The translations under genes and the position numbers were made by a program. From Promethearchaeota archaeon (lineage in GTDB: Archaea; Asgardarchaeota; Lokiarchaeia; Sigyniarchaeales; SOKP01), in contig SDNY01000017.1 of assembly GCA_004524535.1 (NCBI GenBank), positions 1 through 40,599 of the forward strand: a stretch of 40,599 nucleotides of DNA, in the 5' to 3' direction. Positions 1 through 40,599 of the stretch are shown here, one piece after another (the stretch's first letter is position 1; each line of letters opens with the position of its first letter). The notes beneath the pieces are model-generated. The model was not told the DNA's origin. It did no database searches and worked only from the letters and a program-made list of their open reading frames with translations.

Positions 1-6
1 AAAAAA

Positions 7-177
7 TTACATTGGAATTCCCATGAACATGTAAGGAGCGTATCTCGAAAAAAGAGACCAGAATCCTTTTTTCTTTTTCTTTTCTTCATCTTGAGGTTTT
101 TCTTCTTTTTCCTCTGCTTCTATTGGCTTTGCATCATCTATTTTTAACTCAATTTTTCTATCTATTGCTTCTGACAT
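7..177 (-). CDS. small charged protein with C-terminal basic/aromatic tail
   Basis: The ORF track gives 7..192, but the first ATG overlaps a GGAGGT SD, so the second ATG (177, MSEAIDRK) is the likelier start. It ends KKKKKGFWSLFSRYAPYMFMGIPM. Confidence 0.55.
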   Translation of the reverse strand: MSEAIDRKIELKIDDAKPIEAEEKEEKPQDEEKKKKKGFWSLFSRYAPYMFMGIPM

Positions 178-352
178 ATTATCTACCTCCATTTTATTAT
201 TTATATTCTAATTCAATTATTTGAATTTCTATTAAGTATAGATAAAAGGAATTATTTCAATCTTAGCACTCTAAAAATTAAATTTTTTTAAATTTTTAAT
301 TACTAAAATAAAGTAATTGAATGGAATTCAATTATAATACATAAAAAAAGGA

Positions 353-1894
353 TTATGATTTTATTTTTTGATTTTTTACAATCTTGTCTTTTTTATCTCT
401 AAATCTTCTAAATGAATATGGATTGATAAATAAATTACGGAATCCCCCTACAATCGAGTAATTCTTAATAGATTTACCAATTTCTAAGAAAAGCTCGTTT
501 AGTATTATCCTGCTTTTTACATCACCTTCTTCACTAACATAGGCTAATCTATGAAGAGCAATCAGTCCAATGAAAAATGCAAATATAAAGAAAAAATCAA
601 TTCCTCTTAGATTTAAGGTTTGGAAAGCAAAATTTCCATTTGGAGAAGTCCAGCTGAGAGTCCAAGAAAATTCTACTGCCACAAAAAAATCTATAAACAA
701 TCCTGCTGTAATTGAAGCAATAGCTAATGAGAGAGAACTAAAGATCATTGCTATTGCGAGATAATAATTTCCTTTTCCTTTTGGAGCTAATTTCAATCCA
801 ATATTATTTGAAGCAATTAGAATCCCTGCCATTGAGACCCCCATAAGCATATGTATTATAAATAAAAAAGGTAAGGTTAGAGTATACTGTTCTGGAAGGG
901 TAGTTAAAGTCCAAATCAAAATACATATTAAATATAATGGACAACAAATAACAAGAACAGATTTATTACTAAATCTATCTGAAAGGCGCCCCCATATTCC
1001 TAAAAACATTAGATTAGTGATTTGGTTAATGGCTATTAAAAAAACAACTATAAACAAATCTAATTGGAGCCTAATGAGCATATATACGACAAAGAATGGT
1101 ACAGCTAAATTTACGGCAAAATTCCAAAATATTAAAAATATTAGAAGATTCCGATAGTTCTTATCTTTAAATGGTTTTAAAATGAGGGCACTGAATTTAA
1201 CATTCTCACCTGTAATTATCATTCTGGGCTCGATAACTCTTGAAATCATATATATGCTAAGCGTACCGAAAATAAAACCAATAAAAAAGATTATTGAATA
1301 AGCAAGAAGCGTATAATTATCTTGATGTTGCCAAAAATCAATAAAAAATGCCGCTATTAAACTCGCTATCGTTGCTATTATTGTGGATAAAATCATACGT
1401 CTGGAAAAAAAAGTGCCTAATCTTTTTGTTGGGATTAAATCATGCATCCAAGAATACCATGCTGTATGTCCAATTGCTGCAAATATTGATTGAAATATTA
1501 AAAATATTATTAGAAACATCAATCCAAATTCAAAAATAAATAGAATAGGTATCAAAGCAATTAAGCATAGACATATTCTATAAAAAATTAAACATGATAC
1601 AGTTATGATCCTCCTATTACGATACTTTTCAACTAAATGAATTGCCGGAATACGAAATATCTGACATAATGCTGGAATCGCAGCTAAAAGACCAATTATA
1701 AAATATGATGCTCCAAGAATTAATGCAAACGCAATTAAAAAGGGGCCCGTAGTTAAAATAACCATAATTTGAGAAAGATAGCCATCAATTGTTACAAAAC
1801 TAAGACCTTTTTCAATCTCTTCATTGGTTAAAGTATCTGATGTTTGAAAACGCATTTTATTCATGGAATTTGGATTTTTTAAATTATTTATCAT
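353..1894 (-). CDS. MFS transporter
   Basis: 513 aa, about 12 hydrophobic segments, MFS motif-A-like WGRLSDRFSNK. Confidence 0.85.
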   Translation of the reverse strand: MINNLKNPNSMNKMRFQTSDTLTNEEIEKGLSFVTIDGYLSQIMVILTTGPFLIAFALILGASYFIIGLLAAIPALCQIFRIPAIHLVEKYRNRRIITVSCLIFYRICLCLIALIPILFIFEFGLMFLIIFLIFQSIFAAIGHTAWYSWMHDLIPTKRLGTFFSRRMILSTIIATIASLIAAFFIDFWQHQDNYTLLAYSIIFFIGFIFGTLSIYMISRVIEPRMIITGENVKFSALILKPFKDKNYRNLLIFLIFWNFAVNLAVPFFVVYMLIRLQLDLFIVVFLIAINQITNLMFLGIWGRLSDRFSNKSVLVICCPLYLICILIWTLTTLPEQYTLTLPFLFIIHMLMGVSMAGILIASNNIGLKLAPKGKGNYYLAIAMIFSSLSLAIASITAGLFIDFFVAVEFSWTLSWTSPNGNFAFQTLNLRGIDFFFIFAFFIGLIALHRLAYVSEEGDVKSRIILNELFLEIGKSIKNYSIVGGFRNLFINPYSFRRFRDKKDKIVKNQKIKS

Positions 1895-1964
1895 TTCAAA
1901 CTATGAAAAAAGAAAGAAAATTATAATTTTTTTCTTTTTGAATTAATTATACTGAAAAAAGTTA

Positions 1965-3089
1965 TTATATTCCTTTAGTTTTTGAAGATTTATCTCTTTC
2001 TTCTATAAATAATTTTCCTATAGCGATATCTTCAACATATAATCTTTCTGTCAATAGGTTTTGAATTTGTAATTTCTCAATTATTCTACCCTCTTTCATG
2101 AAATCAATTCCGCATAATATACTTGCCAAATGAATCACTGAGTCTATTGTTGGAGTTGGCACCCCAAGGAATTTCCCTAGTGAGGAAATCGGTACAAGAC
2201 CGGTGGGTACATCTTCAGTAAAATATCTGGTTATTAATTGAGGCGGAGCATAAATATCTTGGTAGGGGTCCACTTTTTGAATTGCCTCATAGATTGTTTC
2301 CGCCTTTACGCCATATGACTTTTCAGCCCATTTGTGATATCTCAGCTGTTTTAGACCTAATTTTTCAAAAATTTCATTAAGTTCCATCTCGATCATTTCA
2401 AGAACTAAACAAACTCGTGGAGTTGTTCCTTCTTTATAAAATTTAAATTTTTTGCCAAAATCCATTAAGCCTGCGTTAAAAAGTGAGATAGTGGGGTGCA
2501 ATAACATCCCAATATTATTTAAGGTTATTTCAAAATAATCATCAATAGGTTCTAATTGTGGAAAAATATCTTTTATTATTTCATAAACTAGATCATTATA
2601 TTTATCTGGAAAGCAAGAAAAGCCAACAGAATCCTTTATTTTAATAATATTTACTTTGTTTTCAGATAATTGTCTTGAAGTAAAGAGTAAAGTTTGAGTC
2701 TCACCGACAAAGATCGGTATGTTTCCTCTATATTTTTCAACAATTTTAATAAATTCAATAGATCCAAAAGTTCTTCCTGGATTTAAAATAATGATTTGTC
2801 CCTCAGTTAAATAAGGAGCAATCATTTTTGCAATATGTTTATGAGCTGAGGCTGGTGTAACTACCATTATTACATTTGCGTCTTTAACGGCTAATTTGAT
2901 GTCTTGAGTTATACAGTCCAATGGAAAGAATCCAGTAAGTTCTCCGGACGCATCTATACCACTTTTTTCATTGATAGCACAAATTCTTGTAAAAGAACGA
3001 TTATAAAGAGAAACCGAATATCCTTTTGAAGCGATATAAGCGGCAAATGCTCGACCACCTGATCCAGCACCTATAACACAGAATCTCAC
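1965..3089 (-). CDS. NAD/NADP octopine/nopaline (opine) dehydrogenase family protein
   Basis: N-terminal Rossmann VIGAGSGG; family motifs LNPGRTFG, NIGMLLHP and RYFTEDVPTGL. Overlaps the upstream gene by 4 nt (ATGA-type coupling, here GTGA). Confidence 0.88.
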   Translation of the reverse strand: MRFCVIGAGSGGRAFAAYIASKGYSVSLYNRSFTRICAINEKSGIDASGELTGFFPLDCITQDIKLAVKDANVIMVVTPASAHKHIAKMIAPYLTEGQIIILNPGRTFGSIEFIKIVEKYRGNIPIFVGETQTLLFTSRQLSENKVNIIKIKDSVGFSCFPDKYNDLVYEIIKDIFPQLEPIDDYFEITLNNIGMLLHPTISLFNAGLMDFGKKFKFYKEGTTPRVCLVLEMIEMELNEIFEKLGLKQLRYHKWAEKSYGVKAETIYEAIQKVDPYQDIYAPPQLITRYFTEDVPTGLVPISSLGKFLGVPTPTIDSVIHLASILCGIDFMKEGRIIEKLQIQNLLTERLYVEDIAIGKLFIEERDKSSKTKGI

Positions 3090-4834
3090 TGAATCATCAC
3101 CCCATTCGGGGAGAATTCACCTTGAAGTTCTTTTTCTGATAAGAATTCATCAGAATTACAAGCAATAATAATTTTGATTCTTTCAATCTCATCTATAACT
3201 TTCTGAGTTGATTCATCCCAAGAATAACATGCTCCATCTACGATTTTTGTTTTAATCTGTCCTAATGCAAACTTATTATTCTTTAAATGTGGTGCATCAA
3301 AAATTCCATATTTGACAAGACGATTTAAAATTTTATGATTCGTCCATGGATTTATTAATTCTGCTGAGTTTTTTGCTAATCTAGGAATTAAATTAACTAT
3401 CCACTTCGCTTGTTTTATTAATTCTTCTTTTCTCTCTTCAATTCTCCTATCATCAATTTTCAAATTACTAGAGTATACTTTATTAATTACTTGATCTACA
3501 ATATTACAACTTTCAATTATATCTTCAGGGCAAGCAGCATGAATTGCTTCAGAATGAGACACTACATGTACAATGTCTGGCTTTATTGATAATTGTATTA
3601 AGGTGGAAGCCGCTAATTGTCCCTTAGCTTTTTCTAAGTTTAAAGGAAAACTTGCTAAACCCGTTCTTACTTGTGTTATTACTTTGAAAGAATCATCAAC
3701 TAAAGTTTGAAGTAATTCATTTTTAGCATATATTTTTGCTAAGTCCATGTTAAAGGAACTTGCTGGGGGAGTATTAAACATAAATTGGGCAATAAAGTGT
3801 TTTACACCTAATTTTTTTGCAATTATTCCACACAGATACATATCCGCAACAGCTACGGCATCAGGAGCATCTCTTAAACTCCAGTGGTGAGGATCATTGA
3901 TCTCCACGGGGATATTATTTTCTGCATGCCATTTTATTGCCTCTAAATGTTGTTTTATTGAATTTTTTAATGTTAATGGGCCTCTACTGTCCATCTGATT
4001 AAACCAAAAGATTGAAATTGCTGCCCATGCATTTTTTATTGTCTTCTGATACAATTTTCCTAATTTTATAAAATCCCTTGTACCAGCATAAATCCTCAAT
4101 AAAGGAGAATTTCCTCTTAATCGTGCTTTATGCAATTTATTAAAATCTTCTTTAAATCTTAAAGGAACACCTCCCGCTCCAGATAGGCTCTTGATTTGGT
4201 TTTTTGGATGAAAATAGTTCGATTGAGTATTTTGATCAGGTGCAATTGAAATTACATCTAAAATTTCGGACTCAGCTAACTGCCTTATTCCTTTTATTGT
4301 TTCTTCTAAATTTGGTAAACCGAAATGAGCTCTGATAATTGGATAAGGTTTTTTCCAATTTATCCTAGAAATTATATCCATTGGAATTTGAGCTTTCTTA
4401 TGTTTTGAAATCTTATCTCTTCTCAATAGTGAGATTATTTTGTATTTTGATTCACCACCTATAAAAAATTCATCGATTGAATCAAATTTTCTCGCAAATT
4501 TTACGACATCAGGGGTACCTGCGAAAAATAAATGTTTCGGCTTATATGATAATTCATTATATTTTTTGAAAAATTCTTCAAGAAGGGGAATGACAGTTGT
4601 AGGAGTTAATCGATAACTTAATCCTACAATATCAGGCTTTTTCCTAATTATATTATTAATTATATGAGGGATTGGTGTTGCAGGGCCTAAAAATATACAA
4701 TCATAATCTAATTGATGAGCAATATTAATGAAATTATAGGTGCCAGCAACATGAACACATTGACCGAGACAGGCAGTTAAAATTCTTTTTTTCTTATTTT
4801 TACTTTCTTTATTAATATCATTTAATTTTTTCAT
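3086..4834 (-). CDS. cobalamin-binding domain protein with C-terminal putative TIM-barrel (mutase-like, function unknown)
   Basis: N-terminal B12-binding Rossmann domain: GQCVHVAG (variant of DxHxxG), LG, PDIVGLS. Followed by an approximately 420-aa enzyme-like domain. Confidence 0.75.
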   Translation of the reverse strand: MKKLNDINKESKNKKKRILTACLGQCVHVAGTYNFINIAHQLDYDCIFLGPATPIPHIINNIIRKKPDIVGLSYRLTPTTVIPLLEEFFKKYNELSYKPKHLFFAGTPDVVKFARKFDSIDEFFIGGESKYKIISLLRRDKISKHKKAQIPMDIISRINWKKPYPIIRAHFGLPNLEETIKGIRQLAESEILDVISIAPDQNTQSNYFHPKNQIKSLSGAGGVPLRFKEDFNKLHKARLRGNSPLLRIYAGTRDFIKLGKLYQKTIKNAWAAISIFWFNQMDSRGPLTLKNSIKQHLEAIKWHAENNIPVEINDPHHWSLRDAPDAVAVADMYLCGIIAKKLGVKHFIAQFMFNTPPASSFNMDLAKIYAKNELLQTLVDDSFKVITQVRTGLASFPLNLEKAKGQLAASTLIQLSIKPDIVHVVSHSEAIHAACPEDIIESCNIVDQVINKVYSSNLKIDDRRIEERKEELIKQAKWIVNLIPRLAKNSAELINPWTNHKILNRLVKYGIFDAPHLKNNKFALGQIKTKIVDGACYSWDESTQKVIDEIERIKIIIACNSDEFLSEKELQGEFSPNGVMIQ

Positions 4835-4842
4835 AATATCAT

Positions 4843-4925
4843 CTCCTATTATTATTTAGGAGTTAAATTTAGCCGAGTTTCGTAAATTATTCATAAAATC
4901 GGATTGAAAATTCTTCACAATCCGA
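4843..4925 (-). promoter_or_regulatory. two hairpins in the 5' leader of the B12 gene, one occluding the SD
   Basis: TCGGATTG/CAATCCGA (4899-4906/4918-4925) and CTCCTA/TAGGAG (4843-4848/4857-4862). On the minus strand the second pairs the AGGAG SD 8 nt before the ATG. Confidence 0.4.
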
Positions 4926-5188
4926 CTCTTTTATACTAAAAATAGGCATATATATTATAGTAACTTGGATCATTGTTATAATAATAATCAACTCTATATA
5001 TTTAATATATGGTTTCCATATTTAAATATAACGTTTATTTATATGGATATAAAATTAACCTTTATTTAAATAAATTATCTTTTTACTAATGCAGAACTTC
5101 ATTATAAATATAAACATTTATATGTTTTTATATCTATTATATAAATAAAGAAACATTTATTATTTTTCTTATAAAAATATTTTAATTA

Positions 5189-5425
5189 GTGAGATTTATT
5201 CCTGAAAACCAATCTGTTCATAGGAAAAATGCATCACAAATTATAGAAAGCATTTATAATGCTCTGGGAGATGGAAGATATCATACTATTAGTGAAATTT
5301 CCCGTCTTGCTAAGTCGAACTGGACAACAATAAAGAATCAAATTGATATTATTGTAAAAATTCAAGAATTACCAAATCTAAAAATAATAAATGCTTCAAA
5401 ACAAGTCTTAGTGAAAAAGCAATGA
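5189..5425 (+). CDS. small winged-HTH DNA-binding protein
   Basis: TISEISRLAKSNWTTIKNQI resembles an HTH; it sits at the divergence point of the cluster. Confidence 0.6.
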   Translation: MRFIPENQSVHRKNASQIIESIYNALGDGRYHTISEISRLAKSNWTTIKNQIDIIVKIQELPNLKIINASKQVLVKKQ

Positions 5426-5696
5426 ATTTGTATATTTTTTATCATGTTTATGCTAATAAAATGGTGCCGAAGATCTAAGTGAATCCCAAGTCGTTATTTA
5501 AATAAAAATTATCAAAAAAATTTTCTAATTTTCTAAAGTAGTAAAATAGGTAATTTCTTTTTAAAATTTAACTGATTAGACGAATTAGAAAGTTTGATTA
5601 TATCTGGAGTGCCTCCAACATATTATTTTTTTATATAAATGTATTGGAGGTCATTATTTCATAAATTTAATTAAAAAAATAAGTTGTGTATAAGAA

Positions 5697-6284
5697 ATGA
5701 ACGAAAAATATGATGTTAATTTAATTGAAACTGATAAATCAGTAATTAAAAATTATAATTTTGTTAGTCAGGATCTTCCCACTATTATAAAGAACTATTT
5801 ATTAAAAGTCAATACTAAAATAAATAAAATCTTATTAATTGGAAATAAGTCCAACTACATTTATGATCAATTGCATCAAGTTTTCTCAGATGTTCAATTC
5901 ATAATAGCGAACAGATCAGTGAAAACGTTAAATTTGTTTAATAATAAAAACATAGAAGAAAAGAATTATTTAGTTCATTTTATTGATGTTTTTGATGGTA
6001 GGGCCTTGTTTAACTTTACATTGAAATTTAATAAATTCGATTTAGTTATTATCTCGAATCTATATAATCATAATGAAAATAAGAAAAGGATAAGATATTC
6101 TGCTCGGTTTATATTTAAACATTTAATAAAAAAAAAAGGAATATTTTGTATAGTAAATTCAATTCAAGATTCAGAGTCAAATATATTTCCTTATTTAAAA
6201 AAGGTTAATCCACTATTAAATAATAAAATTAAAATGAAAATATCAGAAGGCCCTTTAAATCTAACTATTTATGTCAAAAAGTAA
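5697..6284 (+). CDS. hypothetical protein, degenerate class I SAM-methyltransferase/Rossmann-like
   Basis: KILLIG, KFDLVII and LIKKKGIFCI resemble MTase motifs I, II/IV and VI, but the glycine-rich loop is degenerate. Confidence 0.45.
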   Translation: MNEKYDVNLIETDKSVIKNYNFVSQDLPTIIKNYLLKVNTKINKILLIGNKSNYIYDQLHQVFSDVQFIIANRSVKTLNLFNNKNIEEKNYLVHFIDVFDGRALFNFTLKFNKFDLVIISNLYNHNENKKRIRYSARFIFKHLIKKKGIFCIVNSIQDSESNIFPYLKKVNPLLNNKIKMKISEGPLNLTIYVKK

Positions 6285-6297
6285 GAGGCTATAAGAA

Positions 6298-7836
6298 ATG
6301 GCAGGAATATTTGCATTATATATGATAAAAGAAATAGAAAAGTCTAAGAGCAAATTATTGGAAAAATGTGCTTCAAAAATAAAACATCGCGGTCAAAAAT
6401 ATACGTATAAATATGAGAAATTTCCTTTTAAAGTAATATTTCATCAAAAAAGTTTGCTTAAAAAGAATAAAATGCTTAATTTCTCATTTAGCAAGGATAA
6501 TAGTAAATTTATTGCGATTGATGGACAAATCTATAATTCAGAAGAATTAAATGAAAAATATTTGAATTCGGATTATAGAGCAAAATATAATAATCTTAAT
6601 TTGGAGGGGCTACTTGCTGGATTTGAGAGATTAGATATAAAAATTCTCAACCATGCTATTGGTTCTTTTAGTGGAATCATAACTAATGATAGCGAATTGA
6701 TTGGCTTTAAAGATCCAGTAGGAGCAAAACCACTTTACTATTGTAAATCTGATGAGTTTTTTGCTTTAGCTTCTGAATTAAAAGCACTTGTTCCTTTAAA
6801 AAGAGAAATTAAACCTGTAATTCCTGGAACAATAATCTCCTCAAATGGTAGAATAGAAAGATATTTTCATTATCCTGAATTTGTTAAAGATTATAAAATT
6901 ACAAAAAATAAGGTTTTGAGCCTCGCAAAAGAGTTAAATATGTTAATAAAAAAAGCTGTAGTGGATAATATCAAAAAAGGGGAAAATATTAGTTCGCTAT
7001 TAAGTGGAGGATTAGATTCTGCTATTATAACTTATATCGCAAAAGATTATATTTCCGATTTGAGTGTTTATACAGTAGGGTTTAACGACTCCAAAGATTT
7101 ATACTACGCTAAAAAATTTGCGAAATTATATAATTTAAATCATAAAATCTTAAAAGTTAGATTAAAGGATATGCTTGATTGTTTACCGGATGTTATTTAT
7201 GCGCTTGAAACTTTTGATGCCGCATTAATTCGAAGCTCTATTCCCATGTTTTTACTTTTAAAAGAGATAAAGGCAAATAAAAATTGTGATGTAATACTTA
7301 CGGGAGAAGGAGGCGACGAACTTTTTGGAGGATATGAATATCTAAAGAATTTTGAGTCCTATTATTCCATAAACGATGAAATATTAAATCTCATAAAAAT
7401 CGAACATTTAACAGGATTGCAGAGAGTTGACAGGATTCCCTATTACTTTTCAATTGAAGCAAGAGCACCTTTATTTGATAGAAGAGTAGTTGAGTATTCT
7501 TTTAAGATACCGCCCGAACTAAAGATATTAAAAAATAATTATGGAACAGCAGATAAATGGATATTAAGAAAGGCTTTTGAAGATGAGATACCTGATGAAT
7601 TTATTTGGCGTAAAAAACAAAAATTCTCAGATGGAGCAGGATCTCAATTTATTTTGCGAGATTATATCAATAAAATCATATCTAATGAAGAATTTAATAC
7701 TGAAAAGCAAATTACAGCCTCATTAACGTTGCGATCAAAAGAAGAACTTTATTATTGGAGAATATTCAATTCACAATTTCATCCAACCATAGAAACATTA
7801 TCTAAAATAGGGATCACAGAAAACTATGAAATATAA
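6298..7836 (+). CDS. asparagine synthetase B-like protein lacking the catalytic Cys1
   Basis: HRG, DPVGAKPLYY, ASELKAL, SGGLDS, TGEGGDELFGGY and KWILR motifs. The N-terminus is MAGIF rather than MCGI. Confidence 0.85.
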   Translation: MAGIFALYMIKEIEKSKSKLLEKCASKIKHRGQKYTYKYEKFPFKVIFHQKSLLKKNKMLNFSFSKDNSKFIAIDGQIYNSEELNEKYLNSDYRAKYNNLNLEGLLAGFERLDIKILNHAIGSFSGIITNDSELIGFKDPVGAKPLYYCKSDEFFALASELKALVPLKREIKPVIPGTIISSNGRIERYFHYPEFVKDYKITKNKVLSLAKELNMLIKKAVVDNIKKGENISSLLSGGLDSAIITYIAKDYISDLSVYTVGFNDSKDLYYAKKFAKLYNLNHKILKVRLKDMLDCLPDVIYALETFDAALIRSSIPMFLLLKEIKANKNCDVILTGEGGDELFGGYEYLKNFESYYSINDEILNLIKIEHLTGLQRVDRIPYYFSIEARAPLFDRRVVEYSFKIPPELKILKNNYGTADKWILRKAFEDEIPDEFIWRKKQKFSDGAGSQFILRDYINKIISNEEFNTEKQITASLTLRSKEELYYWRIFNSQFHPTIETLSKIGITENYEI

Positions 7837-7890
7837 CGACTAAGGTAGAATTAAAAAGGCACTAAAATAATTTAATATAGGCTGTTAAAA

Positions 7891-8109
7891 TTGATGAAAA
7901 AGCTAAAAATTTCAAGAAAAACAAAAAAAAAATTGAAAAAGTTTATGGATTTTGATAAAAATAAGAAAATTCTGTATAATAATATATATTTAAATGAATA
8001 CAAGGTTGTAATCAAAATACCTATAAATTTAAAAGAAAATACTCAAGAGAAAATTAAAATTGAAAAATTTGATTTAGCAAAATGTGTATATTTATTCACA
8101 TATAATTAG
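7891..8109 (+). CDS. hypothetical lysine-rich protein
   Basis: 72-aa ORF co-oriented with its neighbours; no motif seen. Confidence 0.35.
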   Translation: MMKKLKISRKTKKKLKKFMDFDKNKKILYNNIYLNEYKVVIKIPINLKENTQEKIKIEKFDLAKCVYLFTYN

Positions 8110-8180
8110 AATAGAGGAATATAAGAGCTTTATATTAAAAATTTATAAATTTAAATAAAAAGATTGGGGGCAATTTAACT

Positions 8181-8651
8181 ATTTATTATAAGATTCTCTT
8201 AGCTGTTGATGGATCTGAAGATTGTATAGAGGCTGCGAAACAAGTCCTTGAGATACAAAAAAAATATAAAAGTACAGTTGTAGCTTTTTATTCAATCGAA
8301 AGTTATAGTCATCCACAAAAGATAATACCTGTAGGAATGTCTATTACTAATGAGGATGATGGATCTTCTCAACGATTTACAAAAATTAGAAAAGAACTCA
8401 AAGATAAAGGAGAAAGAATATTAAGTGAAATTCGTAAAATGTTTAATACAAAAAATGGACAATTTGAGACCAGATTGATCAAAAATGAAAGACCTGAAGA
8501 TTATATTGAAAGAATTGTAATCGAAGAAAAATTCGATCTCGTAGCACTAGGATTTAGAAGTGAGCATTCTAAATCAAAAAAAATTACAAAGGGAAAAGTA
8601 GCTCAGAAAATATTTGATGATTCTCCCTGTCGTGTATTGATAGCAAGATAA
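8181..8651 (+). CDS. universal stress protein (USP); probable ATT start
   Basis: The frame upstream of ATG 8337 encodes YKILLAVDGSEDC (USP beta1), aligning with the paralog at 11512-11988 (MYEKILLATDGSDD). ATT 8181 occupies the Met position, a GGGGG SD lies at 8166-8170, and there is no in-frame ATG/GTG/TTG back to TAA 8136. Confidence 0.8.
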   Translation: MYYKILLAVDGSEDCIEAAKQVLEIQKKYKSTVVAFYSIESYSHPQKIIPVGMSITNEDDGSSQRFTKIRKELKDKGERILSEIRKMFNTKNGQFETRLIKNERPEDYIERIVIEEKFDLVALGFRSEHSKSKKITKGKVAQKIFDDSPCRVLIAR

Positions 8652-8856
8652 TAAAATCTAATATGCTATAAGATTTAATATCTTTAAATTTTCTTTCTAT
8701 TTTATCTTTTATACATAATCTTTGAAAGAATAGATAATAAGATTTCTATTTGAAATTTAAATGAAAGAAAATAATCATTGAAATAGAATTTAAAATAATC
8801 ATATGTCAATTATATTAAAAAAATTAGAAATTAGAATAAAATTAGTGTGATTTCAT

Positions 8857-10155
8857 ATGGATTTTGAATTAATGGTATTCCTTTTTATAATTTTTATTCT
8901 AATGATAATTAGCTATATCATAAAAGATTTAGATTTTGTTGCGATTTCATTATTATGTTGTTTTATAGCAGCAACAGTCACAGGTTTAGTTAAGGGAATT
9001 GGAATTGATGTAATTATTACTTTTATACAATTTGAGGCAATAATACTAATTTTGAGTATGATTATTATAACTAAAATCGCTGAAGATTCAAATATTTTAG
9101 AGTATATAGCTATAAAGCTTTTTAAAATTTCCAAAGGGAACCAAAGAGTCTTTTTTTGGCTGATTTGTATTGTGTCTACACTACTAGCAGCAGTTATTAG
9201 CGATGTTGTTGTTATTTTAATTTTAGCCCCCGTCGTAATTAGACTTTGTCGTTTTTTAAAAACTAAAGCAGGCACATACTTATTGGGAATAACAATATGT
9301 ATTAATATTGGATCAATAATTACTCCGTTTTCAAGCGGTGAAAATATAATTATTTCTACAGCTTTTAATTTAGATGTGATTTATTTTATTCAATACTTCT
9401 GGATATTCTCTTTTATTATACTTTTTTTAACTATTTTCTTATTAGATAAAATTATTTTGTCAAAAGAACCAATAATTGAAAAACAGCAAAAATTATTTGT
9501 ATTGGAATTAATAAATGCTGAAATGCTAATAAAAAATAAGAAATTATTCTATTTTAATGGAATTATGATATTGTCAACTATTATATTATTTGTTATTTTA
9601 CCGCTAATGTATCTGACGGCTGCTATATCAGCAATGATTCTTGTTATTGTGAATAAAAAGTTTACAAAAAAACCAATGAAAGAATTATTAAAAAACATTG
9701 ATTGGGATATAATATTCTTCTTTATAGCATTATATATTGTTGTTGGTTGCCTCTTACAAGCAGGATTGAGGGACATTTTTGAATCAATAGATTTTAAGAA
9801 TTTTGATTTTTTCTTTTTAACTTTCATGATTCTTATTATTGTAAGCTTATTTTCTGGTTTTGTTGCTAATACGCCAACAGCTCTAATTTTTATACCTATA
9901 ATCGATACTTTAATTAGCACTCACGGATTTTCAGCAATTCCACTTATTTTTGCTTTTATAATTGGAATTAACTTAGGTGGAAATCTATTACCTCAAGGTG
10001 CAGCATGTGATTTAATGACTTTAAAAATAGCGCAAGATAATGAAGTTGAGAATTTAAATTATAAACGATTATTTAAGATGGGGCTCACTTTTGCAATATT
10101 TCATATTCTGTTAGCAATAGGATATCTCTTTATCCTCGTTCTTATTTTTGAATAA
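8857..10155 (+). CDS. ArsB/NhaD (SLC13/citrate-type) ion transporter
   Basis: Polytopic membrane protein with NIGSIITPFSSGEN, SGFVANTP and NLGGNLLPQGAAC motifs. Confidence 0.85.
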   Translation: MDFELMVFLFIIFILMIISYIIKDLDFVAISLLCCFIAATVTGLVKGIGIDVIITFIQFEAIILILSMIIITKIAEDSNILEYIAIKLFKISKGNQRVFFWLICIVSTLLAAVISDVVVILILAPVVIRLCRFLKTKAGTYLLGITICINIGSIITPFSSGENIIISTAFNLDVIYFIQYFWIFSFIILFLTIFLLDKIILSKEPIIEKQQKLFVLELINAEMLIKNKKLFYFNGIMILSTIILFVILPLMYLTAAISAMILVIVNKKFTKKPMKELLKNIDWDIIFFFIALYIVVGCLLQAGLRDIFESIDFKNFDFFFLTFMILIIVSLFSGFVANTPTALIFIPIIDTLISTHGFSAIPLIFAFIIGINLGGNLLPQGAACDLMTLKIAQDNEVENLNYKRLFKMGLTFAIFHILLAIGYLFILVLIFE

Positions 10156-10329
10156 TTCAAAATAATCTTAAAGATTTCTTTTTCTTTCTTTCCCTCTTAT
10201 GTTTCAAATGTTTTTTATAAATTTTTCCACGATAATGAAACCTATCGCATTTTATAGAATAATTCACCATTACGTTAAAATCTCTAATTATAAAATTTTA
10301 ATATTCATTTTTACTTTAGAAATTTAAAA

Positions 10330-10539
10330 TTACTCAATTTTCTCTTTCCATTTTTCCATTTCAATAGCATTTTTATATTCATCTCCAATATTATGAGAAA
10401 TATTTAAAGTCGATGAATATGAATCTACAATCTCTTCTGTAAGCGGTCTTCTCTCATCGCAATATCTACATTCAAGAAAAGTTTTTCCATTCTCTGATTC
10501 AGGCATTAATAATCCACCACATTTATCACAAAATTCCAT
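10330..10539 (-). CDS. RpoM/TFS-like N-terminal zinc-ribbon protein
   Basis: MEFCDKCGGLLMP...LECRYC; GAGGTGA SD. No C-terminal ribbon. Confidence 0.7.
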   Translation of the reverse strand: MEFCDKCGGLLMPESENGKTFLECRYCDERRPLTEEIVDSYSSTLNISHNIGDEYKNAIEMEKWKEKIE

Positions 10540-10638
10540 TGAAATTCACCTCACTTATTTTCTTATTTTTAATGATAACTTTTTATTTGTATAAGTATTA
10601 ATTTTTTAAAATTTCCTAAATTGACCAATAAAAAGGAG

Positions 10639-11094
10639 TTAAGTACTCTTTTGAAACTCTTTACTGTATGAAGCCCATTTTCTCCATTTCTCAGCAAATT
10701 TTTTCGCTTCTAAAACTTTTAATTTAATATGTAAATCTTTGACTATTTTACTAGTTTTTTTAACCTTTTTCTTTTTTTCTTTATGTATCTGCTTTAAAGT
10801 CTTATTTAATTGCCTATTTTTTCTTTTTAATAGATGATTAACTTCTTTTTTTATGGTTTTTAACGCAATTTGTACATTTTTCCTTTTTTTAGCAGATTTG
10901 GTTGTATCATCATTGATTACTTCTAAATTTTTAACCAATCCTCTAAACTTACGTTGAATTTCCTTAATTTTAGTTCCGAATTCACTTTCAATCTCCTTTC
11001 TTGCCAAGGCTTTCTTTTCAGCCGCCTCGTCTTCAATTTTTACGATTTCCTTATCATAAATATTAATCTGACTTCTAATTTCTTCTATTGAAAT
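10639..11094 (-). CDS. coiled-coil hypothetical protein; probable ATT start
   Basis: The ORF track starts at TTG 11007, but the frame stays open to TGA 11103-11101. ATT 11094 gives (M)SIEEIRSQINIYDKE and lies 6 nt after a GTGA SD. Confidence 0.6.
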   Translation of the reverse strand: MSIEEIRSQINIYDKEIVKIEDEAAEKKALARKEIESEFGTKIKEIQRKFRGLVKNLEVINDDTTKSAKKRKNVQIALKTIKKEVNHLLKRKNRQLNKTLKQIHKEKKKKVKKTSKIVKDLHIKLKVLEAKKFAEKWRKWASYSKEFQKST

Positions 11095-11186
11095 ATTAAA
11101 TCACTTTTTTAATCTTTCTTTCCTATGATATAAAATGTCATAGATAAAGGACTAAAAAAGTAAGAAATAATTTACTTTCTTGTAAA

Positions 11187-11453
11187 TTAAGAACTTTCTA
11201 ATCTAAACACAGCTGACTCATTTGGAATATAAAATTTTTCATCATCTTTTAATACTAATGTGTGATAAAAATTTGCTAATTGTAAAAAACCTCTTATTAC
11301 ATCTTCATCTCCTTCAAATTTAAAACGTACTTCTGAGACAGAGTTTTTCGTCTTAACATCGACTTTTTCATAGATTTTTTCATCTATTAAAGGTACTTTT
11401 AGTTCATTTGCAATTTCATAGACCCTATTTATAAAAAGTTCATTTTTTTCCAA
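11187..11453 (-). CDS. hypothetical protein
   Basis: Strong GGAGGTG SD. The called GTG lies inside the SD, so TTG 11453 is the likelier start. Confidence 0.65.
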   Translation of the reverse strand: MEKNELFINRVYEIANELKVPLIDEKIYEKVDVKTKNSVSEVRFKFEGDEDVIRGFLQLANFYHTLVLKDDEKFYIPNESAVFRLESS

Positions 11454-11511
11454 AATTAACACCTCCTTTTATTTATATATTAAAATTTTTATTTTACTAG
11501 AGAAAAAAAAA

Positions 11512-11988
11512 TTAACGGACTATAAGGACATCGCATGGAGCTTCATTCAAAACTTTGGTAGCCACTGTACCTAGAAAAATTCTTTTTAGTTTAGAATGGT
11601 TACCTTTACATCCTAAAGCAACAAGATCAAAATCTTCTTCCTTGACGGTTCGTTTAATATAATCCTCCGGTTCTTCGCCTTTAATTAATCGTGTTTCTAC
11701 AGGTCCAAACTCTCCATTAAACATGCTTTTAGTTTTTTCTAATATTGCTTTACCTTCTCTCTCATACTCTGCCCGTATTTTATTGTAATCTACCGTAGGA
11801 ACCGTATAGTGATTAGCACTACCAAAACCAATTCCTAATGGTATCGTTTTCTGAAGCATGTGATGCTCAATTGAATGAAAAATTACTACTTTACTCCCGT
11901 ACTTTTTCTGAAGCTCAATTACTCTACCAGCCGCACGTAATGCATCGTCCGAACCATCAGTTGCTAATAAAATCTTTTCATACATCAA
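11512..11988 (-). CDS. universal stress protein (USP)
   Basis: YEKILLATDGS, DLVALGCKG, LGTVATKVLNEAPCDVLIVR; GGAGGTGA SD. Confidence 0.92.
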   Translation of the reverse strand: MMYEKILLATDGSDDALRAAGRVIELQKKYGSKVVIFHSIEHHMLQKTIPLGIGFGSANHYTVPTVDYNKIRAEYEREGKAILEKTKSMFNGEFGPVETRLIKGEEPEDYIKRTVKEEDFDLVALGCKGNHSKLKRIFLGTVATKVLNEAPCDVLIVR

Positions 11989-12140
11989 TTTTTCACCTCC
12001 TTAATTAATAATTTTATAAAAGATCTCTAGATTCGAAAAATCTTAAAGACTTTTGTAATCTTAAATAAAAGATTTAAAAAGTAATCACAAAAGAGATTAA
12101 TTTTTTTTATATCTTTTAAAAATATGTTTAAATGATCCTT

Positions 12141-12830
12141 TCATACTGGTTGTAATTGATACAACTCATTCATTTTCAACAGACTTGACGTAAAAATAAA
12201 TGGCTTTTTCAAATAATCTTTCTGATTTTCTTTACTTGAAGTGATTTCTTTAATTTTTTCATGAAAATCATTTATTACATCTAAGACCATTTTGAATTGT
12301 TCTTCACTAATAAATATTAAATTCATTAAAGGTTTAATCTTCTTTATATTTTTATAAAAAGTCTCATATTCAACATTTTCATTGTCCTCATAATTTTCAA
12401 TAAAGTCATTAAGGATATCAAGAGGGTTCTTCATAATTTTTATGATTGATTGAATTACTCTGAAATAATTAATGAATTCCTCCACTTTTTCGGGAGGCTG
12501 AATTGTTAATAAGCTGTTATCATCATAATTATCACCTAATAGGATATAATCATCTCTTAATCGATAATATTTAGATTTTATAGAGCCTCTTACTTTTACT
12601 TCTTTTGAGACATAAATAATTCCTGAATCAGTTAAATTTCGAAGATTTCTTACGATTGTAGATTTGCTTTTTTTTAAATGTTTACTTAAATGCGTTAAGC
12701 TTAATTCTTGATTAATAAAAAGTTCGATAATAATACGGATTTGTATCTTATCTTTAATTGAAGCAATTAATTCTCGCTTTCTTTCTTTCCTACTAACGTA
12801 ATTGTTTGTAGTTTTTTCCAAACCTATCAC
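12141..12830 (-). CDS. ArsR-like winged-HTH transcriptional regulator
   Basis: IRIIIEL...LSLTHLSKHLKKSKSTIVRNLRNLTDSGII...KYYRL. Confidence 0.8.
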   Translation of the reverse strand: MIGLEKTTNNYVSRKERKRELIASIKDKIQIRIIIELFINQELSLTHLSKHLKKSKSTIVRNLRNLTDSGIIYVSKEVKVRGSIKSKYYRLRDDYILLGDNYDDNSLLTIQPPEKVEEFINYFRVIQSIIKIMKNPLDILNDFIENYEDNENVEYETFYKNIKKIKPLMNLIFISEEQFKMVLDVINDFHEKIKEITSSKENQKDYLKKPFIFTSSLLKMNELYQLQPV

Positions 12831-12862
12831 TTTTTAGAATTTTTTTAAAATACAATATATAA

Positions 12863-13294
12863 TTATTTAATAATATCGGTTATGAAACAAGTCTCTATTA
12901 TTTTAACACCTTCGATTGTAGAGATTTTATTTTCTATTAAAGGATTAAAGTCTTCAATCGAATGGATTTTAATTCTCAAAAAAATACCACAATCACCAGA
13001 CAATCTCCAAATATCTGTAATTTCCTGAATTTGCTTTAATTGTTTTAAAATTTTCTTAATATTTTTGAAGTCAGGTTCTATTTTAATTGTCGAATAGACT
13101 TTTGGTTGTGAATTAATTTCATATTTAATTGTGAATTTCTCGATTATATCATTTTCTAACATTTTTTGAATCCGCCGTCTGACGGTTGCTTCTGTTCTTC
13201 CCACAACATCTGCAATATCACTATATGATTGTCTTGAATCTTCATTTAGTTCCTCCAAAATCTTGAGATCAACTATATCTACTGATTCTGAAAT
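12863..13294 (-). CDS. Lrp/AsnC family regulator; probable ATT start
   Basis: The HTH signature D-x2-D-x-KIL-x2-L-x2-D-x-R-x-S begins upstream of the called TTG 13258. ATT 13294 lies 6 nt after a GGTGA SD and directly after an in-frame TAG. C-terminal RAM domain (LSGDCGIFL). Confidence 0.88.
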   Translation of the reverse strand: MSESVDIVDLKILEELNEDSRQSYSDIADVVGRTEATVRRRIQKMLENDIIEKFTIKYEINSQPKVYSTIKIEPDFKNIKKILKQLKQIQEITDIWRLSGDCGIFLRIKIHSIEDFNPLIENKISTIEGVKIIETCFITDIIK

Positions 13295-13572
13295 CTAATT
13301 TCACCATTTAACTTTTTTTAAATTAAGATATTTAAAAATCTTAAAAATATCTTATTTTAGAATTAATTTTTATAATCCTTATTTTCTAGTAAGAATTTAT
13401 CATTTATAAATGTTCCTATGAAACGATGTTTATGAAACGTTCTTACGGGGCGATGCAAACAAAACGTTTATAAGTAATTAATTCTTATAATTATTTAGAG
13501 AGATAATTTTGGATAATTTTATTCAAAGGGATCTCAATATAATATTTAAATTAATAGAACTGAGGTGAAAAC

Positions 13573-14145
13573 TTGATGACTAATGAAAAGCAAATTAAAG
13601 ATAGAAAAAGAGAAGACGTTGAAGAAGAGAAACGGGAAAAGCAAAAATCAAGAGAACTTTCTATTAGAAGAGAAAGTCCATTTTCATTATTTCAACAAAT
13701 GGATCGAATGCTTGATAATATGTGGAGAGGATTTGATGATCTATTCTGGTGGCCTTTTAGCAGTAGAAACTATAGACCATTGTCTCTAAGAATAACAGAG
13801 AATGAGCCATTATTTAGGACGCCATTATCAAATATAACAGAAAATGATAATGAATATGAAATTTCTGCTGAAATGCCTGGGTTAGATAAAGGTGATCTTG
13901 AAATCAATATTTCTGATGGAACTCTAGAGATCAACGGAGAAATATCAGAAGAGAAGCAAGAAGAGAAAAAAGGAGATCTTGTAAGAAGAGAATGTTATTC
14001 CTCAAGTTATTATAGGCTATTTAATCTACCTAAAAATATTGATGAGGAAGGAATTGAAGCAAACCTTGATAAAGGTTTATTGAAAATAACAATTCCAAAA
14101 GTCGAACCGACAGAGTCAGCAAATAAAAAGATTGAAATTAAGTAA
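13573..14145 (+). CDS. Hsp20/alpha-crystallin small heat shock protein
   Basis: AEMPGLDKGDLEI, RLFNLP and ANLDKGLLKITIPK motifs; C-terminal IEI (IxI); GAGGTGA SD. Confidence 0.92.
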   Translation: MMTNEKQIKDRKREDVEEEKREKQKSRELSIRRESPFSLFQQMDRMLDNMWRGFDDLFWWPFSSRNYRPLSLRITENEPLFRTPLSNITENDNEYEISAEMPGLDKGDLEINISDGTLEINGEISEEKQEEKKGDLVRRECYSSSYYRLFNLPKNIDEEGIEANLDKGLLKITIPKVEPTESANKKIEIK

Positions 14146-14220
14146 TAACACAATCAATTTTTTGTTAGATCTTACTAATCTTTTTTTTTAATTATATTAA
14201 AACCAATCGAGGTGAAAACA

Positions 14221-15063
14221 ATTACAACTAATCTTGAGAAAGAAGAAGAACTTACTATAAAAAAATACATAATTTCTAAGAAAAATAAAGAATCTGCGAA
14301 AATTTTTCTTAAAGCTCTGGCAATATTTGGAATTTGGATGCTTTTAACGTATTTACTTGAAGGAATGCTATTAACACTACAAAGACCAGATGCAACTATG
14401 AATCGCATGTTATATACATTTATTGCTAATATTGTATTTGGAACGATTATTGGAATTTATTTTATACATTATAATCTAAAATCTTATGACTTTTCTAAAG
14501 AAGAATATGGATTTCGTTCAATTTCTTTTACGTTAAATTCTATAATAATAGGATTTTTGGCAGGTCTTGGCTTATACTTTGCTCAAAATCCCCCTACATA
14601 TGATCCCGTTATTATTGCCAATGGATTTGCGCAAGTTTTAGTAGTCTCTATTGCTGAGATTATAATTTGTTGGGCAATAGTGGGTACTATTTCTAAACAT
14701 ATAACTAAAAAAAAGATAGGAAAGATTCTCTCAGTAATATTTGCTGTTACAATTTCAAGCATATTATTTGGACTGTATCATTTTGCGCACAGCCCACCAT
14801 TTAATACTATAAATATGTTTATAATGTTAACAATAGTAGGTGTTGTGTTTACAAGTATTTACTATTTTATAGTTAAAGATATATATGGGACAATCGTATT
14901 TCATAATTTTTTAGGTGTTCTAGGAGTGTTAAATGCATTGAAACAATCAGGTAACCTAACAGCGTATACAACACCAATAGTTCCACTATTTATAACCGCA
15001 GGTATTGCATTATTAATATTAGTATTAATGGATTATTTCTTTATTCGTAGAGAGAACTACTAA
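14221..15063 (+). CDS. CPBP/CAAX (Abi) intramembrane metalloprotease family protein
   Basis: AEIIICW (EE-x3-R variant), LFGLYH and FHN motifs; multiple TMs. The called GTG 14212 is within the GAGGTG SD; ATT 14221 follows 6 nt later. Confidence 0.72.
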   Translation: MTTNLEKEEELTIKKYIISKKNKESAKIFLKALAIFGIWMLLTYLLEGMLLTLQRPDATMNRMLYTFIANIVFGTIIGIYFIHYNLKSYDFSKEEYGFRSISFTLNSIIIGFLAGLGLYFAQNPPTYDPVIIANGFAQVLVVSIAEIIICWAIVGTISKHITKKKIGKILSVIFAVTISSILFGLYHFAHSPPFNTINMFIMLTIVGVVFTSIYYFIVKDIYGTIVFHNFLGVLGVLNALKQSGNLTAYTTPIVPLFITAGIALLILVLMDYFFIRRENY

Positions 15064-15109
15064 AATTATTTTTTTTTTATTGAATTAAAACCAATGGAGG
15101 TGTTAGAAT

Positions 15110-15556
15110 ATAATAACTAAAGATGCATTAAAATTTTTTCAAGCTTATATTGAAGAAATGGTTGATATAGGAGGTCCTAATTTACCTAAATCAGTTTCTT
15201 CAAAATTAGGCACTAAATTAGGTAAAATATACAAAAAAAGAAAAATTAAGAAAATTGAACCAGCAATTAAAAAAAGTCTCAATGCATTAGGAGAATTAGT
15301 AAATCTCATTGAAGAAAATGAAAATAAATTTGAAATTCAAGTAAAACATAAAAATAAATTTTGTCCAATTGGAGGGAAATATAATCCAACTAAAGCAGAA
15401 TTTTTCCAAGAAAGTATATGTATTCCATTCTATATCGCATTTCTAAATAGATTAGATCCTAGATCATATTACAATATCAGGGTAAAGAGCTGCGTTGTAA
15501 GCAGTAATACAAATTATTGCATATTTGAGTTATTTAGAAAAAAAAGGGAAAAATAG
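15110..15556 (+). CDS. hypothetical protein with V4R/output-domain-like cysteines; probable ATA start
   Basis: FCPIGG, ICIPF and SC...C pattern. GGAGGTG SD at 15096-15102 is followed by an in-frame TAG and then ATA 15110, 16 codons before the called ATG 15158. Confidence 0.6.
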   Translation: MITKDALKFFQAYIEEMVDIGGPNLPKSVSSKLGTKLGKIYKKRKIKKIEPAIKKSLNALGELVNLIEENENKFEIQVKHKNKFCPIGGKYNPTKAEFFQESICIPFYIAFLNRLDPRSYYNIRVKSCVVSSNTNYCIFELFRKKREK

Positions 15557-15729
15557 AAATATGAGATTATTTAAAATTATATTAATTCAATATTAAAGAT
15601 TTAAAATTTCAGATTTAGAACGTATTTAGAAAATAATTGATGCCTATAATATATAATTAAAAAAATTTCCCCAATGTTTTAGAAACATAAATTAAAAAGA
15701 ATTAAATAAATCATTATACTATTAATCAT

Positions 15730-16632
15730 ATGAAAAAACAAAAGGCTTTTAACATAACTTATTTAATTGGATTAGCTGCTTCATTTTTTTTTATGATTTG
15801 GATCTTTATATTTGAATTATATGTGTTAAATTATTCATTTTTAGTATTTTTCTGGGTTGTGAAATATTTATCTGGCTTTGGACTAATTTTAAGCATTGCT
15901 AATGGATTTTTGTTATTATTTGATAAATTTAAAAATCAGCTTAGTAAAAGAGGAACAAATATTCTTATCGTTCTTCAATTCGTTATACCTATAATTTTTG
16001 TAATATACGCGATTTACCGTATTTTTTCAAGTTTTTATGGTGGAGCAGGGATCAGAATGGTTGGTGTCTGGGCAGATTTTTATGTTTGGATAGATGATAT
16101 TATATATATCTATGGTATCAGTTCTTTACTTATTACTCTTTATATTATTCCAATTATTCGAGATGAATTTGATGACGCCGTAAATCAGACTAGAGTATCC
16201 CGATTTAAAGTTGGCGCAAAATCCATTGGAAGAGGAATTAAGAAGAAATATTTTAGTGTAAGAAAGAAGCATGCAAAAGTTCAGCTCCAAGATCAAATGA
16301 CAGGAAAAGAAGTGCTTGTTTCATGGAGGAATAAATTTGCTGTGTATTTAATGATTCCTATAGCAGTAGGGTCTTTATTACTAATGCCCTTAGCATTCAT
16401 ATTAATTGTACTATGGTTGAAAATAATATTTTTTGAAAAAATAGATATAAAAATACATGAAAAAATTGCCTTACTAATCTCAATAATCATTCTAGGGGTT
16501 GTGGCTATCTTAGCTCCTTATTTAGAACTTGTATTTTATGCGCAGATTAGTAATTTATTTTGGACAATCAATATATTTTATCTTATAGGAATCGGTGTTG
16601 CATCTTTCATATATTTTAGAAAAATAATCTAA
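15730..16632 (+). CDS. hypothetical membrane protein
   Basis: 300 aa, about 7 TM segments with a basic cytoplasmic loop. Confidence 0.7.
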   Translation: MKKQKAFNITYLIGLAASFFFMIWIFIFELYVLNYSFLVFFWVVKYLSGFGLILSIANGFLLLFDKFKNQLSKRGTNILIVLQFVIPIIFVIYAIYRIFSSFYGGAGIRMVGVWADFYVWIDDIIYIYGISSLLITLYIIPIIRDEFDDAVNQTRVSRFKVGAKSIGRGIKKKYFSVRKKHAKVQLQDQMTGKEVLVSWRNKFAVYLMIPIAVGSLLLMPLAFILIVLWLKIIFFEKIDIKIHEKIALLISIIILGVVAILAPYLELVFYAQISNLFWTINIFYLIGIGVASFIYFRKII

Positions 16633-16656
16633 AGCAAATTAAAATATTAGTATTTC

Positions 16657-16838
16657 AAAAATGTCACCTGTAATTAAAAAATGACACAAAATCTATAATT
16701 TATTGCCATTTATTAGATTAGTGACCACAATTCATTTATAGTGAAAAATGTCAGTAAAATCTATATTTTTTTAATTCTTTTTATCAGCTTTTTTTTGACA
16801 ACAGACCTATTGTCGTTTCTATGATAAGTGACATTTTT
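16657..16838. repeat. AAAAATGTCAC-like motif cluster, outer copies inverted
   Basis: AAAAATGTCAC 16657-16667, AAAAATGACAC 16677-16687, AAAAATGTCAG 16744-16754, and inverted GTGACATTTTT 16828-16838. Confidence 0.6.
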
Positions 16839-16872
16839 TAAGTGAGAGGTAACTTAAGATTAAGCTATTTAA

Positions 16873-17808
16873 ATGATAAAATCTTTTGAAGAAATTCATG
16901 AACTCATAAAAAAGGATGAAATGTCAATTGAGGAATTAAAGAATGTTCTTGATAAAATGGTTTCGAAAGGAAATATTGGCTGGAGAGAAAGAGATGGGAT
17001 AAATTATTATCGAATAATTCCTTTAGTTGTTGGATTGGATGAATCAAAAGTATATGATCTTTCTCTTGAATATTTAAAACTTTTATTTGAATACATGATA
17101 GAATCACGATTTCCTTTGAAATTAGTTACTTCCAAAGTTCCTCAATTACGCACCATTCCAGTAGAACAAAGCATAACACCTCAACATTATATCAAGAATT
17201 ATGATAAATTAAAATCGTTGATTGAAAACATGGAAGGTCCATTTGTCGTTCTTGATTGTATATGTAAGAAAACGGCTGCATTAGGAGGAAATAAGTGTAA
17301 AATGACATCAAGATTGGAAACATGCTTTGTTTTTGGAGATATTGCTAAAACATGGTTAAAGAGAGGTTTGGGAAGGCAAATCAGTAAAGCAGAAACTCTT
17401 GAACTTCTCCAAAAAGGTGAAGAAGAGGGATTAATCCTCCAATCCTCCAACAGTCAAAAACCAGAATTTATATGTTGTTGTTGTAGATGCTGTTGCGGTA
17501 TTCTTTCAATGCAAAAATTAATCCCTAATCCTATAAAATTTTGGAGGAGTAATTATTATGCGGAAATAGATACAGAATTATGTGAAGGGTGTAAAACTTG
17601 TGTTGAAAGATGTCAAGTAGATGCTATTATGATTAAAAAAAGTAAAAATATTGCAAAAGTAAATTTTAATCGATGTATAGGTTGTGGAAATTGTGTGACA
17701 ACCGGTCCAACTCACGCGATCCGACTTGTAAAGAAAAAGGATGAAATATTACCCCCAAAAGATTACATTGAACTATATGAGGAAATAATGAGAAGTGAAA
17801 ATAAATAG
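16873..17808 (+). CDS. 4Fe-4S dicluster domain protein, possibly decaying
   Basis: CEGCKTCVERCQ and CIGCGNCVTTGP (final Cys replaced by Gly), plus the upstream Cys cluster CIC...C...C...CCCCRCCCG. Confidence 0.8.
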   Translation: MIKSFEEIHELIKKDEMSIEELKNVLDKMVSKGNIGWRERDGINYYRIIPLVVGLDESKVYDLSLEYLKLLFEYMIESRFPLKLVTSKVPQLRTIPVEQSITPQHYIKNYDKLKSLIENMEGPFVVLDCICKKTAALGGNKCKMTSRLETCFVFGDIAKTWLKRGLGRQISKAETLELLQKGEEEGLILQSSNSQKPEFICCCCRCCCGILSMQKLIPNPIKFWRSNYYAEIDTELCEGCKTCVERCQVDAIMIKKSKNIAKVNFNRCIGCGNCVTTGPTHAIRLVKKKDEILPPKDYIELYEEIMRSENK

Positions 17809-17826
17809 GAAAAAAAATTTAATAAA

Positions 17827-19836
17827 TTAGAGTTCTATTTTCTTTCGTTCTTCTAATAAAGCATCAACTACAGATGGATCAGCTAAGGTCGTTACATTTC
17901 CAATTTCAGTTCCTGAAGCAATAGCTTTAAGAATTCGGCGCATAATTTTACCACTTCTTGTTTTAGGTAAGGAATTAGCAAATTGAATAATATCAGGTTG
18001 AAACACAGGACCAATTTCTTTTCTGACATGCATTTTTAGCTCTTTAACGAGATCATCTGAACCTTCTATTCCCTCCATTAAAGTCACGAAGCTCCAGATC
18101 GCTTGTCCTTTAATTTCATGTGGGAAAGGAGCAACTGCCGCTTCAGCGACTTTGGGATGGCTTACTAATGCGGATTCCACTTCCATAGTTCCAATTCTGT
18201 GTCCTGATACTTTAATTACGTCATCAAGCCGTCCTAAAATCCAATAATATCCATCTTCGTCCCTTCGTGCACCATCATCAGTATAATAATAACCAGGATA
18301 TTTTTCCAGATATGTTCTTTTGAATCGATCTGTATCACCCCATACATCTCTGAGCATGCCTGGCCAAGGATTTGGCCCTATTGAGAGATAGCCCCCCTCC
18401 TCTGGATCAGTCACTTCATCCCCTTCTATATCAAAAATGACTGGATTAATCCCAAAGAACGGTAGACAGCATGAGCCTGGTTTTGTAGGTGTTGCAGTAG
18501 CAATTGGAGTTAAAAGAAATCCGCCCGTTTCTGTTAGCCAATACTAGCTATGTGCTTGTATTTTTTGCCAATAAGTATCTATTATCGGGCACTTCTCCTT
18601 TCCTATGATTCTCCAAAACCATGTCCAAGCTTCAGGATTTATAGGCTCACCGACGGTTCCTAAGACCTTTAATGAACTGAGATCATGCCCAAGGACAGGC
18701 TTATCTCCATATCGCATTATGGATCGAATTGCTGTGGGTGCTGTGTAAAAATGAGTAATCTTATAGGTTTCAACCATATCCCAGAATCTAGATACATCGG
18801 GATATGTAGGAACTCCTTCAAACATTACCGTTGTTGCACCATTAGCTAATGGACCATAAACAATATAGCTATGACCTGTAATCCAGCCCACATCAGCTGT
18901 ACAGAACCATATATCTCCTTCTTTAATGTTGAACGCGACTCGATGTGAAAAGGATGTATAGAGAAGATATCCTGCTGTTGTATGCTTTACTCCTTTCGGC
19001 TTTCCAGTAGTTCCACTTGTATAGAGAATAAATAAGGTGTCTTCAGAGTCCATAACTTCTGGTTCACATTCCTCACTTATTCCTTCAATGAGGTCATGAT
19101 ACCAAATATCTTTATTAGTATGTGGGACTTCATTTCCAGTTCTTTTAACTACAATCACATGTTCTATTGTGGGAACTTCATCAATAATTTGAGCAACATC
19201 CGCCATTTTTGGATAGGTTTTTCCAGCTCTGGCTGTTTCATCACTAGTAAATAAAAGCTTAGAGTTTGAATCACCTATTCTATCTTTTACGGCTTCTTTG
19301 GAAAACCCTCCAAATACAATAGAATGAATGACACCTAGTCGTGCACATGCTAGCATTATAATAGCTAATTCTGGAATCATAGGAAGCCAAATGGTGACCC
19401 TATCTCCTTTCTTCAGCCCTAATTTTTTCATTCCATTAGCAACTTTACAAACTTCACTTTTAAGCTGGTCAAATGTAAATGTCCTTCCCTTCCAAGGTTC
19501 ATCTGCTTCCCATATTATTGCTAATTTATCTCCTTTTCCTGCTTTTATATGACGGTCAATGCAATTATAACTAACATTTAGTTTTCCTCCTATAAACCAT
19601 CTACCTGGGAATAAATCTCCACTAGTTCTCTCCCAGACTTTCTCATAAGGTTCAAACCAGTCTAAAGATTGTGCCTGTTCACCCCAAAAACCTTCAAGGT
19701 CTTCTACACTTCGTTTCCACATCTCTTTATATTCATCAAAAGACAATCCTGTTTTGGCAAATTCTGGATTTAACTTTACTGGATCAAATACTCTTGTTTC
19801 AGTCAAAACTGTTGCGATTTTTTCTTCTTTCGACAT
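17827..19836 (-). CDS. acs: acetyl-CoA synthetase (AMP-forming), interrupted by a 30-nt in-frame insertion containing TAG
   Basis: The two ORF-track pieces are in one frame. Motifs YTSGTTGKPKG, ADVGWITGHSY, VGEPIN, GRLDD and PKTRSGKIMRR are intact. The junction reads DT-YWQ-KIQAHS*-YWL-TETGG; removing 30 nt gives 659 aa. Confidence 0.93.
18534..18563 (-). other. 30-nt insertion in acs: candidate bulge-helix-bulge intron or duplication footprint
   Basis: Minus strand AAATACAAGCACATAGCTAGTATTGGCTAA, with an internal hairpin AATAC-A-AGC-ACATA-GCT-A-GTATT. Excision restores TAT TGG CAA ACA GAA ACG (YWQTET). Confidence 0.6.
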
Positions 19837-20005
19837 TTAATCTCACTATCTTTATGTCCATTATGAATTAAGATTTCCAATTCAAGTATTAATATAAAAT
19901 AATTTAAAGATTTATTTTCTTTCTCCTAATAATTTATAAACTACAAGCTATTTAAGATTTATAAAATAAAAACTATTTTAGAGATTCTTGAATTAGATTG
20001 AAATA

Positions 20006-20212
20006 TTAGAAAATGAGACATATAAGAATAACCATAAGAATTAACATAAGAATTCCTAATTCTACTAATAAAACAAGAATTATTTTACCCATATTATTTG
20101 AGAGCGAGCTTTTTCGGCTTAAGTTCAAGCGAATACAAGAAGAACACATCCCATTGAAATTTTCAAATTGATGTTCCGAAATTACATCTCCACAATTTAT
20201 ACAATATTGCAT
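20006..20212 (-). CDS. small zinc-finger protein with C-terminal TM helix
   Basis: CxxC-x14-CxxC followed by a long hydrophobic tail. Confidence 0.6.
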   Translation of the reverse strand: MQYCINCGDVISEHQFENFNGMCSSCIRLNLSRKSSLSNNMGKIILVLLVELGILMLILMVILICLIF

Positions 20213-20390
20213 TTAATATATGCACTTTCCCATTAAGAATTCATTGATTTAAATTCAGCGATAGTTTAAATTTATGTAATTTTACTATTTAAAAATTATT
20301 AATTATTGATCAAATTATTTATGAAAGCAAAATCTGAATTAATTATAGTTTAGAAATTGTTTTTAAAGTATCGGATCTTATTGTTATAAA

Positions 20391-21311
20391 ATGGGATTAT
20401 TTAGTTTTGAAAATATAATAAGTCTAATTTCCATGGGACCATCATTTTTACAATCAATAGTAAGAAATGTTCCGTTTTATGTGAATTATGATTTAACTTG
20501 GCAATGTAACTTAAAATGTAAGCATTGTTATTTTTTCTCATCAACAACGGAATTAAAAAATAAAAGAAGAGAATTATCCAGCGAAGAGTGGATTAAGGTT
20601 TTTAAATACCATAGAAAGTTAGGAACAAAAATAGCTGTTTTAACTGGTGGAGAACCTACTTTAAGAATAGATGTTATAAAAGAAGCGATTAAAATTTTCC
20701 CCTCAGTTCAAGTTGTATCAAATGGAGTTATACAATTACCTCGATTTAATGGATATAAACAACCAAAATACTGGGTGAGTTTAGATGGTACTAAGGAAAC
20801 TCATGATAAGATAAGAGGTGTGAAGGTTTTTGATAAAGTCATACAAACTATTCGGGAAAGCAATCCTGTTGTTACATCAACCATCATGACATTAAATCAT
20901 AAGGAAATTGAAGATATTGTTAAGATTGCTCACGATAATGGTGCTTCTGGATTTGTTTTTTTATTGTATACTGGTTATCCTAATGATCCACTTTTATTAA
21001 AAGGAAATATTTTAAAAAAGACAATTAAAGACATTTTAAAAGTAATGCGTGAATATGAAAATTTTATTTGTTATTCAAAAAAAATGTTGGAAGTATACCT
21101 GTCAAAAGAATTTGTACCACATTGCATATTTAAAACTGGTCAAATAAAAAGTTTCTATCCTGATGGAGAACAAAAGTTTTGTGTCATGGGAAATTCACCA
21201 CTATTATGTGAAAATTGTGGTTGTATAGTACCGATTGCTGCTTATGCCTTATTTAAGAAATTTGATTCTGGTACAGTTGATAAAGCGAGAAAATTGTTTA
21301 ATCTTTCATAA
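20391..21311 (+). CDS. radical SAM protein
   Basis: CNLKCKHC, TGGEP, VSLDG and HDKIRG motifs; C-terminal Cys cluster (C...C...CENCGC). Confidence 0.9.
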   Translation: MGLFSFENIISLISMGPSFLQSIVRNVPFYVNYDLTWQCNLKCKHCYFFSSTTELKNKRRELSSEEWIKVFKYHRKLGTKIAVLTGGEPTLRIDVIKEAIKIFPSVQVVSNGVIQLPRFNGYKQPKYWVSLDGTKETHDKIRGVKVFDKVIQTIRESNPVVTSTIMTLNHKEIEDIVKIAHDNGASGFVFLLYTGYPNDPLLLKGNILKKTIKDILKVMREYENFICYSKKMLEVYLSKEFVPHCIFKTGQIKSFYPDGEQKFCVMGNSPLLCENCGCIVPIAAYALFKKFDSGTVDKARKLFNLS

Positions 21312-21551
21312 AAAATAAGCACGGATTTTTCTCTTGCCAATTATGGACTTTTTCTTTTTTATCCATAAATTTACACATATTAAAATTCTAAATGCGATTA
21401 TGTGTTATTAATAAAAGAAGTAAGAACTCAATTATTTTTAAACATTTATTTTAAGTTTCATAAATATTTAATGAATAAAAGTGTAAAAAAATAATAATAC
21501 AGTATGACTATATTTATAACAAATAAATAGATACCTTTTTGCGCGTTTGGA

Positions 21552-23444
21552 ATGAAGAAAATGGAAAATATTGAATCTAACTGGAGAGAAAAATGGAAAG
21601 ACAAGGAAATTACTACTGAAGAAGCAATTAAAATGATCATTCCGGGAAATAGAGTATTTATTGGTACTGGGTGTTCTAAACCACAGGCATTAATTACCGA
21701 ATTAATAAAACAAGCTGTAAGGCTAATAGACACAGAAATCCTTCACTTCTTAGATATTGGTCTTGAAAAATACTTTGATAAAAACGCCGAAGATCTTTTT
21801 AGACATAATACCCTTTTCATAGGAGCTAATCTAAGAGAGGAAATTAACAAAGGAAAGGCAGATTATACTCCTATTTATGCTAGCGAAATTCCTTCTTTAA
21901 TTCTTTCTGGACGAAAACATATTGATGTAGCTCTTATTCAAGTCACACCTCCAGATCCTTACGGATTTTGCTCTTTTGGAATAAATGTAGATATAACAAA
22001 ACCTATCTCTCAATCAGCATATTTAACTATTGCTGAAATAAATCCTCAAATGCCGAGAACCCTTGGAGATAGTTTTATTCATATGAAAGAAATTAATTAT
22101 TTTGTTTATAATGATACCCCCTTAATAGAATATCATTTTGATGAACCTGATGAGATTGCTGAAAGAATAGGCCAAAATGTAGCTAATTTAATTCAGAATA
22201 AATCAACAATTCATGTGGGTTTTGGAGATTTACCGAATGAAGTACTAAAACATCTGGGAGAAAAAAAAGATTTAGGAATGCACTCTCACTATATTACGAA
22301 TAATATCATTCCCTTAATCGAAAAGGGTGTGTTAACATGTAGAAAAAAGAATATCTTTCCAGGAAAGATTATTACTAGTTTCGCATTAGGAACTAAAAAA
22401 TTGTATGATTTTATAAACACAAATCCTTTCATTGAATTCTATCCATCAGATCAGGTTTGCGATCCCCGATTTATTGGAAAAAACAAAAACTTAGTTTCAA
22501 TTAATTCTGCTAGACAGATTGATTTAACTGGACAAGTTAATGCTTCAACAGAAGGATATAAATTTTATTCAGGATTGGGTGAAACTATAGATTTTATGAG
22601 AGGTGCTGCGTTTTCTAAAGGAGGAAAACCCATTATAATATTACCATCAACAACAAGAGATGGTAAAAAATCCCGAATTGTGCCCCATTTAGATGAAGGT
22701 GCCGGAGTTATGTTATCTCGTGGAGATGTCCATTATATTATAACCGAATGGGGTGTTGCGCATTTACACGGGAAAACTATTCGCGATCGAGCCCTTGAAC
22801 TAATCTGTATAGCGCATCCTAAGTTTAGGCCACAATTATTAGAGGAAGCTAAAAGATTAAATTATATCTATTCTGACCAAATGTTATGTTGTGATGAGGA
22901 TGGAGAGATTTGTATTTACCCAAAACAATATGAGACCTATTTTAAGTCGAAACAAAACGAAAAAATTATCATTCGTCCTGTAAAAACTACTGATGAACCT
23001 CTTTTAAGAGAGTTATATTATTCATTAGATGAAAAAGATCGATACTTACGATTTTTTGAAATTAAAAAAGAATTTACTCATTCAAAAACTCAAAGCGAAG
23101 TAAATATTGATTATAATGACGTATTTTCGATTGGAGCGTTTATCGGAGATCTTTCAAATCAAAAAATGATTGGAAATGCGACATATTATTATAATCCAAG
23201 AAATAACATGGCAGAATTTAGTTTCATCGTGAGTAGTGAATGGCGTGGGCATGGTATCGGTTCCTACCTTTTAAATCACTTAATCATAATTGCTAAAGAA
23301 AAAGGAATTCGGGGGTTCTATGGAACGATTCATATTCAAAATAAATCTACTATACATCTATTTCAAAGACTTGGAACAAAAATCACTCCTCCTGAACCGG
23401 GAGAAAATGAACTATTTTATGAATTATTCTTTGAAAGAGAATAA
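21552..23444 (+). CDS. acetyl-CoA hydrolase/transferase fused to a C-terminal GNAT domain
   Basis: IDVALIQVTPPD, IDLTGQV, DFMRGA, GGKPII, TEWGVA and IAHPKFR motifs; GNAT motif A WRGHGIGSYL. Confidence 0.9.
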   Translation: MKKMENIESNWREKWKDKEITTEEAIKMIIPGNRVFIGTGCSKPQALITELIKQAVRLIDTEILHFLDIGLEKYFDKNAEDLFRHNTLFIGANLREEINKGKADYTPIYASEIPSLILSGRKHIDVALIQVTPPDPYGFCSFGINVDITKPISQSAYLTIAEINPQMPRTLGDSFIHMKEINYFVYNDTPLIEYHFDEPDEIAERIGQNVANLIQNKSTIHVGFGDLPNEVLKHLGEKKDLGMHSHYITNNIIPLIEKGVLTCRKKNIFPGKIITSFALGTKKLYDFINTNPFIEFYPSDQVCDPRFIGKNKNLVSINSARQIDLTGQVNASTEGYKFYSGLGETIDFMRGAAFSKGGKPIIILPSTTRDGKKSRIVPHLDEGAGVMLSRGDVHYIITEWGVAHLHGKTIRDRALELICIAHPKFRPQLLEEAKRLNYIYSDQMLCCDEDGEICIYPKQYETYFKSKQNEKIIIRPVKTTDEPLLRELYYSLDEKDRYLRFFEIKKEFTHSKTQSEVNIDYNDVFSIGAFIGDLSNQKMIGNATYYYNPRNNMAEFSFIVSSEWRGHGIGSYLLNHLIIIAKEKGIRGFYGTIHIQNKSTIHLFQRLGTKITPPEPGENELFYELFFERE

Positions 23445-23503
23445 TTAATTAATCACTCAAGAAATATGGGAAATAAATATTTATATTTAAGAGGTTGTTA
23501 AAG

Positions 23504-23650
23504 ATGATGAGAAGTAGAGAAGAAGAACATATAGAAGGAGGAGGTCGTATTCGTAGCATTATTTTAGGATTGAATGATGGGTTGATCTCAACATTTACTC
23601 TTTTAGTTGGTATAGCAGCCGATTGCAATGTCTATTTTGACATCTCTTAG
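23504..23650 (+). pseudogene. truncated 5' fragment of a VIT1/CCC1 gene
   Basis: MMRSREEEHIEGGGRIRSIILGLNDGLISTFTLLVGIAA, then unrelated sequence and TAG. Matches the N-terminus of the intact gene at 25940. Confidence 0.88.
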
Positions 23651-24237
23651 GGGTGTTAAACATTCTTTTATCACTCTTGTTTTGGTTTCTTTTTGTTTTA
23701 AGGTTTTTGTTCGTTAAAAACCTTAAAAACCCTTAAATTATAATTATATTTATCTTTTTTTTTTTATTTTTTATTCTCTCTTTATTTTCTTATTTTCTTT
23801 TTATTATTACTCCTGTTGATTTGAGGATATTAAGAAAACTAAAAAAAAATGAATAAAACAAGAAACAAGGCTATATTATTTATTTGTCGATAAAATGAAT
23901 GGTGGCTTTTGCTGGGTTTCAGTTATTCGACAATTCGTTGATCTTAATCAGAATTCTTTTTAGGGGGAAAATCTGGAATGCTCTGAATTCTCGTTATGGG
24001 GAGATCAAAGAAAAATATTTAGAAGTTCTAAACTTTTTTAAAAAAAAGAGGATGAACAAGTATTTCAAGACTCCCAAAAGGTATAAAATCAGCTCGTCCT
24101 ATAAGCATGGTGCAACCAAAAGACAAAAATCCATATATCTTGAAAAGTCTTGTTCATTAAATATTATTTTAAATTGAGGTATTTAAAGTTCGACAAAAAT
24201 GAGATAAAAATAAAAGAATAATAAAAAAAATAAATAA

Positions 24238-24744
24238 TTAGTTGGTTTGTTCGGTGTCTTCACGAAGACGGGGGCATTCATTGATTGCTTTTTTGAAGAT
24301 AATTTTATACAGCGTGCGTTCTGAGATAATCCCATCTTTGAATAATTCTTGAGGATTGTTGTTATAGGAAGGATCTAAAGTGATCTGAATGCCTTTAGAA
24401 GTCGGCGATATCGTTCCCCAGACAAAATATCCTAATTTCCCGGACTGAATTGCTTTAATTACCTCTACCTTTGAGTTTAATTCTTTTGGATTCAATTCCT
24501 TACTCATTGTGAATTCTCTCTCTCTTTCTTTCTTTCGTTGCTCTTCGCAAAATGCAAAAGTCTCAATCATGGATCTTTCTTCTTCTTCTTTTGAAAGGGG
24601 TTCATTCGGTTCATCCCAAAATTCATCATCTTCTAAATAATCATCCACAACTAAATGATATTCCCCATCCGTATAAACATACTTCTCATTGAATTCTTTA
24701 TTTTCATCTTCATCTTCATCATACTTATTCATGGGAATATTCAC
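24238..24744 (-). CDS. hypothetical acidic protein (insert cargo)
   Basis: 168-aa ORF with an acidic N-terminal half, overlapping the upstream ORF. Confidence 0.65.
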   Translation of the reverse strand: MNIPMNKYDEDEDENKEFNEKYVYTDGEYHLVVDDYLEDDEFWDEPNEPLSKEEEERSMIETFAFCEEQRKKEREREFTMSKELNPKELNSKVEVIKAIQSGKLGYFVWGTISPTSKGIQITLDPSYNNNPQELFKDGIISERTLYKIIFKKAINECPRLREDTEQTN

Positions 24745-24967
24745 CTTTCACATAAGGAATTATAATTACAATCTCTGTGGCTTCTTGTTCATAGAAAAAA
24801 TGATCTACAAAATCTTGAAATGTGGTGTAAGAGTCAAAAAATAAATCCCCAGACGCGATCATCCTGTTGCCTTTATGCACTTCAAAAAAGTATTTTTTAC
24901 AATTAAATTTATGTTGTAGAATGCTCTCAAATTCCTCTGCAGTTAATTTTCTTTCTTTAAGAGTCAT
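24725..24967 (-). CDS. hypothetical protein (insert cargo)
   Basis: 80-aa ORF with globular composition, coupled to 24238-24744. Confidence 0.55.
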   Translation of the reverse strand: MTLKERKLTAEEFESILQHKFNCKKYFFEVHKGNRMIASGDLFFDSYTTFQDFVDHFFYEQEATEIVIIIPYVKGEYSHE

Positions 24968-25061
24968 ATAAATAAAGAATAAATACGGATATAAATAAAA
25001 ATAGAGACCGCAGATTTACAAACAATTCTTTTTTGACTCCACTTTTTCCGAAAAAGTGGAA

Positions 25062-25547
25062 ACTACATCTTTCAAAGGCTTTTGGTGTGGTTCTCGGCGT
25101 TATACTGCTTGTAATGAAGCGTTCCCAAAAAATGAATGCATGATCCACAATTTAGCCTTTTATGAAATGTAAGTTCATGGTAATTGTTTTTATTATATTT
25201 TTATTATGGTCTTTTCCTGTTAAAATATCTTTTCTCCAAAAAGACTAACTAATTTATTATAATCTGCATAAAAGTGGTCTTAAATCCTTTCCGATTTATC
25301 CTTTTTGAAAAAGAAATTTAAATTTAAATTTAAAAAATTTAGAGAAAATAGATTTGATTTTATGCGTGAATCCGTGTTTCAAGTTATCTTTTTTTCTCTT
25401 TTTCTTTTTTATTTTTTTTATTACAGGAGTAAAAAACTAAGATGGGTATATTCTCTAAAAAAAGATCTTCGTTCTATGCACAATCATCCCGACCATACAC
25501 AATATACAATACATAACACCACGCCAAAAGCCTTTGAAAGATGTAGT
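25062..25547. repeat. 30-bp inverted repeat pair (1 mismatch) around a 426-bp spacer
   Basis: ACTACATCTTTCAAAGGCTTTTGGTGTGGT 25062-25091 versus ACCACGCCAAAAGCCTTTGAAAGATGTAGT 25518-25547. Confidence 0.9.
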
Positions 25548-25939
25548 CAATAGCTATTGAAAATAGCTATCATTGGATCTCTCACGACTAACGGTTTAAA
25601 AGGCTTCACTATGGAGATAACAATTACATAATGAAGGCACATACTATTTTTTCGGCGTAAAAATGAAGGGTTTGGCTGAAGTCTTCAACTTATCGACTAT
25701 TCATTATATTCAACCCGGATTTCCTATAAGAAGAGATCGGAAATAAAAATGCTCTGAATTACTCTTGGGGGTAAAATCAGATTACTAAATAGAATAAAAA
25801 AAAAAGAAATAATAAATATTGATTCTGTATAAAGAAAATTCAAAATTTAGATATGTAAATTATTCTTTGAAAGAGAATAATTAATTAATCACTCAAGATA
25901 TAGGGGAAATAAAGTTCAATATTTAAGAGGTTGTTAAAG

Positions 25940-26653
25940 TTGATGAGAAGCAGAGAAGAAGAACATATTGCTGGAGGAAGTAAAGTTAGAAGCATTATCC
26001 TCGGATTGAATGATGGTCTAATTTCTACCTTTACTTTATTAGTCGGTGTTGCTGCTGCAACTCTTGTTGCTACGGGAGGAAATTCTATAGTGATTTTAAC
26101 TGGGATCGCCGCGACCATTTCAGGGGCAATATCGATGGGGTTAGGAGAATATGTTTCTTCCAAATCAGAGTATAATTATATTAAAAATGAGATGAAGAAA
26201 GAAGCCGCTGAAATCGAATTATTTCCAGATGAAGAAAAACTAGAAGTAAGAGATATGTTTGAGGAGATGGGATTAAAAGGAGATACGTTAAATACATGTG
26301 TAGACACGATAACTTCAAATAAAGAAACTTGGCTTAATTTCCTCTTAAAAAGTGAATTAGGATTGGAAGAACCCGAAAATCCCGTATTAGGAGCAATATT
26401 AACTTTTATTTCTTTTATTATCGGGGCAGCAATTCCGCTCTCACCATATTTTCTAGACTTAGGAATAATATCATTGATTATAAGTTCAATAATTTCTTTC
26501 TCAATGCTTGCGTTTGTGGGATCAATGAAAACAAAAATCACAGGTGAGAAGAAGTGGAAGGGTGCATTAGAAATGATAATTATCGGAACTATTGCTTTTA
26601 TATGTTCTTACTCAATTGGATTATGGCTTGAGCAGTTCATAGCAGGGTTATGA
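25940..26653 (+). CDS. VIT1/CCC1 family Fe/Mn transporter
   Basis: IILGLNDGL and GAISMGLGEYVS motifs, EL-rich cytoplasmic domain. GAGGT SD at 25927-25931 favours a start at 25940/25943. Confidence 0.92.
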   Translation: MMRSREEEHIAGGSKVRSIILGLNDGLISTFTLLVGVAAATLVATGGNSIVILTGIAATISGAISMGLGEYVSSKSEYNYIKNEMKKEAAEIELFPDEEKLEVRDMFEEMGLKGDTLNTCVDTITSNKETWLNFLLKSELGLEEPENPVLGAILTFISFIIGAAIPLSPYFLDLGIISLIISSIISFSMLAFVGSMKTKITGEKKWKGALEMIIIGTIAFICSYSIGLWLEQFIAGL

Positions 26654-26659
26654 ATAAAT

Positions 26660-27229
26660 TCAATCAATTTTTTTGAAAAATTTTTGTTCATGATCACAAT
26701 TAGGACAAGTTTTTGGAGCTTCCCCTAATACAACATTTCCACAAATAGAGCATACATGTATTTCAGTTGGTTTAAAATTTTCCTTTTTATCAAGTTTTTT
26801 TAGATATGCAATGTATAATTTACTATGAACTATTTCAGCTTTTCTTGCTAAATCAAATGAGAATTCTGCTAAATAAAGATCTTCTCTTTTAGCGTCTTTT
26901 ATAAAACTTTTATACATTTCTTTGAATTCAAAAGTCTCTCCTGCTATTGCTTGAATAAGGTTATTTCTTGTATCTTTAACTTGTTTTTTTAACTCATCTT
27001 CATTGATTTTAACGATTTCATTTATATTAACTTCAGAATTGGTAATTTTTGCTATTGCTTGTGTATGATTCTTTATATGTATACTTTCTGCAGAGGATAT
27101 TGCTCTAAATAAATGAGCTATTTCAGGGTAATTCTCTTTTTCTGCCTGTTCAGCGAAGAGTACGTATTTTAATTTAGCATTGGTTTCTCCTTTTATCGCC
27201 TCTTTTAAATGGTCTACAATTAATGACAT
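26660..27229 (-). CDS. rbr: rubrerythrin
   Basis: GETNA..KY, AESIH, GETFE..MY and AEIVH di-iron ligands; C-terminal CSICG...CPNC. Confidence 0.92.
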   Translation of the reverse strand: MSLIVDHLKEAIKGETNAKLKYVLFAEQAEKENYPEIAHLFRAISSAESIHIKNHTQAIAKITNSEVNINEIVKINEDELKKQVKDTRNNLIQAIAGETFEFKEMYKSFIKDAKREDLYLAEFSFDLARKAEIVHSKLYIAYLKKLDKKENFKPTEIHVCSICGNVVLGEAPKTCPNCDHEQKFFKKID

Positions 27230-27393
27230 TTCAATCTAATCTAATTTTTTTTTCTGAAATATATAAGGTTCTTTTTCTTTTAAGAATTTATTACTATCCT
27301 AAGAAAAATTCTTTCAATGAAAAACCTATTCTTTATAAATAATAAATAAATAATAATATATAATATTCAAAATCAAGTAAATGGAAAAGAAAA

Positions 27394-27459
27394 ATGATTA
27401 GAAAAAACTTAATAGTTCCTTCATCAACTTGGTTTTGTATTTGTTGTTGGCACGCATAG
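27394..27459 (+). CDS. putative trp leader peptide MIRKNLIVPSSTWFCICCWHA
   Basis: 21-codon uORF with 2 TGG codons, ending 176 nt before trpD; homologous to the uORF before trpE. Confidence 0.7.
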   Translation: MIRKNLIVPSSTWFCICCWHA

Positions 27460-27514
27460 AGCGTGCGCAATGGCTTTATTTATTTTAGAATTTCTTGCTT
27501 TTATCTCTTTATAA
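27443..27514 (+). terminator. putative attenuator hairpin plus U-rich tract
   Basis: GCACGC-ATAGA-GCGTGC (27450-27466), extended by GTTGTTG/CAATGGC, followed by TTTATTTATTTTAGAATTTCTTGCTTTT. Confidence 0.65.
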
Positions 27515-27635
27515 TTCTAAAAATTTTCTGTTTGAATTGTAAAGAATAAAGGGGTTTTCTACAATATTAGAAATTCTAATTCTCTTAACATTTTTTAAAA
27601 TTTTATCAAAAAAAAAATAAAAATATTGCATAAAA

Positions 27636-28691
27636 ATGTCTACAGAAAAAATAGTTGATGGTTTGAAAAAAATAACTCAAAAAGTAAGCTTAACAAGTGA
27701 AGAAGCAGAAAATATAATGAGAGAGATAATGTCCGGTAAGGTACAAGACGCTCAATTAGGAGCATTTTTAACAGGTTTAGCTATGAAGGGAGAGTCTGTT
27801 GATGAAATCACAGGGTTTGCTCTAATAATGAGAGAATTTGCAAATCAAATTGAACCTAATGTAAAGGGAGATTTATTAGATACTTGTGGAACGGGAGGAG
27901 ATAAGATTAAAACATTCAACATTAGTACACTTTCGGCCTTAGTTGTTGCAGGAGCTGGAATACCCGTTGCAAAACACGGGAATCGTGCTGTAACTAGTAC
28001 ATGTGGTAGTGCAGATTTATTGGAGGGTTTAGGAGTGAAAATTAATTTACCTCCTGAAGAAGTCAAAAATTGTATTGAAAAAGTAGGTATTGGATTTATG
28101 TTTGCGCCTTTATTTCATCCGGCGATGAAATATGCTATGCCTACTAGAAGGGCTCTAAAATTAAGAACTGTCTTTAATATACTTGGCCCATTAACAAATC
28201 CTGCAAAAGCCAATTGTCATGTATTAGGCGTATTTCAAAAAGATTTAATCCCTGTTATGGCCAAGGTATTAAACGGCTTGGGTGCAAAACATGTTTTTAC
28301 AGTTCATAACTCATATGGTATTGATGAAGTAGCACCAGTAGGAATAAATTATATCACAGAACTTAAGAATGGAACAATTGAGAGTTATGCAATTACCAAT
28401 GAAGATTTTGGCATTCCTGATTGTTCTATAAATGATATATTAGCGGGAAACACTGAAGAAAATCTTAAAATCGCAGTGAATATCTTAAAAAATAAAGTTA
28501 TAGATGCAAAATATAACACGGTATTAATGAATGCTGCATTAGCTCTTAAAAGTGTAAATAAGGCAAGCGATATCAAAGAAGGAATTGAAATCGCTAAAAA
28601 TGTTATTGAATCTGGAAGTGTTTTTGAAAAACTTAAACAATTTATCGAAGTATCCGGTGGAACTCAAGATAAGTTAATGAGTTTGTTATAA
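27636..28691 (+). CDS. trpD: anthranilate phosphoribosyltransferase
   Basis: DTCGTGGD, FNIST, KHGNRAVTS and RTVFNILGPLTNPA motifs. Confidence 0.97.
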   Translation: MSTEKIVDGLKKITQKVSLTSEEAENIMREIMSGKVQDAQLGAFLTGLAMKGESVDEITGFALIMREFANQIEPNVKGDLLDTCGTGGDKIKTFNISTLSALVVAGAGIPVAKHGNRAVTSTCGSADLLEGLGVKINLPPEEVKNCIEKVGIGFMFAPLFHPAMKYAMPTRRALKLRTVFNILGPLTNPAKANCHVLGVFQKDLIPVMAKVLNGLGAKHVFTVHNSYGIDEVAPVGINYITELKNGTIESYAITNEDFGIPDCSINDILAGNTEENLKIAVNILKNKVIDAKYNTVLMNAALALKSVNKASDIKEGIEIAKNVIESGSVFEKLKQFIEVSGGTQDKLMSLL

Positions 28692-28702
28692 AAAAAAAAA
28701 GC

Positions 28703-29509
28703 TTGAGATTAATGATTTCGAATAAAATAAAAGAAATAGTTGAGCAACGGAAAAAGTCTATTCAAAGAGACATAGATTTCATGAGAGATATAGGTAGTGA
28801 GATTTTCAAAAATAATCGGAGACCTTTAAGTGAGATTATTAAAAATAATCAAGGGATTTCAATTATTTCAGAGATTAAACCAGCATCTCCTACTTTAGGT
28901 AATATTAAAAAGAATATTAATGTTAAGGAGATTGCTACAGAAATGGAAAGTGCAGGGGTAATTGGATTAAGCGTTTTAACTGAACCTAATTATTTTAACG
29001 GATCCTATGAAAATCTCAAGTTAGCGATACAAAGTACGAAATTGCCGTGTTTAATGAAAGATTTCGTTGTTGATGAGATCCAATACAAGATTGCTGCGCA
29101 AATAGGAGCAACTAATATTTTGATTATAAATTCAATTTGCAATTTGGAGGATTCCTACCGCAAAGCTTTAGAATATAGTTTAGAACCTCTGATTGAAATC
29201 CATAATATTGAAGAACTCAATGATATTCGTCATTTATATGATATAGGTTTTAAACCTACATTAATCGGAGTGAATAATCGAAATTTGAAAACATTGGAAA
29301 TTGATCTAAACACTTCTAAAGAGATTATACCCAAAATAAAGAGGGAATTTGGGGATGATATAATTGTTGTTAGCGAGAGTGGTGTGAATATCATAGAGAA
29401 TATTAATTTTCTCTTACAATATCAAGCTGACGCATTTTTAATAGGATCCTCAATAATGAAATCAAATAACATAAAAGAAAAAATACTATCATTAAGAGGG
29501 GTAAATTAA
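28703..29509 (+). CDS. trpC: indole-3-glycerol phosphate synthase
   Basis: ISEIKPASPT, SVLTEP, MKDF, GVNNRNL and VSESG motifs. Confidence 0.96.
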   Translation: MRLMISNKIKEIVEQRKKSIQRDIDFMRDIGSEIFKNNRRPLSEIIKNNQGISIISEIKPASPTLGNIKKNINVKEIATEMESAGVIGLSVLTEPNYFNGSYENLKLAIQSTKLPCLMKDFVVDEIQYKIAAQIGATNILIINSICNLEDSYRKALEYSLEPLIEIHNIEELNDIRHLYDIGFKPTLIGVNNRNLKTLEIDLNTSKEIIPKIKREFGDDIIVVSESGVNIIENINFLLQYQADAFLIGSSIMKSNNIKEKILSLRGVN

Positions 29510-30156
29510 TGGATTACGTTAAGGTTTGTGGCTTAAAAGAAACTGAACACATTGAATTATGCAGTAAAAATGAAGCTAATGCCGTAGGTTTCATTTACAA
29601 TGTTCCTAATTCTCCAAGAAATTTAGAAAAATCCAAATTAATGAATCTTTTAAATGACATTCCTAAGAATTTATTAAGAGTAGTTGTATTTAAACCCCAA
29701 AACGTGTTAGAATTAGAAAAAATAACCAATGAAATAGATGTTGATTTATATCAGATTCATAATAATTTTGAAGAACAAGAATTGGATGAGATTTCAATTG
29801 ATTTAAAGAAAAAGATTATTTTAGCTTTACAAGTAAATCCTTCCAATAAAGATGACGTAATTAATAAGATTAATAAATATTATGACCAATTTTTTGGATT
29901 TTTAATTGATAATAGTGAAGGTCATGGTACAGAATTTAATTTTAATATCGTTGCCGATATCATAGATAATACCAAAGGAGCGAGTATAATAGTCGCTGGA
30001 GGTATTAATATTAATAATATTGAAATTATAATTAAAAATTTAAACCCTTATGGAATTGATGTAAGTAGCTCATTAGAATCCGAAAAAGGGGTTAAAGATC
30101 CATTAAAAATTGAAAATTTTTTAAAAAAAGTAAATGAAATTAAGAAAACATTATGA
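29509..30156 (+). CDS. trpF: phosphoribosylanthranilate isomerase
   Basis: VKVCGL, SPR, QIH, AGGI, IDVSSSLE and GVKD motifs. Confidence 0.95.
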   Translation: MDYVKVCGLKETEHIELCSKNEANAVGFIYNVPNSPRNLEKSKLMNLLNDIPKNLLRVVVFKPQNVLELEKITNEIDVDLYQIHNNFEEQELDEISIDLKKKIILALQVNPSNKDDVINKINKYYDQFFGFLIDNSEGHGTEFNFNIVADIIDNTKGASIIVAGGININNIEIIIKNLNPYGIDVSSSLESEKGVKDPLKIENFLKKVNEIKKTL

Positions 30157-30165
30157 GGAATAAAT

Positions 30166-31368
30166 ATGAAATATAATGGGATATATCCTAATAAGTGCGG
30201 TAAATTTGGGGATTTCGGAGGTATTTTTGCTCCAGAGGTTCTCATGCCGGCACTTTGTGAGCTGGATGAAGCTTTTGAAAAATATAGAAATGACGAAAGT
30301 TTCAAGAAAGAGTTTTATCAGATACTCGAATCATATGGGGGCCGTCCAACACCTTTATTTTATGCTAAAAGACTAAGCGAAAATGTAGGATGCAAAGTAT
30401 ATTTGAAAAGAGAAGATTTACTTCATGGTGGAGCTCACAAATTAAACAATGTAATAGGACAGGCTTTATTAGCCAAGAGAATGGGAAAGAAAAAGCTTGT
30501 AGCAGAAACAGGAGCAGGACAACATGGGTTTGCTACTGCTATTGCTGGAGCTTATTTCGGTATGGAAACAAAAGTATTCATGGGAAAAGTAGATATAGCC
30601 AGACAAGCTTACAATGTTTATCGCATGCAATTACTTGGTGCTGAAGTAATACCTGTGGAAAGTGGTTCAAAAACATTGAAGGATGCAATTAATGATGGAC
30701 TTAGATATTGGATCACCAATGTAAGAGATACTCACTATTTAATGGGAAGCGTTGTCGGTCCACATCCATATCCTCTATTAGTTAGAGAATTCCAAAGAAT
30801 TATTGGAATTGAAACTAAAAAGCAAATAATGGAGTTAGAGGGTAGATTACCTAATGCAATCATGGCTTGTATTGGTGGTGGAAGTAATGCTATAGGAATA
30901 ATGTATGATTTCATTGAAAATGAGAACGTCCAGTTAATTGGAGTTGAGGCTGCTGGAGAGGGTTTAGAAACAGGAAAACATTCAATAGCATTAGGTTTAG
31001 GTCGCAGAGGCGTATTACATGGATCCTTAATGTATCTATTACAAAATGAATATGGTAATATATTAAAGAGTCATTCTATAAGTGCGGGACTAGACTACCC
31101 TGGTGTTGGTCCCGAACATTGTTTTTTAAAAGAATTATCAAGGCTTAGAGTAGAAACCGCAACAGATAATGAGACTCTAGAATCTTTTCAAAAATTATCC
31201 GTTTTAGAAGGGATAATTCCAGCATTGGAGTCATCGCATGCACTTGCATGTCTGGAAAAAATTAAGGGTGAGTTTAATAAGGATGACATTGTAATAATTA
31301 ATTTATCTGGTTCAGGTTCTAAAGATCTAAATATAATCAAACAACGTTTGGAGTTTAAAGTAAAATGA
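30166..31368 (+). CDS. trpB: tryptophan synthase beta chain (TrpB1)
   Basis: [31 protein letters not shown] and [15 protein letters not shown] motifs. Confidence 0.97.
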
Positions 31369-32204
31369 ATGATACAAATAGAATTTTGGACCTTTTTAAT
31401 GAGAAGAATTCATTAGAGGAAAAATATTTTATGCCATTTCTAGTTTGTGGAGATCCTTCGATTGAGCAGTTTATATCGATGGTTAAAAAGATCGCTCTAT
31501 ATATAGATCTTTTAGAATTAGGTGTGCCATTTAGCGACCCAATTGCTGATGGTCCTACCATTCAAGAGGCAAATATGAGAGCTTTCGAAGCAGGCATCAA
31601 TACAAAAGTAGCGCTCGATACAATTAAGAAAATTAGGACATTTTTCACTAAACCAATTGTTATTTTAACTTATTATAACATTCTAATTCAAGGGTCAGAG
31701 ACAATAGAAAGTTCTTTGGATAATACATTGAGAAGATTCAAGGAGAGTGGTATTGATGGAATTGTTATCGCCGATCTACCAATTGAGGAAGCAGGCTTAG
31801 CTTTAAAATATTGCAAAAAGCACGATATATCACTTATATTTTTGATTGCTCCTACTACTACCGACGATAGATTAGAAAAGATCTTGAAAGAAGCAAGAGG
31901 ATTTATCTATTTAATATCAATATTGGGTGTTACTGGTGCTCGAGAAAAAGTAGCTCAAATCACGAAAGAAACGATTAAAAGAGTAAAAGAAAAAATCAAA
32001 ACGAGGATTCCTGTTTTCTTGGGATTCGGCATATCTAAACCAGAACATGCATCCGCTGTAGCTGAATTAGGAGCTGATGGCATTATCATTGGCTCGGCAA
32101 TAATAGATATCATTAAGAGAAATTTAAGCAATTTTAATAAAATGGAGCAAGAATTAATCGAATTTGTATCAAGTATAAAAAATGCGATAAAGAGGTCGAA
32201 TTAA
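31365..32204 (+). CDS. trpA: tryptophan synthase alpha chain
   Basis: [22 protein letters not shown] and GFGIS motifs; ATGA overlap with trpB. Confidence 0.97.
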
Positions 32205-32206
32205 GA

Positions 32207-32242
32207 ATGGAATTTGATATACATATAGAAAAAATTGGATTA
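32207..32242 (+). pseudogene. relic 5' end of trpE directly after trpA
   Basis: MEFDIHIEKIGL versus MEFDIHIEKLGF at the start of trpE (39434). Begins 2 nt after the trpA stop. Confidence 0.8.
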
Positions 32243-33127
32243 TTTACCAATCACTTCTTCGAACTTAATTTGGACATATTTTATAATTCCTAACTTCTTT
32301 GCCCATCTTAATATATAATTTATTCGTTTTTCAATAGTAATATCTAATAATATCACGGCAGGTATCGAAAGGATCGCTATTATTAGCGGAAATATCAAAA
32401 ACAGAGGAAGTTCTGGACCCCCAAAAAAACCTTTTTGGATCATTGTTATAACAAATACATAAAAAGAAAAGGCTAAACCAATTCCAGCGAAACCTTGCAA
32501 AAAATACAAGTACCACCCTCCTACACTTCGAATCTCAACCAGATCTCGTTTATTCTCAACTTTTTCAGCATTAGAATATACAATACCTGCATCTATCAAG
32601 AACCAAACGGAGGAGAATAAAAACATAGAAATTCCGACTGTAATACTAAGTAGCATTCCTAAAGTGATTAATACACCTTCACCACCCGCTTTTTCGATAT
32701 AAATAAAGTTGTTTACGATGTCATCGTTTATAACGAGCATTAAAGCAAGGTTAATACTAGTCAAACCTGGAAATAGCGCTCTAAATGTATAATTAAATTT
32801 TTCAGGAGTCTCCCGTATTTCTATTCCATATTCCATTTTTCGACCTATTGTTGATTTATGAAGGTAAAGAAATATTGGCCCTAACAAATATCCACCTAAT
32901 AATCCTCCAATTATTGCTGCTAAAACAACCATACCAAATGAAAATAATATCCAATGTCCTGTGCTATCAAATTTGATTATTTTAACATAGTCAGTGGCTT
33001 GAATTTCAATTTTAAAAATTATTATAATAATAGACAATATAATAAAAAAGCCAAATGTAGTAAAAAACAAAATTATTGGTTTTTTATATTTTTTAAAATT
33101 CACAATTTTTATGAATAGATTACTCAA
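32240..33127 (-). CDS. hypothetical membrane protein
   Basis: 295 aa, about 6 TM segments. Confidence 0.7.
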   Translation of the reverse strand: MSNLFIKIVNFKKYKKPIILFFTTFGFFIILSIIIIIFKIEIQATDYVKIIKFDSTGHWILFSFGMVVLAAIIGGLLGGYLLGPIFLYLHKSTIGRKMEYGIEIRETPEKFNYTFRALFPGLTSINLALMLVINDDIVNNFIYIEKAGGEGVLITLGMLLSITVGISMFLFSSVWFLIDAGIVYSNAEKVENKRDLVEIRSVGGWYLYFLQGFAGIGLAFSFYVFVITMIQKGFFGGPELPLFLIFPLIIAILSIPAVILLDITIEKRINYILRWAKKLGIIKYVQIKFEEVIGK

Positions 33128-34025
33128 TTAGAAGTTTTCTAATTTTCTTTCTTGAATTTTCTACATCCAATAGTGTAGAAGAATTTTTAATACTCAAAGC
33201 ATCTGCCCAAATATTTAACTCGTGAGAATTATATTCTGAGATCTCTTTACTCTCCCTTAAATCATTATAGTAGGTCTCCATTTTTTTTATTTGGGATTGA
33301 TTAGCTGTACCATTTTTTCTCAATATATTATAACTTTCGAAAGTAAATCCCGATTTATGGTTTTCATAATCATCCTTACCCTTCATTGAATTTGTTACAA
33401 AATAATTATTCCATAATTTCTTATCAATAGGCGGGACAATCAAAATTGACATGTTTCTATTTAATTTTCCATAAAGATTATCTTTTAGATAATCTCCTAC
33501 TGATGCTTCAAAACCAAACAGAGAGATAAAAATAATTTGTGGGATTATCTTAGAATACTGTTTAAGCTTTTTTCTATGCAGTAATTGAGCAAATCTCTCA
33601 ACTTCACCAGTTAATTTAAGAACTTGAATTAATTTTAATGGTTGGATTTTCTTATTGGTAAAAACAAAGGTGATTTTAAGATTACCATTCTCTTCTTCTC
33701 CCTCATCAGAATATTGATCTTCAATCCTATCCTTTAATGGTTTAAAATCATTTCTTGTACTCTTAGAAGTAGGATTAGAAATCTGTTCTTCAACTTCGTT
33801 TATAATTAAATCAGCAATTCGTTGCTGAACTGCATTATTAAATGCAAAATTGTGATTTCTAAATGTCTTTATAGAATTTTTTTTTGAGATAATAATTTTA
33901 CTTTCGATTGAATCTATGTAAGGGCCATAAACATCCTGCCATATATCCAATGGACCGTCTATTTCAAATAATGAAAAAGGATATTTTCCCAAAATATCAG
34001 AATAACTTTCTGTATGTATTGTCAT
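33120..34025 (-). CDS. hypothetical protein
   Basis: 301-aa ORF, GAGGAG SD, overlapping the downstream gene. Confidence 0.7.
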   Translation of the reverse strand: MTIHTESYSDILGKYPFSLFEIDGPLDIWQDVYGPYIDSIESKIIISKKNSIKTFRNHNFAFNNAVQQRIADLIINEVEEQISNPTSKSTRNDFKPLKDRIEDQYSDEGEEENGNLKITFVFTNKKIQPLKLIQVLKLTGEVERFAQLLHRKKLKQYSKIIPQIIFISLFGFEASVGDYLKDNLYGKLNRNMSILIVPPIDKKLWNNYFVTNSMKGKDDYENHKSGFTFESYNILRKNGTANQSQIKKMETYYNDLRESKEISEYNSHELNIWADALSIKNSSTLLDVENSRKKIRKLLIE

Positions 34026-34587
34026 TTATTTTACTCCTCTTTTTTAATTTTAGAATGTGTTAAAATCTTTTAATTGAAGTCTGTTTTCTCACATTCAATG
34101 AAACAACTTTAAATTAAATCTCATAATATCTTCAATTTTAAAGGGCAACTGTAAAAATATCATAAGATATTTATCTACTTTCATTATGGTAACAAATAAG
34201 AAAGACACTGATACAAGAGAAATAATTTAAAAACAAATCTTACACTTAAAAATTTAAAGGATCTGAAATTTTTTTTGTGTCTGTATTAATAGTAGTAATA
34301 ATTATATTTATAATTAACGCTAAATTGTTTTATTTTATTAAAACTCAGCAGATATAAAATTTTTTTTTATAAAAGTTTAAAAGCTGAAATTTTTTTAAGT
34401 TTAATCTCTCAAAATCCCTAATTTTAAATTAAGTCTCTATTTTAATACTTAGATTTGTAATCGGGGATAATTTCTGAAAGAAAAGACTCCCAAGATACTG
34501 TACATGGAATCATATTATAATTTATATAAGAAAAACTTATACTTTTGAATTTTTTTTTATTATTGAAAAAGAAAGGAAATCTAGACT

Positions 34588-35601
34588 ATGATAGAGAAAT
34601 TTTTAGTTATATCTTATTTTGACATGCTCTTAGGGCCTAATATCCTTTATTGCAAAACCGAAGATACTAATAATATCTATGAATTTCCTGATTTAAAGAA
34701 ATTATTGGAATTTATTGATGATGAGGGTACCTTTTTATTTTCTTTTAGAAAATTTCAAACTGTTAATACTGTTTTTTATATGAAATCTGATATTGCAAGG
34801 GGAGGAGAAGATCTACTTATGATTTCTTGTGTAATCCGAGCATCTTATTTTAAGAATGAACTTACTGATATTCTTCAATACTTAGAAGCAAAGAAACCTA
34901 TTTTGGAAAAATTTGCAGCTGAATTGAAAGTACTCCCTAATTTTAACTTAATTCTACACAAACATAAACAAAACCCGACCATAAAACAATTTACACAATA
35001 TTGCAAAGAAATTAATGTAGATTTTTTTTCTATTTATGATAAATTTTTTGATCTAATTTATCCGGAATCTGAAATCAGAATTATCACCCAAGATATTAAT
35101 CTTCAAAAAAAAATTCTACTAATAGGACCTAAAGGTTCTGGTAAAGATACTTTCTTAAGATCCATTGAAGCGCTCCAATTTTATAGTCAAAATAAATTAG
35201 ATATTCCCACTAGAATTTTGGGAATTATAATTGACAATATTATTCTGTCTAGTAGTGCTGATTTTTTAGATGATAAAATCGGATTAGACAACGCTCAAGC
35301 GATAATTTTTCTTATTAAAAATCAAGATAAAAACCACTATAATGAAGTCAATTCATTAATAGAAAAATTTATTTCTTCCTATTCAAACCAGAGGTTTGGA
35401 ACAGTTCCGCTTTTAATAATAAATAATGTTTTTAAGGGTAAGATCCCTTTAAGAGAAAAAGACATAAGAAAAAATATTTCTCAACTCAAAAAAATAAAAA
35501 GAGAAAAAATTCCTATTAAATTTTATTCACTAAATGTTAATAAACAAGACCCTAAATTATTAGACCCTTTAAAGTGGTTAATTAAAGAAATTTTTACTTA
35601 A
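34588..35601 (+). CDS. longin/uDENN-like N-terminal domain plus degenerate small-GTPase domain
   Basis: N-terminal ISYFDMLLGP (longin/uDENN-like FD-x2-GP). KILLIGPKGSGKDT P-loop, AQAIIFL and VPLLIINN, with no clear G3 DxxG. Confidence 0.55.
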   Translation: MIEKFLVISYFDMLLGPNILYCKTEDTNNIYEFPDLKKLLEFIDDEGTFLFSFRKFQTVNTVFYMKSDIARGGEDLLMISCVIRASYFKNELTDILQYLEAKKPILEKFAAELKVLPNFNLILHKHKQNPTIKQFTQYCKEINVDFFSIYDKFFDLIYPESEIRIITQDINLQKKILLIGPKGSGKDTFLRSIEALQFYSQNKLDIPTRILGIIIDNIILSSSADFLDDKIGLDNAQAIIFLIKNQDKNHYNEVNSLIEKFISSYSNQRFGTVPLLIINNVFKGKIPLREKDIRKNISQLKKIKREKIPIKFYSLNVNKQDPKLLDPLKWLIKEIFT

Positions 35602-35797
35602 ATATGTCCAAATCAGTAAGGAAATATTCTCTGGTAAAAAACAATTCCTTCACGTAAAAATGTGAAGTTAATACTTTTTTATGGTGGTTATAATATTTTT
35701 GAACATATTGATTTTAAATACTCTTCTCAAACATTCACTACTTTTTTAATTAACAATTTAATTTGTATTGTATCGAGCATTTTAAGAATGTTATTGT

Positions 35798-36403
35798 TTA
35801 TTCTTTTGAAATTGACTTTTTCTTTTTAGATTCTAATCTCTTTATACTCTGTTCATAAACTTTTTCAAGTTTTTGCTTTCTATTTAAATATTTATTTGTC
35901 TCATCATCAATTGCTTTATTTAATTTTTTTATTTTTTCAGAAAAACTAATACTATGTACGATTTTAATTGATTTTGGCTCTTTATTTATGATCCCTCTTA
36001 AATCTTTAGAAAAAGAATTAAACAAATCAATATTTACATACCATAATTCTTGGTTATATAAGTTCTCAAACTTTAAATTAAATTTTTTACCGATTCTCTC
36101 AATTAAAACATTTACTTTCGTTTCATCCATATCTATTTTGTCAGAAATAGATATTACCAACATGATTTGCTTTAAAAAATAAAAAAAGATCTTATGATTT
36201 GATAACTTTATATGTTTTATCTCACCTACAAACACTTCATCTGCAAAATTAACTAATGCTGAAAGAAAACTTAAAATCATATCAGTTGAAATCCCATATT
36301 TTGTTATATCTTTATAAATTTCTTCAAAAATAACAATTCCAGATTCAGTTTCTGATATCCAGACAGCATCAATAAAATCTTCAATCCTTTGCTTTTTTGG
36401 CAT
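35798..36403 (-). CDS. longin-like domain protein with coiled-coil tail
   Basis: VWIS-x3-SGIVIF, LSFLSALVNFADE and IKHIKLSNHKIFF follow the longin beta-beta-alpha-beta pattern. Confidence 0.6.
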   Translation of the reverse strand: MPKKQRIEDFIDAVWISETESGIVIFEEIYKDITKYGISTDMILSFLSALVNFADEVFVGEIKHIKLSNHKIFFYFLKQIMLVISISDKIDMDETKVNVLIERIGKKFNLKFENLYNQELWYVNIDLFNSFSKDLRGIINKEPKSIKIVHSISFSEKIKKLNKAIDDETNKYLNRKQKLEKVYEQSIKRLESKKKKSISKE

Positions 36404-36495
36404 ATTTTCTTTTTAGGTTATTAATTAAAATAAATCAAAAACTCCCTACAAATTAGAAATTGCATCTGACTATTTAATTTTTTTATTATTCTATC

Positions 36496-37722
36496 TTATG
36501 AACGGTCCAACTTCCTCTTTTTTGCGAACAAATCTTTTAATTCGGTCATAAGTGATTGTCTAACGTTTGGACCCTGGAGTCTTAGTGTAGATTCTGTAGA
36601 CGGGTGTGATGGTGGTGAGGCTTCGATAGGACCTGCAAAGATTTGCTGAGATAATTCTTTCGGAACAGTAACTGATTCAATAGCAACGATTCTTCTTTCT
36701 AACTCATTACAAAACTCAGATAACGTTATAACAGCGTTTAGCGTTTTTTTAATCGTTTCGCCTAAGCTGCTAATTTTCTCGGTAGTTGCTTCAGTGTCGT
36801 AGAGAAATGAATCTTTATCCCTTAATATCTCTTTTAATGATAATGAAAACTTTGGTTTCTTTGATATTAATGAGTAGATTGAGCTAAGATAGACTTCATA
36901 GTCAAATTTTTTTTCCTTAAGCAAAACGCTAACAATATCCTTAACGACCTCTACTTGAAGAGATATGTCAGGATCATCTCTAATTTCAGGGTCATATTTA
37001 TGAATTAGGACTATAATCTGAGGGTAAATTTCAATTCTATCTAAAATTTGAAGGATTTCATTGAAATATTGAAAATTATCATCAAATTTTTCAGGATCTT
37101 GTACATCTATAACGTAGACCAATAAATGGGTATTTAGAAAATTTTGTTCTTTTGAAAGATGGCTTTTCCTATATTCTTGCTGGCCCCCAAAATCCCAAAT
37201 CGCTAACTCCATATCATGTGTTTTTATTGTCTGGAAATCTATACCTTTCGTTGGCTCTAATTCGGCAATATTTTCAATCCCTAAGCGCCCTCCAATTTTT
37301 GATATAATTGCTGTTTTACCCGCATTATCAAGCCCTAATACTACTACTTTTTGTTTTTCCTTTTCTATTGGAAAAGATTTTTGTTTGATTAATTCTATAA
37401 GTATGGTAATTGTAATTGCTTTCTTTATTTTCTCTTCTAATTCTGGTTTAGCTTTCAATATATTCTTTACTAATGATTTAGTCTCATCCGATTTAAATAA
37501 TTCTTTAAAAGGGTCCTCTTGATTCAATTTCGTAAAATCTTTAATTTTTGAAATCCTGAATATTTTTTGTATATTTTCAACGTCCCTCTCTTCTAAAAAC
37601 TTATAAGCAGAAAGTGGTAGTTTAAACACACTCTCGATATCCTTCAGTTTGTCTAATTTAACTGTTTTTGGATTCAAAAACTTAGAAATTAAATCTAATT
37701 TACTCGATAATTTTTTGGACAT
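36496..37722 (-). CDS. Arf/Rag-like small GTPase with N- and C-terminal extensions
   Basis: G1 GLDNAGKT, G2 PTKG, G3 WDFGGQ, G4 HKYD, G5 SSI. Confidence 0.88.
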   Translation of the reverse strand: MSKKLSSKLDLISKFLNPKTVKLDKLKDIESVFKLPLSAYKFLEERDVENIQKIFRISKIKDFTKLNQEDPFKELFKSDETKSLVKNILKAKPELEEKIKKAITITILIELIKQKSFPIEKEKQKVVVLGLDNAGKTAIISKIGGRLGIENIAELEPTKGIDFQTIKTHDMELAIWDFGGQQEYRKSHLSKEQNFLNTHLLVYVIDVQDPEKFDDNFQYFNEILQILDRIEIYPQIIVLIHKYDPEIRDDPDISLQVEVVKDIVSVLLKEKKFDYEVYLSSIYSLISKKPKFSLSLKEILRDKDSFLYDTEATTEKISSLGETIKKTLNAVITLSEFCNELERRIVAIESVTVPKELSQQIFAGPIEASPPSHPSTESTLRLQGPNVRQSLMTELKDLFAKKRKLDRS

Positions 37723-37850
37723 AATTTAAAATACACCATTATATGTTTTGGCATCGTCAATATTAATACATTTAAAATTATTTCTTTCCTTTTAAATTAT
37801 CTTCATTATCCTTTACTTCATTATCCTCTATGAGATAAATATTACCCAAT

Positions 37851-38474
37851 TTAATTTACCTGCGGAATTAATAGGATAAAATTACTCCCCTTTGAATAAT
37901 CATTTTCTATTCTATCTTCAACCCAAATCTTACCATCATAGCTCCCAATGATTTTGTGAACAATTGTGAGTCCGACTCCCAACCCTTCTGACGTTTTTTG
38001 AAAAGTTTCTCTGAATAATTTAGCTTTTACTTTATCTTCTATCCCAGGACCATTGTCTTTAAATTGGAATTTAACATATTTAATAGTCTCTAAAATCTCA
38101 GATGAAATCTTAATATCGATAGTGATTTTCTCCTTATCAGTATGTTTAATTGCATTAATAAGAATATTCTCTATTACTCCATTAATTAGGTCATTTGCTA
38201 AAATTCTCAGATTTTTATCAAAATCTTGAATATTAATACTAAAATCCTTATTTCTAAAAGTTTTTTTTATATAATCTATACCTTCTTCGATAATATCATG
38301 AACTTTTATAGGACGCTTACTTTCCTCACCTTTTTCAAGTTTTGATATTAAATGTACATTTCCTGCTAAAATTTGAGCTTTATTAATTTGTTCTAAAATA
38401 ATTGAATTTAGTTTAGCTATTTGTGCTAAATTCTCTGGTTTATCTATAATCTTAGATAGGGCTTCACTAGACAT
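37851..38474 (-). pseudogene. 5'-truncated histidine kinase (HATPase_c domain only)
   Basis: N box ENILINAIKH, G1 DNGPGI, G2 GLGVGL. The upstream frame reads KYDLIQVIL back to a stop, with no H-box and no sensor domain. Confidence 0.6.
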
Positions 38475-38605
38475 TAAAATAACTTGAATTAAATCATATT
38501 TTTAATATTTAAATCAACATTAATAATTTCCAAAACCTTCTGGATAAGTTCAATTTTTCTTCACTTGCTTGTAATTTTATGTTTTATCCTCAAATCGTTA
38601 AGATA

Positions 38606-38776
38606 TTATGTATCATAAGTTTCTTCATGGAATTCATTTTCATATTCGCCTTTTTCTTCATCCTCTTTTTTATTCCAGTCATCATCCTCGCTTTTTGTTT
38701 GTTTTTCTTCACGATTTTTACTCCTCTCGTTCCATTTATCCGTTTTCATTTTTTTGCTATCTTTTTTTTTTCTCAT
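38606..38776 (-). CDS. 56-aa highly charged small protein (not in the ORF track)
   Basis: MRKKKDSKKMKTDKWNERSKNREEKQTKSEDDDWNKKEDEEKGEYENEFHEETYDT, with a GGAG SD upstream. Explains the Phe-rich shadow ORF on the + strand. Confidence 0.55.
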   Translation of the reverse strand: MRKKKDSKKMKTDKWNERSKNREEKQTKSEDDDWNKKEDEEKGEYENEFHEETYDT

Positions 38777-39218
38777 AATTTTCGCTCCGATACATATTTT
38801 CTAACACACAATTCAAAGCTCATTTAAGATTTTTAAATGGAATTGTTATAAGTTATAAGCTTCTAAATATTCCTTACAAGATTTCTAACTAATCTTAGAA
38901 TAAGAAGTTAATAATGTAAAGAAAAAAATCTACATTGTTTAAGATTAATTAGCTTTCTCTTATTTTATCTTAGTCATTATTATTTTTAAAAAGAAAGATT
39001 AATTAAAAAATTGAAGCTTCTTTAGAAGAAAAACTTGAAAAGTCCCTGCTTTCAAAAGAAAATTTTTATTAAAACAATATAATTTCATATTGAATTTAGA
39101 TTCATACGAGCCATTATTTAAGATATTATTAAACTAACGTTATGCTGTTAAAATAAAATATAAATATAAGCTATCCTTAGTTTATTCATATTATACAAAA
39201 CAAAGTTGGTAAGTAAGA

Positions 39219-39290
39219 ATGAATGACTTGAATGAAAGTACTGGTTTTTGTAAATCAACTTGGTTTTGGGCTTGGCGTTGGCACGTGTAG
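39219..39290 (+). CDS. putative trp leader peptide MNDLNESTGFCKSTWFWAWRWHV
   Basis: 23-codon uORF with 4 alternating TGG codons, ending 143 nt before trpE. Confidence 0.8.
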   Translation: MNDLNESTGFCKSTWFWAWRWHV

Positions 39291-39333
39291 AACGTGCGCA
39301 ATGGCTTTACTTCTTTTAGGATTTCTTTTTATT
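39276..39333 (+). terminator. putative attenuator hairpin plus U-rich tract
   Basis: GCACGT-GTAGA-ACGTGC (39281-39297), extended by CGTTG/CAATG, followed by GCTTTACTTCTTTTAGGATTTCTTTTTATT. Confidence 0.68.
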
Positions 39334-39433
39334 AAATGCATGAATAGAATAGAGATTCTAATTCAAATTATAAAAATTATGATTTTTTTACAGATTAAAG
39401 AAAAATAATAAAAAATTAAAAAGTTGGTTAAAA

Positions 39434-40599
39434 ATGGAATTTGACATTCATATTGAAAAGCTTGGCTTCATATCTAATTCGAATATTTTTGGATTCTACA
39501 AATATTTAGTGAATCTGTATGATTTAAAAAAGCATGCTCTATTAGAGTCCGCTTCAGAAAGTACAAAAGAAACCTTATATAGCTTCATTGCTCTACAACC
39601 TGATTTCATGATTGAAATTAATGAGGATAAGTTTAAAATATATGATATCACTACTGCCCGAGGTGAAACGATTAAAGAATTTGTGGAATCTAGAGATCCT
39701 GCTGCGGAAAGACCGCACAATCCCTTACCATTTAAAGATAATGTAGAATATAATATGGTCGCGCTCGATACTTTGAGCCATCTCACACCTTATTCTAATC
39801 TTCCTTTCACGGAGTTATTCCCAAGGAACATCTTTTACGGCGGAATGCTAGGGTATATTGGGTATGACGTAGTTGCTCCTTATGTGGGTTATAAATCTAC
39901 AAGCGAATTTCCAGATATTTTAATGGGGCTCTATACAAAAGCACTGGTCTATTCACATAAATCAAATGCATTATTCATGATTGATAATAGCATTGATGAT
40001 TATTCAAAAGATAAAGATATCCGATATCAACTCAGCTTATTTAATAGAAATCATAATTCAGATGAAGATGGAGAAATTCCCTCGGATATCGAAGAGGTGG
40101 ATGAATCTTATTTCAGATCCAATACAAGTAAAAGCGCTCATGAAAAAATGGTAGAAAAGACAAAAGAATACATTTATGATGGAGATATTATACAAGCAGT
40201 TATCTCCCGAAGGCTCTATACAGAGACAAAAATCGACCCTATGGCAATTTACGAAGTTCTAAGAGTTCTTAATCCATCGCAATATATGTACAATATAAAT
40301 TTTGGAAATATTCGCATCATTGGGAGTAGTCCAGAAGCACTTATCTCAAAAAATAAAGATATTCTTAATACTGTGCCAATTGCCGGAACAATAAGAAGAG
40401 GCAAAACTCCAGAAGAAGATACAAAATTGGAAAAGGAATTGTTAGATGATCCAAAGGAAAAGGCTGAACACATCATGCTTGTGGATTTAGCGCGCAATGA
40501 CCTAGCCAAAGTTTCATATCCAGGTTCTGTTGACACATTTGAACTCATGACAATTCAAAAATATCAAAAAGTTCAGCATATTGTTAGTAAAGTGAGAAG
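39434..40599 (+). CDS. trpE: anthranilate synthase component I (3' end outside the window; not in the ORF track)
   Basis: LLES, GGMLGYIGYD, GDIIQAVISR, NPSQYMY, GSSPE, PIAGTIRRG and KEKAEHIMLVDLARND motifs. Confidence 0.95.
   Translation, partial: MEFDIHIEKLGFISNSNIFGFYKYLVNLYDLKKHALLESASESTKETLYSFIALQPDFMIEINEDKFKIYDITTARGETIKEFVESRDPAAERPHNPLPFKDNVEYNMVALDTLSHLTPYSNLPFTELFPRNIFYGGMLGYIGYDVVAPYVGYKSTSEFPDILMGLYTKALVYSHKSNALFMIDNSIDDYSKDKDIRYQLSLFNRNHNSDEDGEIPSDIEEVDESYFRSNTSKSAHEKMVEKTKEYIYDGDIIQAVISRRLYTETKIDPMAIYEVLRVLNPSQYMYNINFGNIRIIGSSPEALISKNKDILNTVPIAGTIRRGKTPEEDTKLEKELLDDPKEKAEHIMLVDLARNDLAKVSYPGSVDTFELMTIQKYQKVQHIVSKVR

Follow-up and report, generated by a model that had tools for sequence, protein, structure and literature searches.

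A Trp-codon leader peptide in a conserved folded leader before trp genes of Asgard archaea, very probably a ribosome-read tryptophan gauge

Control of amino acid biosynthesis through a translated leader is best known from the enterobacterial trp leader trpL (Rfam RF00513), which has a hairpin with Trp codons in its 5' arm and the stop codon within its loop or close to it. In the pyrBI leader of E. coli, a ribosome that follows close behind the polymerase directly blocks the terminator hairpin. The tna operon is a further variant, as TnaC senses free tryptophan by means of its nascent peptide and thereby induces a catabolic operon that is under Rho-dependent attenuation. Systems of the TRAP type have a site of 9-11 spaced (G/U)AG triplets. 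For archaea, transcription attenuation and antitermination were without a known example according to section 15 of a paper from 2021 (PMC8448881), and literature searches that covered few subscription journals found no report of an archaeal leader peptide.

The locus described here lies in a Lokiarchaeia genome, in a stretch of 40,599 nucleotides (the window, i.e. the whole stretch of DNA that was analysed), where a Trp-codon uORF precedes trpD within a folded leader. Together, the uORF and the folded leader very probably constitute a ribosome-read tryptophan gauge of a kind that has so far been described only for bacteria. That a Trp-codon sensor acts here in cis can be held with high confidence, and that it acts by premature termination before trpD, as proposed below, has a probability of roughly 0.55. 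Asgard archaea are the closest prokaryotic relatives of eukaryotes, and a codon-specific leader would, if the reading is right, show translation-coupled gene control in these organisms and offer a concrete system, open to mutation, in which to test the coupling of transcription and translation in archaea and FttA/U-tract termination.

Like trpL, the leader has a short ORF before trp genes in which Trp codons are clustered; a hairpin takes up Trp codons in its 5' arm and has the stop codon within its loop or beside it, and U-rich sequence follows. Unlike trpL, it has an archaeal TATA promoter, its UGG codons are four in number and placed at every second position where those of trpL are two and adjacent, an additional helix joins the 5' end of the transcript to the first UGG codons, and there are separate copies for the trpD, trpE and trpA units. 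Also unlike trpL, no antiterminator/terminator alternative was found in it, and it has no match to RF00513; in the whole window, no Rfam family was matched at its gathering threshold, and at E <= 1 there were two sub-threshold matches of chance level only, to a snoRNA and a miRNA family. The features of both copies in the window are collected in Table 1.

Table 1. Features of the two trp leaders in the window (positions counted from the first letter of the window).
Feature	Position	Strand	Basis or remark
Copy 1, before trpD			
TATA box TATAAATA of the leader promoter	27324-27331	+	at most one mismatch at the same distance in 36 of 38 copies
P1 5' arm CAAAATCAAGT, far 5' end of the predicted transcript	27358-27368	+	partner is 27427-27437
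Leader uORF, MIRKNLIVPSSTWFCICCWHA and stop, 21 codons	27394-27459	+	read directly, frame kept across copies; ATG at 27394, TAG at 27457-27459; TGG codons at 27430-27432 and 27448-27450; TGT codons starting at 27436, 27442 and 27445
P1 3' arm ACTTGGTTTTG: first Trp codon, Phe codon and following codon	27427-27437	+	masked folding, duplex energy, alignment
P2 hairpin, last Trp codon in 5' arm, UAG in 5-nt loop (27456-27460)	27443-27474	+	folding, alignment
U-rich tract TTTATTTATTTT, candidate pause/termination tract, adjoining the 3' end of P2	27475-27486	+	direct reading
P3 5' arm TTAGAATTTCT	27485-27495	+	97.4% of cells paired, 28 copies
Additional hairpin within the P3 loop, trpD-type copies only	27498-27553	+	folding
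P3 3' arm AGAAATTCTAA	27569-27579	+	pairing with the P3 5' arm
T6 run downstream of P3, then TATA-like TTTAAAAT	27591-27596	+	count of T-runs across copies
trpD (27636), trpC, trpF, trpB, trpA; presumed controlled genes	27636-32204	+	Pfam
Copy 2, before trpE			
TATA box	39159-39166	+	conserved spacing
P1 5' arm	39196-39208	+	-14.9 kcal/mol; as good in 1 of 200 shuffles
Leader uORF, MNDLNESTGFCKSTWFWAWRWHV and stop, four UGG codons at 39261, 39267, 39273 and 39279	39219-39290	+	direct reading
P2 hairpin, loop containing UAG (39288-39290)	39276-39303	+	folding
P3, arms 39316-39326 and 39351-39361	39316-39361	+	folding, duplex energy, alignment
T7 run, then trpE (start at 39434)	39383-39389	+	Pfam (trpE)

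By the usual archaeal distance between TATA box and transcript start, the RNA of copy 1 is predicted to begin at about 27352-27356 and thus a few bases before the 5' arm of P1. The P1 duplex of this copy has an energy of -14.3 kcal/mol against a shuffle mean of -5.4, and none of 200 shuffles was as good. In P2, a core stem of GCACGC (27450-27455) and GCGTGC (27461-27466) closes the loop ATAGA that contains the TAG, and if a one-base bulge at G27467 is allowed for, the hairpin extends to 13 pairs; its fold of -17.1 kcal/mol was equalled by 2 of 200 shuffles, and the segment 27420-27560 as a whole folds with z = -3.6. Directly after P2 there are T4 runs only, and the T6 run downstream of P3, the sole run of at least five, is the predicted strongest archaeal-type termination signal of the copy. 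A sequence search of the 3.66-Mb genome found one other such site only, copy 2, which is 85% identical to 27423-27496 over 74 nt (E 7.6e-18), with the closing pair of the hairpin being C-G in one copy and U-A in the other; the remaining 38 matches listed have E >= 0.012 and cover the U-rich part only. The first-pass annotation had described the uORF, the hairpin with UAG in its loop and the last Trp codon in its 5' arm, the U-rich tail and a second copy before trpE, and direct reading and the search bear it out on each of these points.

The element is not confined to this genome. After removal of duplicates, 40 distinct copies are left, and the DNA that carries them is in every case Asgard or unnamed archaeal. 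The first downstream match to the proteins of the window is TrpD for 11 copies, TrpE for 11 and TrpA for 8, and the TrpA cases include a decayed copy that adjoins a truncated trpA. For 10 copies there is no such match; five of these precede a gene for a fusion of GNAT and SAM-methyltransferase, and the others are mostly cut by contig ends. An ORF with the cognate codons, as is expected of a leader-peptide attenuator, is thus found, with four UGG codons in 31 of the 40 copies and trp genes downstream of 30. Searched with an 86-nt query, 16 of 100 genomes of the window's family contained 20 sites at E <= 4.1e-8. An exact pattern, run against one genome per species of bacteria and archaea, matched 18 stretches, 13 from Promethearchaeota, 3 under other Asgard phylum names and 2 from an 'uncultured archaeon', and nothing outside these groups; 22 metagenome contigs carry the same pattern. 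A search of sequencing runs came up with two metatranscriptomes that contain only 14% and 9% of the words sampled, and no weight is placed on them. The core covariance model was found in 16 of 130 genomes of the window's family and in 0 of 19 from the other three families of the order. As trpD itself is present in only 33 of the same 150 genomes, and a large genus that has no leader in any of 42 genomes has no trpD in any of them either, the leader tracks the Trp pathway. Each copy has the conserved TATA box, P1, P2, P3 and T-runs downstream. The first-pass reading depended on the uORF being conserved, and so it is: its frame and its UGG codons are kept across the copies compared, while the N-terminus and the residues between the UGG codons vary. 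Going by these counts, the recurrence before trp genes in related genomes is far beyond what chance would be expected to give.

Across copies, the TATA box is followed after 26-30 nt by the 5' arm of P1 with the conserved sequence CAAAAYCAAGTT, and it can be expected from this spacing and the usual archaeal distance that the arm lies at the very 5' end of the RNA. It pairs with ACUUGGUUUUG, which spans the first two Trp codon positions. In 19 loci, the P1 duplex energies range from -9.5 to -16.9 kcal/mol, where shuffles average about -5.5, and in 12 of them at most 1 of 200 shuffles was as good; L014 and L018 fail this test due to a misplaced TATA anchor, and L039 and L040 were excluded from it (upstream sequence lacking; no TATA box found). 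When 28 copies are aligned, 91.4% of the P1 cells pair, against 27-46% in slid controls, both sides change in 4 of the 12 pairs, and P1 and P2 together reach a covariation score of 0.129 (shuffle mean 0.088) that was attained by 0 of 500 shuffles, all of which may be inflated by the relatedness of the sequences. In another alignment, of the core with P2 alone, P2 has one pair that changes on both sides and a score that 160 of 500 shuffles reached, and the score of P3 was reached by 467 of 500; these two helices appear to vary too little for a covariation test. In P3, UUAGAAUUUCU pairs with AGAAAUUCUAA located 30-85 nt downstream; 8 cells are unpaired in the 28 copies, and all 14 one-sided changes keep the pair by means of G-U. 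A T-run of at least five (5-11) follows within 150 nt after the stop codon in 37 of 38 copies, at 16-64 nt in 23 of 38, and in most copies about 20 nt past P3. In two lineages (L017 and L022) there is no U tract after P2, and another hairpin follows and then U8 (L017) or U4CU5 (L022).

Leaders of related design exist also where the sequence has diverged. The regions upstream of trpD were taken from 20 further genomes that either had no strong match to the model or belong to other families, and a Trp-rich uORF was found within 700 nt of trpD in 17 of them, three other families included; in 2 of the 3 genomes without it, the locus is cut by a contig end. There are 18 such uORFs in these 13.3 kb; the controls have 1 in 38.6 kb of sequence lying farther upstream and 5 in 51.9 kb of antisense, and of uORFs with at least three Trp there are 12 versus 0 versus 0. 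The peptides end, among others, in GWQWPWRFE, WRWQWPWR, AWSWRR or TWPWHWPLPA, each directly before the stop. A hairpin around the stop codon, with a loop of at most 14 nt and an in-frame UGG in the 5' arm, was found in 33 of 37 leaders folded, and its stem differs by lineage (GGCACG/CGUGC, GGCGUU/AACGCU, GGCGCG/CGCGCU, CCUGGCG/CGCCAGG); no structural evidence for P2 is better than this persistence of the hairpin across differing stems. In the AT-rich diverged leaders, the partner of the RNA 5' end is the segment just after the hairpin and not the Trp codons. A GC-rich relative, L093, has such a helix between 5'-UTR and post-hairpin segment as well, followed by UCUUUCU, and when a ribosome is masked on the first UGG this helix gives way to an alternative pairing. 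This is a candidate for classical attenuator logic on the basis of the folding model, and it is not conserved in the sister genome.

The leader is proposed to work as follows. The 21-codon uORF would be translated by a ribosome, which would meet the first UGG within the 3' arm of P1, whose partner is the transcript 5' end, and the last one within the 5' arm of P2. As the regulatory codons thus lie in helix arms, a ribosome that waits at UGG codons when charged tRNA-Trp is scarce would hold open P1 and/or P2. When charged tRNA-Trp is plentiful, the peptide would be completed, the ribosome would come off at the UAG, and P1 and P2 would fold, upon which the archaeal polymerase would most likely stop before trpD, either at the U-rich tract that adjoins P2 or at the T6 run. 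Stopping at these tracts could be intrinsic to the polymerase or involve the cleavage factor FttA/aCPSF1, and shortage of Trp would result in read-through. Archaeal polymerases have no known requirement for hairpins in termination, and the known archaeal termination signals consist of T-runs only. A scan for terminators of the bacterial type found 0 sites in 27250-27700, and sigma-70 promoter matches in the same segment are irrelevant, the host being archaeal. FttA/aCPSF1 has a preference for nascent RNA that is U-rich and is in competition with a coupled ribosome (PMC13681488), and the genome encodes a 703-aa MBL/beta-CASP protein below the Pfam cut-off, in which a KH domain was looked for and not found and which is a candidate FttA homologue only.

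A switch between two structures is not apparent in this leader type. Nineteen leaders were folded with the footprint of a ribosome masked on each UGG and on the stop codon, and no recurrent alternative helix was found, with P3 staying folded under every mask. Pairings of the P2 loop with the following tract, of the P2 3' arm with the P3 5' arm, and of the P1 5' arm with the region after P3 were looked for by eye, and none is conserved. Mutually exclusive terminator and antiterminator structures governed by ribosome position are thus seen as a candidate in L093 only. The earlier proposal of an attenuator stands with regard to the Trp-codon leader peptide, the conserved structured leader and the two copies before trp genes; the hairpin with its U tract is a putative terminator, and transcription attenuation a putative output. 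If P2 and its U tract were the terminator, the sign of the response would be wrong, as a ribosome at the first UGG leaves P2 free and a ribosome at the stop codon masks it; this objection lifts if the ribosome is released quickly and the polymerase pauses meanwhile. The empty terminator scan, the T4 runs after P2 in copy 1 and the two lineages that lack a U tract after P2 likewise speak against P2 as a simple terminator, as does the negative result of the masked folding.

The same ribosome-read Trp sensor might have a post-transcriptional output, with the state of P1 and P2 setting mRNA decay, processing or translation. The missing antiterminator would fit with this, and so would the pairing of the transcript 5' end with regulatory codons or the post-stop region, which occurs in P1, in the diverged type and in an Ile leader (see below) whose start region pairs with the last Ile codons; furthermore, P3 is conserved in sequence and insensitive to ribosome position, as would be a processing or protein site. 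Such an output is nevertheless unlikely, because the T-runs after the leader are nearly universal, because the two lineages named above exchange P3 for a hairpin with a U-rich run, and because a 5' end set free in starvation should, if it has any effect, promote decay, opposite to the sign required. In a different arrangement, transcription of the leader would stop at the T-run as a short unit of its own, and trpD would be transcribed from a promoter just downstream, with marginal control by the uORF or none. The T6 run would be in line with this, as would the TATA-like TTTAAAAT that follows it, about 35 nt upstream of the trpD ATG. The arrangement would also suit the AAAATAAT that is found conserved upstream of the start codon, at 18-31 nt (mostly 25-31), in trpA- and trpE-type copies, and 19 of 38 copies have matches to TATA-like words after the uORF stop and up to +150; the trp genes may for these reasons have a promoter of their own. 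TATA-like words are, however, common at the G+C content of about 28% that window and genome have, the copies keep strand and distance constant to trp genes or else to the same GNAT-methyltransferase gene, and it is hard to see what a lone Trp-codon ORF would be for next to each of three trp units, all of which renders this arrangement improbable.

Still less can be said for the view that the ORF is incidental and that the element is a riboregulator of the TRAP or T-box type or a pair of operators for a DNA repressor. The arms of P3 are nearly invariant 11-mers that are each close to a palindrome, and the P2 loop and the two P3 arms all contain UAGAA, as one might expect of protein sites. Nevertheless, the absence of any Rfam family at threshold extends to the T-box, only three UAG(A/G) words were counted by eye in the leader, and the frame and UGG codons are kept in leaders that have unrelated stem sequences. 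P3 as two DNA operators was rejected, since the conserved parts are only the complementary 11-mers and not full palindromes, which argues for RNA pairing, and the one-sided changes in P3, which are A-to-G opposite U or C-to-U opposite G, likewise indicate RNA pairing, and on this strand. Least credible of all is an arrest like that of TnaC, in which the nascent peptide would sense free tryptophan in the ribosome tunnel. It could account for the highly conserved C-terminus WFWxWRWHA of the window-type leaders and for the special context of the stop codon, but the conserved codons for H, A and stop double as nucleotides of the P2 stem, the residues between Trp codons vary, diverged leaders end in WRY, WRFE, WRA, WRWQ or WSWRR with nothing but W-x-W kept, and leaders for Ile and Leu share the logic of a codon run.

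A gauge that works by premature termination before trpD would have parallels to two of the bacterial systems introduced above. As in pyrBI, the leader ORF overlaps a hairpin before a U-rich tract, and masking by the ribosome would need no antiterminator. The signal in pyrBI is the speed of the polymerase (UTP), and close coupling leads to read-through, whereas in the Asgard leader it must be the speed of the ribosome at UGG codons, so the sign of the effect needs another explanation. With tna, it would have in common a leader peptide and a terminator that depends on a factor, whose place in archaea FttA/aCPSF1 would take, acting at U-rich RNA once the ribosome is gone (PMC13681488); unlike in tna, what is conserved are the codons and not the peptide, and the genes are biosynthetic.

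Two further leaders in the same genome are of this kind. A Leu-rich uORF, ending in LLLKLLDLLLLLQ before its stop, lies 93 nt before a leuA-like gene, and an Ile-rich uORF (MKKIVPISVIGIIIIGII and stop), which has a TATA box of this kind before it and seems to be leaderless, precedes a cimA-like gene. In relatives, a conserved Ile-rich uORF is found in 19 of 20 regions upstream of cimA-like genes, with the reservation that the control is weak for Ile in AT-rich DNA (in antisense, 6 Ile per window of 8 in 3 of 20 regions), and a conserved Leu-rich uORF in 17 of 20 regions upstream of leuA-like genes. Short ORFs rich in a single amino acid are mostly noise when listed genome-wide; a filter for intergenic position and downstream gene leaves 35, among which only the Trp, Leu and Ile cases precede cognate genes. 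Owing to these Ile and Leu parallels, an amino-acid-specific leader peptide is by far the best reading of the Trp uORF, and if it holds, the leaders for Trp, Ile and Leu are three parallel cases for comparison.

Copy 1 differs from the general pattern in its codons. Among the last nine residues, 30 of the 40 copies have four Trp and no Cys, five have three Trp and one has two, all six without Cys, and one copy is decayed. Cys codons occur in three trpD leaders only, all from the window's genus: a relative in the same genus with four Trp and one Cys (L009), a relative with a 95%-identical TrpD that has three Trp and two Cys (L010), and copy 1 of the window (L001) with two Trp and three Cys, a state that is unique among the 40 copies. 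As these counts show and as a metagenome relative with a 92%-identical TrpD (L151) still has four Trp, the state of copy 1 is recent and derived. At least four separate changes were involved, all of which yield UGU, and the U/G-rich lower stem of P2 was kept. The difference in Trp and Cys codons that the first-pass annotation had noted between the two copies is thus real, and its suggestion that copy 1 is partly decayed is unlikely, because promoter, P1, P2 and P3 are intact. The UGU codons may lower the sensitivity to Trp, add a sensing of Cys, or be neutral; with two UGG codons left versus four, copy 1 should respond less steeply than the copy before trpE.

A parallel for the UGU codons, and also for the apparently leaderless Ile uORF, are the polycysteine attenuators of mycobacteria, leaderless uORFs that are likewise rich in a single amino acid and gauge that amino acid; that system is, unlike the Asgard leader, bacterial and a sensor of Cys only before Cys genes (bioRxiv 10.1101/834739). 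A wider view can be put forward tentatively, and is rather to be doubted in its full extent: Asgard archaea of the Loki type would have a family of Trp, Ile and Leu gauges that do without the bacterial switch, in which a stalled ribosome holds open helices that join the RNA 5' end and the region of the stop codon and the outcome is read by U-tract/FttA termination, and the UGU codons would have turned the trpD copy into a weaker Trp sensor or a dual sensor of Trp and Cys. Two copies in one genome with two versus four Trp codons are a natural experiment in the tuning of a sensor. Between trpDCFBA and trpE, the window has a gene for a GTPase of the Gtr1/RagA/Arf type (Pfam).

Each trp unit of the window has a leader of its own, and the two units, trpDCFBA and trpE, lie about 7 kb apart with unrelated genes between them (32240-39200), including genes for a histidine-kinase-like ATPase and for a small GTPase of the Gtr1/RagA/Arf type, a type that is typical of Asgard archaea. 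In the trpA/trpE copies of the leader, AATTCAAATTATAA is kept 3' of the 3' arm of helix P3 and is followed by a T-run and then by AAAATAAT, from which it is 18-31 nt, mostly 25-31 nt, to the start codon. The stretch could act as another promoter, or it could belong to the terminator. In several genera, an ORF of about 85-100 aa with the motif ..GPEK..TA.FIAENY.. lies between the Trp leader and trpD, and for this ORF there was no Pfam match.

Features of the Trp leaders and of related loci
Feature	Position	Strand	Remark
Post-P3 stretch	window 27561-27600		counterpart in other copies
Small GTPase gene	window 36496-37722	minus	between trpDCFBA and trpE
ATPase gene	window 37851-38474	minus	between trpDCFBA and trpE
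Conserved ORF	L013:1740-2039		also L079-L084
Three-Trp variant and fusion gene	L020:173-1321	minus	likewise L021, L023, L039, L050
Decayed Trp leader copy	L040:1311-1655	minus
Ile-rich uORF	L099:1937-1993	minus	own genome, contig C78 8436-8492
Leu-rich uORF	L100:1811-1921	minus	own genome, contig C76 5510-5620

One form of the leader has three Trp codons, in a uORF that ends in ..WFWVLHWHA before the stop, and it precedes not a trp gene but the gene of a GNAT acetyltransferase fused to a SAM-methyltransferase; this position suggests that the fusion is a Trp-regulated enzyme. The leader copy at L040 has decayed, with stops in the uORF and mutations in the stem, and it adjoins a truncated trpA-like ORF; the same genome also carries intact copies.

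uORFs rich in other amino acids occur in the window's own genome as well. An Ile-rich uORF (MKKIVPISVIGIIIIGII up to its stop), kept in 19 of 20 relatives, lies upstream of a cimA/leuA-family gene, and its last Ile codons and stop pair with the uORF start region. It may be leaderless, judged by where the TATA box AAATATAAATA sits upstream of it. The Leu-rich uORF, which encodes MKMLQYNK...LLLKLLDLLLLLQ, is followed by a long hairpin 3' of its stop codon and, 93 nt downstream, by a leuA-like gene, and comparable Leu-rich uORFs are present in 17/20 upstream regions from relatives.

Follow-up and report, generated by a model that had tools for sequence, protein, structure and literature searches.

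The window, that is, the whole stretch of 40,599 nucleotides that was analysed, derives from an archaeon of the phylum Promethearchaeota (kingdom Promethearchaeati, Archaea), in agreement with the Asgard host proposed in the first-pass annotation of this DNA. The gene encoding anthranilate synthase component I (trpE) runs off its end and is preceded by a short upstream open reading frame (uORF) in which that annotation had noticed four TGG codons within seven. These codons are present, and the trpE leader comprises the following features:

39155..39166, plus strand: conserved TATA-like box (AAAATATAAATA), a block aligned in most of 21 copies of the element
39196..39210, plus strand: 5' strand of helix P1 in the 5' UTR (CAAAACAAAGUUGG), from duplex prediction, RNAalifold and two-sided changes
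39219..39290, plus strand: leader ORF of 23 codons, ATG at 39219 and TAG at 39288-39290, encoding MNDLNESTGFCKSTWFWAWRWHV before the stop
39254..39268, plus strand: 3' strand of P1, codons Ser-Thr-Trp1-Phe-Trp2 (UCAACUUGGUUUUGG), from folds, duplex prediction, RNAalifold and alignments
39261-63, 39267-69, 39273-75 and 39279-81, plus strand: the in-frame TGG (Trp) codons of the leader ORF
39276..39303, plus strand: stop-codon hairpin P2, from folds and RNAalifold
39305..39319, plus strand: U-rich tract after P2 (CUUUACUUCUUUUAG), from sequence and alignment
39316..39326, plus strand: 5' strand of helix P3, "c" (UUAGGAUUUCU), pairing with 39351-39361 in minimum free energy (MFE) folds
39351..39361, plus strand: 3' strand of P3, "c-prime" (AGAGAUUCUAA), which starts the conserved block RGAAATTCTAATTCAAATT, from folds and duplex prediction
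39383..39389, plus strand: T7 run, separated by 44 nt from the start codon of trpE
39434..40597, plus strand: trpE (Pfam Chorismate_bind and Anth_synt_I_N)

The trpE ATG lies 143 nt downstream of the leader stop. The sequence TGGNNNTGGNNNTGG is seen three times in the 40.6-kb window with an expectation of 0.07 (three or more in 0 of 100 shuffles), and two of these occurrences overlap inside the uORF. Judging from the usual archaeal distance between TATA box and start site, the leader transcript would begin near 39188, ~27 nt past the TATA box and ~30 nt before the uORF ATG; no consistent Shine-Dalgarno motif was seen by eye before the leader ATG in the alignment of the 21 copies. The stop codon does fall in the loop of a hairpin, as first described (GCACGT-GTAGA-ACGTGC at 39281-39297, then CTTTACTTCTTTTAG), and a U-rich tract follows directly. 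Beyond that description the leader has a helix between the 5' UTR and the Trp codons (P1), a downstream helix (P3) and a T6-T10 run. A second ORF, from a conserved AUG in GCAAUGG, was considered and set aside: by eye, it ends after 2 to ~36 codons among the copies and its frame is not kept. Over 38900-40599, the only RNA run found, a metatranscriptome sharing 5% of the sampled words, contributed one contig of 269 nt, located at 39851-40116 inside trpE, and none on the leader.

The homologous module reported before trpD was recovered as well. Allowing up to three mismatches, the P2 hairpin pattern occurs at one other place in the window, 27450-27466 (GCACGC-ATAGA-GCGTGC; expected 0), within a second uORF with a stop-codon hairpin that lies 176 nt upstream of trpD and has the following surroundings:

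27331..27341, plus strand: TATA-like box (CTTTATAAATA) ahead of the trpD leader ORF, in register with that of the trpE leader in the alignment
27368..27378, plus strand: 5' strand of P1 (CAAAAUCAAGU), from fold and duplex prediction (-15.6 kcal/mol, matched by 0 of 200 shuffles)
27394..27459, plus strand: second leader ORF, before trpD, encoding MIRKNLIVPSSTWFCICCWHA before the stop
27445..27472, plus strand: P2 of the trpD leader (UGUUG-GCACGC / AUAGA / GCGUGC-(G)-CAAUG), with the stop TAG (27457-59) in the loop
27485..27495, plus strand: 5' strand of P3 (UUAGAAUUUCU), from sequence comparison, MFE folds and duplex prediction
27569..27579, plus strand: 3' strand of P3 (AGAAAUUCUAA), followed by a T6 run at 27591-27596
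27636..32204, plus strand: trpD-trpC-trpF-trpB-trpA operon (Pfam)

The two leaders share a block of ~75 nt that is ~85% identical and reaches ~40 nt beyond the stop codon. The trpD leader of the window has only two Trp codons, and carries three TGT (Cys) codons where relatives have TGG or CGT.

A DNA scan of one Promethearchaeota (Asgard) family yielded 21 copies of the element in 17 genomes, all of which were aligned after scan matches to the T-rich tail alone (query start above 40) had been dropped. Nineteen retain an ATG-started frame ending in WFWxWRWHA-stop. Conservation of the Trp codons in frame, which the first-pass annotation had made a condition of its reading, was checked in 20 copies and held against the other two frames: the 10 codons before the first Trp codon (W1), themselves poorly conserved, are stop-free in 20/20 copies in the Trp frame and in 5/20 and 7/20 in the others, and an in-frame ATG is found in 19/20 copies versus 1/20 and 0/20. 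The leader C-terminus reads x-W-F-W-x-W-R-W-H-A-stop, with the stop at W1+27 in 19 of the 20, while the N-terminal two thirds of the peptide (17-26 codons in total) are not conserved. As in an attenuator, start, frame, Trp codons and stop are thus kept while the rest of the peptide drifts.

Downstream of the 21 copies we find trpE (five), trpA (five, and one trpA fragment), trpD (six), a trpE remnant (one) and a GNAT-methyltransferase fusion (three), with a confirmed trpE next after trpA in three of the trpA-linked loci and, in most copies, 139-217 nt between leader stop and gene start. Apart from the three copies before the fusion gene, the element stands in front of Trp-related genes, as had been predicted for relatives. 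Its distribution follows the pathway: five near-complete genomes of the family are without the element, four of which also lack a TrpE match. Other families of the class have more diverged W-x-W-x-W leaders, which precede trpD or a TrpB2-like gene. One candidate before trpD, in a genome assembled as a single contig of 6.0 Mb, ends in KAWPWHKL-stop and has a 13-bp hairpin across its stop codon. Among 20 further genomes, a uORF with at least three Trp in eight codons precedes trpD in 8/20 on the sense strand, compared with 0/20 antisense and 5/1000 shuffles; for at least two Trp in eight codons the counts are 14/20, 1/20 and 64/1000. Both the copies in the family and the diverged leaders bear out that the uORF is a leader rich in Trp codons whose frame and association with trp genes are conserved; as expected of an attenuator, a short ORF with clustered Trp codons adjoins cognate genes (trpE, trpA-trpE, trpD or TrpB2-like).

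P1 is a 13-bp helix between the 5' UTR and the codons for Trp1 and Trp2; in the trpE leader its duplex reaches -14.9 kcal/mol, a value matched by 0 of 200 shuffles (duplexfold). RNAalifold predicts P1 and P2 each independently from 10 leaders, the latter with 11 pairs. In the trpE leader, P2 consists of the 5' arm CGUUG-GCACGU (Arg-Trp4-His-Val), the loop GUAGA with the UAG at 39288-90, and the 3' arm ACGUGC-(G)-CAAUG. Its predicted stability lies between -9 and -18 kcal/mol in 17 of the 19 copies; the remodelled loci L026 and L025 have values of -8.8 and -7.2 kcal/mol, respectively. About 95% of the P2 cells are paired in an alignment of 15 sequences and likewise in one of 23, and overall 90-91% of cells are paired in these two alignments versus 28-45% when the partner is slid. 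For P3, there are 13 leaders among 18 in which no more than 11 of 200 shuffles match the best duplex that c forms with the downstream region.

Seven pairs change on both sides among the 23 sequences, an alignment fitted to the model, and this is matched by 0 of 500 shuffles; six of them belong to P1 (6 of its 13 pairs) and one to P2. With 15 sequences, P2 has no such pair and covariation is not above shuffles. On this comparison, covariation supports P1 and, only weakly, P2. The single "compensatory pair" (C-G versus U-A), first taken as direct evidence of selection on RNA structure, does occur, as U-A in the trpE copy and C-G in the trpD copy. It sits at the loop-closing position, where most other copies have a C/A mismatch, and is therefore weak evidence: the window copies represent two single pair-creating changes and not a double compensatory one. 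The stop-codon hairpin itself recurs with different stems in the diverged leaders, as unrelated as GCGCG/CGCGC, GUUGGC/GCCAAC, GGCGUU/AACGCC and CCUGGCG/CGCCAGG.

Since GCACG..CGTGC and AGAA-T-TTCT are palindromic as DNA, and the interval from c-prime to the gene contains a TATA-like stretch and a T-run, the P2 palindrome, possibly together with the AGAAWTTCT repeats, might be read as operators of a TrpY-type Trp-responsive repressor, with the uORF incidental or secondary; control of archaeal trp genes by a DNA-binding repressor has a known precedent. We consider this very unlikely. The open frame, in-frame ATG and fixed stop are conserved far beyond the other frames, and stems of differing sequence keep the same place over the stop codon from one lineage to another. 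Substitutions fit G-U pairing only when the sense strand is read (three G-U at one P2 pair; A-to-G in c and c-prime), the spacing between c and c-prime ranges from 7 to 56 nt, and P1 joins two blocks ~45 nt apart with changes on both sides. The lineage-variable stems and sense-strand G-U pairs are indirect evidence and, as sequence patterns, appear to point against a TrpY-type operator.

Of the analogous leaders for other amino acids that had been suggested (His, Leu, Phe), one for Leu is encoded in the same genome, as is one for Ile; no His-rich uORF is found in the 275-nt spacer upstream of hisG (L237:1345-2328), and the prephenate dehydratase (PDT, pheA) family has no match in the genome. 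The Leu-rich uORF precedes leuA, and 7-12 of the last 14 residues are Leu in 14 of 15 related loci. An Ile-rich uORF precedes a second LeuA-family (citramalate-synthase-like) gene in 22 of 23 loci; it is accompanied by a helix of 12/12 bp in 21 of 22 loci, with G-U and C-G replacements, by a weak 6-bp candidate antiterminator, and by a TATA motif like that of the Trp leaders ~27 nt before the ATG. For the Ile leader, alternative pairings of the 1:2, 2:3 and 3:4 kind can be drawn, which makes it the clearest classical case. The Ile leader appears to be leaderless and the Leu leader, inspected by eye, is probably so too. These uORFs were among 204 candidates from a scan of the organism's own genome, which has an AT-rich background; of 10 picked by eye for Pfam analysis, two precede LeuA-family genes and eight have no cognate link. 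A KARI_N search gave weak partial matches only.

The Leu and Ile counterparts bear on two further explanations. An RNA-binding protein similar to TRAP, or a small ligand, rather than the ribosome, might read the UGG repeats and the P1-P2 fold; four UGG triplets with 6-nt spacing inside a conserved two-helix fold would suit such a factor, as would the high nucleotide conservation even at third codon positions. It would leave the conservation of frame, start and stop aside, and a UGG-binding factor cannot account for the Leu and Ile leaders because they use their own cognate codons. Moreover, TRAP (Pfam PF02081) has no match in the 99%-complete genome (the B. subtilis control was positive), and Rfam gives no match at gathering score in the whole window and none at E up to 10 in 39150-39440, Trp_leader included. 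We thus regard a protein- or ligand-read element as highly improbable. Even less credible, and in our view extremely improbable, is a functional Trp-rich micropeptide that resides next to trp genes by coincidence. The strongly conserved C-terminal decapeptide speaks for it, yet the conserved Phe (UUU), Arg (CGU) and His-Ala are explained by RNA pairing, the N-terminal two thirds show no conservation, the leaders stand before four different Trp gene contexts, and the Leu- and Ile-rich counterparts precede committed genes of their own pathways.

The region between leader and gene was inspected for signals related to termination. A stable hairpin plus U-rich tract is seen in the form of P2 and its 3' flank; by the bacterial-type rule this combination does not qualify, and the corresponding scan found no terminator. 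T5-T10 runs recur downstream of c-prime in most copies, and the T7 run of the trpE leader may serve for oligo-U termination of the archaeal type or belong to a second promoter; the conserved region of P3 and T-run could instead be a second promoter as a whole, and promoter-like sites were no more frequent than in shuffles. Genome-wide (30% GC), 48% of 2003 long ORFs have a run of T5 or longer in the next 60 nt and 46% have one of A5 or longer, so that T-runs are too unspecific for calling a terminator. To our knowledge, hairpin-dependent termination is not established for archaeal RNA polymerase; a 2026 review names oligo-U and aCPSF1/FttA as the archaeal termination machinery (PMC13675443).

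The absence of a separate antiterminator, already noted from the sequence, was borne out by folds and duplex scans. None was conserved above shuffles in MFE folds of 10 full leaders, computed free or with the ribosome masking either Trp3 or the stop codon. Scanning 12 leaders for duplexes between the downstream region and the P1 5' strand, the Trp-codon strand or the P2 3' arm gave no conserved pairing above shuffles, nor did folds of the segment from the Trp codons to the P2 5' arm (19 copies) reveal a conserved alternative above that level.

The same stalling sensor might be imagined with a different output, in which folding of P1, P2 and P3 gates the downstream start site or access of RNases. 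Everything that argues for a translated Trp-rich leader fits a translational or RNA-stability output equally well, no canonical terminator was found by the scan, and the Ile leader, with its TATA box ~27 nt before the ATG, appears leaderless; translational attenuation is moreover known in bacteria, as described in a preprint on mycobacterial cysteine leaders (10.1101/834739). Against it, leader strands show no pairing above shuffles with the ribosome-binding region of trpE or trpD, in most copies 139-217 nt separate the gene start from the leader stop, and a hairpin with a U-tract behind it is the classic layout for termination. A duplex sequestering the ribosome-binding site (RBS) of the mycobacterial type was likewise not apparent, the best duplexes of leader strands up to the gene start being not above shuffles in 12 leaders. 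Pairing of the Trp-codon strand with the gene RBS was set aside as a candidate: the best partner lay within ~25 nt of the gene start in 5 of 12 leaders, with energies in the shuffled range. Altogether we judge this output unlikely.

With its conserved in-frame Trp-rich ORF, the pairing potential of P1, P2 and P3, the linkage to Trp genes and the sister leaders for Leu and Ile, the element is probably a cis-acting, Trp-sensing trp leader, an archaeal version of ribosome-mediated leader-peptide attenuation. As no antiterminator was found and RNA was limited to the contig in trpE, we take attenuation as the best-supported reading and infer leader translation, stalling and the termination step. 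Transcription would begin ~27 nt past the conserved TATA box, and the leader RNA could fold into P1, formed by the 5' UTR and the codons Thr-Trp1-Phe-Trp2, and into the GC-rich P2, whose 5' arm holds the codons Arg-Trp4-His-Ala/Val, with the stop codon in the loop and the U-rich tract directly 3'. A ribosome on the leader would have to decode four Trp codons within a stretch of seven. Under a shortage of charged tRNA-Trp it would stall on these codons, its footprint melting P1 and, from Trp2-Trp4 onward, covering the P2 5' arm; with P2 blocked, RNA polymerase would read through into trpE or trpD. With an ample supply of Trp, the ribosome would reach the stop codon and depart, P1 and P2 would form, and transcription would end in the U-rich region. 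Archaea terminate transcription intrinsically at oligo-U or with the assistance of aCPSF1/FttA, and either could act here. Without any ribosome both hairpins would form, and the default state would therefore be OFF. Since there is no antiterminator for the P1 and P2 strands, the proposed mechanism does not account for the timing of the hairpins relative to the polymerase. Assuming a ribosome footprint of ~+12 nt, stalling at Trp1 (A site) would probably not prevent P2 from forming, which counts against the mechanism. So do the lack of a consistent Shine-Dalgarno motif before the leader ATG, the weak covariation of P2 and the presence of only two Trp codons in the window's trpD leader.

Leader-peptide attenuation is a textbook bacterial mechanism. 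We found no description of it for Archaea in full-text literature searches, and the word stem "attenuat" is absent from the 2026 review of termination signals across domains (PMC13675443). If the leaders work as read, Asgard archaea couple translation to transcription closely enough for regulation, hairpins in RNA are able to influence termination or the fate of transcripts in archaea, and small unannotated ORFs carry regulatory information in Asgard genomes. It is tempting to speculate, at slightly less than an even chance, that members of the class Promethearchaeia use true leader-peptide attenuation for at least three pathways (Trp, Leu and Ile), with a pioneer ribosome coupled to RNA polymerase deciding on the hairpin/oligo-U stop. 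If true, this would be the first ribosome-mediated attenuation in Archaea and would imply tight regulatory coupling of transcription and translation in the closest prokaryotic relatives of eukaryotes. Constructs with the Trp, Leu and Ile leaders can be tested directly in cultured Asgard archaea or in heterologous hosts among the archaea, and as a set these leaders provide a sequence signature to annotate trp, leu and ile regulons in Asgard MAGs.

The Asgard leader shares with bacterial trpL and the his, leu, thr, ilv and pheA attenuators a short ORF of cognate codons upstream of the operon and, ahead of the first gene, a hairpin with a U-rich tract behind it; P1, a 5' helix holding the regulatory codons, is comparable to the bacterial 1:2 pairing, and as in bacteria several pathways (here Trp, Leu and Ile) have their own leaders. 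It differs in its archaeal host and TATA-box promoter, in the lack of a detectable 2:3 antiterminator for Trp, in Trp codons that alternate (W-x-W-x-W-x-W) unlike those of bacterial trpL, and in a termination machinery that would be archaeal (oligo-U, aCPSF1/FttA); unlike the Rfam Trp_leader, it matches no Rfam family in sequence or structure. The position of the stop codon, in the loop of the putative terminator, would leave the role of anti-terminator to the ribosome itself. The E. coli pyrBI and pyrE leaders are coupling-type attenuators without antiterminator, in which the ORF overlaps the terminator hairpin, as the Asgard ORF does its putative one, and ribosome occupancy decides on the hairpin. 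They sense the distance between polymerase and ribosome via UTP-dependent pausing and not an amino acid, unlike the Asgard leader, whose signal would be tRNA-Trp charging. TrpY, the repressor known from archaeal trp control in Methanothermobacter, and TRAP of B. subtilis serve the same pathway, but as protein-based sensors of free Trp. The mycobacterial polycysteine sORFs reportedly act on translation through RBS sequestration, the inhibitory duplex being blocked by a stalled ribosome (10.1101/834739); they differ from the Asgard Trp leader in being bacterial, translational and specific for cysteine, and the Asgard Trp leader has a putative 5' UTR of ~30 nt and no RBS pairing found. In both systems, short ORFs that are not annotated and carry runs of one amino acid stand in front of matching operons, and the mycobacterial sORFs are leaderless, as the Ile and probably the Leu leader of the Asgard archaeon appear to be.

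The first-pass annotation described a Trp-codon uORF before trpE, with its stop codon in a hairpin loop and a U-rich tract behind it, and a homologous module before trpD. All of these features were recovered in the window:

39219-39290 (+): trpE leader uORF, ATG start, 23 codons, MNDLNESTGFCKSTWFWAWRWHV then stop, with four TGG codons (Trp1-Trp4) at alternate positions
39281-39297: trpE-leader hairpin GCACGT-GTAGA-ACGTGC, its loop containing the stop codon TAG (39288-39290)
27394-27459: trpD leader uORF, MIRKNLIVPSSTWFCICCWHA then stop, 176 nt upstream of trpD in a trpDCFBA operon

A T-rich stretch directly follows the trpE-leader hairpin, and trpE starts at 39434. Three instances of TGG-N3-TGG-N3-TGG were counted in the 40.6-kb window, the trpE uORF containing an overlapping pair, against an expectation of 0.07, and this window-wide count was reached in 0/100 shuffles. 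With up to three mismatches allowed, the hairpin pattern has a single other match in the window (27450-27466), inside the trpD leader. Both leaders share a block of ∼75 nt at 85% identity, extending ∼40 nt past the stop codon, and they are the only copies in the 3.66-Mb genome (99% complete). The trpD leader has lost Trp codons, carrying TGT (Cys) where relatives have TGG or CGT, and retains the residual pattern W-F-C-I-C-C-W; its counterparts in sister genomes G044 and G005 are intermediate, keeping 3 and 4 Trp.

When 100 same-family genomes were scanned at the DNA level, 19 further strong matches emerged and brought the total, the two in the window included, to 21 copies in 17 genomes; matches confined to the T-rich tail were excluded. 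In 19 of the 21 the uORF is intact, starts with ATG, spans 17-26 codons and ends in x-W-F-W-x-W-R-W-H-A-stop; of the other two, one is truncated by a contig end and one is degenerate, with in-frame stops at Trp2 and Trp4. The latter (L042:1782-1931, minus strand, G032:C147) is the third copy in its genome, has TAG and TGA at these codons and only a TrpA fragment downstream, and thus looks like a decaying duplicate. We compared all three frames over the 10 poorly conserved codons preceding the first Trp in the 20 complete copies: this stretch is free of stops in 20/20 in the Trp frame versus 5/20 and 7/20 in the others, and upstream of the Trp codons 19/20 have an ATG in frame versus 1/20 and 0/20, which is the pattern expected of a translated frame. 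The Trp-rich leader is therefore conserved and, as far as sequence comparison can tell, apparently translated.

The copies are linked exclusively to Trp-related genes. The downstream gene is trpE in five of the 21 copies, trpD in six, trpA in five plus one fragment (with trpE confirmed after trpA in three such loci), a trpE remnant in one and a fusion of GNAT and SAM-methyltransferase in three, the last behind a variant leader (..WFWVLHWHA-stop). This placement suggests that the fusion is a Trp-related enzyme under the same control; a ..WFWVLHWHA/V-stop leader precedes the 385-aa protein at L024:1744-2901 (+) and also at the loci L021, L041, L121 and L123. Behind the intact leader at L016:1200-1470 (minus strand, G037:C12) there seem to be the first ∼40 codons of trpE but no ORF of at least 60 aa, so that trpE appears broken there. 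The conserved frame and the link to trp genes support the kind of element first proposed, a putative leader peptide by which an Asgard archaeon would sense Trp (Promethearchaeota, the Asgard group, being placed under kingdom Promethearchaeati, Archaea).

Three helices were delineated around the trpE leader, of which P1 and P3 were missed in the first-pass annotation:

39196-39210: P1, 5' strand, conserved 5' UTR block
39254-39268: P1, 3' strand, codons Ser-Thr-Trp1-Phe-Trp2
39276-39303: P2, stop-codon hairpin, extended to CGUUG-GCACGY / RCGUGC-(G)-CAAUG
39316-39326: P3, 5' strand, UUAGRAUUUCU
39351-39361: P3, 3' strand, AGRRAUUCUAA (loop between strands 7-56 nt)

P1, which measures 13 bp in most copies, is predicted by RNAalifold from 10 leaders in an ordinary MAFFT alignment, and its duplex energy was matched by at most 4/200 shuffles in 15/20 copies; in diverged copies both strands change together (e.g. 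L025, -19.3 kcal/mol, 0/200 shuffles). The stability of P2 lies between -9 and -18 kcal/mol in 17/19 copies (-8.8 in L026 and -7.2 in L025). Across 15 MAFFT-aligned sequences 91% of P1 and P2 cells are paired, versus 29-44% with the partner slid. The conserved pairing potential puts Trp1-Trp2 into P1 and both Trp4 and the stop codon into P2. Covariation in this alignment did not exceed shuffles (two pairs changed on both sides, a number reached in 34/500); among 23 model-aligned sequences, an alignment that leans towards structure, there were seven such pairs (six in P1, one in P2; 0/500 shuffles). The compensatory pair previously offered as evidence of a covarying hairpin is a loop-closing position with C opposite A in most copies, and that argument is not established. 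Better evidence for P2 comes from comparing the diverged leaders: the stop codon again falls inside or at a hairpin, the last Trp/Arg codons forming the 5' arm, and the stems are unrelated (GCGCG/CGCGC, GUUGGC/GCCAAC, GGCGUU/AACGCC, CCUGGCG/CGCCAGG and a 13-bp stem in genome G118).

The best P3 duplex was matched by at most 11/200 shuffles in 13/18 leaders, and its substitutions are A-to-G, keeping G-U pairs on the sense strand. A T5-T10 run lies 2-40 nt past P3 in 11/18 leaders (no run of T5 or longer was found in six); P3 with this run may mark where transcription actually terminates, or else act as a second promoter. The P2 palindrome might also serve as a DNA operator, but this is unlikely since the leader reading frame is conserved, the stems differ between lineages and G-U pairing is confined to the sense strand. 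A conserved TATA-like box (AAAATATAAATA) ∼57 nt upstream of the leader ATG would put the start of transcription immediately ahead of the P1 5' strand. In a genome of another family (L217:254-362, minus strand, G114:C20) the complement of the Trp codons (CAAAACCAA) of the leader ..GHFWFWWAWRL-stop is found not in the 5' UTR but past the stop codon, where it forms the 5' arm of a hairpin, and pairing of Trp codons with a CAAAAYCAA strand hence recurs in a different arrangement.

We propose that when Trp-tRNA is scarce the ribosome would stall on the leader Trp codons, melting P1 and covering the 5' arm of P2, so that P2 is blocked and transcription continues; a ribosome that completes the leader and departs would let P1 and P2 form, and transcription would end in the U-rich region past P2, either intrinsically or with aCPSF1/FttA. 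According to PMC13675443, a Lokiarchaeota aCPSF1 orthologue can substitute for Methanococcus aCPSF1. The termination mechanism is not established: P2 fails the bacterial terminator rule in a terminator scan, U runs are frequent in the window's genome, and a ribosome stalled at Trp1 may leave P2 uncovered. Folds and duplex scans of the Trp leaders revealed no antiterminator for P1/P2, in agreement with the first reading. The main rival to termination is an output at the level of translation or RNA stability, as in mycobacterial Cys sORFs.

The first-pass annotation suggested a covariance-model search; our model matched 21/130 family genomes but 0/19 genomes of three sister families. The model is narrow, and weak matches proved to be diverged leaders, upstream of a TrpB2-like gene (MPIIRSSTWQWPWRWQ and MAPVKINSWRWQWAWRWQ, each then stop) and of trpD (MANEKIIPFRWHWSWRA then stop, and others). 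The element's wider spread across the class emerged from trpD itself, located in 39/160 class genomes: in the upstream regions of 20 of these that had no strong model match, a uORF with at least three Trp in eight codons was found in 8/20 sense versus 0/20 antisense and 5/1000 shuffles, and one with at least two Trp in 14/20, 1/20 and 64/1000, respectively, the positives including three other families. Of five near-complete family genomes lacking the element, four yielded no TrpE match, so element and pathway are absent together; the fifth has trpE in a trpB-trpA-trpE operon and a leader ..LGWQWPWRFE-stop upstream of trpD.

An intergenic uORF scan of the window's genome, with ten candidates picked by hand for Pfam annotation, added two sister leaders for other amino acids:

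L046:1708-1818 (-), = G000:C76:5510-5620: Leu leader, MKMLQYNKTLKVKNLLRQLSPFRLLLKLLDLLLLLQ then stop, 93 nt upstream of a LeuA-type gene
L047:1719-1775 (-), = G000:C78:8436-8492: Ile leader, MKKIVPISVIGIIIIGII then stop, upstream of a second LeuA-family gene

The Leu leader has 10 Leu among its last 14 residues and is kept in 14/15 related loci (7-12 Leu in the last 14); a 9-bp hairpin (AUAAGAAUC/GAUUCUUAU) separates it from the gene. The second LeuA-family gene probably encodes citramalate synthase, which in many archaea opens the isoleucine pathway. Its leader, kept in 22/23 related loci, has a TATA box ∼27 nt upstream of the ATG, suggesting a transcript that is probably leaderless. In 9/9 folds inspected the start codon and Lys-Ile-Ile-Pro codons pair with the Gly-Ile-Ile-stop codons; the next helix, of 12 bp (GAAAUUUUAAAC/GUUUAAAAUUUC), is paired at 12/12 positions in 21/22 loci, with G-U replacements and one C-G double replacement, and U-rich sequence often comes after it. 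The stop-codon region could instead pair weakly (AAUUUC/GAAAUU) with the 12-bp helix at its 5' strand, which would complete a classical 1:2, 2:3, 3:4 scheme. Of the analogous leaders first envisaged, Leu (and Ile) ones thus exist, but the window's genome yielded no His-rich leader upstream of hisG and no match to the pheA family. That the Trp, Leu and Ile pathways each have a leader enriched in the cognate amino acid makes a ribosome sensor much likelier than a reading specific to UGG or to the palindrome; TRAP is absent from this 99% complete genome.

The Asgard element would work like bacterial leader-peptide attenuators, but differs from them in domain, promoter and termination machinery and in having no detected antiterminator; the window search gave no Rfam match for it. 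Our full-text literature search turned up no paper that reports attenuation by leader peptides in archaea or Asgard, and the attenuation literature retrieved mentions archaea only in passing; subscription-only papers and supplements lay outside the search, so an earlier description may exist.

TrpE is 76-94% identical to Asgard relatives, and the next-best among the matches returned are bacterial at 34-43% (Planctomycetales, Omnitrophota and Nitrospirota; L156-L216). By this ranking on identity, the trp genes may have come from bacteria. One TrpE record at 84% identity (L141) is titled Methanomassiliicoccales, possibly a mislabel. Immediately upstream of the trpE leader lies a gene-free 740-nt spacer (38475-39218) without Rfam matches, preceded at 36496-38474 (-) by a 408-aa Gtr1/RagA-Arf-like small GTPase adjoining a 207-aa HATPase_c-domain protein.
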